The notes under the pieces: generated by a model
Seen by the model: only the letters and a program-made list of their open reading frames with translations
The model's database searches: none
What the model was told of the DNA's origin: nothing
From: Dehalococcoidia bacterium
GTDB taxonomy: Bacteria > Chloroflexota > Dehalococcoidia > WHTO01
Length of the DNA stretch: 60,454 nt
Assembly: GCA_009377665.1 (NCBI GenBank)
Contig: WHTO01000001.1
Coordinates: 1-60,454 of the forward strand
Direction: 5' to 3'
Made by a program: the position numbers and the translations under genes
Shown: in pieces, positions 1-60,454 of the stretch
Layout of the letters: each line of letters starts with the position of its first letter
Position numbering within the stretch: the first letter of the stretch is position 1

Positions 1-1550
1 CGAAACCGGCCCTGCTTGCCCTTCAGCATGTCGGACAGGCTCTTGAGCTTGTGGTTGCCCTGCCCCGACACCGCCCGCCCGCGGCGGCCGTTGTCGATCA
101 ACGAGTCGACAGCTTCCTGGAGCATCCGCTTCTCGTTGCGAATGATGATCTCGGGCGCGCCTAGCTCAAGCAGCCGCTTGAGCCGGTTGTTGCGGTTAAT
201 GACACGTCGGTAGAGGTCGTTGAGATCGCTGGTAGCGAAGCGGCCGCCATCGAGCTGGACCATTGGCCGCAGGTCGGGCGGTAGAACCGGCAGCATCACG
301 AAGATCATCCACGACGGCTTGTTCCCGGACTTGCGCAGGGCCTCGACGACGCGCAGGCGCTTCGTCGCCTTCTTCCGGCGCTGGCCGCTGGAGGACTGGA
401 TCTCGCCCAGCAACCGCTCGCGCAGCACCTCGAGGTCCACGCGGTCGAGCACGTTGATCAGAGCCTCGGCGCCCATCCCCGCATGGAAGGCGTCACCGAA
501 GCGATCATTTAGCTCGCGATAACGGCTCTCCGTGAGCAGGATGACGCTGTCGGCCGCTACGGGATCGCGGAGGTCTTCGATGCCGGCCATTCCGCGCGCG
601 ACGTCGCCGTGGAGGAAATGCTCGTATTCGGCTGCGACTTCCTGCGAGACCCCGTCCCGCTTCTCCTGCAGCGGCAACAGCTTCGAGTCGTACTGCTGGT
701 CGCGCTGGTCGCGAGCCGCCTCGGCCAGGAGTGCCGCGTCCTCCTTCGCCCGGGCTCGCGACTCCTCGAAGCTGGCGATCAGCTCCTGCGTGGGGTCTCC
801 AAGGCGCGACGCGGCTTCGGGCTCGATCATCGCGCCCTTCTCCACGATCACGCGGTCCTGCAGAGAAAAGTTCTTGCGAGCCGTCTTGCCCATCTGCTTC
901 TTGAGGTCTTCTTCAAGCGCCCTGGCAGCCTTCATAAGGTCTTCGACCCGGCTGTCGAAGTCGGCGTCCGCACGCTGCTCCGCCGCGGCGAGGTCCGATT
1001 CGACGGTTGCCAGGTCGTTGGCGCGCTCGGCCTCGATGGCAGCGAACTCTTCGCCTACCTCAGTGCTGCGCCTCTCGACCTCGCGCTCCACCTCCTCCTG
1101 CACTCGAGCGAGGGCCGCGCTGCGCGCGTCCTCGTCCACCGACGTGACGGCGTACTGGGCGAAGTAGAGAATGCGCTCCAGGTTGCGTGGCGAGATATCC
1201 AGCAGCAGCCCGAGACGACTCGGCGTGCCCTTGACGAACCAGATGTGGGCAACGGGCGAGGCGAGTTCGATGTGGCCCATCCGCTCACGGCGCACTTTGC
1301 TGCGGGCTACCTCGACCCCACACTTATCGCACTGGATGCCCTTGTAGCGGACGCGCTTATATTTTCCGCAGTAGCATTCGAAGTCCTTGGTGGGACCGAA
1401 GATTTTCTCGCAAAACAGCCCGTCCTTCTCCGGCTTAAGCGTGCGGTAGTTGATCGTCTCGGGCTTCGTCACCTCGCCGTAGGACCAGGACTTAATCTGC
1501 TCCGGCGACGCGAGGGAGATACGGACGGCGTTAAAGTCGTTGACTTCCAC
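1..1550 (-). CDS. rpoC: DNA-directed RNA polymerase subunit beta' (N-terminal part, runs off the window)
   Basis: My reverse-strand translation from GTG at 1550 (AGGAG-like RBS at about 1554-1560) gives [53 protein letters not shown]...[21 protein letters not shown]...[15 protein letters not shown]...[41 protein letters not shown]. These are canonical beta' zinc-ribbon and NADFDGD-upstream regions. It lies directly downstream of rpoB. It is absent from the ORF track because it is open at the window edge. Confidence 0.95.
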
Positions 1551-1604
1551 TGTGACTCCTCGTTGTTGCTCCTGAACTATCTCTCGAAACTTCTTTAGCG
1601 CTCG

Positions 1605-4600
1605 TTACAAGCTCACGTCACTGCGCTCGAACCCGGTGAGGTCGATGCCGAGGTCTGTCACGATCTCGGTCGAATCCTCGGGGAACGTCACGCGTTCTTC
1701 GTCCTCGTTGAGCACCTCGACCGCCAGGCCGAGGCTTTGCAGCTCTTTGACCAGGACACGGAAAGACTCGGGCACGCCCGGCTCCATGATGTCCTCGCCC
1801 TTGACGATGGCCTCGTAGGTCTTGACGCGACCGACCACGTCGTCGCTCTTGACCGTCAACAGCTCCTGCAGGATGTGCGAGGCGCCGTAGGCTTCGAGAG
1901 CCCAGACCTCCATCTCGCCGAAGCGCTGGCCACCGAACTGAGCCTTACCGCCCAGCGGCTGCTGGGTGATCAGCGAGTACGGTCCGGTCGAGCGAGCGTG
2001 AATCTTGTCCTCGACCAGGTGGACCAGCTTCATCATGTAGATGTAGCCAACCGTCACCGGCTGGTCGAAGGGCTCTCCCGTGCGCCCGTCGTAGAGCGTC
2101 TGCTTGCCGAAGATCGGTGGTGCCAGCCGCTTCTCGGAAGACACACGGTCGACGGCTTCCTCCAGCTTCTCGTCTGTCAGCGAGCGGGCGTCCCCATGGC
2201 CAGTGCCCTCCAGCCAGATCTGGAGCGTGACACGGCGCGCGGCGCCAACCTGGGTGCGATCCATGACGACGTCCGGATCAAACCCGCTCTCGCCGATCCA
2301 TTTCCTCAAATGTGCCTCATCAACACGCTCTCCCAGGCCGCCCGTGCGACCCTCCGGGGAATAGTGCAACGCGCCCGCCTGCATGGCCATCCATGCTCGC
2401 GACAGGTCATCCTCGATCTGGATGTCGCTGGCTCCGTCGAAGACCGGGGTCACCGCGCGGAAGCCGAGGCTGGCCGCGGCCCACCCCAGGTGGGTTTCGA
2501 GCACCTGGCCAACGTTCATCCGGCTGGGAACGCCAATCGGGTTGAGGATGATGTCGACCGCGGTACCGTCCTCGAGGTACGGCATGTCCTCCATCGGCAG
2601 GATGGTCGCGATGACGCCCTTGTTGCCGTGGCGCCCGGCCATCTTGTCGCCCTCGGAGATCTTGCGGCGCTGGGCGATCGACACGCGGACCATCTTGTTG
2701 ACGCCGGCGCCCAGCGTGTCGTTGTCGTCACCACGATTGAAGACCTTGACTTCGATAACCTTCCCGCGTTCACCGTGCGGGACGCGCAGGCTCGTGTCCT
2801 TAACCTCACGGGCCTTCTCGCCAAAGATCGCCCTCAGCAGCTTCTCCTCGGCTGTTAGCTCGGTCTCGCCCTTAGGCGTGATCTTGCCCACCAGGATGTC
2901 GCCGGCCTGGACCTCGGCGCCAACCCGCACTATGCCGGTTTCGTCGAGGTCCTTGAGGCTCTCCTCGCCGACGTTGGGAATGTCCCGCGTGATCTCCTCG
3001 GGCCCCAACTTGGTGTCGCGCGCCTCTACCTCGTGCTTCTCGATGTGGATTGAGGTGAACTTGTCTTCCTGCGCCATCTTGCGCGAGATGATGATGGCGT
3101 CCTCGAAGTTGTAGCCCTCCCAGCTCATGAAGGCGACCAGTACGGTCTGCCCGAGGGCCAGTTCGCCACCGTCGGTCGACGAGCTGTCGGCCAGGGCGTC
3201 GCCCCTCTTCACGCGCTGCCCTTTCTCCACGATCGGGCGCTGGTTGATGCAGGTGCCCTGGTTCGAGCGCATGAACTTGAGGATCGGGTAGGTCAGTTCC
3301 TGGCCGTCGTCATAGCGAATTGTGACGTCGCGGGCCGAAACCTCTGCCACCTCGCCGTCCGCCTTGGCCGTGATCACCTGGCCCGAGTCGCGGGCAGCCC
3401 TGCCTTCCATCCCGGTACCGACCAGCGGCACCTCGGGCTTGAGCAGGGGGACGGCCTGGCGTTGCATGTTGGCGCCCATCAACGCGCGGTTGGCGTCATC
3501 GTGCTCCAGGAACGGGATCAACGAAGCAGCCACGCTAACGATCTGTTTCGGTGAGACATCCATGTAGTCGATGCGGTCGGGCGACTCGTAGATGAACTTC
3601 TCAGCGTCGCGGACCTCGATCCGTTCGCCCAGCAGATTGCCGAACTCGTCGTGCGGCGAGTTGGACTGGGCGATAACGTGGCGGTCTTCGGTGTCAGCCG
3701 AGAGGTACTCGACGTCCTCGGAAACGAACGAGCGCACCCTGATCGCGCTCCGCCCATTGCCCTTCTCGATGGCCTGGGCGGTCTCCTCGTCGATCCTTTC
3801 GCCGATGGCCGCTATGACCTTGTTGCCGTGCTTGATCTCTTCGCGGGGAATGCGGTTGACAAGGTGCTTGGCCTTGGCCGGCACCTCGTGCAGGACCCGC
3901 AGATAGGGCGTCTCGATAAACCCGTAGTCGTTGATCCGCCCGTAGGTGGCCAGTGAGCCGATGAGGCCGATGTTGGGACCCTCGGGGGTCTCGATGGGGC
4001 AGATACGACCGTAGTGACTGTAGTGCACGTCGCGCACGTCGAAGCCCGCACGGTCGCGGGAAAGGCCGCCGGGCCCCAGCGCCGACAAGCGGCGCTTGTG
4101 GGTTAGCTCGGCCAGGGGGTTGGTCTGGTCCATGAATTGGGACAACTGCGAGCCGCCGAAGAACTCCTTGATCGCAGCCACGACCGGCCGGATGTTGATC
4201 AGCGCGCTGGGCGTTGCCTGGTCGGGATCGGTGATCGTCATGCGCTCGCGGATAACGCGCTCCATGCGCAGCAGACCGATCCGGAACTGGTTCTGGATCA
4301 GCTCACCCACGGCGCGAACGCGGCGGTTGCCGAGGTGGTCGATATCGTCGGTGTGTCCGAGGTTGGCCCACTCTTCCCGGCGTCCCCGGTTCACACGGAT
4401 GATCTCCTTGACGAGCGCGATCATGTCGATGCGCGTCAGGGTGCGGATCGCCTCGGGGATCTCCTTCTCCATCTCAAGCCGCTTGCTGAGCTTGTGGCGT
4501 CCGACACGACCCAGGTCGTAACGGCGCGGGTTGAAGAACAGGTTCTGTAGAAGGTTGCGGGCATTATCCAGCGTTGGCGGGTCGCCCGGGCGCAGCCGCC

Positions 4601-5372
4601 GGTAGAACTCCATGATCGCGGTCTGCTTGTTCTCGACCGGATCGCGGTCAAGGGTAGCGGCGATGTAGCTGTGCTCCGGGTCGTCCACGTCCTCGAACAG
4701 GGCCATCATGCGCTCGCGGCTGCCGAGATCGCTCTCGTCGAGGCCGTCCTCCTCGTCGACCGCGCGCAGAAGCGTCGTCACGGGGATCTTGCGCTTACGG
4801 TCGACCTTGACCGAGATCACGCGCTTGTTGCTGGTCTCGAACTCAAGCCAGGCGCCACGGTTGGGGATCAACTTTGCGTGGCAAAGCTGCCGCCCAGTCG
4901 TCTGGTCCTGCTCCAGCGAGAAGTAGGCTCCCGGAGATCGGACGAGCTGCGAAACGACGACTCGCTCGGCTCCGTTGATCACAAACGTGCCGTCGCCCGT
5001 CATGAGCGGGAAGTCACCCAGGTAGATGTTCTGTTCCTTGATCTCGCCGGTTTCCTTGATCTCCAGCTCGACCTTGACCTTCAACGGCGCAGCGTAGGTC
5101 GCGTCGCGTTCCCGGCACTGGGCTTCGCTAAACTTGGCGTCCTCGAACCAGTAGTCGCGGAAATTGATGTCCATGCGGCTGCCGGTGAAGTCCTGGATCG
5201 GGTTGATCTCGTCGAGAAGCTCCCTCAGGCCAGACTTGACGAACCAACCGTATGAATTGAGCTGGACCTGGATCAGGTCCGGTATGTCCAGGACGTGAGG
5301 CAGGTTGGCGTAGTCGCGCACGACATCGGGGGTGCCTGCTCTGAGCGTGACGAGGTCCCGGGTCATGGTCAT
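1605..5372 (-). CDS. rpoB: DNA-directed RNA polymerase subunit beta
   Basis: 1255-aa ORF with rpoB signatures ([47 protein letters not shown]). It is followed by rpoC in the conserved rpoBC order. Confidence 0.98.
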
Positions 5373-5494
5373 GAGGGGTTACTCCTAAAACAGAAATAGG
5401 CCTTCACCGACAAGCGGCTAGGAAAAACGCGCTTCTGGGACAACTTCAGGAAACGTGGAAGATGCGGACTCTCCCGGCCTTTCGACAACTAGCG

Positions 5495-5524
5495 ATCTTA
5501 GAAGTGGGGATTCCCGGCAGTCAA
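5495..5524 (-). promoter_or_regulatory. candidate sigma70-type promoter upstream of rpoB
   Basis: The minus strand reads TTGACT, an 18-nt spacer, then TAAGAT, about 120 nt upstream of the rpoB start in a 209-nt intergenic gap. Confidence 0.35.
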
Positions 5525-5581
5525 GGACATTCTAGCCTACTATGGCCCCTGCTTTCAATCAACAGGGGTGGCTTGGCTCGA

Positions 5582-6856
5582 TCAGTCGTCGCCCGGCGAC
5601 TCGTCCTCGTTCCGGACGACCGCCATCAACCGGACTGAAGCTATCGCCAGGTTGTCCATCTCCTCGACGTTCAGCATCCAGCCATTGATCGTCACGGATT
5701 CCCCCGCCTTCGGGATGTGTCCCAACTCCTCGAGGATCAGCCCGGCCACTGTTGAATACTCGCCGTCGGGCAGCTCGACGCCGAGGTCCGGGAGATCGTG
5801 AATCGGGAAGCCCCCCGGGATCACTATGCTACCGTCGCTCTCCCGGCGCGCCCCCCTCACGTCGCGGTCGAACTCGTCGTAGATCTCGCCGACGAGCTCT
5901 TCGATCAGGTCCTCGAGCGTCACGAGGCCGTCGACGCTACCGTATTCGTCGACCACGACAGCCATCTGCTGCCGGTCGCGCTGCAGACGCTGCAGGCCCT
6001 CGAGGACTCTCACCGACCCCGGGAAGACGGCCATCGGCCGGGCGTGGCGGGAAACCGGGCCGCTCGCCTTGACCAGGTCGCGGATGTGGACAACCCCCAA
6101 TACCTCGTCGATGTTCTTCCCAAAAACCGGGGCCCGCGAGTGGCCGGCTTCGACGAGGGTATCGAGAGCCTCCGCGGCAGGCGTATCGCCCTGGACTGCC
6201 GTGAACTCTGTGCGTGGCCGCAGGACCTCGCGAAGGGTCCGCTCGCCGGCTTCCACAGCCTCCGAGATGACCCGCCTCTGTTCCGGGCTGAAAGCCGCCT
6301 GGGCGGCGATGATGTCGCGTACTTCCTCGAGGGTTATCTCCTCACGACTCTGCGTCGGGTCTCCACCGAACAGGCGAACGATCAGGTTGGTCGAGAACGA
6401 GAGCAACCAGACCACCGGCCTGGTCGCAACGGCGAGGAAATTCAGCGGCCGGGCGGAGATCAGCGCCCAGCGCTCAGCCCGCTGAAGAGCGATGCGCTTG
6501 GGTGCCAGCTCTCCGAGCACCAGGGTGAAAAAGGTCAGGATCAGAGTGACGATGATGATGGCCACGAAATCGGCCGAGCCCCCGAGGAACTCCAGCGGCT
6601 CTTCGAGCAACTGCGCCAGGCCAACCGCCGCCGTCGCCGAAGCGAGGAACCCAGCCAGCGTGATGCCGATCTGGATGGTCGCCAGGAAGCGATTGGGATC
6701 GCCCACCAGCCGAGCCAGGACGGCGCCGGCACGGCCGCGCTGGGCGAGCCTTGCCACCTGCGACTCACGCAGGGTGAGGAGGGCGATCTCCGTCCCGGCA
6801 AAGGCTGCGTTGAGCAGCACGAGACCCATGATCAAGCCCAGGTCAAACCAGGGCAT
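5582..6856 (-). CDS. hemolysin/CorC-family membrane protein (DUF21 + CBS pair + CorC_HlyC)
   Basis: 424-aa ORF. It has N-terminal TM helices with the GELAPKR motif, then a CBS-pair region, then a C-terminal transporter-associated domain. Confidence 0.85.
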   Translation of the reverse strand: MPWFDLGLIMGLVLLNAAFAGTEIALLTLRESQVARLAQRGRAGAVLARLVGDPNRFLATIQIGITLAGFLASATAAVGLAQLLEEPLEFLGGSADFVAIIIVTLILTFFTLVLGELAPKRIALQRAERWALISARPLNFLAVATRPVVWLLSFSTNLIVRLFGGDPTQSREEITLEEVRDIIAAQAAFSPEQRRVISEAVEAGERTLREVLRPRTEFTAVQGDTPAAEALDTLVEAGHSRAPVFGKNIDEVLGVVHIRDLVKASGPVSRHARPMAVFPGSVRVLEGLQRLQRDRQQMAVVVDEYGSVDGLVTLEDLIEELVGEIYDEFDRDVRGARRESDGSIVIPGGFPIHDLPDLGVELPDGEYSTVAGLILEELGHIPKAGESVTINGWMLNVEEMDNLAIASVRLMAVVRNEDESPGDD

Positions 6857-6950
6857 CGGTCATCTCCAGTCGCGCCGGCGAACTCATTGCAGGGGGATCG
6901 GCGGCTGCCAGATCGCTGCGCTCCTGTTCACTCGTATCCGCCTTACCCAC

Positions 6951-7916
6951 TTAACCCAACCGTAGCCGCGCTGCCCGGGCGCCACCAGGCGCGCCGGGAA
7001 CCCCATGGCCGTGGCTCAGGCTCCCGCCCGCCACCTGTGTCGCCAACAGATAGTTTCGGGCCTGATCCACGCCGTAGCGTCGATCGTAGCCGGTGACAGA
7101 CTCGAACGTGACGCTCGACGCCACTCCCTGCGGCTGCGCAGCGTCGAGAAGGCGGCCCACGTTCACGCCAAGCCAGTCCTGGGTCGAATACCAGCCGCCA
7201 GTGCAGTCCAGCACGGCCTCGCTGTGATCCTCGCCCATCTCCCCCAGCTCTTGATAGGTGAGCGTAAATGGGCGATCCACCGCTCCATCGACGATCAGCC
7301 GCCAGCTATCTCGATCTACCGGGTCTGGATCGTCGCCGAACCAGCTGACCCTCGGGAATTGGCAAGTGTAGCTTCCGGTTTCATAGGATCCGGTGAAGCG
7401 CCTTCGCGATCCGGGAAGGTCAAGGAAGCCCTTCAGCGCGCCGCTCGTCTGCCAGATCGCTGCGCCCGCCACGCCTGTAGCCGCCAGGCGCAGGAAAGCC
7501 CGCCGGTCGGCGGCGCCCCGAACCCCGAAGATAAACCTCATCGAGAGCGTATGAGACGCGAGGAGAAGGGCCAGCGCGACAGCCAGCGTCGTGTGAATCG
7601 TGACCAGGCCGTAGCCGGCAAGCTCGACGCGGCCGGCCGTCGTCCAGATGAATCCGGTCCCCAGCGTCGCCACCAGCAAGGCGGTCATTACCAGGAACAG
7701 TGGGCGCTGCGGCGGTGGACGGCGGCGGCGTGCCAGGGAATCGCCGATGACCATCGCCTTCCAGGCGAGCAAGACCAGAATGGCCCAGCCACCCGTGTCG
7801 TGGAGCCATAGTCTCCAGCGCTGTCCCGGATCGCCCGCAATCAATCCCAGGAAGCCGGTCACCAGTTGCAAAACGAGAAGCAACAGCAGGGCGGTGTTGA
7901 CCCAGGGATGACGCAT
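6951..7916 (-). CDS. membrane-anchored molybdopterin-binding (sulfite-oxidase-fold) oxidoreductase; the 3' end appears frameshifted and the conserved C-terminus continues to 6884
   Basis: N-terminal TM helices plus an oxidoreductase molybdopterin-binding region ([29 protein letters not shown]). After ...SHGHG the annotated frame gives a non-conserved tail. The +1 frame instead reads [25 protein letters not shown] and ends at TGA 6884-6886. Confidence 0.75.
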
Positions 7917-8012
7917 GGACGCGCGATCCTCCAGACAGAGCCTAGCATTCGTTTTAGGGCAGCCGAACCAACCGTCGGCTCTGCGGTCATCGAGGATCGG
8001 ATGGCAGAAAGA

Positions 8013-8036
8013 GGGGCGCCCACTGGTGGGCGCCCC
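8013..8036 (-). terminator. GC-rich perfect hairpin downstream of etfA
   Basis: GGGGCGCCCAC-tg-GTGGGCGCCCC is followed on the minus strand by TCTTTCT. Confidence 0.5.
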
Positions 8037-8047
8037 ACGGCTTCAAA

Positions 8048-8076
8048 GCTGATCTCGCCCCGCCTTCGAGATCAGC
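8048..8076 (-). terminator. hairpin immediately downstream of the etfA stop codon
   Basis: On the minus strand, GCTGATCTCG-aaggcgggg-CGAGATCAGC (10-bp stem) is followed by TTTGAA. Confidence 0.45.
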
Positions 8077-8087
8077 AAAGCCTGCAA

Positions 8088-9068
8088 TTACGAGCTTCGC
8101 AGCTCCCCCACCTTCTTCTTGAAGCCTTCCACTATCGGCTTCCAATCTCCAACCACTGCGAAGCGTGACGCCGCGATGATATTGGCATCCGGATCTTTAT
8201 TGATCGTCACGATGTTCTTCGATCCGGCGCAACCAGCCATATGCTGGGAGGCGCCGGAAATACCAACGGCGATGTAAAGCGTGGGGCTCACGACCTTCCC
8301 TGTCAAGCCCACCTGGTTCGCAACCGGGTACCAGCCCATGTCGCAGACTGCCCGTGAAGCGCCGACGGCACCCCTCAACAGCTTCGCGATCTCCTCGAGC
8401 TCGCGGAAACCATCGGAGTTACCGAGGCCACGCCCTCCCGAGATCACAACGTCGGCATCTTCAAGCCGGACGCCCTCCGACTCGACCTGCGTCGTCTCGA
8501 TGATCCGCACCTTGAACGTTGCTGGATCGGGCGACACGTCTACAGTTATGGTCTCGGCGGAGCGGCTGGCGTCCTGCTCGGGCTCGTCCTGGGACTTGGG
8601 CCTGACCGTCGCGATCGCCGGCCGACCCTTTATCGCAACGTCGGCGCGAGCCGCGCCCCCGAAGAACGGCCGCGTGAACTGAACGCCACCGCCGTCCGTC
8701 TTGATCTCGACGACGTCCATGGCCGCCGCGGTCTTCAGGCGAAAGGCGAGTCGCGGCGCAAGGTCCCGGCCGGCGTTCGTCTGCCCCATCAGGATCACGT
8801 CGGGGTCGGCGCTCTCGACAAGAGCAGCAAGGGCCGGCATGAAGGCCTCGGCCTGGTAGTCTGCGAAGACTTCGTTGTCGGCGACAAAGACCCGATCGGC
8901 GCCATAGGCGGCGGCCTGGGCCGCCAGGCCAGCAACGCCGCTGCCCACGAGCGCGGCGTCCACACCACCATCGCCGGCGATGCGCCGGGCGGCGCCGATC
9001 ATCTCGCCGCTGAGCGGCGCCAGCGTCGACCCTTCGCTGAATTCGCAAAGGACGAAGACTCGTGTCAT
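8088..9068 (-). CDS. etfA: electron transfer flavoprotein subunit alpha
   Basis: 326-aa ORF with the C-terminal FAD-binding ETF-alpha signature (YIAVGISGASQHMAGCAGSKNIVTINKDPDA). It lies downstream of etfB. Confidence 0.93.
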   Translation of the reverse strand: MTRVFVLCEFSEGSTLAPLSGEMIGAARRIAGDGGVDAALVGSGVAGLAAQAAAYGADRVFVADNEVFADYQAEAFMPALAALVESADPDVILMGQTNAGRDLAPRLAFRLKTAAAMDVVEIKTDGGGVQFTRPFFGGAARADVAIKGRPAIATVRPKSQDEPEQDASRSAETITVDVSPDPATFKVRIIETTQVESEGVRLEDADVVISGGRGLGNSDGFRELEEIAKLLRGAVGASRAVCDMGWYPVANQVGLTGKVVSPTLYIAVGISGASQHMAGCAGSKNIVTINKDPDANIIAASRFAVVGDWKPIVEGFKKKVGELRSS

Positions 9069-9098
9069 TGGGCTTCTCCTCTTACCGGGCGTCGCATC

Positions 9099-9896
9099 CT
9101 AGATAATCTTCGCCTCGCGCAGACGCACGGCGAGCTGCGCCCCGGCCTCCTGCGGGCTGTCGGCTTCGACGAACTCGGTCTGCAGCTCGTAGACAGGCTT
9201 ATATATCTTCTCGAGCGTCAGGCCCGCGCCGGACAGCTCATCAGGGTCAACCCCCAGGTCGCCCGCGGCGTAGTTGGTCACCTGCTTGCGAGCGGCCAGC
9301 ATGATCTGCCTGAGCTGCGGGTAGCGCGGCTCGCCGAGCTCGTTGCTGACGCTGACCACGGCCGGGAGCTCGGATTCGACCTTCTGGAAGCCGTCGGTCA
9401 AGACTCGCTCGGCCTGCACCTTGCCGTTCTCGGCCGTCACCGACTTGACGATGCTGACGATCGGCCACCCCAGGAGCTCGCCGATCCCGGCCGGCACCAC
9501 GCCCATATCCCAGTCAGTCGCCTGCCGCCCGCAGAACACCAGGGTCACGTCGCCCAGCTTGCGGACCACCGCCGCCAGCACGTGGGCTGTGCCGAAGCTG
9601 TCGAGGCCGGTAAGGGCAGGGTCGTTGACGAGGATCCCTTCGTCGGCGCCCATCGCGAGTGCCTGCTTGATCACCTCGCGGGCCCCATCGGGACCGACCG
9701 TGACTATCGTCACCTGGCCATCGCCCTGCGCTTCCTTGATCCGCAGCGCGGCCTCGACGGCGATCGCGTCGAACTGGCTGACGACGGGCGCGACCCCCGG
9801 GGGCGCGCTCACTGTTTTCGTGGCGTCATCGACGCGCAGCTGTGGCGCCGGTGTCTCATAATCGGGTACCTGCTTTACGCAGACTACGATGTGCAC
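9099..9896 (-). CDS. etfB: electron transfer flavoprotein subunit beta
   Basis: 265-aa ORF beginning MHIVVCVKQVPD..., typical of ETF-beta. It is adjacent to etfA. Confidence 0.93.
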   Translation of the reverse strand: MHIVVCVKQVPDYETPAPQLRVDDATKTVSAPPGVAPVVSQFDAIAVEAALRIKEAQGDGQVTIVTVGPDGAREVIKQALAMGADEGILVNDPALTGLDSFGTAHVLAAVVRKLGDVTLVFCGRQATDWDMGVVPAGIGELLGWPIVSIVKSVTAENGKVQAERVLTDGFQKVESELPAVVSVSNELGEPRYPQLRQIMLAARKQVTNYAAGDLGVDPDELSGAGLTLEKIYKPVYELQTEFVEADSPQEAGAQLAVRLREAKII

Positions 9897-10045
9897 TTTC
9901 AGTCTCCTGATTCTGGGTGAAGCGTCCGGCGCGTTCGGCCGTCGAGAGCCTCACGCTAAATGTAAGCGAACCGCTTCTATACGCCTCTGCGAGAGCGAAC
10001 GGTCGCGGTGGCGCGAGCCTGGACGGCTCACTCTACGATTCAATC

Positions 10046-10936
10046 ATGGACACCACCCCGGCGCATGATCTCGATCCGTTGCCGGCGCTCGATTCGCAGG
10101 TCGTCGGGCGGCGCCCCGCGCCGGCGCTACGCGACCTGGTGACCGGCTACCAGGGTTACGTCGAAAGCGTCAGCAGTGTGCTCGTCCGCCGGACGTTCCC
10201 GGGGCCCAACGTCGTCCTGATCATCGGCTTTGGGGCTCCGATCCGAGTCGCCGACCCCGGTAGGCCAGGTGCGCCGGCTTCAGACCACATAAGCTTCGTC
10301 GCGGGGCCACACACCCAGCATGGCTTCTACCAGTTCGCGGGAGTGTCCTGCGGTGTCCAGGTCGACCTCACGCCGATCGGGGCCTACCTGTTCTTCGGAG
10401 TACGCATGGACGGGCTTACCGATCGCGTGCTCCGGCTGGACGATATCGTACCCGGTGGCGCGAGTGGGTTATCAGCGTGGTTGCAGGAGCTTCCGGCCTG
10501 GGATGCCCGCTTTGATCTCCTCGACGCCTTCTTCTGTGAGCGCCTGGCCCGCGTGCGGCCCGCCGCTCACGCCGTGACCTGGGCATGGCGAGCGATGATC
10601 GGCTCGCACGGCAACGTCAGCATCGGCGCGCTGGCCGCCGAGGTCGGCTGGAGCCGCAAGCACCTCGCAGCTCGGTTCCACGAGCAGATTGGCCTCTCAC
10701 CAAAGACGGCGGCATCGCTGCTCCGCTTCAATCGGGCGCTGGACCTGCTGCAGCGTCCGACCCATCCCGGCGGCGCGCAGCTCGCCCTGCTTTGCGGCTA
10801 CTACGACCAGACTCACCTGGCCCGGGAGTTCCGCAGGCTCTCGGGCCTCACGATCAGCGAGTTCCTGCGGGCGCCTGCCGCGCTGAACAATCTGCCGTCA
10901 GAGGCGCCCGCTCCAACCATTGCCCTTTCGCCTTAG
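10046..10936 (+). CDS. AraC-family transcriptional regulator
   Basis: The C-terminal HTH_18/AraC signature is present (ALLCGYYDQTHLAREFRRLSGLTISEF). I chose ATG at 10046 over the ORF-track start at 9917. The gene is divergent from etfB. Confidence 0.8.
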   Translation: MDTTPAHDLDPLPALDSQVVGRRPAPALRDLVTGYQGYVESVSSVLVRRTFPGPNVVLIIGFGAPIRVADPGRPGAPASDHISFVAGPHTQHGFYQFAGVSCGVQVDLTPIGAYLFFGVRMDGLTDRVLRLDDIVPGGASGLSAWLQELPAWDARFDLLDAFFCERLARVRPAAHAVTWAWRAMIGSHGNVSIGALAAEVGWSRKHLAARFHEQIGLSPKTAASLLRFNRALDLLQRPTHPGGAQLALLCGYYDQTHLAREFRRLSGLTISEFLRAPAALNNLPSEAPAPTIALSP

Positions 10937-11033
10937 AGGTAAAATTCCTACAAGATCGCGGCCCAGGGACGTCCTTATCCTCACCTCGGATGAACCCGGG
11001 CCGAGGGCTCGGAGTGACCACAAGGAGGAGACG

Positions 11034-11441
11034 ATGACACAGGACCCACCAACAATCTTTCCAGCGATCAGGTACCGGGACGCCGCAGCCGCGATCGAAT
11101 GGCTCGAGCGGGCATTCGGTTTTCGGAGGCTGATGGTCGTGCCGGGCGAAGACGGGGCCGTCATGCACGCCGAGCTAAAGTTGGGCAACGGCGTTGTCAT
11201 GCTCGGTACGGCCGACGAACCCGCCGAGCACGGATCAGATCCGGCGAGTCACGAGGGATTGTACGTGTACGTCGCGGACCTTGACCGGCACTACCAACAG
11301 GCGAAGGCAGCGGGCGCGACCATTGCTCGCGAGCTGGAGGACACCGACTACGGCTCGCGACAGTACGCGGCGCTGGACCCCGAAGGACGACCGTGGACCT
11401 TCGGGACCTACATGCCCGACCTCTCGGGAGCAGCATCGTGA
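11034..11441 (+). CDS. VOC (glyoxalase/bleomycin-resistance fold) family protein, PhnB-like
   Basis: ATG at 11034 is preceded by AAGGAGGAG. The sequence IFPAIRYRDAAAAIEWLERAFGF...GNGVVML...YAALDPEGRPWTFGTY is typical of this family. Confidence 0.8.
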   Translation: MTQDPPTIFPAIRYRDAAAAIEWLERAFGFRRLMVVPGEDGAVMHAELKLGNGVVMLGTADEPAEHGSDPASHEGLYVYVADLDRHYQQAKAAGATIARELEDTDYGSRQYAALDPEGRPWTFGTYMPDLSGAAS

Positions 11442-11836
11442 GCGCCAGCGTGACCGCGTACCTCTGCGCGAAGCCAAGCGCCGACGCGATCGACTTCTAT
11501 AAACGGGCATTCGGGGGTGACGAGCCCGGGGAGAGGATCCTCAACGAAGACGGGTCCATCGGGCACGCCGAGATCGTGATCGGTGACACATCCCTTTACA
11601 TCGCCGACGAATGGCCCGAGGGTGGCCACCTGTCGCCCCAGCGTCTGAAGGGCAGCCCGGTGTCCTTCGTATTGGCGGTTGAGGACGCAGACGCCACGTT
11701 TCAGCGGGCCGTGGACGCCGGAGCGACAGTCGACCGTCCACCGATGGATGAGCCGTACGGACGGGCGGGATGGGTGATCGACCCGTTCGGCCACCGCTGG
11801 TCGGTGACATCCCCCCTCGCGAACGGCGACACTTGA
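11438..11836 (+). CDS. VOC family protein, PhnB-like
   Basis: The GTG start overlaps the upstream stop (GTGA). The pattern AIDFYKRAFGG...HAEIVIGDTSLYIADEW...GWVIDPFGHRWSV is diagnostic. Confidence 0.8.
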   Translation: MSASVTAYLCAKPSADAIDFYKRAFGGDEPGERILNEDGSIGHAEIVIGDTSLYIADEWPEGGHLSPQRLKGSPVSFVLAVEDADATFQRAVDAGATVDRPPMDEPYGRAGWVIDPFGHRWSVTSPLANGDT

Positions 11837-11840
11837 TGAC

Positions 11841-12197
11841 ATGTCGAACGCCGCGGAGGTAGTGGAGACGCTGCGCCGGATCTGCCTGGCTTTGCCCGAG
11901 GCGACGGAGAAGGAGGCCTGGGGGGACCCCACGTTCCGAGTGCGCGACAAAATCTTCGCCATGGTCGATCACAGCCGGGCGTCCTTCTGGTGCAAGGCGC
12001 CCGAAGGCGCGCAGGAGATTCTCGTCGGCGCCGAGCCCGAGACCTTCTTCGTACCCCCGTATGTGGGCCACAAGGGCTGGATCGGAGTGCGCATCGCTGA
12101 CGACGGGGACTGGGAGCAGGTCGCCGGGATCGTCCACGAGAGCTATCGCATGACCGCGCCCAAGCGCCTCCTAAAGCTCCTCGACGAGGACGCCTAG
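11841..12197 (+). CDS. MmcQ/YjbR-family protein (copy 1)
   Basis: 118 aa. It contains EATEKEAWGDPTFRVRDKIFAM...PYVGHKGWIGVRI...ESYRMTAPKRL. Confidence 0.7.
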   Translation: MSNAAEVVETLRRICLALPEATEKEAWGDPTFRVRDKIFAMVDHSRASFWCKAPEGAQEILVGAEPETFFVPPYVGHKGWIGVRIADDGDWEQVAGIVHESYRMTAPKRLLKLLDEDA

Positions 12198-12198
12198 A

Positions 12199-12558
12199 GT
12201 GCCGCCCCTCGAAACCGATCCTGTCGAAGCGGTGCGAAGGATCTGCCTGGCCTTTCCGGAGGCGACGGAGAAGGAGGCGTGGGGCGACCCGACATTTCGG
12301 GTGCAGGACAAGATCTTCGCCATGGTCAAGAACAGCCGCACGACAGTTTGGTGCAAGGCGCCCGAAGGCGCGCAAGAGGTGCTGGTCGGCGCCGAGCCCG
12401 AGACCTTCTTCGTACCGCCCTATGTCGGCCACAGGGGCTGGATCGGAGTCCGGATCGCGGACAACGGGGATTGGGAGCAGGTCGCCGAGATCGTCCACGA
12501 GAGCTATCGCATGACGGCGCCGAAGCGCCTCCTCACGCTCCTCGACGAGTCAGACTGA
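12199..12558 (+). CDS. MmcQ/YjbR-family protein (copy 2, tandem paralogue)
   Basis: 119 aa, collinear with copy 1 and sharing long identical stretches with it. Confidence 0.7.
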   Translation: MPPLETDPVEAVRRICLAFPEATEKEAWGDPTFRVQDKIFAMVKNSRTTVWCKAPEGAQEVLVGAEPETFFVPPYVGHRGWIGVRIADNGDWEQVAEIVHESYRMTAPKRLLTLLDESD

Positions 12559-12566
12559 AGCAGCGA

Positions 12567-12932
12567 TCAGGCGCTGCCGATGGGTGTCTGCTGGTGCAGG
12601 GCCAGCTTCCATTCGCCGCCACGCCTGACGTAGACGCTGCTCGCCAGCGCCCGGTAGTCAGACGGGTCGCCCTCGCGGCGTCCCGTCGCCCGATAGGTGA
12701 TGGCCGCGCTGTCGGGTGTTAGCTCGGTAAGGAGCACGTCCTCGATCTCGAAGCTCGCCCACGGCTGCGCTGCGGCGACCGAATCGATGGTTGCCTCGCG
12801 GCGCAATATGCCCGGTGGCTCCGGGAAGACCATGAGCGCGTCATCGGCCAGATGCTGGCGATAGAACTCGCTGTCGCCGGCGGCGGCCCAAAACTGCTTC
12901 TCCCTCTCGATCAGAGCCTGTTCCGAAACCAC
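12567..12932 (-). CDS. SnoaL-like / DUF4440 (NTF2-fold) protein
   Basis: 121 aa with the typical pattern EREKQFWAA...FYRQHLADDALMVFP...VYVRRGGEWKLALHQQTP. Confidence 0.65.
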   Translation of the reverse strand: MVSEQALIEREKQFWAAAGDSEFYRQHLADDALMVFPEPPGILRREATIDSVAAAQPWASFEIEDVLLTELTPDSAAITYRATGRREGDPSDYRALASSVYVRRGGEWKLALHQQTPIGSA

Positions 12933-12993
12933 GGCTCACCCCCCGAGCATCCCTCGGCCGGGACGCTTCAGGTCCTTATTGTCGCTGGCCAGG

Positions 12994-13389
12994 TCACGCG
13001 ACTGCCATGGCTTCGATCTCGATCATCAGCTCGGGGAAGGCGAGCCGCGTTACACCCAGCAGGGTGCTGGCGGGCCGACAACCCGCGGCAGCGATCCGCG
13101 GGCCGATAGCGCCCAATGCAGGCAGCGCCGCGTCGACATCGGTCACGTAGTAGTTGAGTCGAACCACGTTCGCCAGGCTGAGTCCCGCCTGCTTGAGCAC
13201 GGTCTCTAGGTTGTCCACGGTCTGCACAGCCTGCGCGGCCATGTCACCGGCGTGTACCGGCTTCCCATCGGCGTCAACCGAAGTCTGGCCCGAGCACAAC
13301 AGGAGCTTCTGAGCACCGCTGACCTCGTTCGCCTGGACGAAGCCGAGGTGATCCTGCCATGTCCACGGATTGATGCTTCGCGTTTCCAT
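12994..13389 (-). CDS. RidA/YjgF-family protein
   Basis: ATG at 13389 has a GGAAGGAGAAG RBS. The sequence QTSVDADGKPVHAGDMAAQAVQTVDNLETVLKQAGLSLANVVRLNYYV...IEIEAMA is typical. The longer N-terminal extension in the ORF track is Arg-rich and implausible. Confidence 0.8.
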   Translation of the reverse strand: METRSINPWTWQDHLGFVQANEVSGAQKLLLCSGQTSVDADGKPVHAGDMAAQAVQTVDNLETVLKQAGLSLANVVRLNYYVTDVDAALPALGAIGPRIAAAGCRPASTLLGVTRLAFPELMIEIEAMAVA

Positions 13390-13429
13390 CTCTCTTCTCC
13401 TTCCGAAGGATCCCCTGTTGCGTTGTAAC

Positions 13430-15637
13430 CTACATCTCTTTAGCGTCGGGGGCAGCTTCGACCGGGTGAGCTGGTTGGCCCGCGCCCGGCGTCGGCGGCT
13501 CCGCGGCCGCGGGATTGGCAATGCCAGCGCCAGACGTGACTTCCAGCAGCTCGACGATGTCGAAGGCTTTCATCCTCTTCTCCTCGTCGGGCTGAACCGT
13601 CGGGATGCCATCTTCGAACATCTGGATGCAAAACGGGCAGCCCGTCGCGATGGTGTCGGCGTCGGTGGCGTAGGCGTGCTCTGTACGAGCGTGGTTGATG
13701 CGCTTGCCCTTGGTCTCCTCAACCCACATGTGCCCGCCGCCGGCGCCGCAGCAGAACGCCTTGCGCCGGTTCCATTCCATCTCCGACACGCGCGCGCCCA
13801 TGTTGCCGATCAGCTCGCGCGGGGCCTCGAACGAGTCATTGTGGCGGCCCATATAGCACGGGTCGTGATACGTGACGGTGTACTGGTCGCCGTACTTCCC
13901 GCGCCCGAGCGACTTCTTCGGGCGCAGCGCGCCCTCCTTGACCAGGTCGTTGAAGAACTCGGTGTGATGGATGACCTCGAACTCGCCGCCGAAGTCGGGG
14001 TACTCGTTCTTCATGATGTTGAAGCAGTGGGGGCAGTTGGTGAGGACCTTCTTCGCCCCCGCCTGCTTGAAGGTCTCGATGTTCTGCTGGATCTGGGCCT
14101 GGGCCACGTACTCGTTGCCCATCCGGCGCGCCGGGTCGCCCGAGCAGATCTCGAGGTCTCCAAGCACTCCGAAGGAGACGCCCGCGTGCTGGAGGAGGCT
14201 GGCCATCGCCTTCGTGATCGGGATGTTGCGGTCGGCCAGGGCCCCCGTGCAACCGACCCAGTAGAGATAGTCCTGGCTGCCATCGAAGGTCGGCACGTCC
14301 ATCCCCTCCATCCAGCCGGTGCGGGTGTGCGCGGTGCCACGCCAGGGATGGCCGCGCTGCTCGAGGTTGGCAAGCGTGGCCTGCGCCGTCTCAGGCATGC
14401 GTGCCTCGTCCATCACCAGGAACCGGCGCATGTCGATGATCTCAGGGATGTGCTCGATCATCACCGGGCACTGCTCCATGCAGGCGCCGCAGGTGACGCA
14501 GTCCCAGATCGAGTTGAACCCCTCGGCCTCGATCAGCGTCTCGCCCGGGGCGCCGTGGGCGTCGGCGCTACCCGTTGTGCCGGGACCCTTCTTGAGCGCC
14601 AGCGGTATCAGCGGCGCGTCGACCTCGTGCGTGACGTGCATGCGGGCGTTGTGCTCTATCGCCTTCGGCGAGAGGTCCTTGCCCGTCAGGAAGGCGGGGC
14701 AGTTGACCTCGCAGCGTCCGCACTCGGTGCACGTGTAGAAGTCGAGGATGTTCTTCCACGAGAAGTCCTGCCATTTGCCGACGCCAAAGGCCGGCAGCTC
14801 ATCTTCCTTGCCGGGCTCGGGCTCGGCGAGGGGCGCGTCGAGGTCGAGCTTCCGCAGGTAGGCATAGTTCTCGTCGCGCTTGAAGAGGACGTTGAAGGGC
14901 ACCGTGAAGATGTGCGAGTGCTTGGAGAAGGGCAGGAAGCAGAGAAAGCCTGTGAACACCAGCAGGTGGGCGAACCAGCTGCCCGTGTGGAAGGCCTCGA
15001 GGGCGCCGCGGTCCCAGCCTTCGATCGCCGGCGCCACCGCGTTAGCCAGGAACGACCATTCGGCCCAGTCCGGCTGATAGAGCGCGATCTGCGCGGCGTT
15101 GACCATCACATCCGACACCATCAGAGCCGCGATCAGGAAGAGGATCGCCCAGGCGTCCCAGTTCAGCGTCAGCCGTGGAGGCCGCAGCGCGAAGCGCTGG
15201 AAGGCGGCCATGCCAACGCCCACGATCACCAGCAGGTTGAAGAGGTCCATGACGGGCCGCAGCCACTGATAGACCGGGTCGCCCCAGGCCTGGATGGCAA
15301 TGCCCTCGTCAAACCCTTCGAGGATGAAGTTGAGCGTCCGCAGCTGGAGAACCACGAACCCCCAAAAGATCATCGTGTGCAGGATGCCGCTGTACCAGTA
15401 CCGCGGGCGGGCGACCCTGGCGTTGCCGAGGACCAGCGGGATAAGCTCCGCCGTCCGCTTCGCAATGCTCCGCAGCGAGTACAGCCGGTCCTCACGTCGC
15501 GCCTGCAGCATCGGCTTGAGCAACCGCGCCCACACCGAGTAACCGAAGAAGGCCAGCGCGCCGAAAAAGATCAGCAGAAAGAAGACATTGCCGGGAAAGG
15601 CCGTACCAGGGGTGTGAATCTCCGCCAGCAGATACAT
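13430..15637 (-). CDS. membrane-bound Fe-S oxidoreductase (N-terminal multi-TM domain + 2x[4Fe-4S] + two CCG domains); EtfD/Rv0338c-like
   Basis: TM-rich N-terminus. It has two CxxCxxCxxxCP motifs (CTECGRCEVNCP, CVTCGACMEQCP) and CCG-type cysteine motifs (WVGCTGAL, DPCYMGRHN, FCCGAGGG). I chose ATG at 15637 with a GGAGAC RBS. Confidence 0.8.
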   Translation of the reverse strand: MYLLAEIHTPGTAFPGNVFFLLIFFGALAFFGYSVWARLLKPMLQARREDRLYSLRSIAKRTAELIPLVLGNARVARPRYWYSGILHTMIFWGFVVLQLRTLNFILEGFDEGIAIQAWGDPVYQWLRPVMDLFNLLVIVGVGMAAFQRFALRPPRLTLNWDAWAILFLIAALMVSDVMVNAAQIALYQPDWAEWSFLANAVAPAIEGWDRGALEAFHTGSWFAHLLVFTGFLCFLPFSKHSHIFTVPFNVLFKRDENYAYLRKLDLDAPLAEPEPGKEDELPAFGVGKWQDFSWKNILDFYTCTECGRCEVNCPAFLTGKDLSPKAIEHNARMHVTHEVDAPLIPLALKKGPGTTGSADAHGAPGETLIEAEGFNSIWDCVTCGACMEQCPVMIEHIPEIIDMRRFLVMDEARMPETAQATLANLEQRGHPWRGTAHTRTGWMEGMDVPTFDGSQDYLYWVGCTGALADRNIPITKAMASLLQHAGVSFGVLGDLEICSGDPARRMGNEYVAQAQIQQNIETFKQAGAKKVLTNCPHCFNIMKNEYPDFGGEFEVIHHTEFFNDLVKEGALRPKKSLGRGKYGDQYTVTYHDPCYMGRHNDSFEAPRELIGNMGARVSEMEWNRRKAFCCGAGGGHMWVEETKGKRINHARTEHAYATDADTIATGCPFCIQMFEDGIPTVQPDEEKRMKAFDIVELLEVTSGAGIANPAAAEPPTPGAGQPAHPVEAAPDAKEM

Positions 15638-15920
15638 ACAGGTCTCCGCATGCTCCGGTCGCCGACGCTCAGCGTCTGGCCGCAACCGGGCTGTGTGATG
15701 TCAGGCGCCACCTCGACGATAACCAAAGGCCCACGCGGGGGCGCGCTGTCGGTGAAGGGCTAGCTCAGGTCGGCTCGAACATCAGCACGCCACGCGAAGG
15801 CAACGACGCAAAGGTAGCTAGAGCGGTTACCAGGCCCGGGCATCGGCACCTCACAAAGGTGGATGGGGGATGATTCATCCAACGATATCGGGGCGGAGGC
15901 CAGCGGGATAGGCGGGCGCT

Positions 15921-16331
15921 TCAGGATGCAGCGGTAAGCCGGCCGCGCGGCTTGTCTGAGATCAGCCGCTCGACCGTTTCCAGGAGATCGTCCACGTCCA
16001 CGGGCTTGCTAAGATAGGCGTCGACGTTGAGCTCACTCGCTATCTCGCCAAGGCCCCGCATTCCCGACAGTAGAACCCTCGGGATGTTGGCGGTGGACTC
16101 ATTGGCCGCCAGCTGCTCGGCCAGTCTCCAGCCGTCGATGGCCGGCAGGAGCAGATCGAATATGACCAGGTCCGGCCTCTTCTGAACCGCGGCGTCGAAT
16201 CCCTTGAGGCCGTCCGGGGCGTCGAGCACAGCGAAGTCCTTGCTACGCAGGGCCGCCCTCACGAGCTGCGCGAGGCGGTCATCCTCGAGGACGACGAGGA
16301 TGCGCGGGCGGTCGCTATCGAGGCGAGTCAT
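15921..16331 (-). CDS. single-domain response regulator (receiver domain only)
   Basis: 136 aa with REC features: ILVVLEDD, DLVIFDLLLPAIDGW and the conserved Lys context SKP. Confidence 0.8.
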   Translation of the reverse strand: MTRLDSDRPRILVVLEDDRLAQLVRAALRSKDFAVLDAPDGLKGFDAAVQKRPDLVIFDLLLPAIDGWRLAEQLAANESTANIPRVLLSGMRGLGEIASELNVDAYLSKPVDVDDLLETVERLISDKPRGRLTAAS

Positions 16332-16608
16332 CGCCTTCAGGACAGCGACCGAACGTGTCTTGACGCTTTCACCACATCCATAGGTCCACTGAAATCCTCG
16401 ACCGAGACGCCCACCGGCTTAGCGGAGTCTACGGTGGCGACGCAACCTTAGCGCTCTCACGTTACATCGTAGCAACCTATGATGCTTTGCTGCCATGTCG
16501 GCGCAGTTGATCTCCCGCTCGGCGCTGAGCGGCGCCCCCGTCTGCGAGTCGCCGGCAACCAGGGCACTTACCAGTCAGGCGAATAAGTCAGACGAATCGC
16601 CGCGCCGC

Positions 16609-18411
<1,803 letters not shown>

Positions 18412-18578
18412 CGGGGTCCTTTCGGAGTTCAGAGAAAGAGGACTTAGAGTCGGGCGCTGTGGGACCACCCATACCGGGTCGCGCTCGCTACCGATTCTAG
18501 AAGAGCGCGGGCTCTGGGGCATTTTTCGGGCGCCGGCGCGCCGCCCAGGATCCCGCCGGGCTCGGTACGATAAAATCG

Positions 18579-19148
18579 ATGACCCACGACCAGATACGGA
18601 TGACGGCAGCGCCCTTCTATGACGGTTGGACGAACTATCAGCGGCTGTTCACCGAGGCCATTGCCAACCTCACGCCCGAGCAGCTCCTGCTCCGAGCCAC
18701 GCCCGGGCAGTGGGCCATCTGGCAGATCGTTGCGCACGTCGCCACCGCACGGGAGTACTGGTTCAGACACCTGGGCGAGAGCACCGAAGATGTTGCCGCC
18801 CTCTTCCCCCACAGCGCCGACGGGCTGGGCTGGGAGGATGACGAGGACCACCCGCAGATGAATGACGAGCTCGTCCACGCGCTCGAGATCACGTGGAGCA
18901 TGATCGACGACCGTCTCCGGCGCTGGACGCCGGCCATGCTCCAGGCCGAGTTCTCCCGCGAGCGGGACGGCAGGCGGCACGTTTTCACTAGGCAGTCAAC
19001 CATCATGCGCCTGATCGGACACGACACCTTCCACGCGGGCGAGGTTTCGATGCTCCTGGGCGCACAGGGCCTGCCAGCGATCGATCTCTGGCGGCCCGCC
19101 GATACCTGGCTGCCAGCTGCCGAGGCGTCCAGCAGCCGAGAAGGGTAG
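18579..19148 (+). CDS. DinB-family (DinB_2) protein
   Basis: 189 aa. The spaced His residues typical of the DinB four-helix bundle are present ([14 protein letters not shown] ... [16 protein letters not shown]). Confidence 0.7.
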
Positions 19149-19256
19149 GCGCACGCCGGCAGGGGACTGGTGGACGCCTGGGCCGAGAGAGTTCGCCCTC
19201 CCCGCGCGGGCGGCGCGTGGTCTTGATAGGCTGAGCCGGGACAGAGTGGATCGTCC

Positions 19257-19559
19257 TTGAGCAGGCGCGTGCGTTCCTCGCAGAAGCTCGGCGATAGGCT
19301 CGCTGCAACCAGGCGGCGCACCTTCGCGGGGAGAGCGGCCGAGCTGGAAATGTCCCGCGCGGCGCGCCAGGGCTCGACGCCGTTCCCGGTGATCTATCTC
19401 CACCGTCCCGGTGGGACTGGGAAGACCGCCCTGCTGTCCGAATTCGCGCAACTCACCGAGGAAACGGTTCTCCTGTTCGCTGCTGGACGCCCGCCACGTC
19501 GAGCCATCCCCGAGCGGTTTCCTCGCCGCGCTGGGGCGAGCAATGGACTCGGCTGATTA
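19257..19559 (+). pseudogene. 5' remnant of a STAND/AAA-ATPase regulator gene (truncated, probably frameshifted)
   Basis: It encodes FAGRAAELE...PVIYLHRPGGTGKTALLSEFAQL, which is a P-loop N-terminus of large ATPase/LuxR-type regulators. After about 19470 the plausible continuation (LLDARHVEPSPSGFLAALGRAMD) is in the +1 frame. Both frames stop by 19559, and the sequence beyond is lower in GC. Confidence 0.45.
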
Positions 19560-19683
19560 GACGTGGCATGCCAGGATATGGGCCTATTGGCGCCCGGAAC
19601 CCTCGGGAGAAGGAATGCCCTGAAGGTCATCGTCGGTTTTGAGGTTTGGAATGGTGACCCACATCGTCACCAGCCGCGAACAG

Positions 19684-20094
19684 TTACTTCACTTCGAGCG
19701 AGTTGCCGTCCCATTCGTGGGACGCGTCAGGGACGAATGTAATGGCCAGTCCAGACGCAATCGACCAACCGTCCCCGACCATGCTGATAAGCCATCCCCC
19801 GGGAACTCTGGCCCGATAGATCACCGATTTATGCGCGCCTTTTGAATCTATCTTCTCCCAAAACCACTCTCGGATTAGCCACGTCCGTCTCCTTTCTCCT
19901 GCCGCTTTGCAAAGTCCTCGTCTTTTAGCGGAGACCCGCCTTGGGCCGTTTCCAAGTGCGAGCGTAGGCCGGGTCGGCCTGTCCTGGCACGATTGATTCG
20001 CGAGCAGACACCCCACCGGGTCAGCCGCCATTCGCTCGGCTGCGGGCAGAACGGTCCGTCCCTCCGGTCCCGTCTGATCCCCACATCCGAGCAC
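19684..20094 (-). CDS. hypothetical protein; only the C-terminal ~60 aa look protein-like and the start is unclear
   Basis: The ORF ends ...WFWEKIDSKGAHKSVIYRARVPGGWLISMVGDGWSIASGLAITFVPDASHEWDGNSLEVK. The upstream part is Arg/Pro/Gly-rich. A GGAGAAAGGAGA motif lies just upstream of the plausible part, but there is no canonical in-frame start codon. Confidence 0.25.
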   Translation of the reverse strand: MLGCGDQTGPEGRTVLPAAERMAADPVGCLLANQSCQDRPTRPTLALGNGPRRVSAKRRGLCKAAGERRRTWLIREWFWEKIDSKGAHKSVIYRARVPGGWLISMVGDGWSIASGLAITFVPDASHEWDGNSLEVK

Positions 20095-20268
20095 AGAGGC
20101 GTCTCGTCTTTGGCGAGAACCCTGCCCTGCGGTCGCCGGCGACTGCTATCCAGGCTCGGCTACAGCCCTCACTCGGGCGTCAGGTAGCCTCTCTCCCTAT
20201 TGGTGAGCCACGGGACGTACACGATGCCTCGGTGGACCTCAGCACCTCGGATCAAGGGGTCGAGGAAG

Positions 20269-20682
20269 CTACCCTTCTGACTGCTGCATCGCAGCCATGT
20301 CCACGTAGGCCACCTCCCAGAGGTGTCCGTCGGGATCCTGGAAGCTCCGTGCGTACATGAAACCCTGGTCCATCGTGTCGTTTGAGGGCGACCCGCCCGA
20401 GGCGAGAGCCGTGTCCACCAGATCGTCGACCCGCTCCTTGCTTTCGACCCCCAGCGCAACGATCGCCTCGGTGCTCTTCGTGGCGTCGGCGACGTCCTTA
20501 TTGGTGAACGACTTAAAGTACGGCTCCGTGAGCAGCATGGCGTAGATCTCGTCGCTGATGACCAGGCAGGCGGCGTTCTCGTCCGTGAACTGGGGGTCGA
20601 ACGAATAGCCAAGAGCGGTAAAGAAGGCCTTCGACTTATCGAGGTCCTTCACGGGGAGGTTGACAAAGATCTTCGTAGACAT
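20269..20682 (-). CDS. VOC/glyoxalase-fold family protein
   Basis: 137 aa: MSTKIFVNLPVKDLDKSKAFFTALGYSF...FQDPDGHLWEVAYVDM. Confidence 0.8.
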   Translation of the reverse strand: MSTKIFVNLPVKDLDKSKAFFTALGYSFDPQFTDENAACLVISDEIYAMLLTEPYFKSFTNKDVADATKSTEAIVALGVESKERVDDLVDTALASGGSPSNDTMDQGFMYARSFQDPDGHLWEVAYVDMAAMQQSEG

Positions 20683-20777
20683 TGGTTCGTCATCGTTTCG
20701 ATCGCCAGGTATTGCAAATCTGCCGAAATGAGCTTGCTAAAAACAAGCATTGTCTGTAAAGACAAGTTGTCGATGGC

Positions 20778-22472
20778 TTAGGGACAGCCCTCCGTCCAAC
20801 CGCCTAGCAGAAGAGCCTCGCTACGCTCGGCGCCGCTTCCCATCCGGAGGAGGTCCGTCCTGTCCCCGAACACTTGGCGCAGAGCCTCCAACGATACCTG
20901 CACGGCTTCCACGGCGCTCTTTTGTAGTTCCTTCTGGTTTACGTTTGGAGCACCATGAACTACTCGACTACGGAGGCCATAAATCTTCTTGAATCTCTTC
21001 TGGCGATCTCGACGCGCGTCAGCGGTACTTGCAAGGAGCCAGGCAAGGGCGGTTGACACTCGGAGCGTCGTTTCGTTCGCGCCGCCAAAGAGGTTCTCCC
21101 AAACCACGATGGCATCGACTAGCACGTCCTCGGGCAGTCGCCGGTCGGCCGTGGCCATTAGCATTCGGCGAATCGCCACGCTGACGCCCGCAGCGCGATA
21201 GTCATGAATCTTCTTGGACCAGCCGGCCCACTCGGCTGCCTGCGCGTCAGCAAGCCGGGTCGGTGTCAGTGTTCGGATCGCCTGTGGGTCGGACCATCCC
21301 ACGCTCAATGCAGCCGAAAGCGGATCGATGATTGCCCGCCACGTGGCGGCGACGATCAGCGGACGCGCATCGGGACAGGCGAGGAGTATTCCTAGTCGAA
21401 CGTTCTCAACTAGCTCGTCCACTTTTCTGAGGGCTGCCAAGTCGTTCGGCCACTTGCTATCAAGCGTGCCTACATCCGCGTGGACCTCTATCTGGTACTC
21501 AAGTTCGGTCTCCAGGACGACATCGCCGCTGTAGCGGATGATGACCGTGTCGCCGTCGGAGGAGTGCCCCTGCAGTCTCCCCTCGAGCGCTGTGCGCCGC
21601 ACGATCCGCTCATCACGGTCATCGGCCGGGCGCAACTTCGCCCACCCCAGGTCGAGCAATTGACAGGTGTCGGGGAGTATGACACCAGTAAGACCGATAC
21701 GAACAGGGACGACGGCCGGTCGGCCCGCAATCGCGGATCGAACGAGAGTTAGCATTTGGCGTACGCCATCGACGAGGGAATCAACCGTGACTTCTGCCTG
21801 CGCTAAGGAAGCAAAGTCAAGGCCAGCCGTGATGACTGAACTTGCGAAGCCCGCCAGCTGATTGCCGCCGCCTTGACCCGTGCTCCGCAAGCTATTGCCC
21901 TGGCGCTGCCAGTCCAACTGCCCGGGGGAATGAGGAAATAGTTTCACCAACTCTTTGTCGCTTAGAACGGCCTCCTGGAAGCGACCGTCCAGGGGGTGCC
22001 TGAATGTCGCCGAACCGAAATGGGATCCGAATCTGGGATCCTCGCGACCGAGTACAAGCAGGACTGCATAGAGGTCTATCGCCAGAGCCGTGAGTGAGGT
22101 GGTGACAGGATCCGTCTCAGGCAGGGCCGACTTTATCTCACCCCCGCACGATTGTCTGATGATGGTTCCGACAGATTCCGATTGGCCGTCGCCACACGAC
22201 CCGAGCCAATTGCTCCACCGAAGCTCGCGTGCAACCTCGTCTTGGAGCTGGGCCGCGACCGAAGACAGTCGTTGGATAGCAGCTTCCCGGCGTTCGTCCC
22301 ACCTCGGTCTGTCTGGGTTCGAAACTAGTTCCTGTACCTGATGCCGCTCTAGGTTCAGCAAGTAACCGAGCGCGTCCTCCCCGAGGTGCTCGTTGAGGAG
22401 GAGCTCGGGCTTCATACGCACAATGATCGAATCAACTGACAAGGGCGCATGCCCCTCGGGAGCAGGGTTCAT
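20778..22472 (-). CDS. large uncharacterised protein with a C-terminal HEPN-like domain (Rx4H motif)
   Basis: The ORF-track start at 22541 overlaps tRNA-Ala, so I use ATG at 22472; ATG at 22415 is an alternative. The C-terminus reads ...VVWENLFGG.NETTLRVSTALAWLLA...RFKKIYGLRSRVVHG... with R-S-R-V-V-H at 20955-20972. I recognise no motif in the first ~430 aa. GC content and codon usage are visibly lower than in the flanks. Confidence 0.6.
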   Translation of the reverse strand: MNPAPEGHAPLSVDSIIVRMKPELLLNEHLGEDALGYLLNLERHQVQELVSNPDRPRWDERREAAIQRLSSVAAQLQDEVARELRWSNWLGSCGDGQSESVGTIIRQSCGGEIKSALPETDPVTTSLTALAIDLYAVLLVLGREDPRFGSHFGSATFRHPLDGRFQEAVLSDKELVKLFPHSPGQLDWQRQGNSLRSTGQGGGNQLAGFASSVITAGLDFASLAQAEVTVDSLVDGVRQMLTLVRSAIAGRPAVVPVRIGLTGVILPDTCQLLDLGWAKLRPADDRDERIVRRTALEGRLQGHSSDGDTVIIRYSGDVVLETELEYQIEVHADVGTLDSKWPNDLAALRKVDELVENVRLGILLACPDARPLIVAATWRAIIDPLSAALSVGWSDPQAIRTLTPTRLADAQAAEWAGWSKKIHDYRAAGVSVAIRRMLMATADRRLPEDVLVDAIVVWENLFGGANETTLRVSTALAWLLASTADARRDRQKRFKKIYGLRSRVVHGAPNVNQKELQKSAVEAVQVSLEALRQVFGDRTDLLRMGSGAERSEALLLGGWTEGCP

Positions 22473-22501
22473 CTGGGTGGAACAGAGATTCCGGGCAGGC
22501 T

Positions 22502-22577
22502 TGGTGGAGCTGAGGGGACTCGAACCCCTGACCCCCTGCATGCCATGCAGGTGCTCTCCCAGCTGAGCTACAGCCCC
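22502..22577 (-). tRNA. tRNA-Ala (anticodon GGC)
   Basis: The 76-nt cloverleaf was folded by hand: GGGGCUG/UA/GCUC-AGCUGGGA-GAGC/A/CCUGC-AUGGCAU-GCAGG/GGGUC/AGGGG-UUCGAGU-CCCCU/CAGCUCC/A/CCA. The G3:U70 alanine identity pair is present and CCA is encoded. Confidence 0.95.
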
Positions 22578-22752
22578 ACGCGACGGCCAAGCGATCCTAG
22601 CAGCCTCGCCTTATCCGGCGTAGGAGGCGGGGTGGGGGGTGCGGACGGGTCTATCGGGTCCCACATGGTTGGTTACCAAAATAGCACGGCCTTGAGTACC
22701 AGGATCGCACGGCTCCCGCTACCTCGTCGCTGATGAAGCTGACGGTTGGGCC

Positions 22753-23190
22753 CTACCCGGCGTAGGACTCCGGCGTGAAGCGGACCACCACCCGACCCTG
22801 GCTGCGCACGATCTCCTCCACCTCGGGGCGCTGCTCCTCGCCCGGTTTCTGGCCGTACATGACCCCCATGATCGACATCCAGAGGTCGGTCGCCGCCTCG
22901 ACACTCTCCTCGACCACGGCGCGGCCGTAGATCGTGAGGTAGATGAAGGGGAACTCCTCCGACATCACGCAGACCGAAACGCGTGGATTGGCCTTGATCG
23001 AGCGGTATTTCTGGCGGGTGTTGGTCGTCGACATCAGAAGGTCATCTCCGTCCAACACGTAGTAGACGGGCGTCAGCGCCGGGGAACCCGAACGCCGTTC
23101 CAGGCCAACAATGGCCAGGCGGTTGCTTTCGAGAAACTCCCGTCGCTCTTCGGGCGTCGCGCTGCGCCCACGGCGTCGCTCAGTCGCCAT
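22753..23190 (-). CDS. pyridoxamine 5'-phosphate oxidase-fold (PPOX-class, probably F420/FMN-dependent) protein
   Basis: 145 aa: FLESNRLAIVGLERRSGSPALTPVYYVLDGDDLLMSTTNTRQKYRSIKANPRVSVCV is typical of the split-barrel family. Confidence 0.7.
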   Translation of the reverse strand: MATERRRGRSATPEERREFLESNRLAIVGLERRSGSPALTPVYYVLDGDDLLMSTTNTRQKYRSIKANPRVSVCVMSEEFPFIYLTIYGRAVVEESVEAATDLWMSIMGVMYGQKPGEEQRPEVEEIVRSQGRVVVRFTPESYAG

Positions 23191-23329
23191 GCTTTCCCCT
23201 TCCCCGGCGGATCGCCTCGTCCCGCTTCCGCCTGTTTGCGACTTGACTGTGAGTCATAAGGTTATAGGAGACTCAGGGATCGGTCTCTGCTGTACGTCGC
23301 CCTTTGGGGAAGGGCTGGAGGAGGTCAGT

Positions 23330-24253
23330 ATGGCTCTCGTTGGCATCGAAGAGGTCACCTACGGCGTGGATGACCTGGATACTGTGGACAAGTTCTTCAG
23401 CGATTTCGGACTCGAAACCGTGGACCGCGCGCGCAGTGGCGCGACCTTCGGTACTCCCGAAAGCACGATGATTCACGTCAGGCCTGCGACGGATAGCGAC
23501 CTGCCGGGTGCTCTTGAACCCGGCTCCACGCTCCGTGAAGTCATCTGGGGCGTCGACAGCAAGGAATCGCTCGACGCGATCGAGGCGAACCTCTCCACGG
23601 ACCGAACGGTAACCAGGGACGCCAACAACGTACTGCACACCGTCGACGAGACCGGCTACGGCATCGGCTTCCGGGTTTCCACTCAGACCCCGGTTCACCT
23701 GGAGCCGCTGACCTTCAATACGATCGGCGCGACGGTCAGGCACAACGAGCGCTTCAAGCTCTACGAACGCGCCGCCCCTCAGCACATCGGGCACGTCGTG
23801 ATCTACGCGCCCAACTTCGACGAGGCGTTTGCCTTCTACACGCAACGGCTGGGGTTCATGGTGTCGGACACCCTCAGGGACCTTGACTCCGCCCAGGGGT
23901 TCGGGGCCTTCCTGCGTTGCTCGACCGACCACCACAACCTGTTCCTGATCCGCCACAACAGGACGGGCTTCAATCACCTTTCGTTTGGCGTCCACGGCAT
24001 CGATGAGATCATGGGCGGCTTCACCTTCCTTTCCAAGCAGGGATGGACCCCGGCCTGGGGACTGGGCCGCCACTTCATCGGTTCCAACATCTTCTACTAC
24101 TTCCGCAACCCGGCCGGCGGGTACGTCGAGTACTACGCGGATATGGACTGCATCCTCGACCCGGCCAGCTGGAAGCCCGGCGAGTTCCCGCACAACACCC
24201 CCGAAGCCCTCTTCGCCTGGGGCGGCGCGCCACCCAAGGAGTTCCTCGAATAG
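23330..24253 (+). CDS. two-domain VOC protein, extradiol ring-cleavage dioxygenase-like
   Basis: ATG at 23330 follows GGAGGAGG. The protein has tandem VOC modules (IEEVTYGVDDLD..., HIGHVVIYAPNFDEAFAFYTQRLGF...HHNLFLI...FNHLSFGV). Confidence 0.75.
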   Translation: MALVGIEEVTYGVDDLDTVDKFFSDFGLETVDRARSGATFGTPESTMIHVRPATDSDLPGALEPGSTLREVIWGVDSKESLDAIEANLSTDRTVTRDANNVLHTVDETGYGIGFRVSTQTPVHLEPLTFNTIGATVRHNERFKLYERAAPQHIGHVVIYAPNFDEAFAFYTQRLGFMVSDTLRDLDSAQGFGAFLRCSTDHHNLFLIRHNRTGFNHLSFGVHGIDEIMGGFTFLSKQGWTPAWGLGRHFIGSNIFYYFRNPAGGYVEYYADMDCILDPASWKPGEFPHNTPEALFAWGGAPPKEFLE

Positions 24254-24314
24254 CGCAACGGCCCGACCGGAGCGGGCTACAATGACGAGGTCAAACGTCG
24301 CCTATGAGCGGGGC

Positions 24315-24471
24315 CGACCCAGGACGCGGTGAGCTCGGCTCTGAGGGCACGAAGCGGCGAGCCGCCAGCAACCGCCCGGGCCGGCGACCGGATATCTCGC
24401 TCAACCGAGTTGGCTCGTTGACACGGGCAAACAGGGTGGTTCCGCGGATGTGACGGCATGCAAATGGCAGA
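24315..24471 (+). promoter_or_regulatory. structured leader upstream of mgtC; possible Mg2+ (M-box-like) riboswitch aptamer
   Basis: The leader has partial by-eye resemblance to M-box core strings: GGUGAGCUCGG versus GGUGAGGCUCC, and GGGCAAACAGGGUGG versus GGGUCAACAG..AAGGUG. It sits immediately upstream of an intrinsic terminator and an MgtC-family gene. No covariance model was run. Confidence 0.3.
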
Positions 24472-25100
24472 GCCTTCGTCCCTGTAGGGCGGAGGCTTTT
24501 GTTTGGGGGGTCGGCCTGGACGTTTCTGTTGTAGATCAACTGGCCATAACCGGCCGTCTGTTGCTGGCGGGGTTGCTCGGCGCGCTCGTCGGCCTCGAGC
24601 GTGACCTGCGGGACTACCCCGCCGGGCTCCGGACGATGGCCCTGGTCGCCCTCGGCGCGGCCCTGTTCATGGAGGTATCACGCATCACGGGTAGCCAGGA
24701 TCGCATTGCCGCCCAGGTCGTGACCGGCATCGGGTTCCTCGGCGCCGGCGTCATCTTCCGCCAGGGCCTCGACGTCAAGGGCGTAACAACGGCCGCGACA
24801 ATCTGGGCGGTCGCCGCGATCGGCCTGGCCGTGGGGCGCGAGCTGTACGTGGTCGCTCCGCTGGCCACGCTCGCCCTGCTCGTTTCGCTGGAGCTCCGTG
24901 CCTTTACGAAGGGCCCACGCGGATTCGAAAAGGCGATTCGCACCTGGCTGGAGAAGGTCGCCCCGCCGCTGGACGAGGACATCCAGGTAGAGCTGTCCGA
25001 GCAGGACCGGGCGCGTGAGAGGCTCGAACGAAAGGGCAAGGACGAAAGTTCGCCCGACGACGTGAACTACAAGCCACCCTGGAACCAGGAGAACAACTGA
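24450..25100 (+). CDS. mgtC: MgtC/SapB-family membrane protein (start uncertain)
   Basis: It contains LLLAGLLGALVGLERDLRDYPAGLRTMALVALGAALFM...GIGFLGAGVIF. The GTG at 24450 would place the terminator hairpin inside the coding region. The true start is probably a non-ATG codon between about 24510 and 24561. Confidence 0.75.
   Translation: MTACKWQSLRPCRAEAFVWGVGLDVSVVDQLAITGRLLLAGLLGALVGLERDLRDYPAGLRTMALVALGAALFMEVSRITGSQDRIAAQVVTGIGFLGAGVIFRQGLDVKGVTTAATIWAVAAIGLAVGRELYVVAPLATLALLVSLELRAFTKGPRGFEKAIRTWLEKVAPPLDEDIQVELSEQDRARERLERKGKDESSPDDVNYKPPWNQENN
24472..24504 (+). terminator. intrinsic terminator/attenuator in the mgtC leader
   Basis: GCCTTCG(T)CCC-tgta-GGGCGGAGGC forms a 10-bp stem with one bulged T, followed by TTTTGTTT. 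No plus-strand gene ends upstream of it. Confidence 0.55.
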
Positions 25101-25103
25101 CAG

Positions 25104-27569
25104 ATGGCCGACCGCTACGATCCCCTGTCTATCGAGAGCAAGTGGCAACAACGCTGGCAGGAGGGTGATCTCTACGGGACGACCGACGACGACCCACGGG
25201 AGAAGCACTACGCGCTGACGATGCTTCCGTACACCTCCGGTGACCTTCACATCGGCCACTGGTACGCCATGGCGCCGTCCGACGTCGTCGCCCGCTGGAA
25301 GAGGATGCAGGGATTCAACGTCCTCTTCCCGATGGGCTTTGACGCCTTCGGGCTGCCCGCCGAGAACGCCGCCATCCAGAAGGGTATCCATCCGCGGGAG
25401 TGGACCTACGCGAACGTTGAGCGAATGCGGGGACAACTGCAGCGCATGGGAGCGATGTTCGATTGGTCGCGCGAGGTCGTAACCTGCGACCCCGAGTACT
25501 ACCGCTGGAATCAGTGGTTCTTCCTGCGCATGCTCGAGAACGACCTGGCCTACCGTGCTACGGCGCCCGCCAACTGGTGCCCCAACGACCAGACCGTCCT
25601 TGCCAACGAGCAGGTGGTCGACGGCCGCTGCGAGCGTTGCGGGGCAGAGGTAATCAAGCGCGACCTTGAGCAGTGGTTCTTCAGGACGACCCGCTACGCC
25701 GACGAGCTGCTGGACCACTCCGGCATCGATTGGCCCCAGCCCGTCATCACGATGCAAAGGAACTGGATCGGCCGCAGCGAAGGCGTCGAGGCCTCGTTCG
25801 CGATTTCCGAGGGGGAAAGCCCAACACTCGAGAGCGGCGAGATCAGGTGCTTCACAACGCGCATCGACACCATCTATGGCGCGACCTTCATGGTGCTCGC
25901 GCCTGAGCATCCGCTGGTGTCTACGCTGACGGCGCCGGAGAGGCGCGACGAGGTGGAAGCCTACGTCGAGCAGTCCCGCAAGCAGACCGAGATCGAGCGC
26001 CTGTCGACCGAACGCGAAAAGACCGGCGTGTTCATCGGTTCGCACTGCCTCAACCGCCTCAGCGGTGAGTCGATCCCGATCTACGTCGGCGACTACGTCC
26101 TCGCGTCATACGGCACGGGGGCTGTGATGGGTGTACCGGCTCATGACGAGCGCGACTTCGTCTTCGCACGGAAGTACGGATTGCCGATCCGCGTCGTGAT
26201 CGCACCCGAGGGATGGGATGAACTGCCACCCCAGGAGGCCCACACAGGCGCCGGTACCATGGTCAACTCCGGACGCTTCGACGGACTCTCGAGCACCGAA
26301 GGCTGGCGGGCGATCGCCGACGAGATCGAGGAACGAAGCTGGGGCAAGCGCACCGTGACCTATCGACTACGCGACTGGCTGATCTCCCGACAGCGCTACT
26401 GGGGAACGCCGATCCCCATCATCTACTGCAAGGATCACGGGCCGGTGCCGGTCCCCGACGCGGACCTCCCCGTCGTCCTGCCCGACGACGCCGAGTTCAA
26501 GCCGACGGGGGAGTCGCCGTTGGCGCGTCACGAGGGCTTCGTGAACGTCCTTTGCCCCCGTTGCGGCAAGGCGTCGCGGCGCGAGACAGACACCATGGAC
26601 ACGTTCATGGACTCCAACTGGTACTTCATGCGTTACATCGATCCGCACAACGCCGAGCAGCCCTTCAGCAGCGCGCTGGCGCGTCAGTGGTTGCCCGTGG
26701 ACCAGTACACCGGAGGGGCCGAGCACGCCGTGATGCACCTGCTCTACGCCCGCTTCTTTGCCCGCGTCGTCCGCGATCTGGGCCTCGTCGAGTTCGACGA
26801 GCCATTCAAGCACCTGTTCAACCAGGGCCAGATCCTCGGGCCCGACGGCCAGCGCATGAGCAAGTCGCGCGGCAATGTCGTCGCCCCGGACGACCAGGTC
26901 GACAAATGGGGAGCGGACTGCTTCCGCGCCTACCTGATGTTCCTGGGGCCGTGGGACGCCGGTGGGCCCTTCGACATCTCCGGTATCACGGGCATCTGGC
27001 GCTGGATCAACCGGCTCTGGACCGTGGTCCTCGATGAACCACGGTACGGCGAGATGCCAGGAGAGGACCGCAAGACGCTCCGCCACGAGACGCACCAGAC
27101 GATCAAGGAGGTTACGGACGACCTCGCCGGCTTCCGGTTCAACACGATGCTGGCGCGGCTGATGGAGTTCACTACCTACCTCACGCGCGTCAAGGAGTCG
27201 GGGGGGGCGGTGGATCGAGAATCCTGGTCCCAGGCGCGTACCGCTGCGGTGCTCCTGATCGCGCCTGCCCTGCCGCACCTGGCCGAGGAGTTGTGGGAAC
27301 GCATCGGCGGGACCTACAGCGTCCACCAGCAGTCCTGGCCGACCTACGACGCCGCCCTGGCGGCCAGCGACAGGGTGACGCTGGTCGTGCAGGTCAACGG
27401 CAAGGTCCGTGACAGGCTCGAGGTTTCAGCCGATGTCTCGGAGGACGAAGCCCGCGCCCTGGCCCTGGCGAGCGACGGCGTTAAGCAACAGCTGAACGGT
27501 ACCGAGGTTCAGAGGGTAATCTATGTTCCGGGCCGGCTCGTAAACATAGTGACGAAGCGATCCGTCTAG
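25104..27569 (+). CDS. leuS: leucine--tRNA ligase
   Basis: 821 aa. It has the HIGH-type motif ([13 protein letters not shown]) and KMSKS (RMSKSRGN), with typical LeuRS blocks throughout. Confidence 0.97.
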
Positions 27570-27690
27570 TGGTAGGTTGCACGCGCTCTTAGACTGGCTG
27601 AAACAGGCGGATACATCCGCCGGAATTGAATCAACCATACGTAACCGTTTGAGGACCCCGCAGCCTCAGGCGCAGCCGCAGCGTGACATC

Positions 27691-29613
27691 GTGTCTCGAA
27701 GCGCCGTGCGCGCCGCGTTGATCACCCTCGTCCTCGCCACCCTGGTCTTCTGGGCGGGGGGGCCTGCGCTGGCCGGCGAACCAGAACCCACGGCCACGCC
27801 GGCCGGCGAAACCCCGGAAGAGGCTCCGCAGGAGGAGCCCGGCGACGGCGGGCAGCCCATCGAGGGTGAGAGCACCCAGCCACTCGATGTCCGGACGCTC
27901 ATCGACTACCGCGTGCAGCCCGAGGACCGGTCCATCCGCGTCGTGCTTGACGCACTGGCCACAAACCAGAACCCGGAATCGATCCGGCGGGAGTTCGGGT
28001 CGGTCTTCTATTACGCCGGATACGACCTGTTCATCCCGGTCGCCGCTACGGAGCCCGTGGCTCTGAGCCAGGCCGGGAACGCCCTGCGCGTCGAGCGCAT
28101 TGGCTACAACGAAGGCTTTGACCAGGTGACGGTCTTCTTCGACGCTCGCTTCTTCGTCGGTGAGACTTATCAGTTCACCCTCGAGTACGACCTACCCGCG
28201 AGTCGCGAGTCGGACCTCTTCATCTCCGAGAACTACTTCTACTTCCCGGCCGTCGCCGACGGAACGTCCTCCGTGGTGCGGGTAACGGTCCCACCCGAAG
28301 AGAGCTTCGCCGTCACCTCTGACAATCCAACCTGCCTGCCTCACGCGTCTGAGCAAGGGGTGCTCGAATGCATCGTCGAGGGCGACCCACTTGTCTTCGT
28401 GGCCTTCGTCGAGGTCATGCGCGAGGACGCGCTGGTCAGCACCCAACGCTCGGTCCAGCTCGAGGGGAAGGCAGTCAACCTGGTCGTGGAGTACTTCCTG
28501 GGCGAGGAGCAGTGGGCCGAAAGCATCGCGGACCTGGTCGAGGGCGCACTGCCCGTCCTGGAACGTGTGAATGGCCATCCCTACGCCGGACCCGACGCCG
28601 TCACGATCCGGGAGACTGCCCGCTCTGAAACGGGCGGATACGCCGGGCACGCGCAGAGGAATTGTGAAGAGGGCAACTGCCTGATTGAGCTGCTTCCGGT
28701 GAGCAGCGATTTCGTTGCTCTCCATGAAGCCTCGCACCTGTGGTCGAACATCTTCGGCGAGCGCTGGTTGTACGAGGGCATGGCCGACTGGACCGCGGTA
28801 AAGGCCGCCCAGGAGATCGGTCTCGATGCGGCACCCCCTAACGCCACGCTCGAAGACCTTCCGCCGATGGACCTTCAGTTGATCAACTGGACCGAGCTGG
28901 ATTGTCCTCCTTTGCGCTGCCCCGAGAACCGCGACCTGGACCTCTATGGCTATGCAAAATCGCTTGCCTTCATCAACCTGCTGGAAGCCACCGTTGGCGA
29001 GGATGTCCTCAGGCAGGTCAACGCCAGCCTGGCCGAGGGTGATAGCCCCGCCGACGCCCGTACCTACCTCAACGCGATCGAGGACGTTTCCGGACAGAAC
29101 GTGAGCGCGGAGTTCCTCGAGTGGGTATTCACACCCGAGGACGCCCCCCTCCTCGAACTGCGCCTGCAGGCCAGAGAGCAGTATCAGCAGCTAAGCGCAG
29201 AGGCCGACGCCGCGGGCCTCGTGGTGCCACCCCTGATCGCCCAGCAGATCGAGGACTGGGACTTCCAGTCGGCGCTGGACCTGATGCCCGTGGCGGCGGA
29301 GGTGCTTCCCCTTTTCGTAGCCGCCGAGACTCTGGCGAGCGACGAACGCAGCACCTGGGAGCGCATAGGAACGCTGAATTCGGATCCCGACGAAAACGTC
29401 GAAAATGCCCGCATTGCCTTCGATGAGGGTCGCTTTGAGGACGCCAGGACCGAGGCGGAGCAAGCGATCGAGGCACTCGAAGGCGCTGAAAGCACCGGCA
29501 AGCGGCGCGCCCTTATTGGCGGCATCGCCGCGGGCGTGCTGGTGGTGTCAATCGGGGTCTTCCTGTGGTTCGCCGGCCGCCACAACATTCGCCGCAGTCC
29601 CTATCGCGTTTAG
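27691..29613 (+). CDS. secreted, C-terminally membrane-anchored peptidase-MA-like zinc metalloprotease
   Basis: The motif HEASHLWSNIFGERWLYEGMADW is HExxH followed by a downstream Glu (gluzincin-like). It has an N-terminal signal-like segment (RAALITLVLATLVFWAGGPALAGE) and a C-terminal TM helix. The start could be GTG at 27691 or TTG at 27577. Confidence 0.6.
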   Translation: MSRSAVRAALITLVLATLVFWAGGPALAGEPEPTATPAGETPEEAPQEEPGDGGQPIEGESTQPLDVRTLIDYRVQPEDRSIRVVLDALATNQNPESIRREFGSVFYYAGYDLFIPVAATEPVALSQAGNALRVERIGYNEGFDQVTVFFDARFFVGETYQFTLEYDLPASRESDLFISENYFYFPAVADGTSSVVRVTVPPEESFAVTSDNPTCLPHASEQGVLECIVEGDPLVFVAFVEVMREDALVSTQRSVQLEGKAVNLVVEYFLGEEQWAESIADLVEGALPVLERVNGHPYAGPDAVTIRETARSETGGYAGHAQRNCEEGNCLIELLPVSSDFVALHEASHLWSNIFGERWLYEGMADWTAVKAAQEIGLDAAPPNATLEDLPPMDLQLINWTELDCPPLRCPENRDLDLYGYAKSLAFINLLEATVGEDVLRQVNASLAEGDSPADARTYLNAIEDVSGQNVSAEFLEWVFTPEDAPLLELRLQAREQYQQLSAEADAAGLVVPPLIAQQIEDWDFQSALDLMPVAAEVLPLFVAAETLASDERSTWERIGTLNSDPDENVENARIAFDEGRFEDARTEAEQAIEALEGAESTGKRRALIGGIAAGVLVVSIGVFLWFAGRHNIRRSPYRV

Positions 29614-29679
29614 CCCTGGGCTCGCCAGGATCACGGATCCTTGAGCGTTGTGCGGCGCCCGCTTATCGCGTGGGCGGTG

Positions 29680-30159
29680 TCAGGACTGCTTTTCTTCTAG
29701 CTGGTCGATGGAGCCGCGTACGTTGTCGACATAGCTTCCAAGCTGCTGTTCGAGCTTACGCATGAGCTCGATGGCGTACTTATCCGCCTCCTCGAGCTGG
29801 TAGGAGGCGCTGCGAGCGGCCTCGGCGACGCGGCGGGTGGCTTCGTCTTCGGCTTCCTGCCGCCGCCGTTCTGCTTCCTCGTCGGCCCGTCGCAGGATCT
29901 CCTGGGCGCGGGCTTCGGCGTCCTTCACCTCGGGACCGCTGGCTAGCATGGCTTCAGAGCGCTGGCGAGCGTCGGCGAGTATACGGTTGGCCTCTTCCTG
30001 CGCCTCGATAAGTGTGCCGTCACGGTGTTCGACGACCTCGCTCGCCTGGAAGACCTGGTCGGGGACGGCAACGCGCATCTGGTCGATCAGGTCGTAAGCA
30101 CGCGCCTTGTCGAGCATCACACTGCTGCTGAGCGGCGCTTTCTTGGCTTCAGCCACCAT
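29680..30159 (-). CDS. hypothetical coiled-coil protein
   Basis: 159 aa, rich in charged heptad-like sequence (EEANRILADARQRSEAML...EEAERRRQEAEDEATRR). It lies downstream of coaD. Confidence 0.5.
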   Translation of the reverse strand: MVAEAKKAPLSSSVMLDKARAYDLIDQMRVAVPDQVFQASEVVEHRDGTLIEAQEEANRILADARQRSEAMLASGPEVKDAEARAQEILRRADEEAERRRQEAEDEATRRVAEAARSASYQLEEADKYAIELMRKLEQQLGSYVDNVRGSIDQLEEKQS

Positions 30160-30191
30160 CTCTTCGAGGCGGTCGATTAAGTGCAGCAGGT

Positions 30192-30710
30192 CTATGGCTG
30201 GTCCTCCGTCGGTGGACTGAACTTTTCGTCGAGGGCCTGGAGGACGTGGTCCGGGACGAGGCCCCTGACATCATAACCCAAACTGGATACCTCCCTGATA
30301 CGGGTGCCACTCAGGAAGAGATGATCGAGCGAGGCCATCAGGTAGACGGACTCTATCTGCGGAGCCATCTTCTTGTTCATGAGGGCCATGTCGAACTCGG
30401 TTTCGAAGCCCGTTACCGCCCGAATACCCCTGACGAGGACGCTCGCCTCCTGCTTTCGGGCAAAGTCCACCACCAGCCCCGCGAAGGGCAAGACCCTGAT
30501 CTTGCTCTCGGCCTTTACGGCCCGGGCGAAGAAGTCGACGCGCTCGACGGTGCTGAAGAGCGTCCGGTCCGAAGGCAGGTCGTAGATCGCGATGATCAGT
30601 TCGTCGAACAGAGCAGCCGCTCTCATGGCAATGTCCAGGTGCCCCTTGGTGACGGGGTCGAACCGGCCCGGGTAGAGGGCGACAACCACTTTTCTAACCT
30701 CCCCGTCCAT
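30192..30710 (-). CDS. coaD: phosphopantetheine adenylyltransferase
   Basis: It contains VVVALYPGRFDPVTKGHLDI and the typical CoaD length and motifs. Confidence 0.93.
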   Translation of the reverse strand: MDGEVRKVVVALYPGRFDPVTKGHLDIAMRAAALFDELIIAIYDLPSDRTLFSTVERVDFFARAVKAESKIRVLPFAGLVVDFARKQEASVLVRGIRAVTGFETEFDMALMNKKMAPQIESVYLMASLDHLFLSGTRIREVSSLGYDVRGLVPDHVLQALDEKFSPPTEDQP

Positions 30711-31230
30711 AAAAGGTTATCGCGCTGTCCCCATAGCGCTTGAATCGCAGAGCGGGCCGGCCCGCAACGCGCTCTGGCGGCTGGCGGCGACCGGAATGCT
30801 CCACCACGATAACCGCCCCTGGATCAAGCAGCGACTCAAGGCCATTTACCGCGCCCAGGGCGCCATCGTCGGCGTAAGGAGGATCGGCGAAGACGAGGCT
30901 GTACGGACCTTCGAGCTGGGAGCCGGCGTTGATAGCGGGCGCACAGATCACGCGGCCCTCACGTTGAAAGCCGGCTCGCGCCAGGTTTTCCTTGATCACC
31001 CTGCACGCGATGCTGCGTTCCTCAACGAAATCGCAGGCGGAAAGGCCACGGCTCAGCCCCTCGATACCAAGCGCCCCGCTGCCGGCGTAGAGGTCAAGGC
31101 CACGCCCTTCGATAGGCCGCAGCGAACGGAGGACATTGAAAATCGCCTGGCGTACGCGGTCGGTTGTGGGGCGGGCTGCCGGCGGTACGTCGAGGGTTCG
31201 CCCGCGCGCGGCTCCTCCGCTAATCCGCAC
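30694..31230 (-). CDS. rsmD: 16S rRNA (guanine966-N2)-methyltransferase RsmD
   Basis: It contains MRISGGAARGRTLDVP...TRPTTDRVRQAIFN...DLYAGSGALGIE...FADPPY. The rsmD-coaD order is conserved. Confidence 0.9.
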   Translation of the reverse strand: MRISGGAARGRTLDVPPAARPTTDRVRQAIFNVLRSLRPIEGRGLDLYAGSGALGIEGLSRGLSACDFVEERSIACRVIKENLARAGFQREGRVICAPAINAGSQLEGPYSLVFADPPYADDGALGAVNGLESLLDPGAVIVVEHSGRRQPPERVAGRPALRFKRYGDSAITFYGRGG

Positions 31231-32153
31231 TACTCGGCAGCATCACCCTCCGGAGTAGGGGTGCCACCCACCTCTTCTTCATCATCGTCATCATCCGGGG
31301 CAGCAGCGGCCTCCACAACAGCCACCAGCTCGGCGCCCACTCTGATGTCGCCATCGCTGACGACCAGCGCGATGGTGTGCTCGCCGCCGGCCGGCACGGC
31401 CGTCCAGACGAAGGTCGGGTTCGTCTGGCCTTCGACCGGCGCGCCATCGACCCGCCACTCCAGGGCGAACGACGCGGCGTTGGGCCGCAGCAGCGTCGGC
31501 GCCCCACTTTCGGCGTATTCCTGCACAGGAACCCAGAGGCTTGCCGCGTTCGGATCCTCGGCGATGTTTTCGAGGGCAACCCCTCCCAGCTGGAACTGGC
31601 TCGCCAGGTCCAGTTTGAACGCGGCCGAAAAACGGTTCTCAATCCAGTACTGGACATTCTGTCCTTCCTGCTGAAACGAGAAGCTGACGGCCAGGGCGGC
31701 CTCGTCGAAGTCGATTCCCGAGGCGCCGCTCTGGGAGTCGACGTTGCGCCCTATGACCGTGACGTCGTCGCCCGGCGCCACGGTGGCGGTTCCCTCCACG
31801 ATCTGGGGATTGGCCGCGATGGCGAGAGCCTGCACCTGCGACGTTGCGCCGATCCCGGCATCACCGACGCGGAAGGTCGAGTTGGGACTCAGGATCAGGA
31901 TGATCTTCTGGGCCGGCACCTGCGCCACGGCGTAGCGCATCACCTCGCCCATCCGCGCACGGTAGACGGTCTGATCGCGCTCGGGCACCAGCTTAACGAA
32001 GTCAGCAACCTCACCGATGCTGCGCAGATCGTAGGCACCTGTATCGAGCTGCTCGCCGCTCCCCTGCGGCGTCGGCACGACAACGCTGAGCCGCACCTCC
32101 TCCGGGAGCGCCGCGTTCAGGTCGGTCAGGAAAGTAGTGAACGCTTCCCGCAA
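31230..32153 (-). CDS. C-terminal part of a GH18-like (chitinase-fold) envelope protein with an Ig-like domain and acidic tail
   Basis: It is in the same frame as 32172-33218 and is separated from it only by one TAA and six sense codons. It continues the GH18 beta/alpha barrel (REAFTTFLTDLNAALPEEVRLSVVVP...YDLRSIGEVADFVKL). Confidence 0.6.
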   Translation of the reverse strand: MREAFTTFLTDLNAALPEEVRLSVVVPTPQGSGEQLDTGAYDLRSIGEVADFVKLVPERDQTVYRARMGEVMRYAVAQVPAQKIILILSPNSTFRVGDAGIGATSQVQALAIAANPQIVEGTATVAPGDDVTVIGRNVDSQSGASGIDFDEAALAVSFSFQQEGQNVQYWIENRFSAAFKLDLASQFQLGGVALENIAEDPNAASLWVPVQEYAESGAPTLLRPNAASFALEWRVDGAPVEGQTNPTFVWTAVPAGGEHTIALVVSDGDIRVGAELVAVVEAAAAPDDDDDEEEVGGTPTPEGDAAE

Positions 32154-32171
32154 CGAGCTGTCGATTCTGGC

Positions 32172-33218
32172 TTAGTCGATCTCGATACCGTCGTAACCGT
32201 TGTTGGTGATCTCAGTCGTTATCGCCTGGATGTGCGTCTGCGCCGCTACGTCGTTGCCCAGGATCGTTTCGGCGGCGGTTACTTCATCTTCCGTGTCGGC
32301 CCTGATCACCGGCACGACCTGGAATTCTCCAGTGACGGCCGGCGCCACACCGAGCAGAGCGCCGTCGACCTGTGGGCTGTAGGCGACCGGATTGACCGCG
32401 GTGAGCAGGCCAGGCGGCGCCGCGCTGTCGATGGCGGCGCCCTCGGGGAGGAAGCCCTCAACCCGGAGCGCGGCTGCCGTCCGGCGCATGACGATCACGT
32501 TCTCGGGCAGCTGTGGCAGCTGTCCCTCCACCGCGGTGCCATCACTGGTCAGGACCGCGTCTACAACCGGCCTGTAGGCGCCGTTGTCGTGCGTGTAGAA
32601 GCCCAGGTTCTCGCCATCCTGCGTCATGGTGGTGAGGTTGAGAATTATGTCAAGGGGCCCACAGGGCTCGGTGTTGGCCTCCAGCTCGCGAAGCGGGCTT
32701 TCAGCCACGAGGTTCTGAGGAACGGTGGGTATGTCGCCGGGAATGCTAGCGCTAACGCCATCGCAGACATCTGCGATCTGGGCCGGTGACGACGCGTCAT
32801 CGTCGCCGCTCAGCAGCTCGAACGGCGGCAGGAAGAGCGCGAAGACCAGCAGCGCTAGGACGAACACGACCCCGCCGATCACATAGGGGATCGGGTCTCT
32901 GCCCCCGCTCGGCGCCCGCCGTGCCGGCCGCGGGCTCGGCGCTGGTGCAGCAGCACGCCTTGGCGACACAGGCGCCGTCTCGAACGGCCCCGAGGCGCGC
33001 TGCGGCGACGGTGCTTCACGCCGTGGGGGCGACTCGGTGTCCCAGGCCGGGGGTGTGCGCGGTTGAGAAGGCGCGGGGGGCGGCGCCTGTTCCTCCCTTG
33101 CTGGTGGGGGCTGAGGCTCGGGAGGCGGCGTTGGATCCGGCCTGGATGGGCCACGGTCCGGGGGGCCGGAACCCCCGCCCACGAGATCGTCGAACGGCCC
33201 CGGACGCCGCTCACTCAC
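32172..33218 (-). CDS. N-terminal part of the same GH18-like protein (Pro-rich region, TM helix, start of the GH18 domain)
   Basis: It ends ...ITNNGYDGIEID followed by TAA, which is inside the GH18 DGxDxDxE motif. The Pro-rich N-terminus and one TM helix (VIGGVVFVLALLVFALFLPPF) are present. Confidence 0.6.
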   Translation of the reverse strand: MSERRPGPFDDLVGGGSGPPDRGPSRPDPTPPPEPQPPPAREEQAPPPAPSQPRTPPAWDTESPPRREAPSPQRASGPFETAPVSPRRAAAPAPSPRPARRAPSGGRDPIPYVIGGVVFVLALLVFALFLPPFELLSGDDDASSPAQIADVCDGVSASIPGDIPTVPQNLVAESPLRELEANTEPCGPLDIILNLTTMTQDGENLGFYTHDNGAYRPVVDAVLTSDGTAVEGQLPQLPENVIVMRRTAAALRVEGFLPEGAAIDSAAPPGLLTAVNPVAYSPQVDGALLGVAPAVTGEFQVVPVIRADTEDEVTAAETILGNDVAAQTHIQAITTEITNNGYDGIEID

Positions 33219-33233
33219 CGAGTCACCTGTGAC

Positions 33234-34391
33234 TCAAGGGGATCTCTCGACAACATCAACCTCAATGGACAGCGCCTCTGCGTTGCGCGCCACGCCCAGG
33301 GTTGCTGAATCGCCCGCGCGCAGTTCTTTGAGAAGGTTCAGGAACGGGCTCTCTTCCGATACCTCATCCCCTTCGATGCTCAGGATTAAGTCACCAACAA
33401 GCAAGCCGGCGGCAACAGCAGGGCCATTCGGGTCAACGGCCATCACAACTGTCGCCTGCCTCGGAACCCCATCGGCTTGTTGAATTGTAACCTCCTGCGT
33501 CTCGACGCCGATCCAGGGGCGCCGCACCGAGCCTGAAGCAATCAACTGAAAAGCGACATCGGCCACAGTGCGGCTGGAGATAGCGAAGGCAATGCCCTCC
33601 ACGGAGTCGCCGTTTCCGGTGTCGCGCACGACCGTCGTCAGGATGCCAATCAGCTCGCCACGACCGTTCAGGAGCGCGCCACCACTGTTTCCCTGGTTGA
33701 TGGCTGCGTCGGTTTGAACCAGGTCTTCCATGAATACGTTGTCCTTGAAGAACTGGCGGTGGACACCACTGACCACACCGGTGCTCACGCTCAGCGGAAG
33801 GTTGCGCAGGCTCTGTCCGAGAGCGATGACCGACTGTCCGGGCTCGATCTGGTCTGAATCGCCGACCGCGACGGCGGTGAGGGGCGATGCGTGCGCGACC
33901 TTTATGACCGCCAGGTCGTTGAATGGCCGGTCGTCGCCGATGACGGTCGCGGCAAGTTCATCGCCGCTGGCAAGCACCACCGTCAGCCGGTCGGCTCCCG
34001 CTATCACGTGCTCGTTGGTAACAATGAAGCCGTCATCGCGCAGGATGACGCCCGATCCGACGTTGACGGTCTCGACCACGGCTTCGCCCTCAACCCGGGA
34101 CGATTGGCCGATGATGGTGACCACGGCTCGGCTGGCCTGCTCCACGACCTCAGCCACGGTGGGAGGGGCGATGTCCTCGACGACCGGCTGAGGTTCGTCG
34201 CTGTCGTCCTCGTCAAGGGCACGCGCCGCCAGCAGACCGCCGAGCGCGCCCGCGGCGAGCCCGACCACCGCGAACGCCAACGTTAGCAGCGAGGCCTGGC
34301 GCCACGACATTGATTCCAACCTCATCGTTCTGCTCGGGGACCAGCTCAAACCGTTTAGCGCCGATCCTAGCATCGCTCCTGAGGGCGTCAC
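33234..34391 (-). CDS. htrA: HtrA/DegP-family serine protease (trypsin-like + PDZ); start uncertain
   Basis: It contains IVTNEHVI, DLAVIKV and NQGNSGGALLN (the catalytic Ser context), plus a C-terminal PDZ domain (AAGLLVGDLILSIEG). Internal ATGs at 34325 and 34310 are alternative starts. Confidence 0.88.
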   Translation of the reverse strand: MTPSGAMLGSALNGLSWSPSRTMRLESMSWRQASLLTLAFAVVGLAAGALGGLLAARALDEDDSDEPQPVVEDIAPPTVAEVVEQASRAVVTIIGQSSRVEGEAVVETVNVGSGVILRDDGFIVTNEHVIAGADRLTVVLASGDELAATVIGDDRPFNDLAVIKVAHASPLTAVAVGDSDQIEPGQSVIALGQSLRNLPLSVSTGVVSGVHRQFFKDNVFMEDLVQTDAAINQGNSGGALLNGRGELIGILTTVVRDTGNGDSVEGIAFAISSRTVADVAFQLIASGSVRRPWIGVETQEVTIQQADGVPRQATVVMAVDPNGPAVAAGLLVGDLILSIEGDEVSEESPFLNLLKELRAGDSATLGVARNAEALSIEVDVVERSP

Positions 34392-34417
34392 CTACTTCGG
34401 TGGGCGTGGCGCTCGCG

Positions 34418-34423
34418 TATAAT
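34418..34423 (+). promoter_or_regulatory. candidate -10 box (TATAAT) for the greA leader
   Basis: A perfect TATAAT lies in the divergent htrA/greA intergenic region. The -35 region is weak (TTCGGT). Confidence 0.35.
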
Positions 34424-34451
34424 CTCACGCAGAGACTCTTTTGCAAGAGGT

Positions 34452-34480
34452 GACTGGGCTCAGCCCAGTCGCCTTTTTCT
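34452..34480 (+). terminator. intrinsic terminator-like hairpin in the greA 5' leader
   Basis: GACTGGGCT-c-AGCCCAGTC (9-bp stem) is followed by GCCTTTTTCT. It lies about 65 nt upstream of the greA start, and no plus-strand gene ends upstream of it. Confidence 0.5.
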
Positions 34481-34545
34481 ACTATTCGTTTGTGCCCTGC
34501 CGCCTGTGCTCGCTAGACGCATGACGGGTGAAAGGGGAGGTTAAA

Positions 34546-35019
34546 GTGGCTGAGAAAACGGTTCCCCTGACAAAGGAAGGCGTTACCCGCCTTGAAGAAG
34601 AGCTGAAGCAGCTAGAAACCGTAGCCCGCCACGAGGTGGCGGCGAAGATCCACAACGCCAAAGAGCTGAGCAGCACCCAAAACAACGCCGAGTACGACGA
34701 GGCCAAGAACGAACAGGCCCGCATCGAGGGCCGGATCCTGGATATCCAGAACATACTCGCGCACGCAGCGGTGATCGATGAGGACGGCGCCCATCACGCC
34801 TCTAACGTGACGATCGGCGCCGACGTGACGGTGGTTGACGACGACGGCAAAGAGCGAAAGTTCACAATCGTTGGCTCGCCGGAGGTTGATCCCGCGGCTG
34901 GTCGGATCTCGAATGAATCTCCGGTGGGACAGGCCCTCCTCGGCAAAAAGGTTGGCGACGAGGTCCAGGTGGCCGTTCCGGCGGGACTGCGCAAGTACCG
35001 CATCAAGTTGATCAGCTAA
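34546..35019 (+). CDS. greA: transcription elongation factor GreA
   Basis: GTG at 34546 follows a GGGGAGG RBS. The protein reads VPLTKEGVTRLEEELKQLE...EYDEAKNEQARIEGRI...ISNESPVGQALLGKKVGDEV. Confidence 0.92.
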   Translation: MAEKTVPLTKEGVTRLEEELKQLETVARHEVAAKIHNAKELSSTQNNAEYDEAKNEQARIEGRILDIQNILAHAAVIDEDGAHHASNVTIGADVTVVDDDGKERKFTIVGSPEVDPAAGRISNESPVGQALLGKKVGDEVQVAVPAGLRKYRIKLIS

Positions 35020-35106
35020 GCCCCAGGGCCAGACCGCGCAGCGCTCCACGGAATTCGTCCGGCGTCCGGGCGCCCGCTGGCCGGCTGCCCGGGATAGGGT
35101 TGAAAA

Positions 35107-36594
35107 ATGGCAGCGAGCGAGAGGCACCAGGAGCTCAGGCAGCAACGTCTCGATAAGGCCCTGCGCTGGCGGGAGCGCGGCGTCGACCCCTACCCGCCGC
35201 GCGCTGTACGCTCGCACACCGCTAGCGAGGCTGCGCAGCTCGCCGATAGCCCTGAACCGACCACGGTTACGGTTGCTGGCCGCATCGTCGCCATGCGAGT
35301 CATGGGCAAGCTGGCCTTCCTCGACCTCCGCGATGGCAGCGGCCGCATCCAGGCCATGCTGCGTGCCGATTCGTTCGGCGCTGATCGCTTCGCGACTCTG
35401 CACGACCTCGACCTGGGGGACTTCATCGCCGTCAGCGGACAGCCCATGCGCACGCGCAAGGGCGAGCCCTCCGTCGATGCCACCGACTTCACGCTCCTCA
35501 CCAAGGCGATAGAGCCACCGCCGGAGAAGTGGCACGGCCTGGCCGACGTCGAGCAGCGCTATCGCCAGCGCTATCTCGACCTGATGAGCAACGACGGCGC
35601 CCGCGAGATCTTCCAACTCCGTAGCCAGGTCGTCTCGTGGATCCGGCGCTTCATGGACGAGCGCGGCTACCTCGAGGTTGAAACGCCGATCCTGCACAAC
35701 CTGGCCGGGGGCGCGGCGGCCCGGCCGTTCGTGACGCATCACAACGCGGTGGACCGCGACCTGTACCTGCGCGTGGCGCTCGAGCTTCACCTGAAGCGGC
35801 TGGTGGTCGGGGGGCTCGACCGCGTTTACGAGATCGGCCGAATCTTCCGGAACGAGGGCGCAGACACAACCCACAACCCCGAGTTCACGATGATGGAGTG
35901 GTACGAGGCTTACGCCGACTACACGACGATGGCGTCGATGTTCGAGGAGATCGTCTCCGGTGTCGCCCTCGACATACTCGGCACGACCGAGGTGGCGAAT
36001 CCCGATGGCGACGTCATCAACCTCGCGCCTCCCTGGCGCCGGTTGACGATGCGCCAGGGACTCATCGAATACACCGGCTTCGACTTCGAAGACTATCGCG
36101 ACCTGGAGCAGCTGCGCGGGCTGTTCGGCGAGCGCGGCCTTCCACTGCCCCCCGGGGCAGGATGGGGCAAGCTCGTCGACGAGATGGTCAAGCAATACGT
36201 CGAGCCTCACCTCGTGCAGCCCACCCTGCTGATCGACTATCCCGTCGAGCTGACGCCGCTGGCCAAGCGCAAGCCCGACAATCCGAGTCTCGTCGAGCGT
36301 TTCGAGCCGTTCGTGCGCAACTTCGAGATCGGCAACGCCTACACCGAACTGAACGATCCGGTCGACCAGCGCCAGCGCTTCGAGGAGCAAGCAAGACTGC
36401 GCGCTGCCGGGGACGAAGAGGCCGAACTGATCGACGAGGACTTCGTCAGGGCCATCGAGTACGGACTTCCCCCCACGGGGGGAGCCGGTCTTGGTATAGA
36501 CCGTCTCGTGATGGTCCTTTCCGGCCAGCACTCCATGCGCGAGGTCATTCTCTTCCCCGCCCTGCGCTCCGAGCAGACCGGCGGCGGAATCTGA
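35107..36594 (+). CDS. lysS: lysine--tRNA ligase (class II)
   Basis: 495 aa with an OB anticodon-binding domain and class II motifs (FRNEG, GLGIDRLVM). Confidence 0.96.
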   Translation: MAASERHQELRQQRLDKALRWRERGVDPYPPRAVRSHTASEAAQLADSPEPTTVTVAGRIVAMRVMGKLAFLDLRDGSGRIQAMLRADSFGADRFATLHDLDLGDFIAVSGQPMRTRKGEPSVDATDFTLLTKAIEPPPEKWHGLADVEQRYRQRYLDLMSNDGAREIFQLRSQVVSWIRRFMDERGYLEVETPILHNLAGGAAARPFVTHHNAVDRDLYLRVALELHLKRLVVGGLDRVYEIGRIFRNEGADTTHNPEFTMMEWYEAYADYTTMASMFEEIVSGVALDILGTTEVANPDGDVINLAPPWRRLTMRQGLIEYTGFDFEDYRDLEQLRGLFGERGLPLPPGAGWGKLVDEMVKQYVEPHLVQPTLLIDYPVELTPLAKRKPDNPSLVERFEPFVRNFEIGNAYTELNDPVDQRQRFEEQARLRAAGDEEAELIDEDFVRAIEYGLPPTGGAGLGIDRLVMVLSGQHSMREVILFPALRSEQTGGGI

Positions 36595-36639
36595 CGGGCG
36601 TACTTCCATCTGTTCTCGACTCCGATTGAACGATCTCCG

Positions 36640-37137
36640 ATGCTCAGGGCTGTGAAGAAGCACTTCACGGCGACCGGATTCGTAGTCGACGGGAGCAGCA
36701 CAATCCTGCACTGGCACCGAAAGCTCAACACCTGGATGCCGCCCGGCGGTCACATCGAGGAGGACGAGGATCCCATCGAGGCGCTCCTCCGCGAGATCCG
36801 CGAGGAGGCCGCCCTCGAAGCCGAGGTTGTGACCGCGTTCGAAAAGTGGTCCTTCGGTTACCCGCGGCAGGTGCCGCCACCCCGGGTGATCCTGGTTGAG
36901 GATATCGGGGGCCCCGGCGCGGACCATCAGCACATCGATCTCATCTACTACTGCCGCTCGCTCGGCCCGGCGGCCGGCTATATCGCCGACAAGGCGTTGC
37001 GACAGCGCTGGGTGCCCATCGCAGAACTGATCGATGGGGGCGCCCTTGACCTCGACGGACAACCATTGCCGATAGCGGACGACGTCCGCGAGCTGGCGAT
37101 TGACGCCATACGCACCGTCGGGACGGCGCCGTGCTGA
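36640..37137 (+). CDS. NUDIX hydrolase
   Basis: The Nudix box is present: GGHIEEDEDPIEALLREIREEAAL. Confidence 0.85.
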   Translation: MLRAVKKHFTATGFVVDGSSTILHWHRKLNTWMPPGGHIEEDEDPIEALLREIREEAALEAEVVTAFEKWSFGYPRQVPPPRVILVEDIGGPGADHQHIDLIYYCRSLGPAAGYIADKALRQRWVPIAELIDGGALDLDGQPLPIADDVRELAIDAIRTVGTAPC

Positions 37138-38429
37138 ACATTCAGCTCATCAGGTCGGAGCCACAGGCCGTCCGGCAGGCGCTTGAGCGCAAGTTTGCGG
37201 ACGTTGCCCAGCTCGACCGCCTCGTCGCCATCGACGAGAAGCACCGCGGGCTGCTGGTCGAGCTGGAAGCGCTGCGCGCCGAGCGAAACGCTGCCTCCAA
37301 ATCAATCGGCGCCACCAGAGATCCCGCCGAGCGCCAGGCGAAAATAGACGCCACGAAAGCTACCTCGGATCGCATCGGGGAGCTGGAATCGGTCGTGTCC
37401 GGGATCGAAAAACAGGTCCGGGAGCTGCTGCTGGCACTGCCAAATCTACCGGATGACGGGGTTCCCTTCGGCGAAGGAGAGTCGGCCAATCGCGTGATCG
37501 CGGAGGAGAGCGAGAAGCCAACGTTCGATTTCGAACCCCTCCCGCACTGGGACCTCGCCGACGGAATCGGCCTCGACTTCGAGCGTGGGGCAAAGATGTC
37601 GGGCTCGCGCTTCTACGTGCTCACCGGTGAGCTCGCCCGCCTGCAGAGGGCCCTGATTACCTGGATGCTCGACGTGCACACCCGTGACTTTGGCTTCCAG
37701 GAGATATACCCACCGGCCATGCTCAAAGAAGAGAGCCTGCTGGCAAGCGGCCACCTTCCCAAGTTCCGCGACAATCTCTACCGCGATGCCGAGGAAGACT
37801 ACTACTGGATCCCCTCCGCCGAGGCGCCGCTGGCGAACCTCCATCGCGACGAGGTCCTGCCGGCCGGAACCCTGCCAAGGCGGATGGTGGCTTACTCCCC
37901 GTGCTTTCGGCGCGAGAAGATGAGCGCCGGGCGCGACGTTCGTGGAATCAAACGCGGCCACCAGTTCGATAAGGTCGAGCTCTTCGTTTACTGCGAGCCC
38001 GAAGACAGCTACAACGAGCTCGACAGGCTTGTGGAACAGGCGCGCGAGCTGCCACGGCGCCTGGGCATCCCCCACCGCGTCCTGGAGCTGGGCACCGGCG
38101 ACCTCGACTTCAAGGCCACGAAGGCGTTCGACATCGAGCTCTGGGCCCCCGGTTGTGGGGAATGGTTGGAGGTCAGCTCCTGCTCGAACGTCACCGACTT
38201 CCAGGCGCGGCGCGCCAACATCCGCTATCGCAGCGAAGCCACGGGCCGGCCCCGCCACCCGCACATGCTCAACGCCTCCGGCCTCGGCCTGCCACGAACT
38301 CTGATCGCCGTGATCGAGAACTATCAGCGGAACGATGGCAGCGTGCGCGTTCCCGACGTGCTTCTTCCCTACATGGCGGGGACGTCGACCATAGGCGCCG
38401 AGAGCGTACTATCGGGGGGCCAGCGATGA
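37131..38429 (+). CDS. serS: serine--tRNA ligase
   Basis: 432 aa with an N-terminal coiled-coil arm and a class II core (FRRE, TGDLDF...ELW, SGLGLPRTLIAVIENYQ). The GTG start overlaps the NUDIX stop. Confidence 0.96.
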   Translation: MLNIQLIRSEPQAVRQALERKFADVAQLDRLVAIDEKHRGLLVELEALRAERNAASKSIGATRDPAERQAKIDATKATSDRIGELESVVSGIEKQVRELLLALPNLPDDGVPFGEGESANRVIAEESEKPTFDFEPLPHWDLADGIGLDFERGAKMSGSRFYVLTGELARLQRALITWMLDVHTRDFGFQEIYPPAMLKEESLLASGHLPKFRDNLYRDAEEDYYWIPSAEAPLANLHRDEVLPAGTLPRRMVAYSPCFRREKMSAGRDVRGIKRGHQFDKVELFVYCEPEDSYNELDRLVEQARELPRRLGIPHRVLELGTGDLDFKATKAFDIELWAPGCGEWLEVSSCSNVTDFQARRANIRYRSEATGRPRHPHMLNASGLGLPRTLIAVIENYQRNDGSVRVPDVLLPYMAGTSTIGAESVLSGGQR

Positions 38430-39187
38430 GCAACCTGCAGGGAAAAGTGGCGCTGGTGACGGGCTGTGGCAACGCCGAGGGGATCGGCTGGGCGACGGCC
38501 CTGCGCCTGGCGCACGATGGGGCCGACATCGCCATCCACGGCCGCCCCGAAGCCGAAGACGACACGCGAGAGCTGGGGGTTACCGTCGCCGGATTCGGCC
38601 GGCGGGCATTCCGCGTGACCGCTGACCTCGGACGCGAGGTCGACGTGACCAAGATGGTCGACCAGGCCCTTCAGCACTTCGGGCGGATAGACATCCTGGT
38701 CAACAACGCCGCGCTGCTCGGCCCGTTGAAACCGGCGCTCGAACTCGTCGGGCGCGACTGGGACTCGGCCTGGTACACCAACGTCCGCGGCGCGTTCGTC
38801 TGCGCGCGCGAGGCGGCGAAGACCATGATCAACCAGGGCAGCGGCGTCATCATCAACGTCGTGTCCGGGAACCACCCCGGCCAGCAGGATGCTCTCGTCT
38901 ACAACGCCACCAAGGCAGCGCTGCTATCGATCACGCATTCGCTCGCGGCCGAGCTGTCGCCCCAGGGGGTGCGCGTTAACGCCGTCGCTCCAGGCTGGGT
39001 CGACTCACCAATATCCGATAGCCTGCGCGGCGGCAAGCAGCAGCCCCAAAGGCGGCAGGCGCGCCCCATACAGGCGAAGGCGTGGCCGGCTGCGCCCGAA
39101 GATGTCGCCGCGGCCATCGTCTTCCTCGCATCGGAGGATGCTCAGCAGATCACCGACCGTATCGTCCACGTCGGTAAAGAGCCCTGA
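38426..39187 (+). CDS. SDR-family short-chain oxidoreductase
   Basis: The ATG overlaps the serS stop (ATGA). It contains KVALVTGCGNAEGIGWA, NNAAL and YNATKAAL (the YxxxK motif). Confidence 0.88.
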   Translation: MSNLQGKVALVTGCGNAEGIGWATALRLAHDGADIAIHGRPEAEDDTRELGVTVAGFGRRAFRVTADLGREVDVTKMVDQALQHFGRIDILVNNAALLGPLKPALELVGRDWDSAWYTNVRGAFVCAREAAKTMINQGSGVIINVVSGNHPGQQDALVYNATKAALLSITHSLAAELSPQGVRVNAVAPGWVDSPISDSLRGGKQQPQRRQARPIQAKAWPAAPEDVAAAIVFLASEDAQQITDRIVHVGKEP

Positions 39188-39227
39188 GGGACCGGGACCC
39201 AGGGCCTGCACGACAGAGCGAAGTAAC

Positions 39228-40340
39228 GTGAAGATCCTCGCGGTCGACATCGGAACCGGGACACAGGACATCCTGCTCTTCGACTCCGGTCAGCCAATCG
39301 AGAACTCGGTAAAGCTCGTCATGCCGGCGCCGACGGCGATAGCGGCGTCACGCGTCCGCGATGCCGCTGCTTCGGGTGACCCAGTCATCTTCACTGGACG
39401 CATCCAGGGCGGCGGCCCGGTGCACTGGGCTGCAGAGGATTATCTGCAGAGCGGCGGGGTGATCTACGCCACCGATGAAGCGGCCCGCACCTTCGATGAT
39501 GACCTGGCGAACGTGCAGACGATGGGAATCCACCTGGTCTCTGCGGACGAGGCCGTCCAGTGCAGCCGGGCAGGTTCTGTTGAAATCGTCCTCCGCGATC
39601 TCGACCTCAATGCCATCAGGGCCGCCCTGGCAGCCTTCGGGATCGCGCCCGGCTTCGACGGCATCGCGTTAGGCTGCCTCGATCACGGCAACGCCCCGCC
39701 GGGCTATTCGGATCGCCTCTTTCGTTTCGAGCATCTATCGCGCGTTATCGAGACCGGTCGCGGTCTGCACGGCTTTGCCCTGCTTCCCGAAGAGATACCT
39801 GGCTATCTGACCCGAGCCGCCGCGCTGATGGCCTCGGCGGATGGGCAGGCCGAGCGGCTGCTGTTCACGGATACCGGGCCCGCCGCAGCGCTGGGCGCGC
39901 TCCAGGATGAGGCCGTCGCGGGCAACCAGCGAGTGGTGGTGCTCAACGTCGGCAACATGCACACCCTGGCCTTCGACCTGGCGGGGACCAGCATCCAGTC
40001 GCTGTTCGAACATCACAGCGGCGAGCTCTCCGGACAGCAGATCGCTGACTTTACCCTCCGCCTCTCAGAAGGCGGCCTCAGCCATGAAGAGGTCTACTCG
40101 TCAAAGGGCCACGGAACGCTGTACGTGGGTGACGTCCGGCCGGATGGTGAACCCTTCTTCGCGGTCACGGGTCCTCAACGAGACAAGGTCCGCGGCCGCG
40201 GCCTGGAGGCCCACTTCGCGGCCCCCCACGGAGATATGATGCTGAGCGGCTGCTTCGGGCTGCTCGACGCCTTCGCCGGCCGTTTCCAGGACTGCGCGGA
40301 CGAGATCCGCAACAGGCTTGCACCGCCCGTCGTTGGGTAA
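39228..40340 (+). CDS. actin-like ATPase (ASKHA)-fold protein, DUF1786-like
   Basis: From GTG at 39228 the protein reads VKILAVDIGTGTQDILLFD, the phosphate-1 motif of the ASKHA fold. The family assignment is from memory only. The ORF-track N-terminal extension overlaps the SDR gene and was rejected. Confidence 0.45.
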   Translation: MKILAVDIGTGTQDILLFDSGQPIENSVKLVMPAPTAIAASRVRDAAASGDPVIFTGRIQGGGPVHWAAEDYLQSGGVIYATDEAARTFDDDLANVQTMGIHLVSADEAVQCSRAGSVEIVLRDLDLNAIRAALAAFGIAPGFDGIALGCLDHGNAPPGYSDRLFRFEHLSRVIETGRGLHGFALLPEEIPGYLTRAAALMASADGQAERLLFTDTGPAAALGALQDEAVAGNQRVVVLNVGNMHTLAFDLAGTSIQSLFEHHSGELSGQQIADFTLRLSEGGLSHEEVYSSKGHGTLYVGDVRPDGEPFFAVTGPQRDKVRGRGLEAHFAAPHGDMMLSGCFGLLDAFAGRFQDCADEIRNRLAPPVVG

Positions 40341-40414
40341 GGCGGAATCTGCTTTGTCACAATCCGCCCGTGATCCACGTCCTATGATCGCGACTTCAAG
40401 ATCGTGACTTACCC

Positions 40415-41134
40415 ATGACAGACCCCTCGATAAGCCTTCCCCTGGCTGGGAACCCGCTGGTGCGCGTGACCACAAGCTCCGGCAGGATCGCCTTCCACGC
40501 CGAGGATCGGCCGGACATCCTGATCCAATCGGGGGCTCCACCCCTGGAGAAGATCGAGATCAGCGGCGAAGAGATCCACTTTCACTCGGACAGGAAGGGC
40601 AGCCGGGACCTGGTGGTGCGGGTGCCCTCCAGCATGTCGATCGTGGCCGGCACGGCCTCGGGCGACATCAGCATGTCCGGCTCCTACGGCGAGGTCAGGG
40701 CTACGACAGCCAGCGGAAACATCGCAGTCGACGAGGCCGAAACCGTCGACTTGAGGACGATCTCCGGCGACGTTAACGTTGCCCGCTGCAGCGGCCGCTG
40801 CCGGTTGCAGAGCGTCAGCGGCAGGGCTCTCGTCGCGTCCTGCGGCTCGTCCGAGCTCTCAACCGTCTCCGGCGACGTCGAGCTGCAGAAGGTCAGCGGC
40901 GACGCGAAGGTACGCACGGTGAGCGGGCGCATCGAGATCACGAGTGAAGGCAAGGGAACGATTGCGGTCAAGACGGTCTCGGGTGGGGTCAGGATCGCCG
41001 TCCCGCAAGGAACGAGCCCGAACGCGAAGCTTGTAAGCCTCGGCTCCACTCCCCGCTGCGCCCTGCCTGGCGGCGCCGACTGCGAGATCGATGTGGTGTC
41101 GATGAGCGGGAAGATCGAAATTATCGACTCATGA
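40415..41134 (+). CDS. DUF4097-family beta-strand repeat protein
   Basis: Repeated units of T/VSGDV/I..., TASGNIAV, VSGRIEI and VSGGVRI are present. No signal peptide or TM helix is evident. Confidence 0.65.
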   Translation: MTDPSISLPLAGNPLVRVTTSSGRIAFHAEDRPDILIQSGAPPLEKIEISGEEIHFHSDRKGSRDLVVRVPSSMSIVAGTASGDISMSGSYGEVRATTASGNIAVDEAETVDLRTISGDVNVARCSGRCRLQSVSGRALVASCGSSELSTVSGDVELQKVSGDAKVRTVSGRIEITSEGKGTIAVKTVSGGVRIAVPQGTSPNAKLVSLGSTPRCALPGGADCEIDVVSMSGKIEIIDS

Positions 41135-41715
41135 CGGACAGCGAACCAGCACAGGCAAGCCTGGTCAGGGGCGCGGTCGTCTTCACCGACATCGTCGGCT
41201 TCACGGAGTACACCGCCTTTCGCGGCGATGAAGCGGCGCTTGCCCTGCTCGCGCTCCAGGAACGCGTCGTCCACGAGACGCTCCCCGCCGACGCGCGCGT
41301 CGTCAAAGAGCTCGGTGATGGCCTGTTGCTCTGGTTCGCCGACGCCTGCGCTGCGCTGCGCTGCTGCCTCCTCCTGCGCTACCGCTTCGAAGAGGAATCC
41401 GACGCCATGATGATGCCGCTCTGGGTGCGGATCGGCATGCACTTTGGCCAGCAGGTGGCCCGCGGTGACGACCTCATCGGCCACTGTGTAAACGTCGCGG
41501 CGCGGATAGTGAGCATCGCGGGGCCGGGCGAGGTCGTACTCTCCGCCGATACACGGGCCGAGGTGGCTTCCGGCCTGCCCGAAGTCTCGTTCGAGGAGCT
41601 GGGACCCGTCGTGATGAAGGGCATTCCCGATCCGGTGCGCCTTTTCCGAGCGCTCGGGCCGGACACACCAGTCACCCTCGTGACATCACTGCACAACCCC
41701 GCCGCCGCGAACTAG
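41131..41715 (+). CDS. stand-alone class III adenylate/guanylate cyclase catalytic domain protein
   Basis: It contains VVFTDIVGFTEYT...VKELGDGLLLWF...RIGMHFG...DLIGHCVNVAARI. The ATG overlaps the DUF4097 stop (ATGA). Confidence 0.8.
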   Translation: MTDSEPAQASLVRGAVVFTDIVGFTEYTAFRGDEAALALLALQERVVHETLPADARVVKELGDGLLLWFADACAALRCCLLLRYRFEEESDAMMMPLWVRIGMHFGQQVARGDDLIGHCVNVAARIVSIAGPGEVVLSADTRAEVASGLPEVSFEELGPVVMKGIPDPVRLFRALGPDTPVTLVTSLHNPAAAN

Positions 41716-41805
41716 AAGTGTTTACGCGTTTGCAAGTAATGCGCCGCCTGGAATGGCTCTGGCCTGCACGAGAGGGCGATAGCCTCTCCGCAGAAGGAGA
41801 GAGCC

Positions 41806-41904
41806 ATGTCATTGCTAACGCTTTTGCTGATCATCCTGGTAGTCGTCCTGCTGGTATCAGTGCTCGGAGCCGGGCGGTACGGCGGCCGGCACGGCCGCTT
41901 CTAA
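41806..41904 (+). CDS. 32-aa hydrophobic microprotein (one predicted TM helix)
   Basis: The ATG is preceded by GAAGGAGAGAG. The sequence is MSLLTLLLIILVVVLLVSVLGAGRYGGRHGRF. It is below the ORF-track length cut-off. Confidence 0.45.
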   Translation: MSLLTLLLIILVVVLLVSVLGAGRYGGRHGRF

Positions 41905-41960
41905 TCCCTGAGGGACGCCCAAGGGGTTATATAACCCGGCCGCTCGGCTCGACCCCGGAC

Positions 41961-42617
41961 CTAGCGGCGAGGAGCGGTCGTGTGAGGGTACTCGGGCTCG
42001 TCGGCCCGCGCAGCCATACGGGCCGCCCGTTGTTCCTCGCGCCGACGCTGACGCTCTGCGTCCTGCTCGACCTCCTGCGCTTCGCGCCGCGCGCGCTCCT
42101 CGTCCGTTGCTGGATCGCGCGCCTTCTTGCGCGCGCCCAGGATGCTCCCAAGCAGGGGAGGCACGAGGTCACCCAGGTCGAACTCGTGGGTGATGTCGGT
42201 GAGGTCGAGCTGCCAGTTGAGCCCGGCGATGTAGCGCCACGTGCGAATCTTGGCGCCCTTGACGCCGGCGTCCTTTAGAAGCTTCTTGGTCGTCTCGGCC
42301 ATCCCGGCCGGGACGTAGAGATAGAACGGCGCCCCGAGAGTTGCGAATGTCCTCCAGCGCAACGCTGCGCTCGTCTCGTTCGTGGTGTGGTCGGTCTCAA
42401 CGGCCGCAACCATCTGCAGCACGCCCTTCGTGTCAGTAACCACGACGTCGGGGCCGACTTCCTCACCACCCGGCCCACGTACCGAAAGCTGAAGGGCCGG
42501 CAGGTTGATCGTGGTCTGAAAGTCAGGGTTCTCGTCATTGGGGAAGTTGAACCTTGCAGCGGCGATGTCCCTGGCCGCGCGGTACTGGATCGTGGCAGTC
42601 GTCTCGTCGAGTGGCAT
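41961..42617 (-). CDS. hypothetical protein: globular ~150-aa domain plus a highly charged Arg/Glu tail
   Basis: 218-aa ORF. The globular part contains GPDVVVTD...MVAAVETD...FYLYVP, loosely reminiscent of a restriction-endonuclease-like core. No confident family assignment is possible. Confidence 0.5.
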   Translation of the reverse strand: MPLDETTATIQYRAARDIAAARFNFPNDENPDFQTTINLPALQLSVRGPGGEEVGPDVVVTDTKGVLQMVAAVETDHTTNETSAALRWRTFATLGAPFYLYVPAGMAETTKKLLKDAGVKGAKIRTWRYIAGLNWQLDLTDITHEFDLGDLVPPLLGSILGARKKARDPATDEERARREAQEVEQDAERQRRREEQRAARMAARADEPEYPHTTAPRR

Positions 42618-42778
42618 ACCTTCTCCTCAAGTCCAATGTTAGGCGTGGAGGGATGGAAGCGGCATAGCCGCGGCCGCCCGACAGGCGCCTGGTTTGCGGT
42701 GCGTGATCCCGGGTTGCTGGAGAGTTCACCAGGACATACATTTACAAGTCAGGCGGACACTTCAGGAAGGCGGCAGCC

Positions 42779-43594
42779 TTGTTCAAGCCATGGCTTCTCA
42801 TTCTGTGCGCGGCAGTCGCCATCGGGTGTGGCGGGGCCGACCCAACCGAATCCGAACAATACCGCGAGCTGGTCGACGAGCATGAGCATTCGAGTGCGGA
42901 GCTTGAGGACGCAGAAACCGCAGTTGAAGACTTGCTTGAGGCAGAAGAGCGCCTGGAAGCAGATGTGGAGCAACTCGAGGAAGGCAGGGAGGGCCTCGAA
43001 CAAGAGCTCGACGACCTTCGCGCAGAGGTTTCCGATGCGGAGAGCAGGGCCGAGGAAGCAAACGAACTCGCCGAACTCCTGCTGCTGAGGTTCGACCCCG
43101 AAGTCCAGGGCGCGCTCTCGCAACTGCAGCAGACCATTACTGATCTTGGCTGCCAGGAGATAGGCGAGTCAGTTCGGCTGGTCGCCGGACCTCCATCGGA
43201 ACTCCCTGACGTAGATGCCATGCTGGCGGAACTGGTCATCGAGATACCTGGCGTATCCAGCGAACGAGTCGAAGAGGCCATCGATAGAGTCGCGTTGGAC
43301 GACGCGATTTCCGCCTGCGGCGCCGCCGCTCTCCAGGAGGTCGAGCAACTGCTGCTGTTCGCAGACCAGGGCGATGGCTTCTTTCTCGTCGGCGTGGACA
43401 TCGCCGCCGGTCAATGGCGAGCGCGGGGCGATGGCGATGGCTGCTACTGGGCACGCCTCTCGGGGACCTCAGGTGAGCTGGGAGACATCATCGCCAACCA
43501 CTTCGGAGCCGCTGGTGTGGTTGTCACGATTCGCGCATCAGACGTGGCGTTCTCATCAAGCGGTTGCGGGGGCTGGACATATCTCGGTCCGTGA
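42779..43594 (+). CDS. lipoprotein with a central acidic coiled coil
   Basis: TTG start with a lipobox signal (MFKPWLLILCAAVAIGCGG). It has an Glu/Leu-rich coiled coil and a Cys-containing C-terminal domain. Confidence 0.6.
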   Translation: MFKPWLLILCAAVAIGCGGADPTESEQYRELVDEHEHSSAELEDAETAVEDLLEAEERLEADVEQLEEGREGLEQELDDLRAEVSDAESRAEEANELAELLLLRFDPEVQGALSQLQQTITDLGCQEIGESVRLVAGPPSELPDVDAMLAELVIEIPGVSSERVEEAIDRVALDDAISACGAAALQEVEQLLLFADQGDGFFLVGVDIAAGQWRARGDGDGCYWARLSGTSGELGDIIANHFGAAGVVVTIRASDVAFSSSGCGGWTYLGP

Positions 43595-43644
43595 CCCAGC
43601 AGCGAATCTCGACGACACCGATTCACCTAAAATCAGGTGGCCGC

Positions 43645-43732
43645 GGAGGGGTGGCAGAGCGGATTAATGCAACGGTCTTGAAAACCGTCCTCGGGCAACC
43701 GAGCGGGGGTTCGAATCCCTCCCCCTCCGCCA
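43645..43732 (+). tRNA. tRNA-Ser (anticodon UGA)
   Basis: 88 nt. The acceptor is GGAGGGG/CCCCUCC. The anticodon arm is ACGGU-CUUGAAA-ACCGU. A long variable arm (CUCGG-gcaa-CCGAG) and a TPsiC loop UUCGAAU are present, and CCA is encoded. Confidence 0.93.
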
Positions 43733-43808
43733 CGAATGGCCCGGGCCATCAGTCGCCGGAACTTACGAGCGACGCACGGGCTCCGCAACGGTGCATCATG
43801 AAAGAGAC

Positions 43809-44225
43809 ATGAAACCTGCCATCAAGGTCATCACACTTGGCGTCGGCGACCTGGAGCGATCACTCGCCTTCTACCGCGACGGCCTTGGTCTGCCAACCGA
43901 GGGGATCGTCGGTACCGAGTTCGAGGGCGGAGCCGTCGCCTTCTTCGAGCTCAGCGACGGACTGATCCTCGCGCTCTGGCCACGCCGCGAACTCGCCAAA
44001 GAGGCAAGGCTCGAGGCGGGGCCGGCGGGACGCGCCCAGTTCAGCATCGGGCACAACGTCGGCAGCAAGGAGGAGGTGGACGAGGTGCTGGGGCAGGCGC
44101 GGGCAGCCGGCGCGATGATCCCCGCTGAGCCGCAGGATCGCGCCTGGGGCGGATACTCGGGTTACTTCGAGGACCCGGACGGCCACCTCTGGGAGGTCGC
44201 TTGGAACCCCCAACTCCTTCCCTGA
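43809..44225 (+). CDS. VOC/glyoxalase-fold protein
   Basis: MKPAIKVITLGVGDLERSLAFYRDGLGL...FEDPDGHLWEVAWNP. Confidence 0.8.
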   Translation: MKPAIKVITLGVGDLERSLAFYRDGLGLPTEGIVGTEFEGGAVAFFELSDGLILALWPRRELAKEARLEAGPAGRAQFSIGHNVGSKEEVDEVLGQARAAGAMIPAEPQDRAWGGYSGYFEDPDGHLWEVAWNPQLLP

Positions 44226-44267
44226 GAATCACGAAGAAGTAAGGGGAGCGCCCTGGCTGGAGGATCC

Positions 44268-44639
44268 ATGACACGACCATCCATCGAGTTTCCGGCCGAT
44301 AACATCGAACGAGCGCGCCTGTTTTACGAGCAGGTCTTCGGCTGGCGGATGCAGCACCTCCCCGAGATCGACTACACGCTGATCCTCGACCCCGAGACCG
44401 AATCCACGGGTGGTGGCGACTTCATCGGGGGCATCACAGCCAGGAACGCGGACGTGAACCGCACGGTCGTCCCGATCATCACGGTGACATCCATCGCCGC
44501 CCACATCGAAAAGGCGGAGGCCGCAGGGGGCAAGATACTGACGCGGCGAACGGAAGTCGGTGAGTACGGCTTCTCGTCCTACCTGGAGGACAGCGAAGGC
44601 AACGTCATCTGCCTATGGGAGGACGCTACTCCGGCGTAG
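44268..44639 (+). CDS. VOC/glyoxalase-fold protein
   Basis: IEFPADNIERARLFYEQVFGW...SYLEDSEGNVICLWE. Confidence 0.75.
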   Translation: MTRPSIEFPADNIERARLFYEQVFGWRMQHLPEIDYTLILDPETESTGGGDFIGGITARNADVNRTVVPIITVTSIAAHIEKAEAAGGKILTRRTEVGEYGFSSYLEDSEGNVICLWEDATPA

Positions 44640-44689
44640 CCCGGACCTCGCGCCATACGGCGGGGCGCCGATTCGACGATGGCGGGCGA

Positions 44690-45484
44690 TTAGCGGACCT
44701 CGATCGTGCCCGTCATCGCTTCGTGGCCGGGTACCTCGCACGTGATCTCGTAGCTGCCGGCAGCCGGAGCCTCGAACTCTATCAGCGCCTCGCTGCCGCC
44801 GTTCACGTCCTCGTCGACGTCCAGTTCATCGATGGTGAAGGTATGGACCGTGGGATCATCGTTCTCGAGAACGATCCGGATCTCGCCCGTCCCCACCTCG
44901 AGCACTTCGGGCTCGAATTCCAACTGCTTCATCCGCACGACCGTCGCGCCTTCTCTCTCTTCGGCGGAAACGGACTCGCGCCCGGCGATGGTGAGGATCG
45001 CGGAGAGCACGCAGATCGCGCCCAGCGCGGCGGCGACGCCCGTGAAGGCGCGCCAGTGCGTCGGCGTGGTCGCGTTGGCGGCTCTGCCGCCGCTCTCGGT
45101 CACGAAGGCGACGACCACACCGAGAAGAGTCGTCAATCCTCCCAGGACCCCAAGCACCGTGGGACCAAAGTCAAAGACGCTGTCGAAGTGCCCGAACGCG
45201 AAGCCGACGGAAGGTAACGTGAAGAAAAGCACGAGGAGCGCCGGGATGATCGCCGGCAGCAGCGAGCGGCGGCGGCGACCGCCCTTGAGCGCCACATAGG
45301 CGAGGGCCGACACCACCAGGACGACCACGGGAATGACCAGGAGTCCGTACTCGCCCCCGATGAGGAAGGCCAGGCCAACGAGAACCGCGGCCGCCGACAC
45401 GAGGCCAAGGCCGAAGATTATCAGCGCACGATACATGGACACTGGGGGGGTAGATGCCTCTTGCACTGGTTCCTCCTGGCGCAC
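44690..45484 (-). CDS. membrane-anchored cupredoxin (plastocyanin/amicyanin-like) copper protein
   Basis: Several N-terminal TM helices. The C-terminal domain has type-1 Cu ligand spacing: TVHTF ... ITCEVPGHEAM. Confidence 0.7.
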   Translation of the reverse strand: MRQEEPVQEASTPPVSMYRALIIFGLGLVSAAAVLVGLAFLIGGEYGLLVIPVVVLVVSALAYVALKGGRRRRSLLPAIIPALLVLFFTLPSVGFAFGHFDSVFDFGPTVLGVLGGLTTLLGVVVAFVTESGGRAANATTPTHWRAFTGVAAALGAICVLSAILTIAGRESVSAEEREGATVVRMKQLEFEPEVLEVGTGEIRIVLENDDPTVHTFTIDELDVDEDVNGGSEALIEFEAPAAGSYEITCEVPGHEAMTGTIEVR

Positions 45485-45498
45485 TGCCGACCGTTACT

Positions 45499-46440
45499 CT
45501 ACATCGTGCTGGAGATATTACTCCTCCGCTTGATAGCCGTCATCTGGAGCTTGTTTCCCCAGCGTCCAGCAAGAGCATTGGCGATCCTGTCGAATCCCCA
45601 GTAGACGTCAAGGGCACCCGGGCGCGAGAGCAGGCCCATCAGGCTACCCGGTTCGTGTTTGTAATACATGAGGCGGCGCCTCCACGACGGGTCGAATCCC
45701 AGGCTTGAGAGCTCGAATGCGAGCCCCTCGGGTTCCAGGCGGGCGACTACATTGCCGGCAGGTTCTCGGTGAGCGGCCAGGCCGAGGGCGGCCGCCAACC
45801 GCGTACCCGCCGCCCGCGCCGGCTCGTTGATGCTGACGGCCAGGCGGGCGACTCTCGCTAGCTCCGCGACGCCGGCCAGCGGTTGCTCGAGGTGGTGCAG
45901 CCCGTCGTGGACGTAGGCGATATCGACGGCCCCGGCTGCCAGCGGTATCCGCTCCACGTCCGCCACGAAAAGGGCGGCTGAAAAGCCGAAGCGCTCCTGC
46001 CGCGTCCGCGCACGCCGCACCGCCCCCTCCGAGATGTCGAAGGCGAGCACGCGCGCCCCCCGCCGGGCGAGAAACTCGGCCTCCATCCCTGACCCGCAAC
46101 AGGCCACCAGCACGGTCTTGCCGGCGAGCGGCGGCAGCCGGTCAACGCTCTGGCGCAGCTTCTCCTCCATCAGCCAGCGGTAGAGGGCCGGGGTGTCATG
46201 GGGACGGTTGATTTCGAACTCGATGCCGGCAGCGCGGTCAAAATAGGACGCCTGGCCTAGCTTGTGGTGGTCGAGCTCGTCGTGCGTATCGTGCGCTGGC
46301 CCAGCCAGCAGGATTGGGATGCCGTCGTTGACGGCGTACTCCGTCCGGCACTCAGGGCAGGCCAGGGCGTCTCCGGCCAGCGCCAGGTGACGATCTGGAT
46401 GCAGCGGGCAGCCCAGCGCGGGCAGGCCGCGGTCCATCAT
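45499..46440 (-). CDS. class I SAM-dependent methyltransferase with N-terminal Trm112-like zinc ribbon
   Basis: It contains CPLHP...CPECRTEYAVNDGIPILL, followed by VLVACCGSGMEAEFLARRGARVLAFDIS. Confidence 0.75.
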   Translation of the reverse strand: MMDRGLPALGCPLHPDRHLALAGDALACPECRTEYAVNDGIPILLAGPAHDTHDELDHHKLGQASYFDRAAGIEFEINRPHDTPALYRWLMEEKLRQSVDRLPPLAGKTVLVACCGSGMEAEFLARRGARVLAFDISEGAVRRARTRQERFGFSAALFVADVERIPLAAGAVDIAYVHDGLHHLEQPLAGVAELARVARLAVSINEPARAAGTRLAAALGLAAHREPAGNVVARLEPEGLAFELSSLGFDPSWRRRLMYYKHEPGSLMGLLSRPGALDVYWGFDRIANALAGRWGNKLQMTAIKRRSNISSTM

Positions 46441-47720
46441 GTCCTGGCCTCGGCGGCAGTCTTGAGGCGCATCCCCCGTCTCGCCAAGGCGCTCTCATAT
46501 GCGTGCAGGTGAGTGTCGACGCAGCGCTCGACGGAGAAGTTATCGAGGACCCGCCGGCGTCCGGCTGACGCCATCGAAGCGCGAAGCTCCGGCGCCGCCA
46601 GCAGACCTTCGATAGCCTCTGCGAGCGCGACTACGTCGCAGGGCGGGACGAGCAGACCCGTTTCGCCATCGTTGACGATCTCGCTGACAGCGCCGACGTC
46701 GGCCGCGACGACGGGAGTGCCGCAAGCCATGGACTCCTGGGCGGTCGTCGTGGTCCCCTCGCTACGCGGCACCGAGGCGATGACCGACACGTCCATGGCG
46801 GCGAAGAGATGCTCTACGTCGTCGCGGAAACCGGTGAAGACGATCCGGTCTTCGAGCCCCAACCGTCGCACCAGGCGATCCAGGCCTTCGGCGTACGCCC
46901 TGTGGGTCGCATAGCGCTCCCCGGCCACGACGAACCAGACATCATCCCGGCGCGCCCCCAGAAGCCCGGCGGCCTGGATGAAATACTCGTGGCCTTTCTG
47001 TGGGTTGAGGTTGGCGACCGTACCGACCACATTGGCTTTCGCGGGCACGCCCAGCTCGCGCCTTGCTTCCAGGCGCCGCTTCGCGTCGGGCCGGAAGATC
47101 CTTGTGTCGACGGGGGGATAGTAAATCACGGTCCTGTCGGCCACGGCCCGGGCATAAGGATGATGGGAAAGCAGCCGCTTTCCGTTGAACATCACGGTGT
47201 CGGCCAGCCTCGCCACAAGCGGCATCATCATCCGACGCAGAAGCATCGGGGTGCGCGTGTCGACCACCTGCCAGACAACCGCCCTGCCCTCTGTGCGGGC
47301 GGCGATCGCGGCGTGTGGATTGACCAGCCCGTTCACCTGCACCACGTCGAAGTCGCCTTCCCGAATAAGTCGCTTGAGACGGGCGACGTCTCCAGCGCTC
47401 TTCCAGAGGAAGGGCGGGAACGTCGCCGGGTTGCGACTGGCCCGCAGGCGGGAAAGGGGCAGCAGGCGCACGTCGATTCCGGCCGCGGCGAGCCTCGCCG
47501 CGGCATCATTCGCGCCCGTCGGCAGCACCACGGTCGTGCTCACGCCCGCGTCCCCCAGCAGGGGCGCCAGCCGCATATTTCGGTTGTGCGGCCCTCCCCA
47601 CACCGGGTAGTGGATGACGCTGAGGACTTTCAACCCGGGAAACTCAGCGATGAAGGTGGCGAGGCCGGACGACCCGGACCTGCGGAGAACGCGCTTTCCG
47701 GTCGGCGCCGACTCGGGCAT
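46437..47720 (-). CDS. glycosyltransferase family 4 (GT-B)
   Basis: The C-terminal EGTTTTAQESMACGTPVVAADVGAVSEIV...GETGLLV is the typical GT4 E(x7)E region. Confidence 0.85.
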   Translation of the reverse strand: MPESAPTGKRVLRRSGSSGLATFIAEFPGLKVLSVIHYPVWGGPHNRNMRLAPLLGDAGVSTTVVLPTGANDAAARLAAAGIDVRLLPLSRLRASRNPATFPPFLWKSAGDVARLKRLIREGDFDVVQVNGLVNPHAAIAARTEGRAVVWQVVDTRTPMLLRRMMMPLVARLADTVMFNGKRLLSHHPYARAVADRTVIYYPPVDTRIFRPDAKRRLEARRELGVPAKANVVGTVANLNPQKGHEYFIQAAGLLGARRDDVWFVVAGERYATHRAYAEGLDRLVRRLGLEDRIVFTGFRDDVEHLFAAMDVSVIASVPRSEGTTTTAQESMACGTPVVAADVGAVSEIVNDGETGLLVPPCDVVALAEAIEGLLAAPELRASMASAGRRRVLDNFSVERCVDTHLHAYESALARRGMRLKTAAEART

Positions 47721-47745
47721 CCACGGACAGGATGGCAGAGCATCG

Positions 47746-50495
47746 CTACGCCCGGGCGCCCTGCGCGCCGGGGAGGGCAGCGCTGTCCCGTCCGCGAGGA
47801 GTCTCGCGAGCCAGGAAGATCGTGATCAGCAGGGGCAGGGCCACGAAGGACATGCGGATGAAGGTGTCGGTCGGGCTGTCGCGCAGTGCTATCACCATCA
47901 CGGGCACGAGTGACGCGTAGAGAGCCTGGACGACCGCACTCGCCGACTGCCTGCGGTAGAGCTCGAACACAGCGCGAAAGAGGACGCCCATGACGAGAGT
48001 CCCGACGAGGACGCCAGCAACGCCAAGGTCGAGGTAGAACCACGCCAGCACGGAGAACTCCGGATTGGCAAGCCCGAGCTGGTAGTGCGTCGGCCAGAGG
48101 CTGCTGATCAGCTGTTCCCGCGGCGGCAGGGGCTTGTCATCCCACAACACACGGGGAATTGGCCTCGTCAGGGCGTCGCCCATGGTCGCCCCACCGTAGC
48201 GGTAGCCCTGCTCCTCGGGCACGACCTGGACCGCCACCGCGAGCGCGTCGGCCATCTGCGTATCGGCGCCGAGCAGGAAGCTCTCGATGCCGTCTCCCGG
48301 CTGCGTTACCGAGGCGGCGAAGACGGAGGCCAGGCCCTGGTCCTCGCGCACGGCCTGGGTCCGGGCGTCACGCAGGAACGTGAGGGCGACGAAGACCACG
48401 ACGAGAAAGGCCAGCACAGCCATGGCTCCCGGGCGTTTGCCCGTCCTCAGATAGGCATAAGTGATGAGCGAGCCGGCCAGCAGGAGCAGCAGCATGCGGC
48501 CGCCGGTGGGCCCGGCGCGCATCAAGACGAGCGCACCGAGGCAGGCGGCCAGCAGGATCGGCCCCAGCTTCTTCCTATCCGCGCCTGTGGCCAGCAGCAG
48601 CAGAGTCGCCGGCACGAGCAGGAAGGTCCCCTGGTAGAAGTACCCGGTGGACGCCCGGAAGAGCTCGGACTGCGAGGGGTCGCGTCCCGACCATAGCGAG
48701 CGCACTACCTCGACGCCGCCAGCCTGCCAGACGAACAGCCCAAAAAGGGCGATGCCGGCCAGCGCGAAGACGAGGGCGGCGGCGATTGCCGTATCTGCGT
48801 GCCAGCCGAGATTGGGCAGTCGCAAGGACGCGGCCAGGCGCCGGCCGGGGCCACACAGGTATCCGGCCTGGAAACCTACAAGCCCGATCAGGGCGACCAC
48901 AAGCATCTGCGTGTATCCCGGCTCGAGCAGGTAGGTCGGCCCGCCCGGCCTCGCCAAAGCCGTGGAGTCCGTGACCAGTACGGCGATTGGTCGCGCCACG
49001 AACATCAGGCCGTAGGCCACGGTGAAGATCGTCAGCGGCTCGAAGATGTCAAACGTCCGTGTGGCGAACCGCTGGGCCATCGGCACGAGGAGAAGGACGC
49101 CAATGGCCGCGATCAACGCGTGGTCGAGCTCGGGGCTAACCAGGACGGTAACGACGCCAACCGCCACAGCAAGGCCGGACGCCACAGCAAAACGGCTCGC
49201 CGCCCACGCCAGGTCGAGGCTTCCGGCCAGGAGCGTCATGACGCGCCGCTCGACCGACTCAACCGCCTGGTCGGGGAGCGCAAGCATGGCGAAAAGGACC
49301 CCCAAACTGAGGCCCGAGGATCCAATCAGCGCCAGCGCGACGGGCTCGAGGCCGCCGGCGGTTGAGGCAGCCGCCAGCGCCGGCAAGAGGAAGATCCACG
49401 AGCTGATCTCGGCGATTGACGCCAGCTGCGGGCGGCCGGCGCCGCGCGCCCCGTCCCCCAGTATTCGCCGCGCTGACTGGAAGAGCGCCGCCACCAGGAG
49501 GAGACGGGCAATGCCTACCGCGTCCTCGAACTCGCTTCCGAAGAACAGGGGCAACAAGCTGCCGACCACTAATTCGAGTACCACGACGACGGCGGCGCAG
49601 GCGGTGGTCGTAACGGCGAAGAAGCGCCAAAGCGAGCCCAGCGCGGCGCCCGGGGTCGGCCTCGATGCGATGTGCGGATAGGCCACCTGGCCGATGCCCT
49701 GGGCAACGAAACGCGGCAGGTTTGTCCAGGCCGAGGCCACAACGTAAAGTCCGAGGGAGGCCGGCGAGAGGAACAACCCCACAGCGGCCTGGTCAAGGCG
49801 GAAGGCTTCCAGTGGAGAGGCCCAGCCAAGGAAGCCCTTCACCCCGAAACTGATCAGCTGCCGGCGGTCAACCGAAGCCGCGGACAGCTCGCGGACCGGC
49901 CCAAGGCCAACCAACGCCAGCCGGACACCGATCAGCGCGGCGGCCACGTTGGCCGCCACCCAGAACGCGATGATGGCCCCGAGGTCGGCCGGCGACAGCG
50001 CAAAAGCAATCGCCATCGCCACGGCGTAGGTCGCCACCGGGAGCAGCCGCGCGATGTTGAATGTCCGCAAGCGCCCCTGTCCCTGGATGATCGAAAGCGC
50101 ATACTGGGCGGCAAGGAGAGCAGGCACCAGCGGCAGGGTCAGCAAGGCCGGGCCGTCGCCCGGCCACAGGACCATCACAATCGCCGCGTGGAGGACCGTC
50201 AGGATCAATGCCTGGATCAGGGCAGGCGCGATCAGCAGGCGGGCAACAAGTGGAGCCGCCGACCGTTCGCGGGCGATGAAGTAGGTCGCCGCAGCAGGCA
50301 GGCCAAGCCCTCCGATCTGCGCGAGGACGGCGGGGAACAGCGCGAGCAGCGCCAGCTGTCCCCGGTCTTCGATGCCCAGGAGGCGCGCGGCGAGGGCTCC
50401 GCTGACGACAAGAAACCCCTGGCCCGCGAATCCGGACGCGATCGAGCCGGCCGTCGAAAGGCGCACCGAGTCCGGAGGACGTCCGGTAGAAGCTG

Positions 50496-50499
<4 letters not shown>
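47746..50499 (-). CDS. fusion protein: Wzx-like MOP-family flippase (N-terminal ~410 aa) + Wzy-like repeat-unit polymerase (C-terminal ~500 aa)
   Basis: A single uninterrupted 917-aa ORF that is TM-rich throughout. The first half resembles polysaccharide biosynthesis/flippase proteins. The second half (from about FEPLTIFTVAYGLMFVARP) resembles oligosaccharide repeat-unit polymerases, with a large loop (DARTQAVREDQG...PRVLWDDKP). Confidence 0.6.
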
Positions 50500-54811
<4,312 letters not shown>

Positions 54812-55513
54812 CTAGCTCGCGCCTCGCGTCGAGATAATCGCCAGCGGTGTGCGAGCCAGGATCGCCAGGTCACGCCCGAGCGTCGGGTGCCGGCAGTAAT
54901 CGAGCTCAAGCTCCATGCGGCGGTTGTAAGGGACGAGGCTCCTGCCAGCGACCTGCCACGCGCCGGTTACGCCCGGCCGCACGCTCAACAGAAGCTCGCG
55001 CTCGCTCTCGTAGAGGTCGGTCTCCCGTCCCGTCACCGGACGCGGACCGACGAGGCTCATGTCACCCTTGATCACGTTCCAGAACTGGGGCAGCTCGTCG
55101 AGGCTGGTCTTGCGGAGGAAGCGGCCCAGGCGCGTAACACGAGGATCCTCGGTGATCTTGTACCGCTGCTCGTATTCGCTGCGCAGGTGGTGGCCGTCCC
55201 GTCTCCAGTCTTCGAGCAGCTGATCGGCGTCGTGCACCATCGTTCTTAGCTTCCACATACCGAAGACACGGCCATCCTTCCCGATGCGACGCGCCCGGTA
55301 GAAGGCGGGCCAGCCTGTGCCCAGGACGACCGCCAGTCCCAGGACGAGGACGAGCGGGGCCGTGAGCAGCAGCAGGGCGCCACCTATCACCAGGTCGGCG
55401 AGCCTCTTGCCGGCCATGTTATAGATATCGGACGGCGGCCGCGGCTGCGCGACTGTCTCGGCCGGTGACAAGGCCTGGCCGAGCGTTGAGCGCACTGAGG
55501 GCTTTCTGGGCAT
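54812..55513 (-). CDS. polyprenyl-phosphate sugar phosphotransferase (bacterial sugar transferase family, priming enzyme)
   Basis: It contains [39 protein letters not shown] and DYCRH. ATG at 55417 is an alternative start. Confidence 0.88.
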
Positions 55514-55564
55514 CGGCCCGTCCTGTCACCGAGAGCCGCCGGTCCAGTTCAAGGCCCAGTCGGC

Positions 55565-56992
55565 TCATTTATCGACCATCGGACGCCTCACGGCCTGGGA
55601 TCGAGCCGCCGCGCCGGCCGGTTGCGCCCCCGAGCGTCCCGCTGCGGCATCCTGGGCGGGCGCGCTGTAGTACCCGTCGTAGTAGTACCCTTCGCGCCTC
55701 CCCGTGACGCGGTTGAGGACGGCACCCAGGATGCGAGCGCCCGCCCGGTCAAGTGTCGCCCGGGCGCGCCGCACCGCTTCGTGCCGCGTCTTGCCGGCAT
55801 CGACGACGAGTATCACGCCGTCGGTCTGGGCAGCCAGGATCGCCGCGTCCGCCACGCTCAGAAGCGGCGGGCTGTCGAGTAGCACCATCGCACCCGTCGC
55901 GGTCAGCTCGTCGAGGAGTCTGCCCATCCGCGGACTGCCCAGGAGCTCCGCCGGGTTGGGCGGTAGGAGCCCCGCCGGCAGGAACGTAATACCCTCGACC
56001 TCGGTCGCTCTCAAGAAGCGAGTGATACCGCCTTCACCCAGCAGCAGCTGATTCGTCAAACCCTGCCTGTTCGGCTGCGAGAAGAGCAGATGCAAGGATG
56101 GGCGGCGCAGATCGGAGTCCACGACGATAACGCGCCGCCCGGTCTGCGCGATCGCCACGGCGAGGTTGGCGCAGGTGGTTGTCTTGCCTTCACCGGGGTG
56201 CGCGCTCGTAACCAGCAACGACTTCACCTGAAGGTCCATCGAGGCGAACTGGAGGTTGGTCCGCATCACACGGAAAGTTTCGGCCAGCGCCGAATGAGGC
56301 CACTCCTCGGTGACGGGGGCACGACCGCGGTTGCGGGGCTGCCGGAAGCGAGGCACCAACGCCAGGGTGGTGGCCCCGGCGCGCTCCTCGACGTCCTCGG
56401 GGCGCTTCACCGTGTCGTCCAGGTATTCGAGGACGGCGACCAGCCCGGCGGCCAGCAGGAGGCCCAACACGACCGCGATGACGGTGTTCAGCGTCGTCCG
56501 CGGTTCGACGGGGTCGTCCGGTATCCGCGCCTCCTCGGCAATCGACACTGTGCCGGGACGACCCAGCTCCTCCGCATTCTGAGTGATGAACGCCGAAGCC
56601 AGCGTGTTGGCGATGTCGGCGGCGAGCGCGGGGTCCTCGTCGCGGACGGAGGCGCGAAGCAGCTGGGTGTCCTGCACGGTGCTGACGCTTACGCGATCCT
56701 GGAGGTCATCGATTGACATCTCAAGATCGAGGCGATCGATGACTGTCTGCAGGACCGGCCGCTGCCGGATCAGCTCGGCGTAGGTGTTAGTCAGGCGTTC
56801 GCTTGTCAGGATGTCGTTGTACTGGATTGGTCCTTCCGACTGGACCTGGTTGACCAGCAGCGTCGACGACGCCGAATAGACGGGGGTAAGCAAACCGCTG
56901 ACAACGAACGCGCAAACGCCTGCGATGAGCGGGCCCAGGAGGATCATCCACCAGCGCCGGGCGAGCACCGAGAAATAGCGCCTCAACTCCAT
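55565..56992 (-). CDS. polysaccharide co-polymerase (Wzz domain) fused to a BY tyrosine autokinase
   Basis: It has an N-terminal TM helix and Wzz region. Kinase motifs are Walker A (SAHPGEGKTTTCANLA), A' (VIVVDSDLRRP) and B (VLLDSPPL). The C-terminal Tyr cluster is GYYYDGYY. Confidence 0.88.
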   Translation of the reverse strand: MELRRYFSVLARRWWMILLGPLIAGVCAFVVSGLLTPVYSASSTLLVNQVQSEGPIQYNDILTSERLTNTYAELIRQRPVLQTVIDRLDLEMSIDDLQDRVSVSTVQDTQLLRASVRDEDPALAADIANTLASAFITQNAEELGRPGTVSIAEEARIPDDPVEPRTTLNTVIAVVLGLLLAAGLVAVLEYLDDTVKRPEDVEERAGATTLALVPRFRQPRNRGRAPVTEEWPHSALAETFRVMRTNLQFASMDLQVKSLLVTSAHPGEGKTTTCANLAVAIAQTGRRVIVVDSDLRRPSLHLLFSQPNRQGLTNQLLLGEGGITRFLRATEVEGITFLPAGLLPPNPAELLGSPRMGRLLDELTATGAMVLLDSPPLLSVADAAILAAQTDGVILVVDAGKTRHEAVRRARATLDRAGARILGAVLNRVTGRREGYYYDGYYSAPAQDAAAGRSGAQPAGAAARSQAVRRPMVDK

Positions 56993-57531
56993 AGGCTGGT
57001 GCGACCTCCATCGAGCGCCGGGCGTCCAAGGTCAACCGGCCCGGTCTTTTGGCGCAGGCGATCACTGAACTCCACCAGCGCCGCCAGCTGACGGTCGGTT
57101 GGCGCTACGATGCCCGTGGCCTGCTGCACGAGCCCGTGCGCCATCGAGAGCGGATACCCCATGCGCAGCAGGACGGCGCACGCCATCACCACGCTTCGTC
57201 CCTGGCCGCCTCGGCAGTGGATCAACACCGGGACTCCACGCTCGACTCGGGTCTGTACCCAGCTCGTCCCACCCTCAAGCTGCTCGATGGTCGGCGCCCC
57301 ACGATCTGGGACCGGCAGGTGCAACAGCTGCAGTCCAGCCTCTGCGAGACGGCTGGCGTCGTGGTTCTCCGTAGCCCTGAGATCGACGACGGCGGCGATG
57401 CCCTCGGCCGCCAGCCGCCGGGCCGAAGAGGTTTCGAAAGCCGGACCAACGGCGAGGTACGGCGTCACCCACCTGATAGGGACTCCTCTGCGAGGCAAGA
57501 GGCGGCGCAAGATCGCGCTCAGGGGCGGCAC
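56983..57531 (-). CDS. dual-specificity/PTP-fold phosphatase (CX5R)
   Basis: The active-site loop is VLIHCRGGQGRS (HCxxGxxRS). The gene is 182 aa and overlaps the kinase start. Confidence 0.75.
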   Translation of the reverse strand: MPPLSAILRRLLPRRGVPIRWVTPYLAVGPAFETSSARRLAAEGIAAVVDLRATENHDASRLAEAGLQLLHLPVPDRGAPTIEQLEGGTSWVQTRVERGVPVLIHCRGGQGRSVVMACAVLLRMGYPLSMAHGLVQQATGIVAPTDRQLAALVEFSDRLRQKTGPVDLGRPALDGGRTSLWS

Positions 57532-57704
57532 GACAGGTCTTCCTTGGAGGTGGCGCGCGGCTCAAACCGGGGACGCGAAGCGAGCGCGGCGCCCGCGGGC
57601 GGCGCGTGAAGGGCCCTGGCGGCAGTTGACCTCTGCAGGCTGGTTGGCCTTGCCCGGTCTGACGGTATGAGAGTACCTCTCAGTCTTACTGAGCCAGGAT
57701 TCTT

Positions 57705-57734
57705 ATGTAACCATAGTGCAACGTTGATTGTCAA
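57705..57734 (-). promoter_or_regulatory. candidate internal promoter of the polysaccharide locus
   Basis: The minus strand reads TTGACA, 18 nt, then TTACAT, in the only sizeable, AT-richer gap of the cluster (57532-57737). Confidence 0.25.
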
Positions 57735-57737
57735 ACC

Positions 57738-58172
57738 TCAACGCAGGGCTGTGCTTAGATCCACGCGATCGCCGGCGGACACCCCCACCCGCTCGAACCA
57801 CCCACGCGCCACCTCCAGCGCGTACCGGCTGCCGGCCGGCCCGTGACGTACTTCGAGCGAATAAGGCTCAAGATCGACCAGGTCCAGGATGACCCCGTCC
57901 GCGGAGAGGAAGGCCGCGCTCAGCGCTATGCCCGTATCACGCATCCAGAGCGCGGGGCGGCCCTCCTCGGGAAAGACCATCAGCAAGCCTTCGTCGTCGG
58001 CAATCGCTTCTCTGCCCGACAATCCCTCGGCGAGCTCGTCGTCGCCCTCTGCAACCTCGACGTGGAGCTCGATTGCCCCGGCGTCCGCTTCCACAGTGAC
58101 CGTCGAGCCATCGTCAGAATCGCAGCCATTGAGGAGCACCAGGACGACCGCGATGCTCGTCACAGCCCTCAC
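57738..58172 (-). CDS. DUF192-domain lipoprotein
   Basis: The lipobox is VVLVLLNGCDS. It contains LMVFPEEGRPALWMRDTGIALSAAFL...YALEVARGWF, typical of DUF192. Confidence 0.7.
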   Translation of the reverse strand: MRAVTSIAVVLVLLNGCDSDDGSTVTVEADAGAIELHVEVAEGDDELAEGLSGREAIADDEGLLMVFPEEGRPALWMRDTGIALSAAFLSADGVILDLVDLEPYSLEVRHGPAGSRYALEVARGWFERVGVSAGDRVDLSTALR

Positions 58173-60259
58173 TATGGCAATCGATAGCTGATTTCGATCA
58201 CGCGGTCGACCGAAAGGTCGGTCTCTAATGTCACGCCGCGGGTTTCGGCGATCTGACCATCAACAGTTGCGTACTCCAACACGGCTCCTTCCGGCAAGAC
58301 CAGACTGACGCTTACTGGCGCCCCGGCGGTACCCGCCTGCTTCTGCATCACGAGCCGGTAGTGAAAGAGTCCGCCGGCTTGTTCGACCAGGTTCGGCGTG
58401 TCGTAGGCGAAGCTCACCCGGCGTTCAGCGCCCGGCGACACAGTGAAGTAGCGTCCGAACGAGAGCAGCCCCATCTCCTGTTCCACGGCCTCGGCGCCCA
58501 CGCCCTGCCCGTCGATAAGGAGGCTATCGAGTGTGCTGCCGAGCGGTGCAAAGAGCCTGAGATAGTCCCCGTAGAGCCCGTCCAGCATGAGGCGTTGCAC
58601 TAGCTCCGGGTCTCGGCCGGCAGCCCACGTGGGGAGCTCGTTGCGATAGGTGACATCGACGACATGGTCCACCGACGTGTCCTCGTTGAATCGAAGCTCC
58701 AGGTCAATCGACTGTTCGACGACCAGGTTGAGCTTGGTGGAGTTCACGCTCGTGTCGGCCAGGAGCAGGAAGTCGTCACGGCCGGGGGCCAGTCCGCCGT
58801 CCCAGCCCAGTTCCTCGATCAGCTCCTGGGTCGCCGGGTCGTGAGAGTACACCTGGATATGCTTCTCGTCGGCCATGCGCTGGAAGAACGCGAGCAGGTC
58901 ATCCCAGCGGTCCCGCGGCGCTTCAAAGATCGCCGGGAAAGCCGCCTCGGCGAGATAAGAGAGGAATACCTTCCTCCCTTCCTCGGGGATCATCTCATCG
59001 CGCGTCAGCTCGAGGCTCATGAGTGTGACCGTGTCGCTGGTGACGGTCACGCCAAATTCGCGTATCTCGATCGGACCGACAAGATCGAGCAGCCCTTCCA
59101 TAAAGAAGAGGTCGATTGCGATGACTCCATCGACCGGTTCGACGCCGCCGAGCTCGGTAAAGAACTCGGCCTGCCGGGCGCTGCGGGGAAAGTCCGGATA
59201 CCATCCCGCTTCGCCCAGCCCCCACGAGGTCGTCCGCAGCAGGTGGTCCCGGAGCGGACGCGGAGGCTCAACATATTGCCCGCCCCCGCTCTGCCAGCGC
59301 GAGAAGAGCACCGCGAAGTCCTCGAAGAGCAGGGGTCCGAGGTCACCCGCCTCGAACTCAGCGACGCCATAGCTGGACATCAGCCCGCCCGATGGGAAAA
59401 GCTCGGTATTGTTCTGGGGAAGGATCAGGTAGCGCTGGGTCCCGCCGTACCCCAGGAGCGCCGGCATCAGGTCGCGCGCGCGGCCGTAATCGACCAGGAT
59501 CCCGTCCACTCTCTCCAGCGCGCGGTCGATGTCGTCCCGGGCGCGGGCAAGGGGCGCCAGCAATCGATTGCCGGCCACGCCCGAGCGCTCGTCCCTGATC
59601 CTGGCCGCGGTTTCCTCCATTTCGGCGAAGGCCGGGCCCGCGCGGTACAGGAACTCGACCAGGCTCTGAAGCGAGTTGCCCTCTCCTGGTGGCTCGCCGA
59701 ACGTGATCAGCACGCCTGCAGCCGACTGGCCGAGGCGTGCGGCCTCCTCGCCTATGCCTGCCAACCGGCGCGAAGCGGTGACCTGGTCGCCCACGAACGG
59801 CAGGTGTTCGGCTGCTCGGGCGAGGGGATCGCCGGCTATCAGATCTCGTGCTGAGCCGAAGCGCCCCTCGGCGCCATCGAGGCTGTCCCGCAGCTCGCCA
59901 GCTCTCGTTGGCGTCATCGCGAGGCGCTCGTCGTCGAGCGCGCTCTCCGCGGCCCTGAGCGTTGCGTGCGCCTGGCGGAGGTCGTTGTAGGCGTTGACGT
60001 ACTGGTAGCCCCGGAACCCGACAAGGATGACCAGGGCCAGGAGCGCCACGCGCAGCAAAAGGCGTCGCCGCCGCCTGCCCAGGAGCCGGCGTTTGCGCCG
60101 GCGGTTGCTGGCGACCGGGCGCGCAGGCCATTCTCTGAGCGGCGTTTCAGGCACTGAACGAGCGTAGGACAAAGCACGGTCCGCGCCGGCAGCGGAGCGG
60201 TGAAGGATCAGCGGCGAACGCCTCCGCGCCCGAAGGACGGGCCCGGACAGGAATTTCAT
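58172..60259 (-). CDS. DUF4012-domain membrane protein
   Basis: 695 aa with an N-terminal TM helix. It contains YLILPQNNTELFPSGGLMSSYG, a motif I associate with DUF4012 proteins of Gram-positive-type EPS loci. Confidence 0.65.
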   Translation of the reverse strand: MKFLSGPVLRARRRSPLILHRSAAGADRALSYARSVPETPLREWPARPVASNRRRKRRLLGRRRRRLLLRVALLALVILVGFRGYQYVNAYNDLRQAHATLRAAESALDDERLAMTPTRAGELRDSLDGAEGRFGSARDLIAGDPLARAAEHLPFVGDQVTASRRLAGIGEEAARLGQSAAGVLITFGEPPGEGNSLQSLVEFLYRAGPAFAEMEETAARIRDERSGVAGNRLLAPLARARDDIDRALERVDGILVDYGRARDLMPALLGYGGTQRYLILPQNNTELFPSGGLMSSYGVAEFEAGDLGPLLFEDFAVLFSRWQSGGGQYVEPPRPLRDHLLRTTSWGLGEAGWYPDFPRSARQAEFFTELGGVEPVDGVIAIDLFFMEGLLDLVGPIEIREFGVTVTSDTVTLMSLELTRDEMIPEEGRKVFLSYLAEAAFPAIFEAPRDRWDDLLAFFQRMADEKHIQVYSHDPATQELIEELGWDGGLAPGRDDFLLLADTSVNSTKLNLVVEQSIDLELRFNEDTSVDHVVDVTYRNELPTWAAGRDPELVQRLMLDGLYGDYLRLFAPLGSTLDSLLIDGQGVGAEAVEQEMGLLSFGRYFTVSPGAERRVSFAYDTPNLVEQAGGLFHYRLVMQKQAGTAGAPVSVSLVLPEGAVLEYATVDGQIAETRGVTLETDLSVDRVIEISYRLP

Positions 60260-60331
60260 CGACCCTGGAATAATCGACGGAACCGTCGCGCGACTCAGCG
60301 CGAGGCTCGTAGAGAAGCGACGACCGGTTGC

Positions 60332-60454
60332 CTACTCCGTGAGCGCGGTCGGAGAAAGGCAGCGCTCGATGGCCGCGATCAGGTCGTCGATGTCGAAGGG
60401 CTTTTCGACGATCTCGCATCCCAGGTCGTCCAGCCATTCGCGATGACGATTAAC
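60332..60454 (-). CDS. C-terminal end of a response-regulator receiver-domain protein (partial, runs off the window)
   Basis: My reverse translation gives VNRHREWLDDLGCEIVEKPFDIDDLIAAIERCLSPTALTE followed by a stop. The KPF...L motif is typical of REC helix 5. Confidence 0.5.
   Translation of the reverse strand, partial: VNRHREWLDDLGCEIVEKPFDIDDLIAAIERCLSPTALTE

Follow-up and report, generated by a model that had tools for sequence, protein, structure and literature searches.

ApeA is a single-protein HEPN abortive-infection system, known from Ec1-Ec4ApeA (PDB 9HXB-9HXN). It is built as a ring-shaped oligomer of HEPN dimers, has a ligand pocket between the N-terminal and HEPN domains and cleaves tRNA anticodons; the HepT structures 7ae8 and 5yep are reported as the nearest structural relatives of its HEPN domain (bioRxiv 10.64898/2026.01.26.701840). 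In DARNA, or PD-T7-3, the HEPN domain is N-terminal, and the C-terminal domain is Pds5-like and binds ssDNA (bioRxiv 10.64898/2026.02.22.705581). In both ApeA and DARNA the non-catalytic domains sense infection-derived small molecules or nucleic acids (bioRxiv 10.64898/2026.01.26.701840; 10.64898/2026.02.22.705581). The principle of fusing a sensor to a HEPN RNase is already well established.

DARNA and PrrC/RloC are abortive-infection enzymes that cleave tRNA. HepT toxins are small, about 130-150 aa, and are paired with an MNT antitoxin that AMPylates HepT.

We analysed a 60,454-nucleotide stretch of a Dehalococcoidia genome, called here the window. A sequence-only reading had singled out an ORF downstream of a tRNA gene as a candidate single-gene HEPN defence protein, and each element of this proposal survived testing, as a candidate. 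The protein probably represents a previously unnamed family of stand-alone, horizontally mobile, ApeA-like abortive-infection HEPN RNases, with putative nuclease activity and a putative role in defence. The features of the locus are as follows.

22502..22577, minus strand: tRNA-Ala(GGC) with encoded CCA end, identified by ARAGORN, directly upstream of the ORF on the same strand
20778..22415, minus strand: coding sequence of the HEPN-motif protein, 545 aa and a stop codon, read from the ATG at 22415
21933..22415, minus strand: N-terminal all-helical region, residues 20-180, the most variable part, delimited by AlphaFold secondary structure
21273..21917, minus strand: middle alpha/beta domain, residues 186-400, with few conserved residues
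20808..21260, minus strand: C-terminal helical domain, residues 405-555, with a HEPN-like four-helix core
21084..21128, minus strand: nearly invariant helix D449..D453..W458-E459-N460-L461-F462-G463
21060..21074, minus strand: E467-T-T-L-R471 (E-x3-R), at the start of the helix before the motif helix
20955..20972, minus strand: Rx4H motif R501-S502-R503-V504-V505-H506, proposed catalytic Arg and His
20732..20765, minus strand: pair of small hairpins within the AT-richer spacer past the stop codon

Residue numbers throughout refer to the 564-aa version of the protein, read from the ATG at 22472. The ORF is intact; the proposed length of 565-587 aa stands less well. The longest frame in the ORF list, 20778..22541 on the minus strand, has 587 aa counted from its first ATG, and this start cannot be real, because position 22541 falls within the tRNA-Ala gene. 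The ATG at 22472 leaves a gap of 29 nt to the tRNA, and the ATG at 22415, which gives 545 aa, places the start 86 nt past it; the earlier estimate of about 30 nt, on the same strand, thus becomes 29-86 nt, depending on the start. The NCBI record GEU28_00105, from a Dehalococcoidia metagenome-assembled genome and 100% identical to ORF P0001, uses the ATG at 22415. This start agrees with the onset of homologue alignments near residue 20 and with the predicted disorder of residues 1-18 (AlphaFold pLDDT <50). A terminator scan detected no terminator-like site between the tRNA and the ORF. In E-value mode Rfam labels the tRNA-Ala as 'tmRNA', since it reports only the best match per clan; the score is under the tmRNA family threshold, and the label was rejected. 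Downstream of the stop codon the hairpin TTGTCT-gtaa-AGACAA is present at 20750-20765, where it had been noted, and is accompanied by a second small hairpin. The spacer folds no better than shuffled sequence (z = -1.2), and the hairpin pair may be a weak terminator.

With a cut-off of E<=1e-3 a profile search retrieved 5025 proteins; at E<=1e-30 there were 925 clusters. The best 150 matches are nearly all full length, and the typical length of the family is about 540 aa. Its members belong chiefly to Actinomycetota, where they are common in Streptomyces, Amycolatopsis, Rhodococcus and other genera, with sporadic occurrences in Chloroflexota, Saccharibacteria and Planctomycetota. The distribution is patchy: the pattern used recovered 31 loci from 185,579 species, and most genomes lack the family. 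Searches of viral contigs and of phage genomes yielded no relatives. Defence in Actinomycetota and the other hosts of the family is poorly mapped.

The HEPN-motif gene has GC 0.608 and GC3 0.670, compared with GC3 of 0.815-0.857 in all seven neighbouring genes, leuS and typA included; relative to the ORFs of the whole window its GC3 has z = -2.1. One other low-GC3 ORF, at 13370-15763 on the plus strand, is an antisense artefact of a minus-strand CCG/4Fe-4S gene. Lower GC had been ascribed to an islet bounded on its other side by a decayed ATPase gene. It holds for the gene itself, and the atypical segment is this one gene: the downstream glyoxalase-family gene (20269-20682) has native GC3 (0.847). 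At 19257-19556 the 'decayed ATPase' amounts to an AAA_16 fragment of 99 aa that scores under the Pfam threshold, and it does not bound an islet, because the native glyoxalase-family gene intervenes. Across the family, 34 of 37 loci show a GC content of the gene below that of the flanking DNA, the average difference being 7.7 points. Rhodococcus plasmids carry homologues between IS elements. The gene has the composition and surroundings that typify acquired or defence genes, and in the window it is horizontally acquired. It is not a syntenic core gene of typical composition, given the patchy family and the low GC relative to its flanks.

Housekeeping genes (TypA, DinB, glyoxalase-family, PNPOx, MgtC, LeuS) surround the gene in the window, and thus there is no defence island here. 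In other loci family members often neighbour restriction enzymes, candidate defence genes or mobile-element genes; type I HsdR, Mrr, SLFN/AlbA_2 (PDC-S02), SoFic, PDC-M30/M41/M68, an OLD-family nuclease and ArdA were seen there, as were serine recombinases and transposases. A glyoxalase-family gene also lies near the Humidisolicoccus homologue, and the two copies are 31% identical. Co-transfer with this gene was rejected on account of that identity and the native codon usage of the copy in the window. Each neighbour family is found in at most 3 of 33 loci, and no conserved small ORF, repeat or sequence flanks the gene across the family. A type III-like RNA antitoxin or a small antitoxin ORF was considered and rejected, there being no tandem repeats and no conserved flanking ORF. 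The gene stands alone, without a conserved partner gene.

These surroundings bear on a different reading, namely that the protein is a HEPN toxin in the service of mobile elements. It could mediate post-segregational addiction or help elements compete with one another, with plasmids or ICEs, for instance, as its targets in place of phages. Homologues are found inside or beside mobile elements, next to serine recombinase, ArdA and plasmid- or ICE-like Prim-Pol/SSB/DUF2637 genes, and on a Rhodococcus linear plasmid one lies with IS110/IS630 near CcdA and DUF4258 toxin-antitoxin genes; the low GC and scattered occurrence would also fit. However, an addiction module normally requires an antitoxin, and no conserved antitoxin gene or RNA adjoins the gene; moreover, many neighbours are restriction or candidate defence genes and not plasmid maintenance genes, and the large N-terminal and middle extension suits a built-in sensor better than a simple toxin. 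We consider this reading unlikely.

The preferred reading, an abortive-infection HEPN RNase, starts from the C-terminal motifs, whose conservation was calculated over 127 full-length family members. Both peptides named in the sequence-only reading, KKIYGLRSRVVHG and VVWENLFGG..ETTLRVSTALAWLLA, occur in the ORF translation, and the coordinates given for R-S-R-V-V-H, 20955-20972, are correct. The first peptide bears the Rx4H motif (R501/H506), which is the most conserved feature of the family: R501 0.99, S502 0.98, H506 0.99, G507 0.98, with R501 and H506 invariant in three family alignments. The Arg of HEPN motifs is usually trailed by N, D or H (PMC3710099); S502 also supplies a polar residue at this place, serine being an unusual choice. 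The bare pattern Rx4-6H has no statistical weight, because at least one occurrence is found in 93% of shuffles of this protein. The weight of the motif comes from its 99% conservation in the family and its structural position.

The HEPN definition includes a second signature, Ex3[KR], in helix 2 (PMC3710099). E467 (0.89) and R471 (0.94) form such a pair. The preceding helix is nearly invariant (D449 1.00, D453 1.00, W458 0.98, E459 1.00, G463 0.99). Altogether conservation reaches at least 94% at each of R436, R444, D449, D453, W458, E459, G463, R471, R487, Y498, R501, S502, H506, G507 and R550. The N-terminal region has a mean pairwise identity of 0.24 and the middle domain 0.29, and the value climbs to 0.39-0.43 in the C-terminal domain, with 0.43 in the HEPN core.

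The AlphaFold model of the full-length protein has pLDDT 87.7 and pTM 0.85, and that of the C-terminal domain has pLDDT 93.5. The proposed core helices, as modelled, are H1 447-462, H2 469-480, H3 484-505 and H4 513-536. In both predicted models helix 484-505 closes with R501-V505, and the loop leading to helix 513-536 begins with H506-G507. The modelled Rx4H motif therefore lies where the HEPN definition places it, at the point where helix 3 ends and the loop begins, with E-x3-R in the preceding helix (PMC3710099). The HEPN motifs are conserved and occupy the HEPN positions of confidently predicted models, and the conserved C-terminal end resembles an RNA-cutting domain of the HEPN type.

Foldseek searches with the domain model gave 7ae8_B (prob 0.57, TM 0.45/0.47) and 7ae9_C (prob 0.54, TM 0.46/0.50), followed by 5yep and a Csx1 entry. 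HepT HEPN toxins had the top probability and TM-score among the 50 matches listed (E 2.4-2.8); all E-values with this model are 1.0 or higher, none being E<=0.001, and TM-scores of 0.45-0.50 are borderline. With the full-length model the single HEPN entry listed is 5yep_C (E=4.3). The library comprised entries up to April 2026, and ApeA structures are possibly absent from it. Four-helix bundles are readily matched by chance.

The C-terminal profile, compared with 177,635 PDB sequences, had the HEPN motif of Ec2ApeA as its sole match (E=0.14), with IY.LRS..VHG paired with IYRTRNLIVHT. In hhalign comparison with a 73-sequence ApeA HEPN profile, built on sequences taken from PDB alignments, from Bacillus plasmids and by a metagenome scan, it gave P=4e-4 and probability 35%; the reversed-template control gave P=0.31. 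No Pfam HEPN clan model matched at E<=10 for the query or at E<=1 for 17 members. Pfam, NCBIfam and PADLOC assigned the query to no family, and weak hits to PADLOC PbeA (E=0.026, 40 residues) and NCBIfam PtuB (E=0.026; 30-40 residues) were judged noise. PDB searches with the single protein or full-length profiles produced only chance matches (designed helical repeats, an ECF sigma factor, thiaminase). Thus the structure search puts HepT on top and the PDB profile search ApeA, at levels that are sub-significant throughout by conventional thresholds.

One can accordingly ask whether the C-terminal domain is a HEPN nuclease at all, or a novel helical domain with a non-nucleolytic role in which R..H forms, for example, a nucleotide, phosphate or other ligand site. 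The sub-significant HEPN matches and the lack of a Pfam HEPN model match would fit this, and R436, R444, D449, D453, R487 and R550 are more than a minimal HEPN site requires and might serve to bind a phosphorylated ligand. In addition, a Salinivibrio branch has lost the catalytic residues and lacks H506 and E459, yet is retained, and thus the scaffold can have a non-nuclease role. On the other hand, every top match by structure or sequence is a HEPN protein and not a random helical bundle, and the reversed-profile control is flat. A domain other than a HEPN nuclease is therefore quite improbable.

The association with tRNA genes extends beyond the window. In three other loci a tRNA gene (Lys, Val, Leu) lies directly upstream on the same strand, and the tRNA-adjacent loci (Ala, Lys, Val, Leu) span three phyla; most family loci have no nearby tRNA, and the identity of the tRNA varies among loci. 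An integrase-type island was sought at the locus and not found: no second copy of the tRNA-Ala 3' end occurs within the window. The sole tRNA-like repeat, at 20144-20168, copies the tRNA 5' half at 80% over 25 nt and may be due to chance, as neither ARAGORN nor Rfam calls it. That the protein belongs not to a conflict system but to housekeeping-type RNA processing or regulation tied to the adjacent tRNA (e.g. maturation or quality control) is very improbable: its start on the same strand as tRNA-Ala, 29-86 nt further on and without an intervening terminator, the three similar loci and the housekeeping neighbours in the window speak for it, whereas the varying tRNA identity, the lack of a nearby tRNA in most loci, the absence of the family from the majority of genomes (with the pattern used, 185,579 species gave 31 loci), the foreign composition in almost every host, the lack of synteny and the fact that tRNA genes are classic insertion hot spots speak against it.

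Outside the HEPN-like domain, the first 400 residues match nothing known in Pfam, NCBIfam, PADLOC, PDB or Foldseek, in agreement with the initial description of an unrecognisable N-terminal region. It had also been stated that the protein could be assigned to no described family from sequence, and Pfam, NCBIfam, PADLOC and PDB indeed gave none. The N-terminal helical region has no Pfam, PDB or Foldseek match, and the middle domain has no structural match. The best full-length Foldseek hits have E 0.37 (PDB) and 0.28 (viral predicted structures), with TM <0.15. Conserved residues of the middle domain are G263, R281, G316, W378 and P384; the sequence RSTGQGG is confined to close relatives. We propose that the N-terminal region is a sensor or regulatory module.

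A candidate mechanism can be outlined. The C-terminal domain would be a compact HEPN ribonuclease, in which R501 and H506 would perform metal-independent RNA cleavage, aided by S502 and E467/R471, and which would probably act across a homodimer, as other HEPN enzymes do. The N-terminal helical region and the middle alpha/beta domain may hold the nuclease inactive until they sense an infection cue, and would then switch it on. Host or phage RNA would be cut, with tRNA anticodon loops the foremost candidates if ApeA, DARNA and PrrC are a guide, and the resulting growth arrest would abort the infection.

A bolder version is that the family is a widespread, mainly actinobacterial immune protein, that its N-terminal and middle domains, which lack a counterpart among solved or viral structures, are a new kind of infection sensor and that its position after tRNA genes is functional and not incidental. 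We regard this as quite improbable. Expression could come by read-through that starts at tRNA promoters, or a single-gene cassette could insert at tRNA 3' ends with no integrase involved.

As far as current annotation is concerned (Pfam, NCBIfam, PADLOC), this HEPN-motif protein is invisible. If the abortive-infection reading is confirmed, a large family of hundreds to thousands of clusters joins the single-protein HEPN abortive-infection systems. Since the domains of ApeA and DARNA sense infection products, the unrelated N-terminal and middle domains described here could reveal a new trigger. The advance, if the reading is true, would be a new family and a new sensor, and not a new concept.

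Several known systems can be set against the family. AbiD/F Abi_2, AbiJ, AbiU2 and AbiV were rejected, as there is no Pfam or PADLOC match. The best profile match from any library is the phage family phrog_28161, which matches the stretch from WENLFG to Rx4H in three of the five family members tested (E 3e-6 to 4e-4). However, it is a 315-aa unannotated profile, of which about 55 residues are aligned.

HepT of the type VII HepT/MntA system (PDB 7AE8, 7AE9, 5YEP) shares the minimal four-helix HEPN core with Rx4H and a similar placement of the motif, at residue 97 of 160 here and R102 of about 150 in 7AE8. Unlike HepT, the present protein has a 400-aa N-terminal extension, and the structural match is weak (TM 0.45-0.50, E >2). 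Membership in HepT/MntA was rejected, given the length of 545 aa, a tRNA and a glyoxalase-family gene as neighbours in the window and no recurrent neighbour in 33 loci.

DARNA and PrrC/RloC resemble the predicted architecture in combining a HEPN RNase and a large non-catalytic sensor domain in one polypeptide, and type I restriction genes adjoin some of the present family's members, as they do PrrC/RloC. However, Pfam, NCBIfam and PADLOC detect here neither the Pds5-like domain of DARNA nor an ATPase domain corresponding to the ABC-ATPase of PrrC/RloC.

ApeA is among the closest systems, and differs in several respects. There is no PADLOC ApeA match and no Pfam Apea-like or ApeA N-terminal match; the Pfam part of this test is weak, because genuine ApeA homologues from Bacillus plasmids also have no Pfam match. 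Profile-profile similarity is restricted to helices 3-4: hhalign of the family with the 73-sequence ApeA profile aligns residues 459-533 (P=0.006), with a weaker collinear alignment of 441-487 (P=0.3, not significant by itself) and none in the N-terminal or middle regions. The HEPN domain is compact here, with about 43 residues between E459 and R501, whereas in ApeA it is split, with about 130 residues. When the ApeA HEPN insertion was spliced out, the hhalign match was no longer than before, and thus ApeA membership is not claimed. The middle domain is rich in beta-strands here and described as predominantly helical in ApeA, and the hosts are mainly Actinomycetota. With no PADLOC or Pfam match, no whole-length homology and an unsplit HEPN domain, assignment to the ApeA family itself is not supported.

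On the other side of the comparison, both are single genes of similar size (545-564 aa here, 593 aa in Ec2ApeA), the present one having no partner (neighbour families in at most 3 of 33 loci), and both have a three-part layout of N-terminal region, middle domain and C-terminal HEPN. The HepT structures 7AE8 and 5YEP are nearest to both HEPN-type domains. The nearly invariant WENLFG helix is comparable to ENQLLNLWIAIESL of ApeA. Finally, the context of the motif, I-Y-x-x-R-[SN]-x-x-V-H with an upstream E-[SN]-L helix, is common to both, and the Arg and His fall at almost the same positions, R501/H506 here and R502/H507 in Ec2ApeA.

The HEPN-motif gene occupies a single long minus-strand open reading frame in the ORF listing of the window. 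The first ATG of this frame falls within the gene for tRNA-Ala(GGC) and was rejected; therefore the true start lies further in. ATG 22472 yields 564 aa and leaves 29 nt to the tRNA. ATG 22415 yields 545 aa. The public entry for this protein, hypothetical protein GEU28_00105 from a Dehalococcoidia MAG with 100% identity, begins there, and this start is consistent with the start points of homologues and with the disorder of residues 1-18 in the structural model. Residues are numbered from ATG 22472.

20778..22541, minus strand: HEPN-motif open reading frame
22502-22577, minus strand: tRNA-Ala(GGC), called by ARAGORN, a normal tRNA with an encoded CCA end
20955-20972, minus strand: codons of R501-S-R-V-V-H506
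19257-19556, plus strand: 99-aa ORF matching the AAA_16 N-terminus (E=2.4e-5, 25 bits, below the cut-off of 32.6)

The sequence-only reading had placed the gene downstream of tRNA-Ala on the same strand and quoted several of its peptides, RSRVVH among them; all of this is correct. The hairpin noted at 20750-20765 exists, and another lies after it; the spacer containing both folds no better than shuffled sequence. Between the tRNA and the ORF, a site scan found nothing resembling a terminator or a sigma-70 site. In E-value mode Rfam called the tRNA-Ala gene a tmRNA (41.4 bits, gathering score 47), because it reports only the best match per clan.

The GC content of the HEPN-motif gene is 0.608 and its GC3 is 0.670 (z = -2.1 relative to the ORFs of the whole window). 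GC3 is 0.815-0.857 in all seven neighbouring genes compared: typA, a DinB-family gene, the glyoxalase-family gene just downstream, a PNPOx-family gene, a second glyoxalase-type gene, mgtC and leuS. Therefore the foreign-looking segment is the HEPN-motif gene alone. The less GC-biased composition claimed earlier is thus real. The proposed islet holds for the atypical gene itself, but the "decayed ATPase" on its other side sits past a native gene and forms no boundary. The AAA_16-like ORF lies in a stretch of some 1.1 kb (19150-20268) that has no convincing gene and is probably what is left of a gene for a large ATPase or regulator. Just beyond the glyoxalase-family gene, a 25-nt stretch (20144-20168) matches the 5' half of tRNA-Ala (acceptor and D arm), 2.4 kb away, at 80% identity. 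Neither ARAGORN nor Rfam called a tRNA there, and the stretch may have arisen from a tRNA gene by decay or resemble one by chance.

A pattern scan with one genome per species gave 31 loci, almost all in Actinomycetota (Amycolatopsis, Rathayibacter, Pseudonocardiales, Streptomyces, Dactylosporangium and others), with one case each in Saccharibacteria, Phycisphaerae and Dormiibacterota. The Dehalococcoidia copy is an outlier, the closest relative found having 43% identity. No homologues were found in viral contigs and phage genomes. Rhodococcus plasmids carry homologues between IS elements, and GC is below that of the flanks in 34 of 37 family loci (mean difference 7.7 points). Neighbour families each occur in at most 3 of 33 loci, and beside the gene neither small ORFs nor flanking sequence are conserved across the family and tandem repeats are absent; the gene stands alone.

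Neighbours at other loci include a large serine recombinase with SLFN/AlbA_2 and a Ymh-type gene beside it, an OLD-family ATPase-TOPRIM nuclease, ArdA, and Prim-Pol/SSB/DUF2637 genes. A divergent, frameshifted homologue on the chromosome of Propionibacteriaceae bacterium G1746 (L035:8677-10381, split into 413-aa and 225-aa ORFs) directly adjoins a type I HsdR gene (1057 aa, L035:10403-13576); Georgenia (L034) has an intact 548-aa member of the same branch. The 105 nearest neighbours at 27 further loci include type I HsdR (2), Mrr (2), PDC-S02 (2), SoFic, PDC-M30/M41/M68, a type II methyltransferase, transposases and resolvases. The neighbours elsewhere are typical of defence or mobile cargo, whereas those in the window are ordinary metabolic and translation genes. 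An addiction or competition toxin of a mobile element would be consistent with the mobile context of the family; however, an antitoxin is absent, and we consider this role unlikely.

In the sub-clade resembling family members P0005 and P0007, flanking sequence and small upstream ORFs are common to four loci, L002 (2003-2530; ORFs of 99 and 72 aa), L005, L010 and L012, and an XRE-type HTH protein of 540-610 aa is encoded near the gene. This suggests a single type of mobile element as the vehicle of the sub-clade.

Neither Pfam and PADLOC, the searches proposed earlier, nor NCBIfam or the PDB by sequence gave a match to the HEPN-motif protein, and no family was assigned. A word-indexed homologue search returned 16 relatives (33-43% identity, ~520-590 aa, no Pfam domains). 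Searched exhaustively with a profile, 1.84 billion cluster representatives contained 5025 proteins at E<=1e-3, of which 1418 passed 1e-10 and 925 passed 1e-30, with full-length alignment in nearly all of the best 150 matches. The family is sizeable, unnamed and fixed in architecture.

In 127 full-length members, almost all residues conserved in at least 90% fall within the last 130 positions, notably R436, R444, D449, D453, W458, E459, G463, R471, R487, Y498, R501, S502, H506, G507 and R550; those of the middle domain are limited to G263, R281, G316, W378 and P384. Mean pairwise identity is 0.24 in the N-terminal region, 0.29 in the middle, 0.39 in the C-terminal domain and 0.43 in its core, a gradient that fits a conserved effector preceded by regulatory or sensor parts that evolve faster. 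The Rx4-6H signature put forward earlier is present, conserved and well placed, but the bare motif is uninformative, as 93% of shuffled versions of the protein contain one. By itself it is no evidence; its weight comes from conservation and structure.

The full-length AlphaFold2 model, built with the family alignment, is confident and compact (pLDDT 87.7, pTM 0.85).

Residues 22-178: N-terminal helical region
Residues 186-400: middle alpha/beta domain
Residues 405-555: C-terminal helical domain (pLDDT 93.5 when modelled alone)

The N-terminal part, described earlier as lacking any recognisable motif, indeed comprises putative sensor domains without known relatives. The HEPN definition includes a four-helix bundle and a polar residue following the Arg, and an acidic residue in helix 2 is often present, as Ex3[KR] (PMC3710099). 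In the models, R501-V505 end the helix 484-505, and H506-G507 begin the loop before helix 513-536. The polar residue after R501, S502, is 98% conserved, and E467-x3-R471 (89% and 94% conserved) lies at the start of the preceding helix 469-480. As modelled, the C-terminal domain has every feature by which HEPN is recognised in sequence and position.

Foldseek found no match to the full-length model in the PDB (best E 0.37) or BFVD (best E 0.28). The structure search suggested earlier gave a weaker answer than sequence and position: among 50 listed matches to the C-terminal domain model, those with top probability and TM-score were all HEPN toxins, but none was below E = 1.0.

7ae8_B: probability 0.57, TM 0.45/0.47
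7ae9_C: probability 0.54, TM 0.46/0.50

These and 7ae8_C were followed by 5yep_B and 5yep_C; one Csx1 entry was also among the 50. Against 177,635 PDB sequences, the sole match of the domain profile was the defence protein Ec2ApeA (E=0.14), with IY.LRS..VHG over IYRTRNLIVHT, its catalytic R502/H507 motif. The best match in any profile library was phrog_28161, a phage family without annotation (E 3e-6 to 4e-4 in three of five members tested), spanning WENLFG to the Rx4H motif. The C-terminal domain is very probably HEPN.

A 521-aa homologue on the Salinivibrio kushneri plasmid NZ_CP114589.1 (L041:5746-7311), like the other gammaproteobacterial hits H8, H10 and H11, retains the N-terminal and middle domains (24% identity, E ~1e-16) and has IIALRNIFA in place of VVWENLFG and DWRALLSGE in place of LRSxVVHG. 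These homologues sit among ordinary-looking genes and, from their sequences, look like a branch of the family whose HEPN domain has been inactivated. The loss of E459 and H506 in this branch, and the sub-significance of all HEPN matches, would agree with a non-nuclease helical domain carrying a ligand-binding site, which we regard as decidedly unlikely.

Same-strand tRNA genes were observed directly upstream of family members in four independent loci from three phyla, against about 0.2 expected (a rough estimate assuming ~1e-5 tRNA genes per bp).

Window 22415-22577: tRNA-Ala, directly upstream of the HEPN-motif gene
Humidisolicoccus, L011:9638-10000: tRNA-Lys, ~280 nt upstream
Saccharibacteria MAG, L014:9783-10013: tRNA-Val, ~150 nt upstream
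Pseudonocardiaceae MAG, L012:9053-10004: tRNA-Leu, ~870 nt upstream

Most simply, this would reflect the role of tRNA genes as hot spots for insertion, but no integrase was found next to these four members, and no duplicate of the tRNA-Ala 3' end in the window. A housekeeping tRNA-related function is very improbable, as the distribution is patchy, the composition foreign and synteny absent; this is not a conserved syntenic core gene, in line with the sequence-only reading.

That reading's observation is confirmed, and its interpretation, a single-gene HEPN defence system, is supported as a candidate. The protein is probably a self-contained toxin-type immune protein, an abortive-infection RNase. 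The gene is computationally intact, solitary and mobile, with a conserved, structurally well-placed motif; catalysis, oligomerisation, trigger, target and defence we infer as follows. Without infection, the N-terminal and middle domains would block the activity of the HEPN site. A signal of infection, by analogy perhaps a nucleotide-derived small molecule (as in ApeA) or phage nucleic acid or protein (as in DARNA), would change conformation or assembly. The R501/H506 site, probably paired across a dimer and assisted by S502, E467 and R471, would then cleave RNA, probably tRNA anticodon loops, independently of metal; translation would halt and the infection would be aborted. An experimental test is worthwhile because the family is large, missed by current annotation and defence-finding models, and concentrated in Actinomycetota; its putative sensor domains have no known relatives.

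The family is new, whereas the principle of a sensor joined to a HEPN RNase in single-gene abortive infection is already well known. HepT has an MNT partner, which this family lacks; PrrC and RloC have an ABC ATPase, absent here; in DARNA the HEPN domain is N-terminal (bioRxiv 10.64898/2026.02.22.705581), whereas here it is C-terminal. ApeA is a single-protein abortive-infection system of ~590 aa with N-terminal, Mid and split HEPN domains, forming decamers or dodecamers; it cuts tRNA anticodon loops, 5'-phosphorylated deoxydinucleotides activate it from a pocket between its N-terminal and HEPN domains, and its HEPN domain is nearest to the HepT structures 5YEP and 7AE8 (bioRxiv 10.64898/2026.01.26.701840), which also score best for the C-terminal domain here.

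The ApeA profile was rebuilt from PDB alignments, Bacillales plasmid homologues and 80 metagenomic loci. Full-length ApeA homologues (~592 aa, E=1e-27 to Ec3ApeA) were observed on plasmids of Bacillus thuringiensis (L038:1573-3351), Planococcus (L039:1582-3357) and Cytobacillus (L040:1564-3339), each adjoining or near a xerS recombinase gene. None of the three has any Pfam match; therefore the Pfam Apea-like models miss this ApeA clade.

With hhalign, nothing in the N-terminal and middle regions aligned to the ApeA profile, and HEPN is compact in this family but split in ApeA; membership in the ApeA family is not supported. Residues 459-533 aligned onto ApeA 454-535 (P=0.006), and a second, collinear match placed PEDVLVDAIVVWENLFG opposite VENQLLNLWIAIESLIP (P=0.3). 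Domain against domain, the ApeA HEPN match had P=4e-4 and 35% probability, versus P=0.31 for a reversed-template control. The two families may have a HEPN lineage in common and, by analogy, the HEPN-motif protein seems to work like ApeA.
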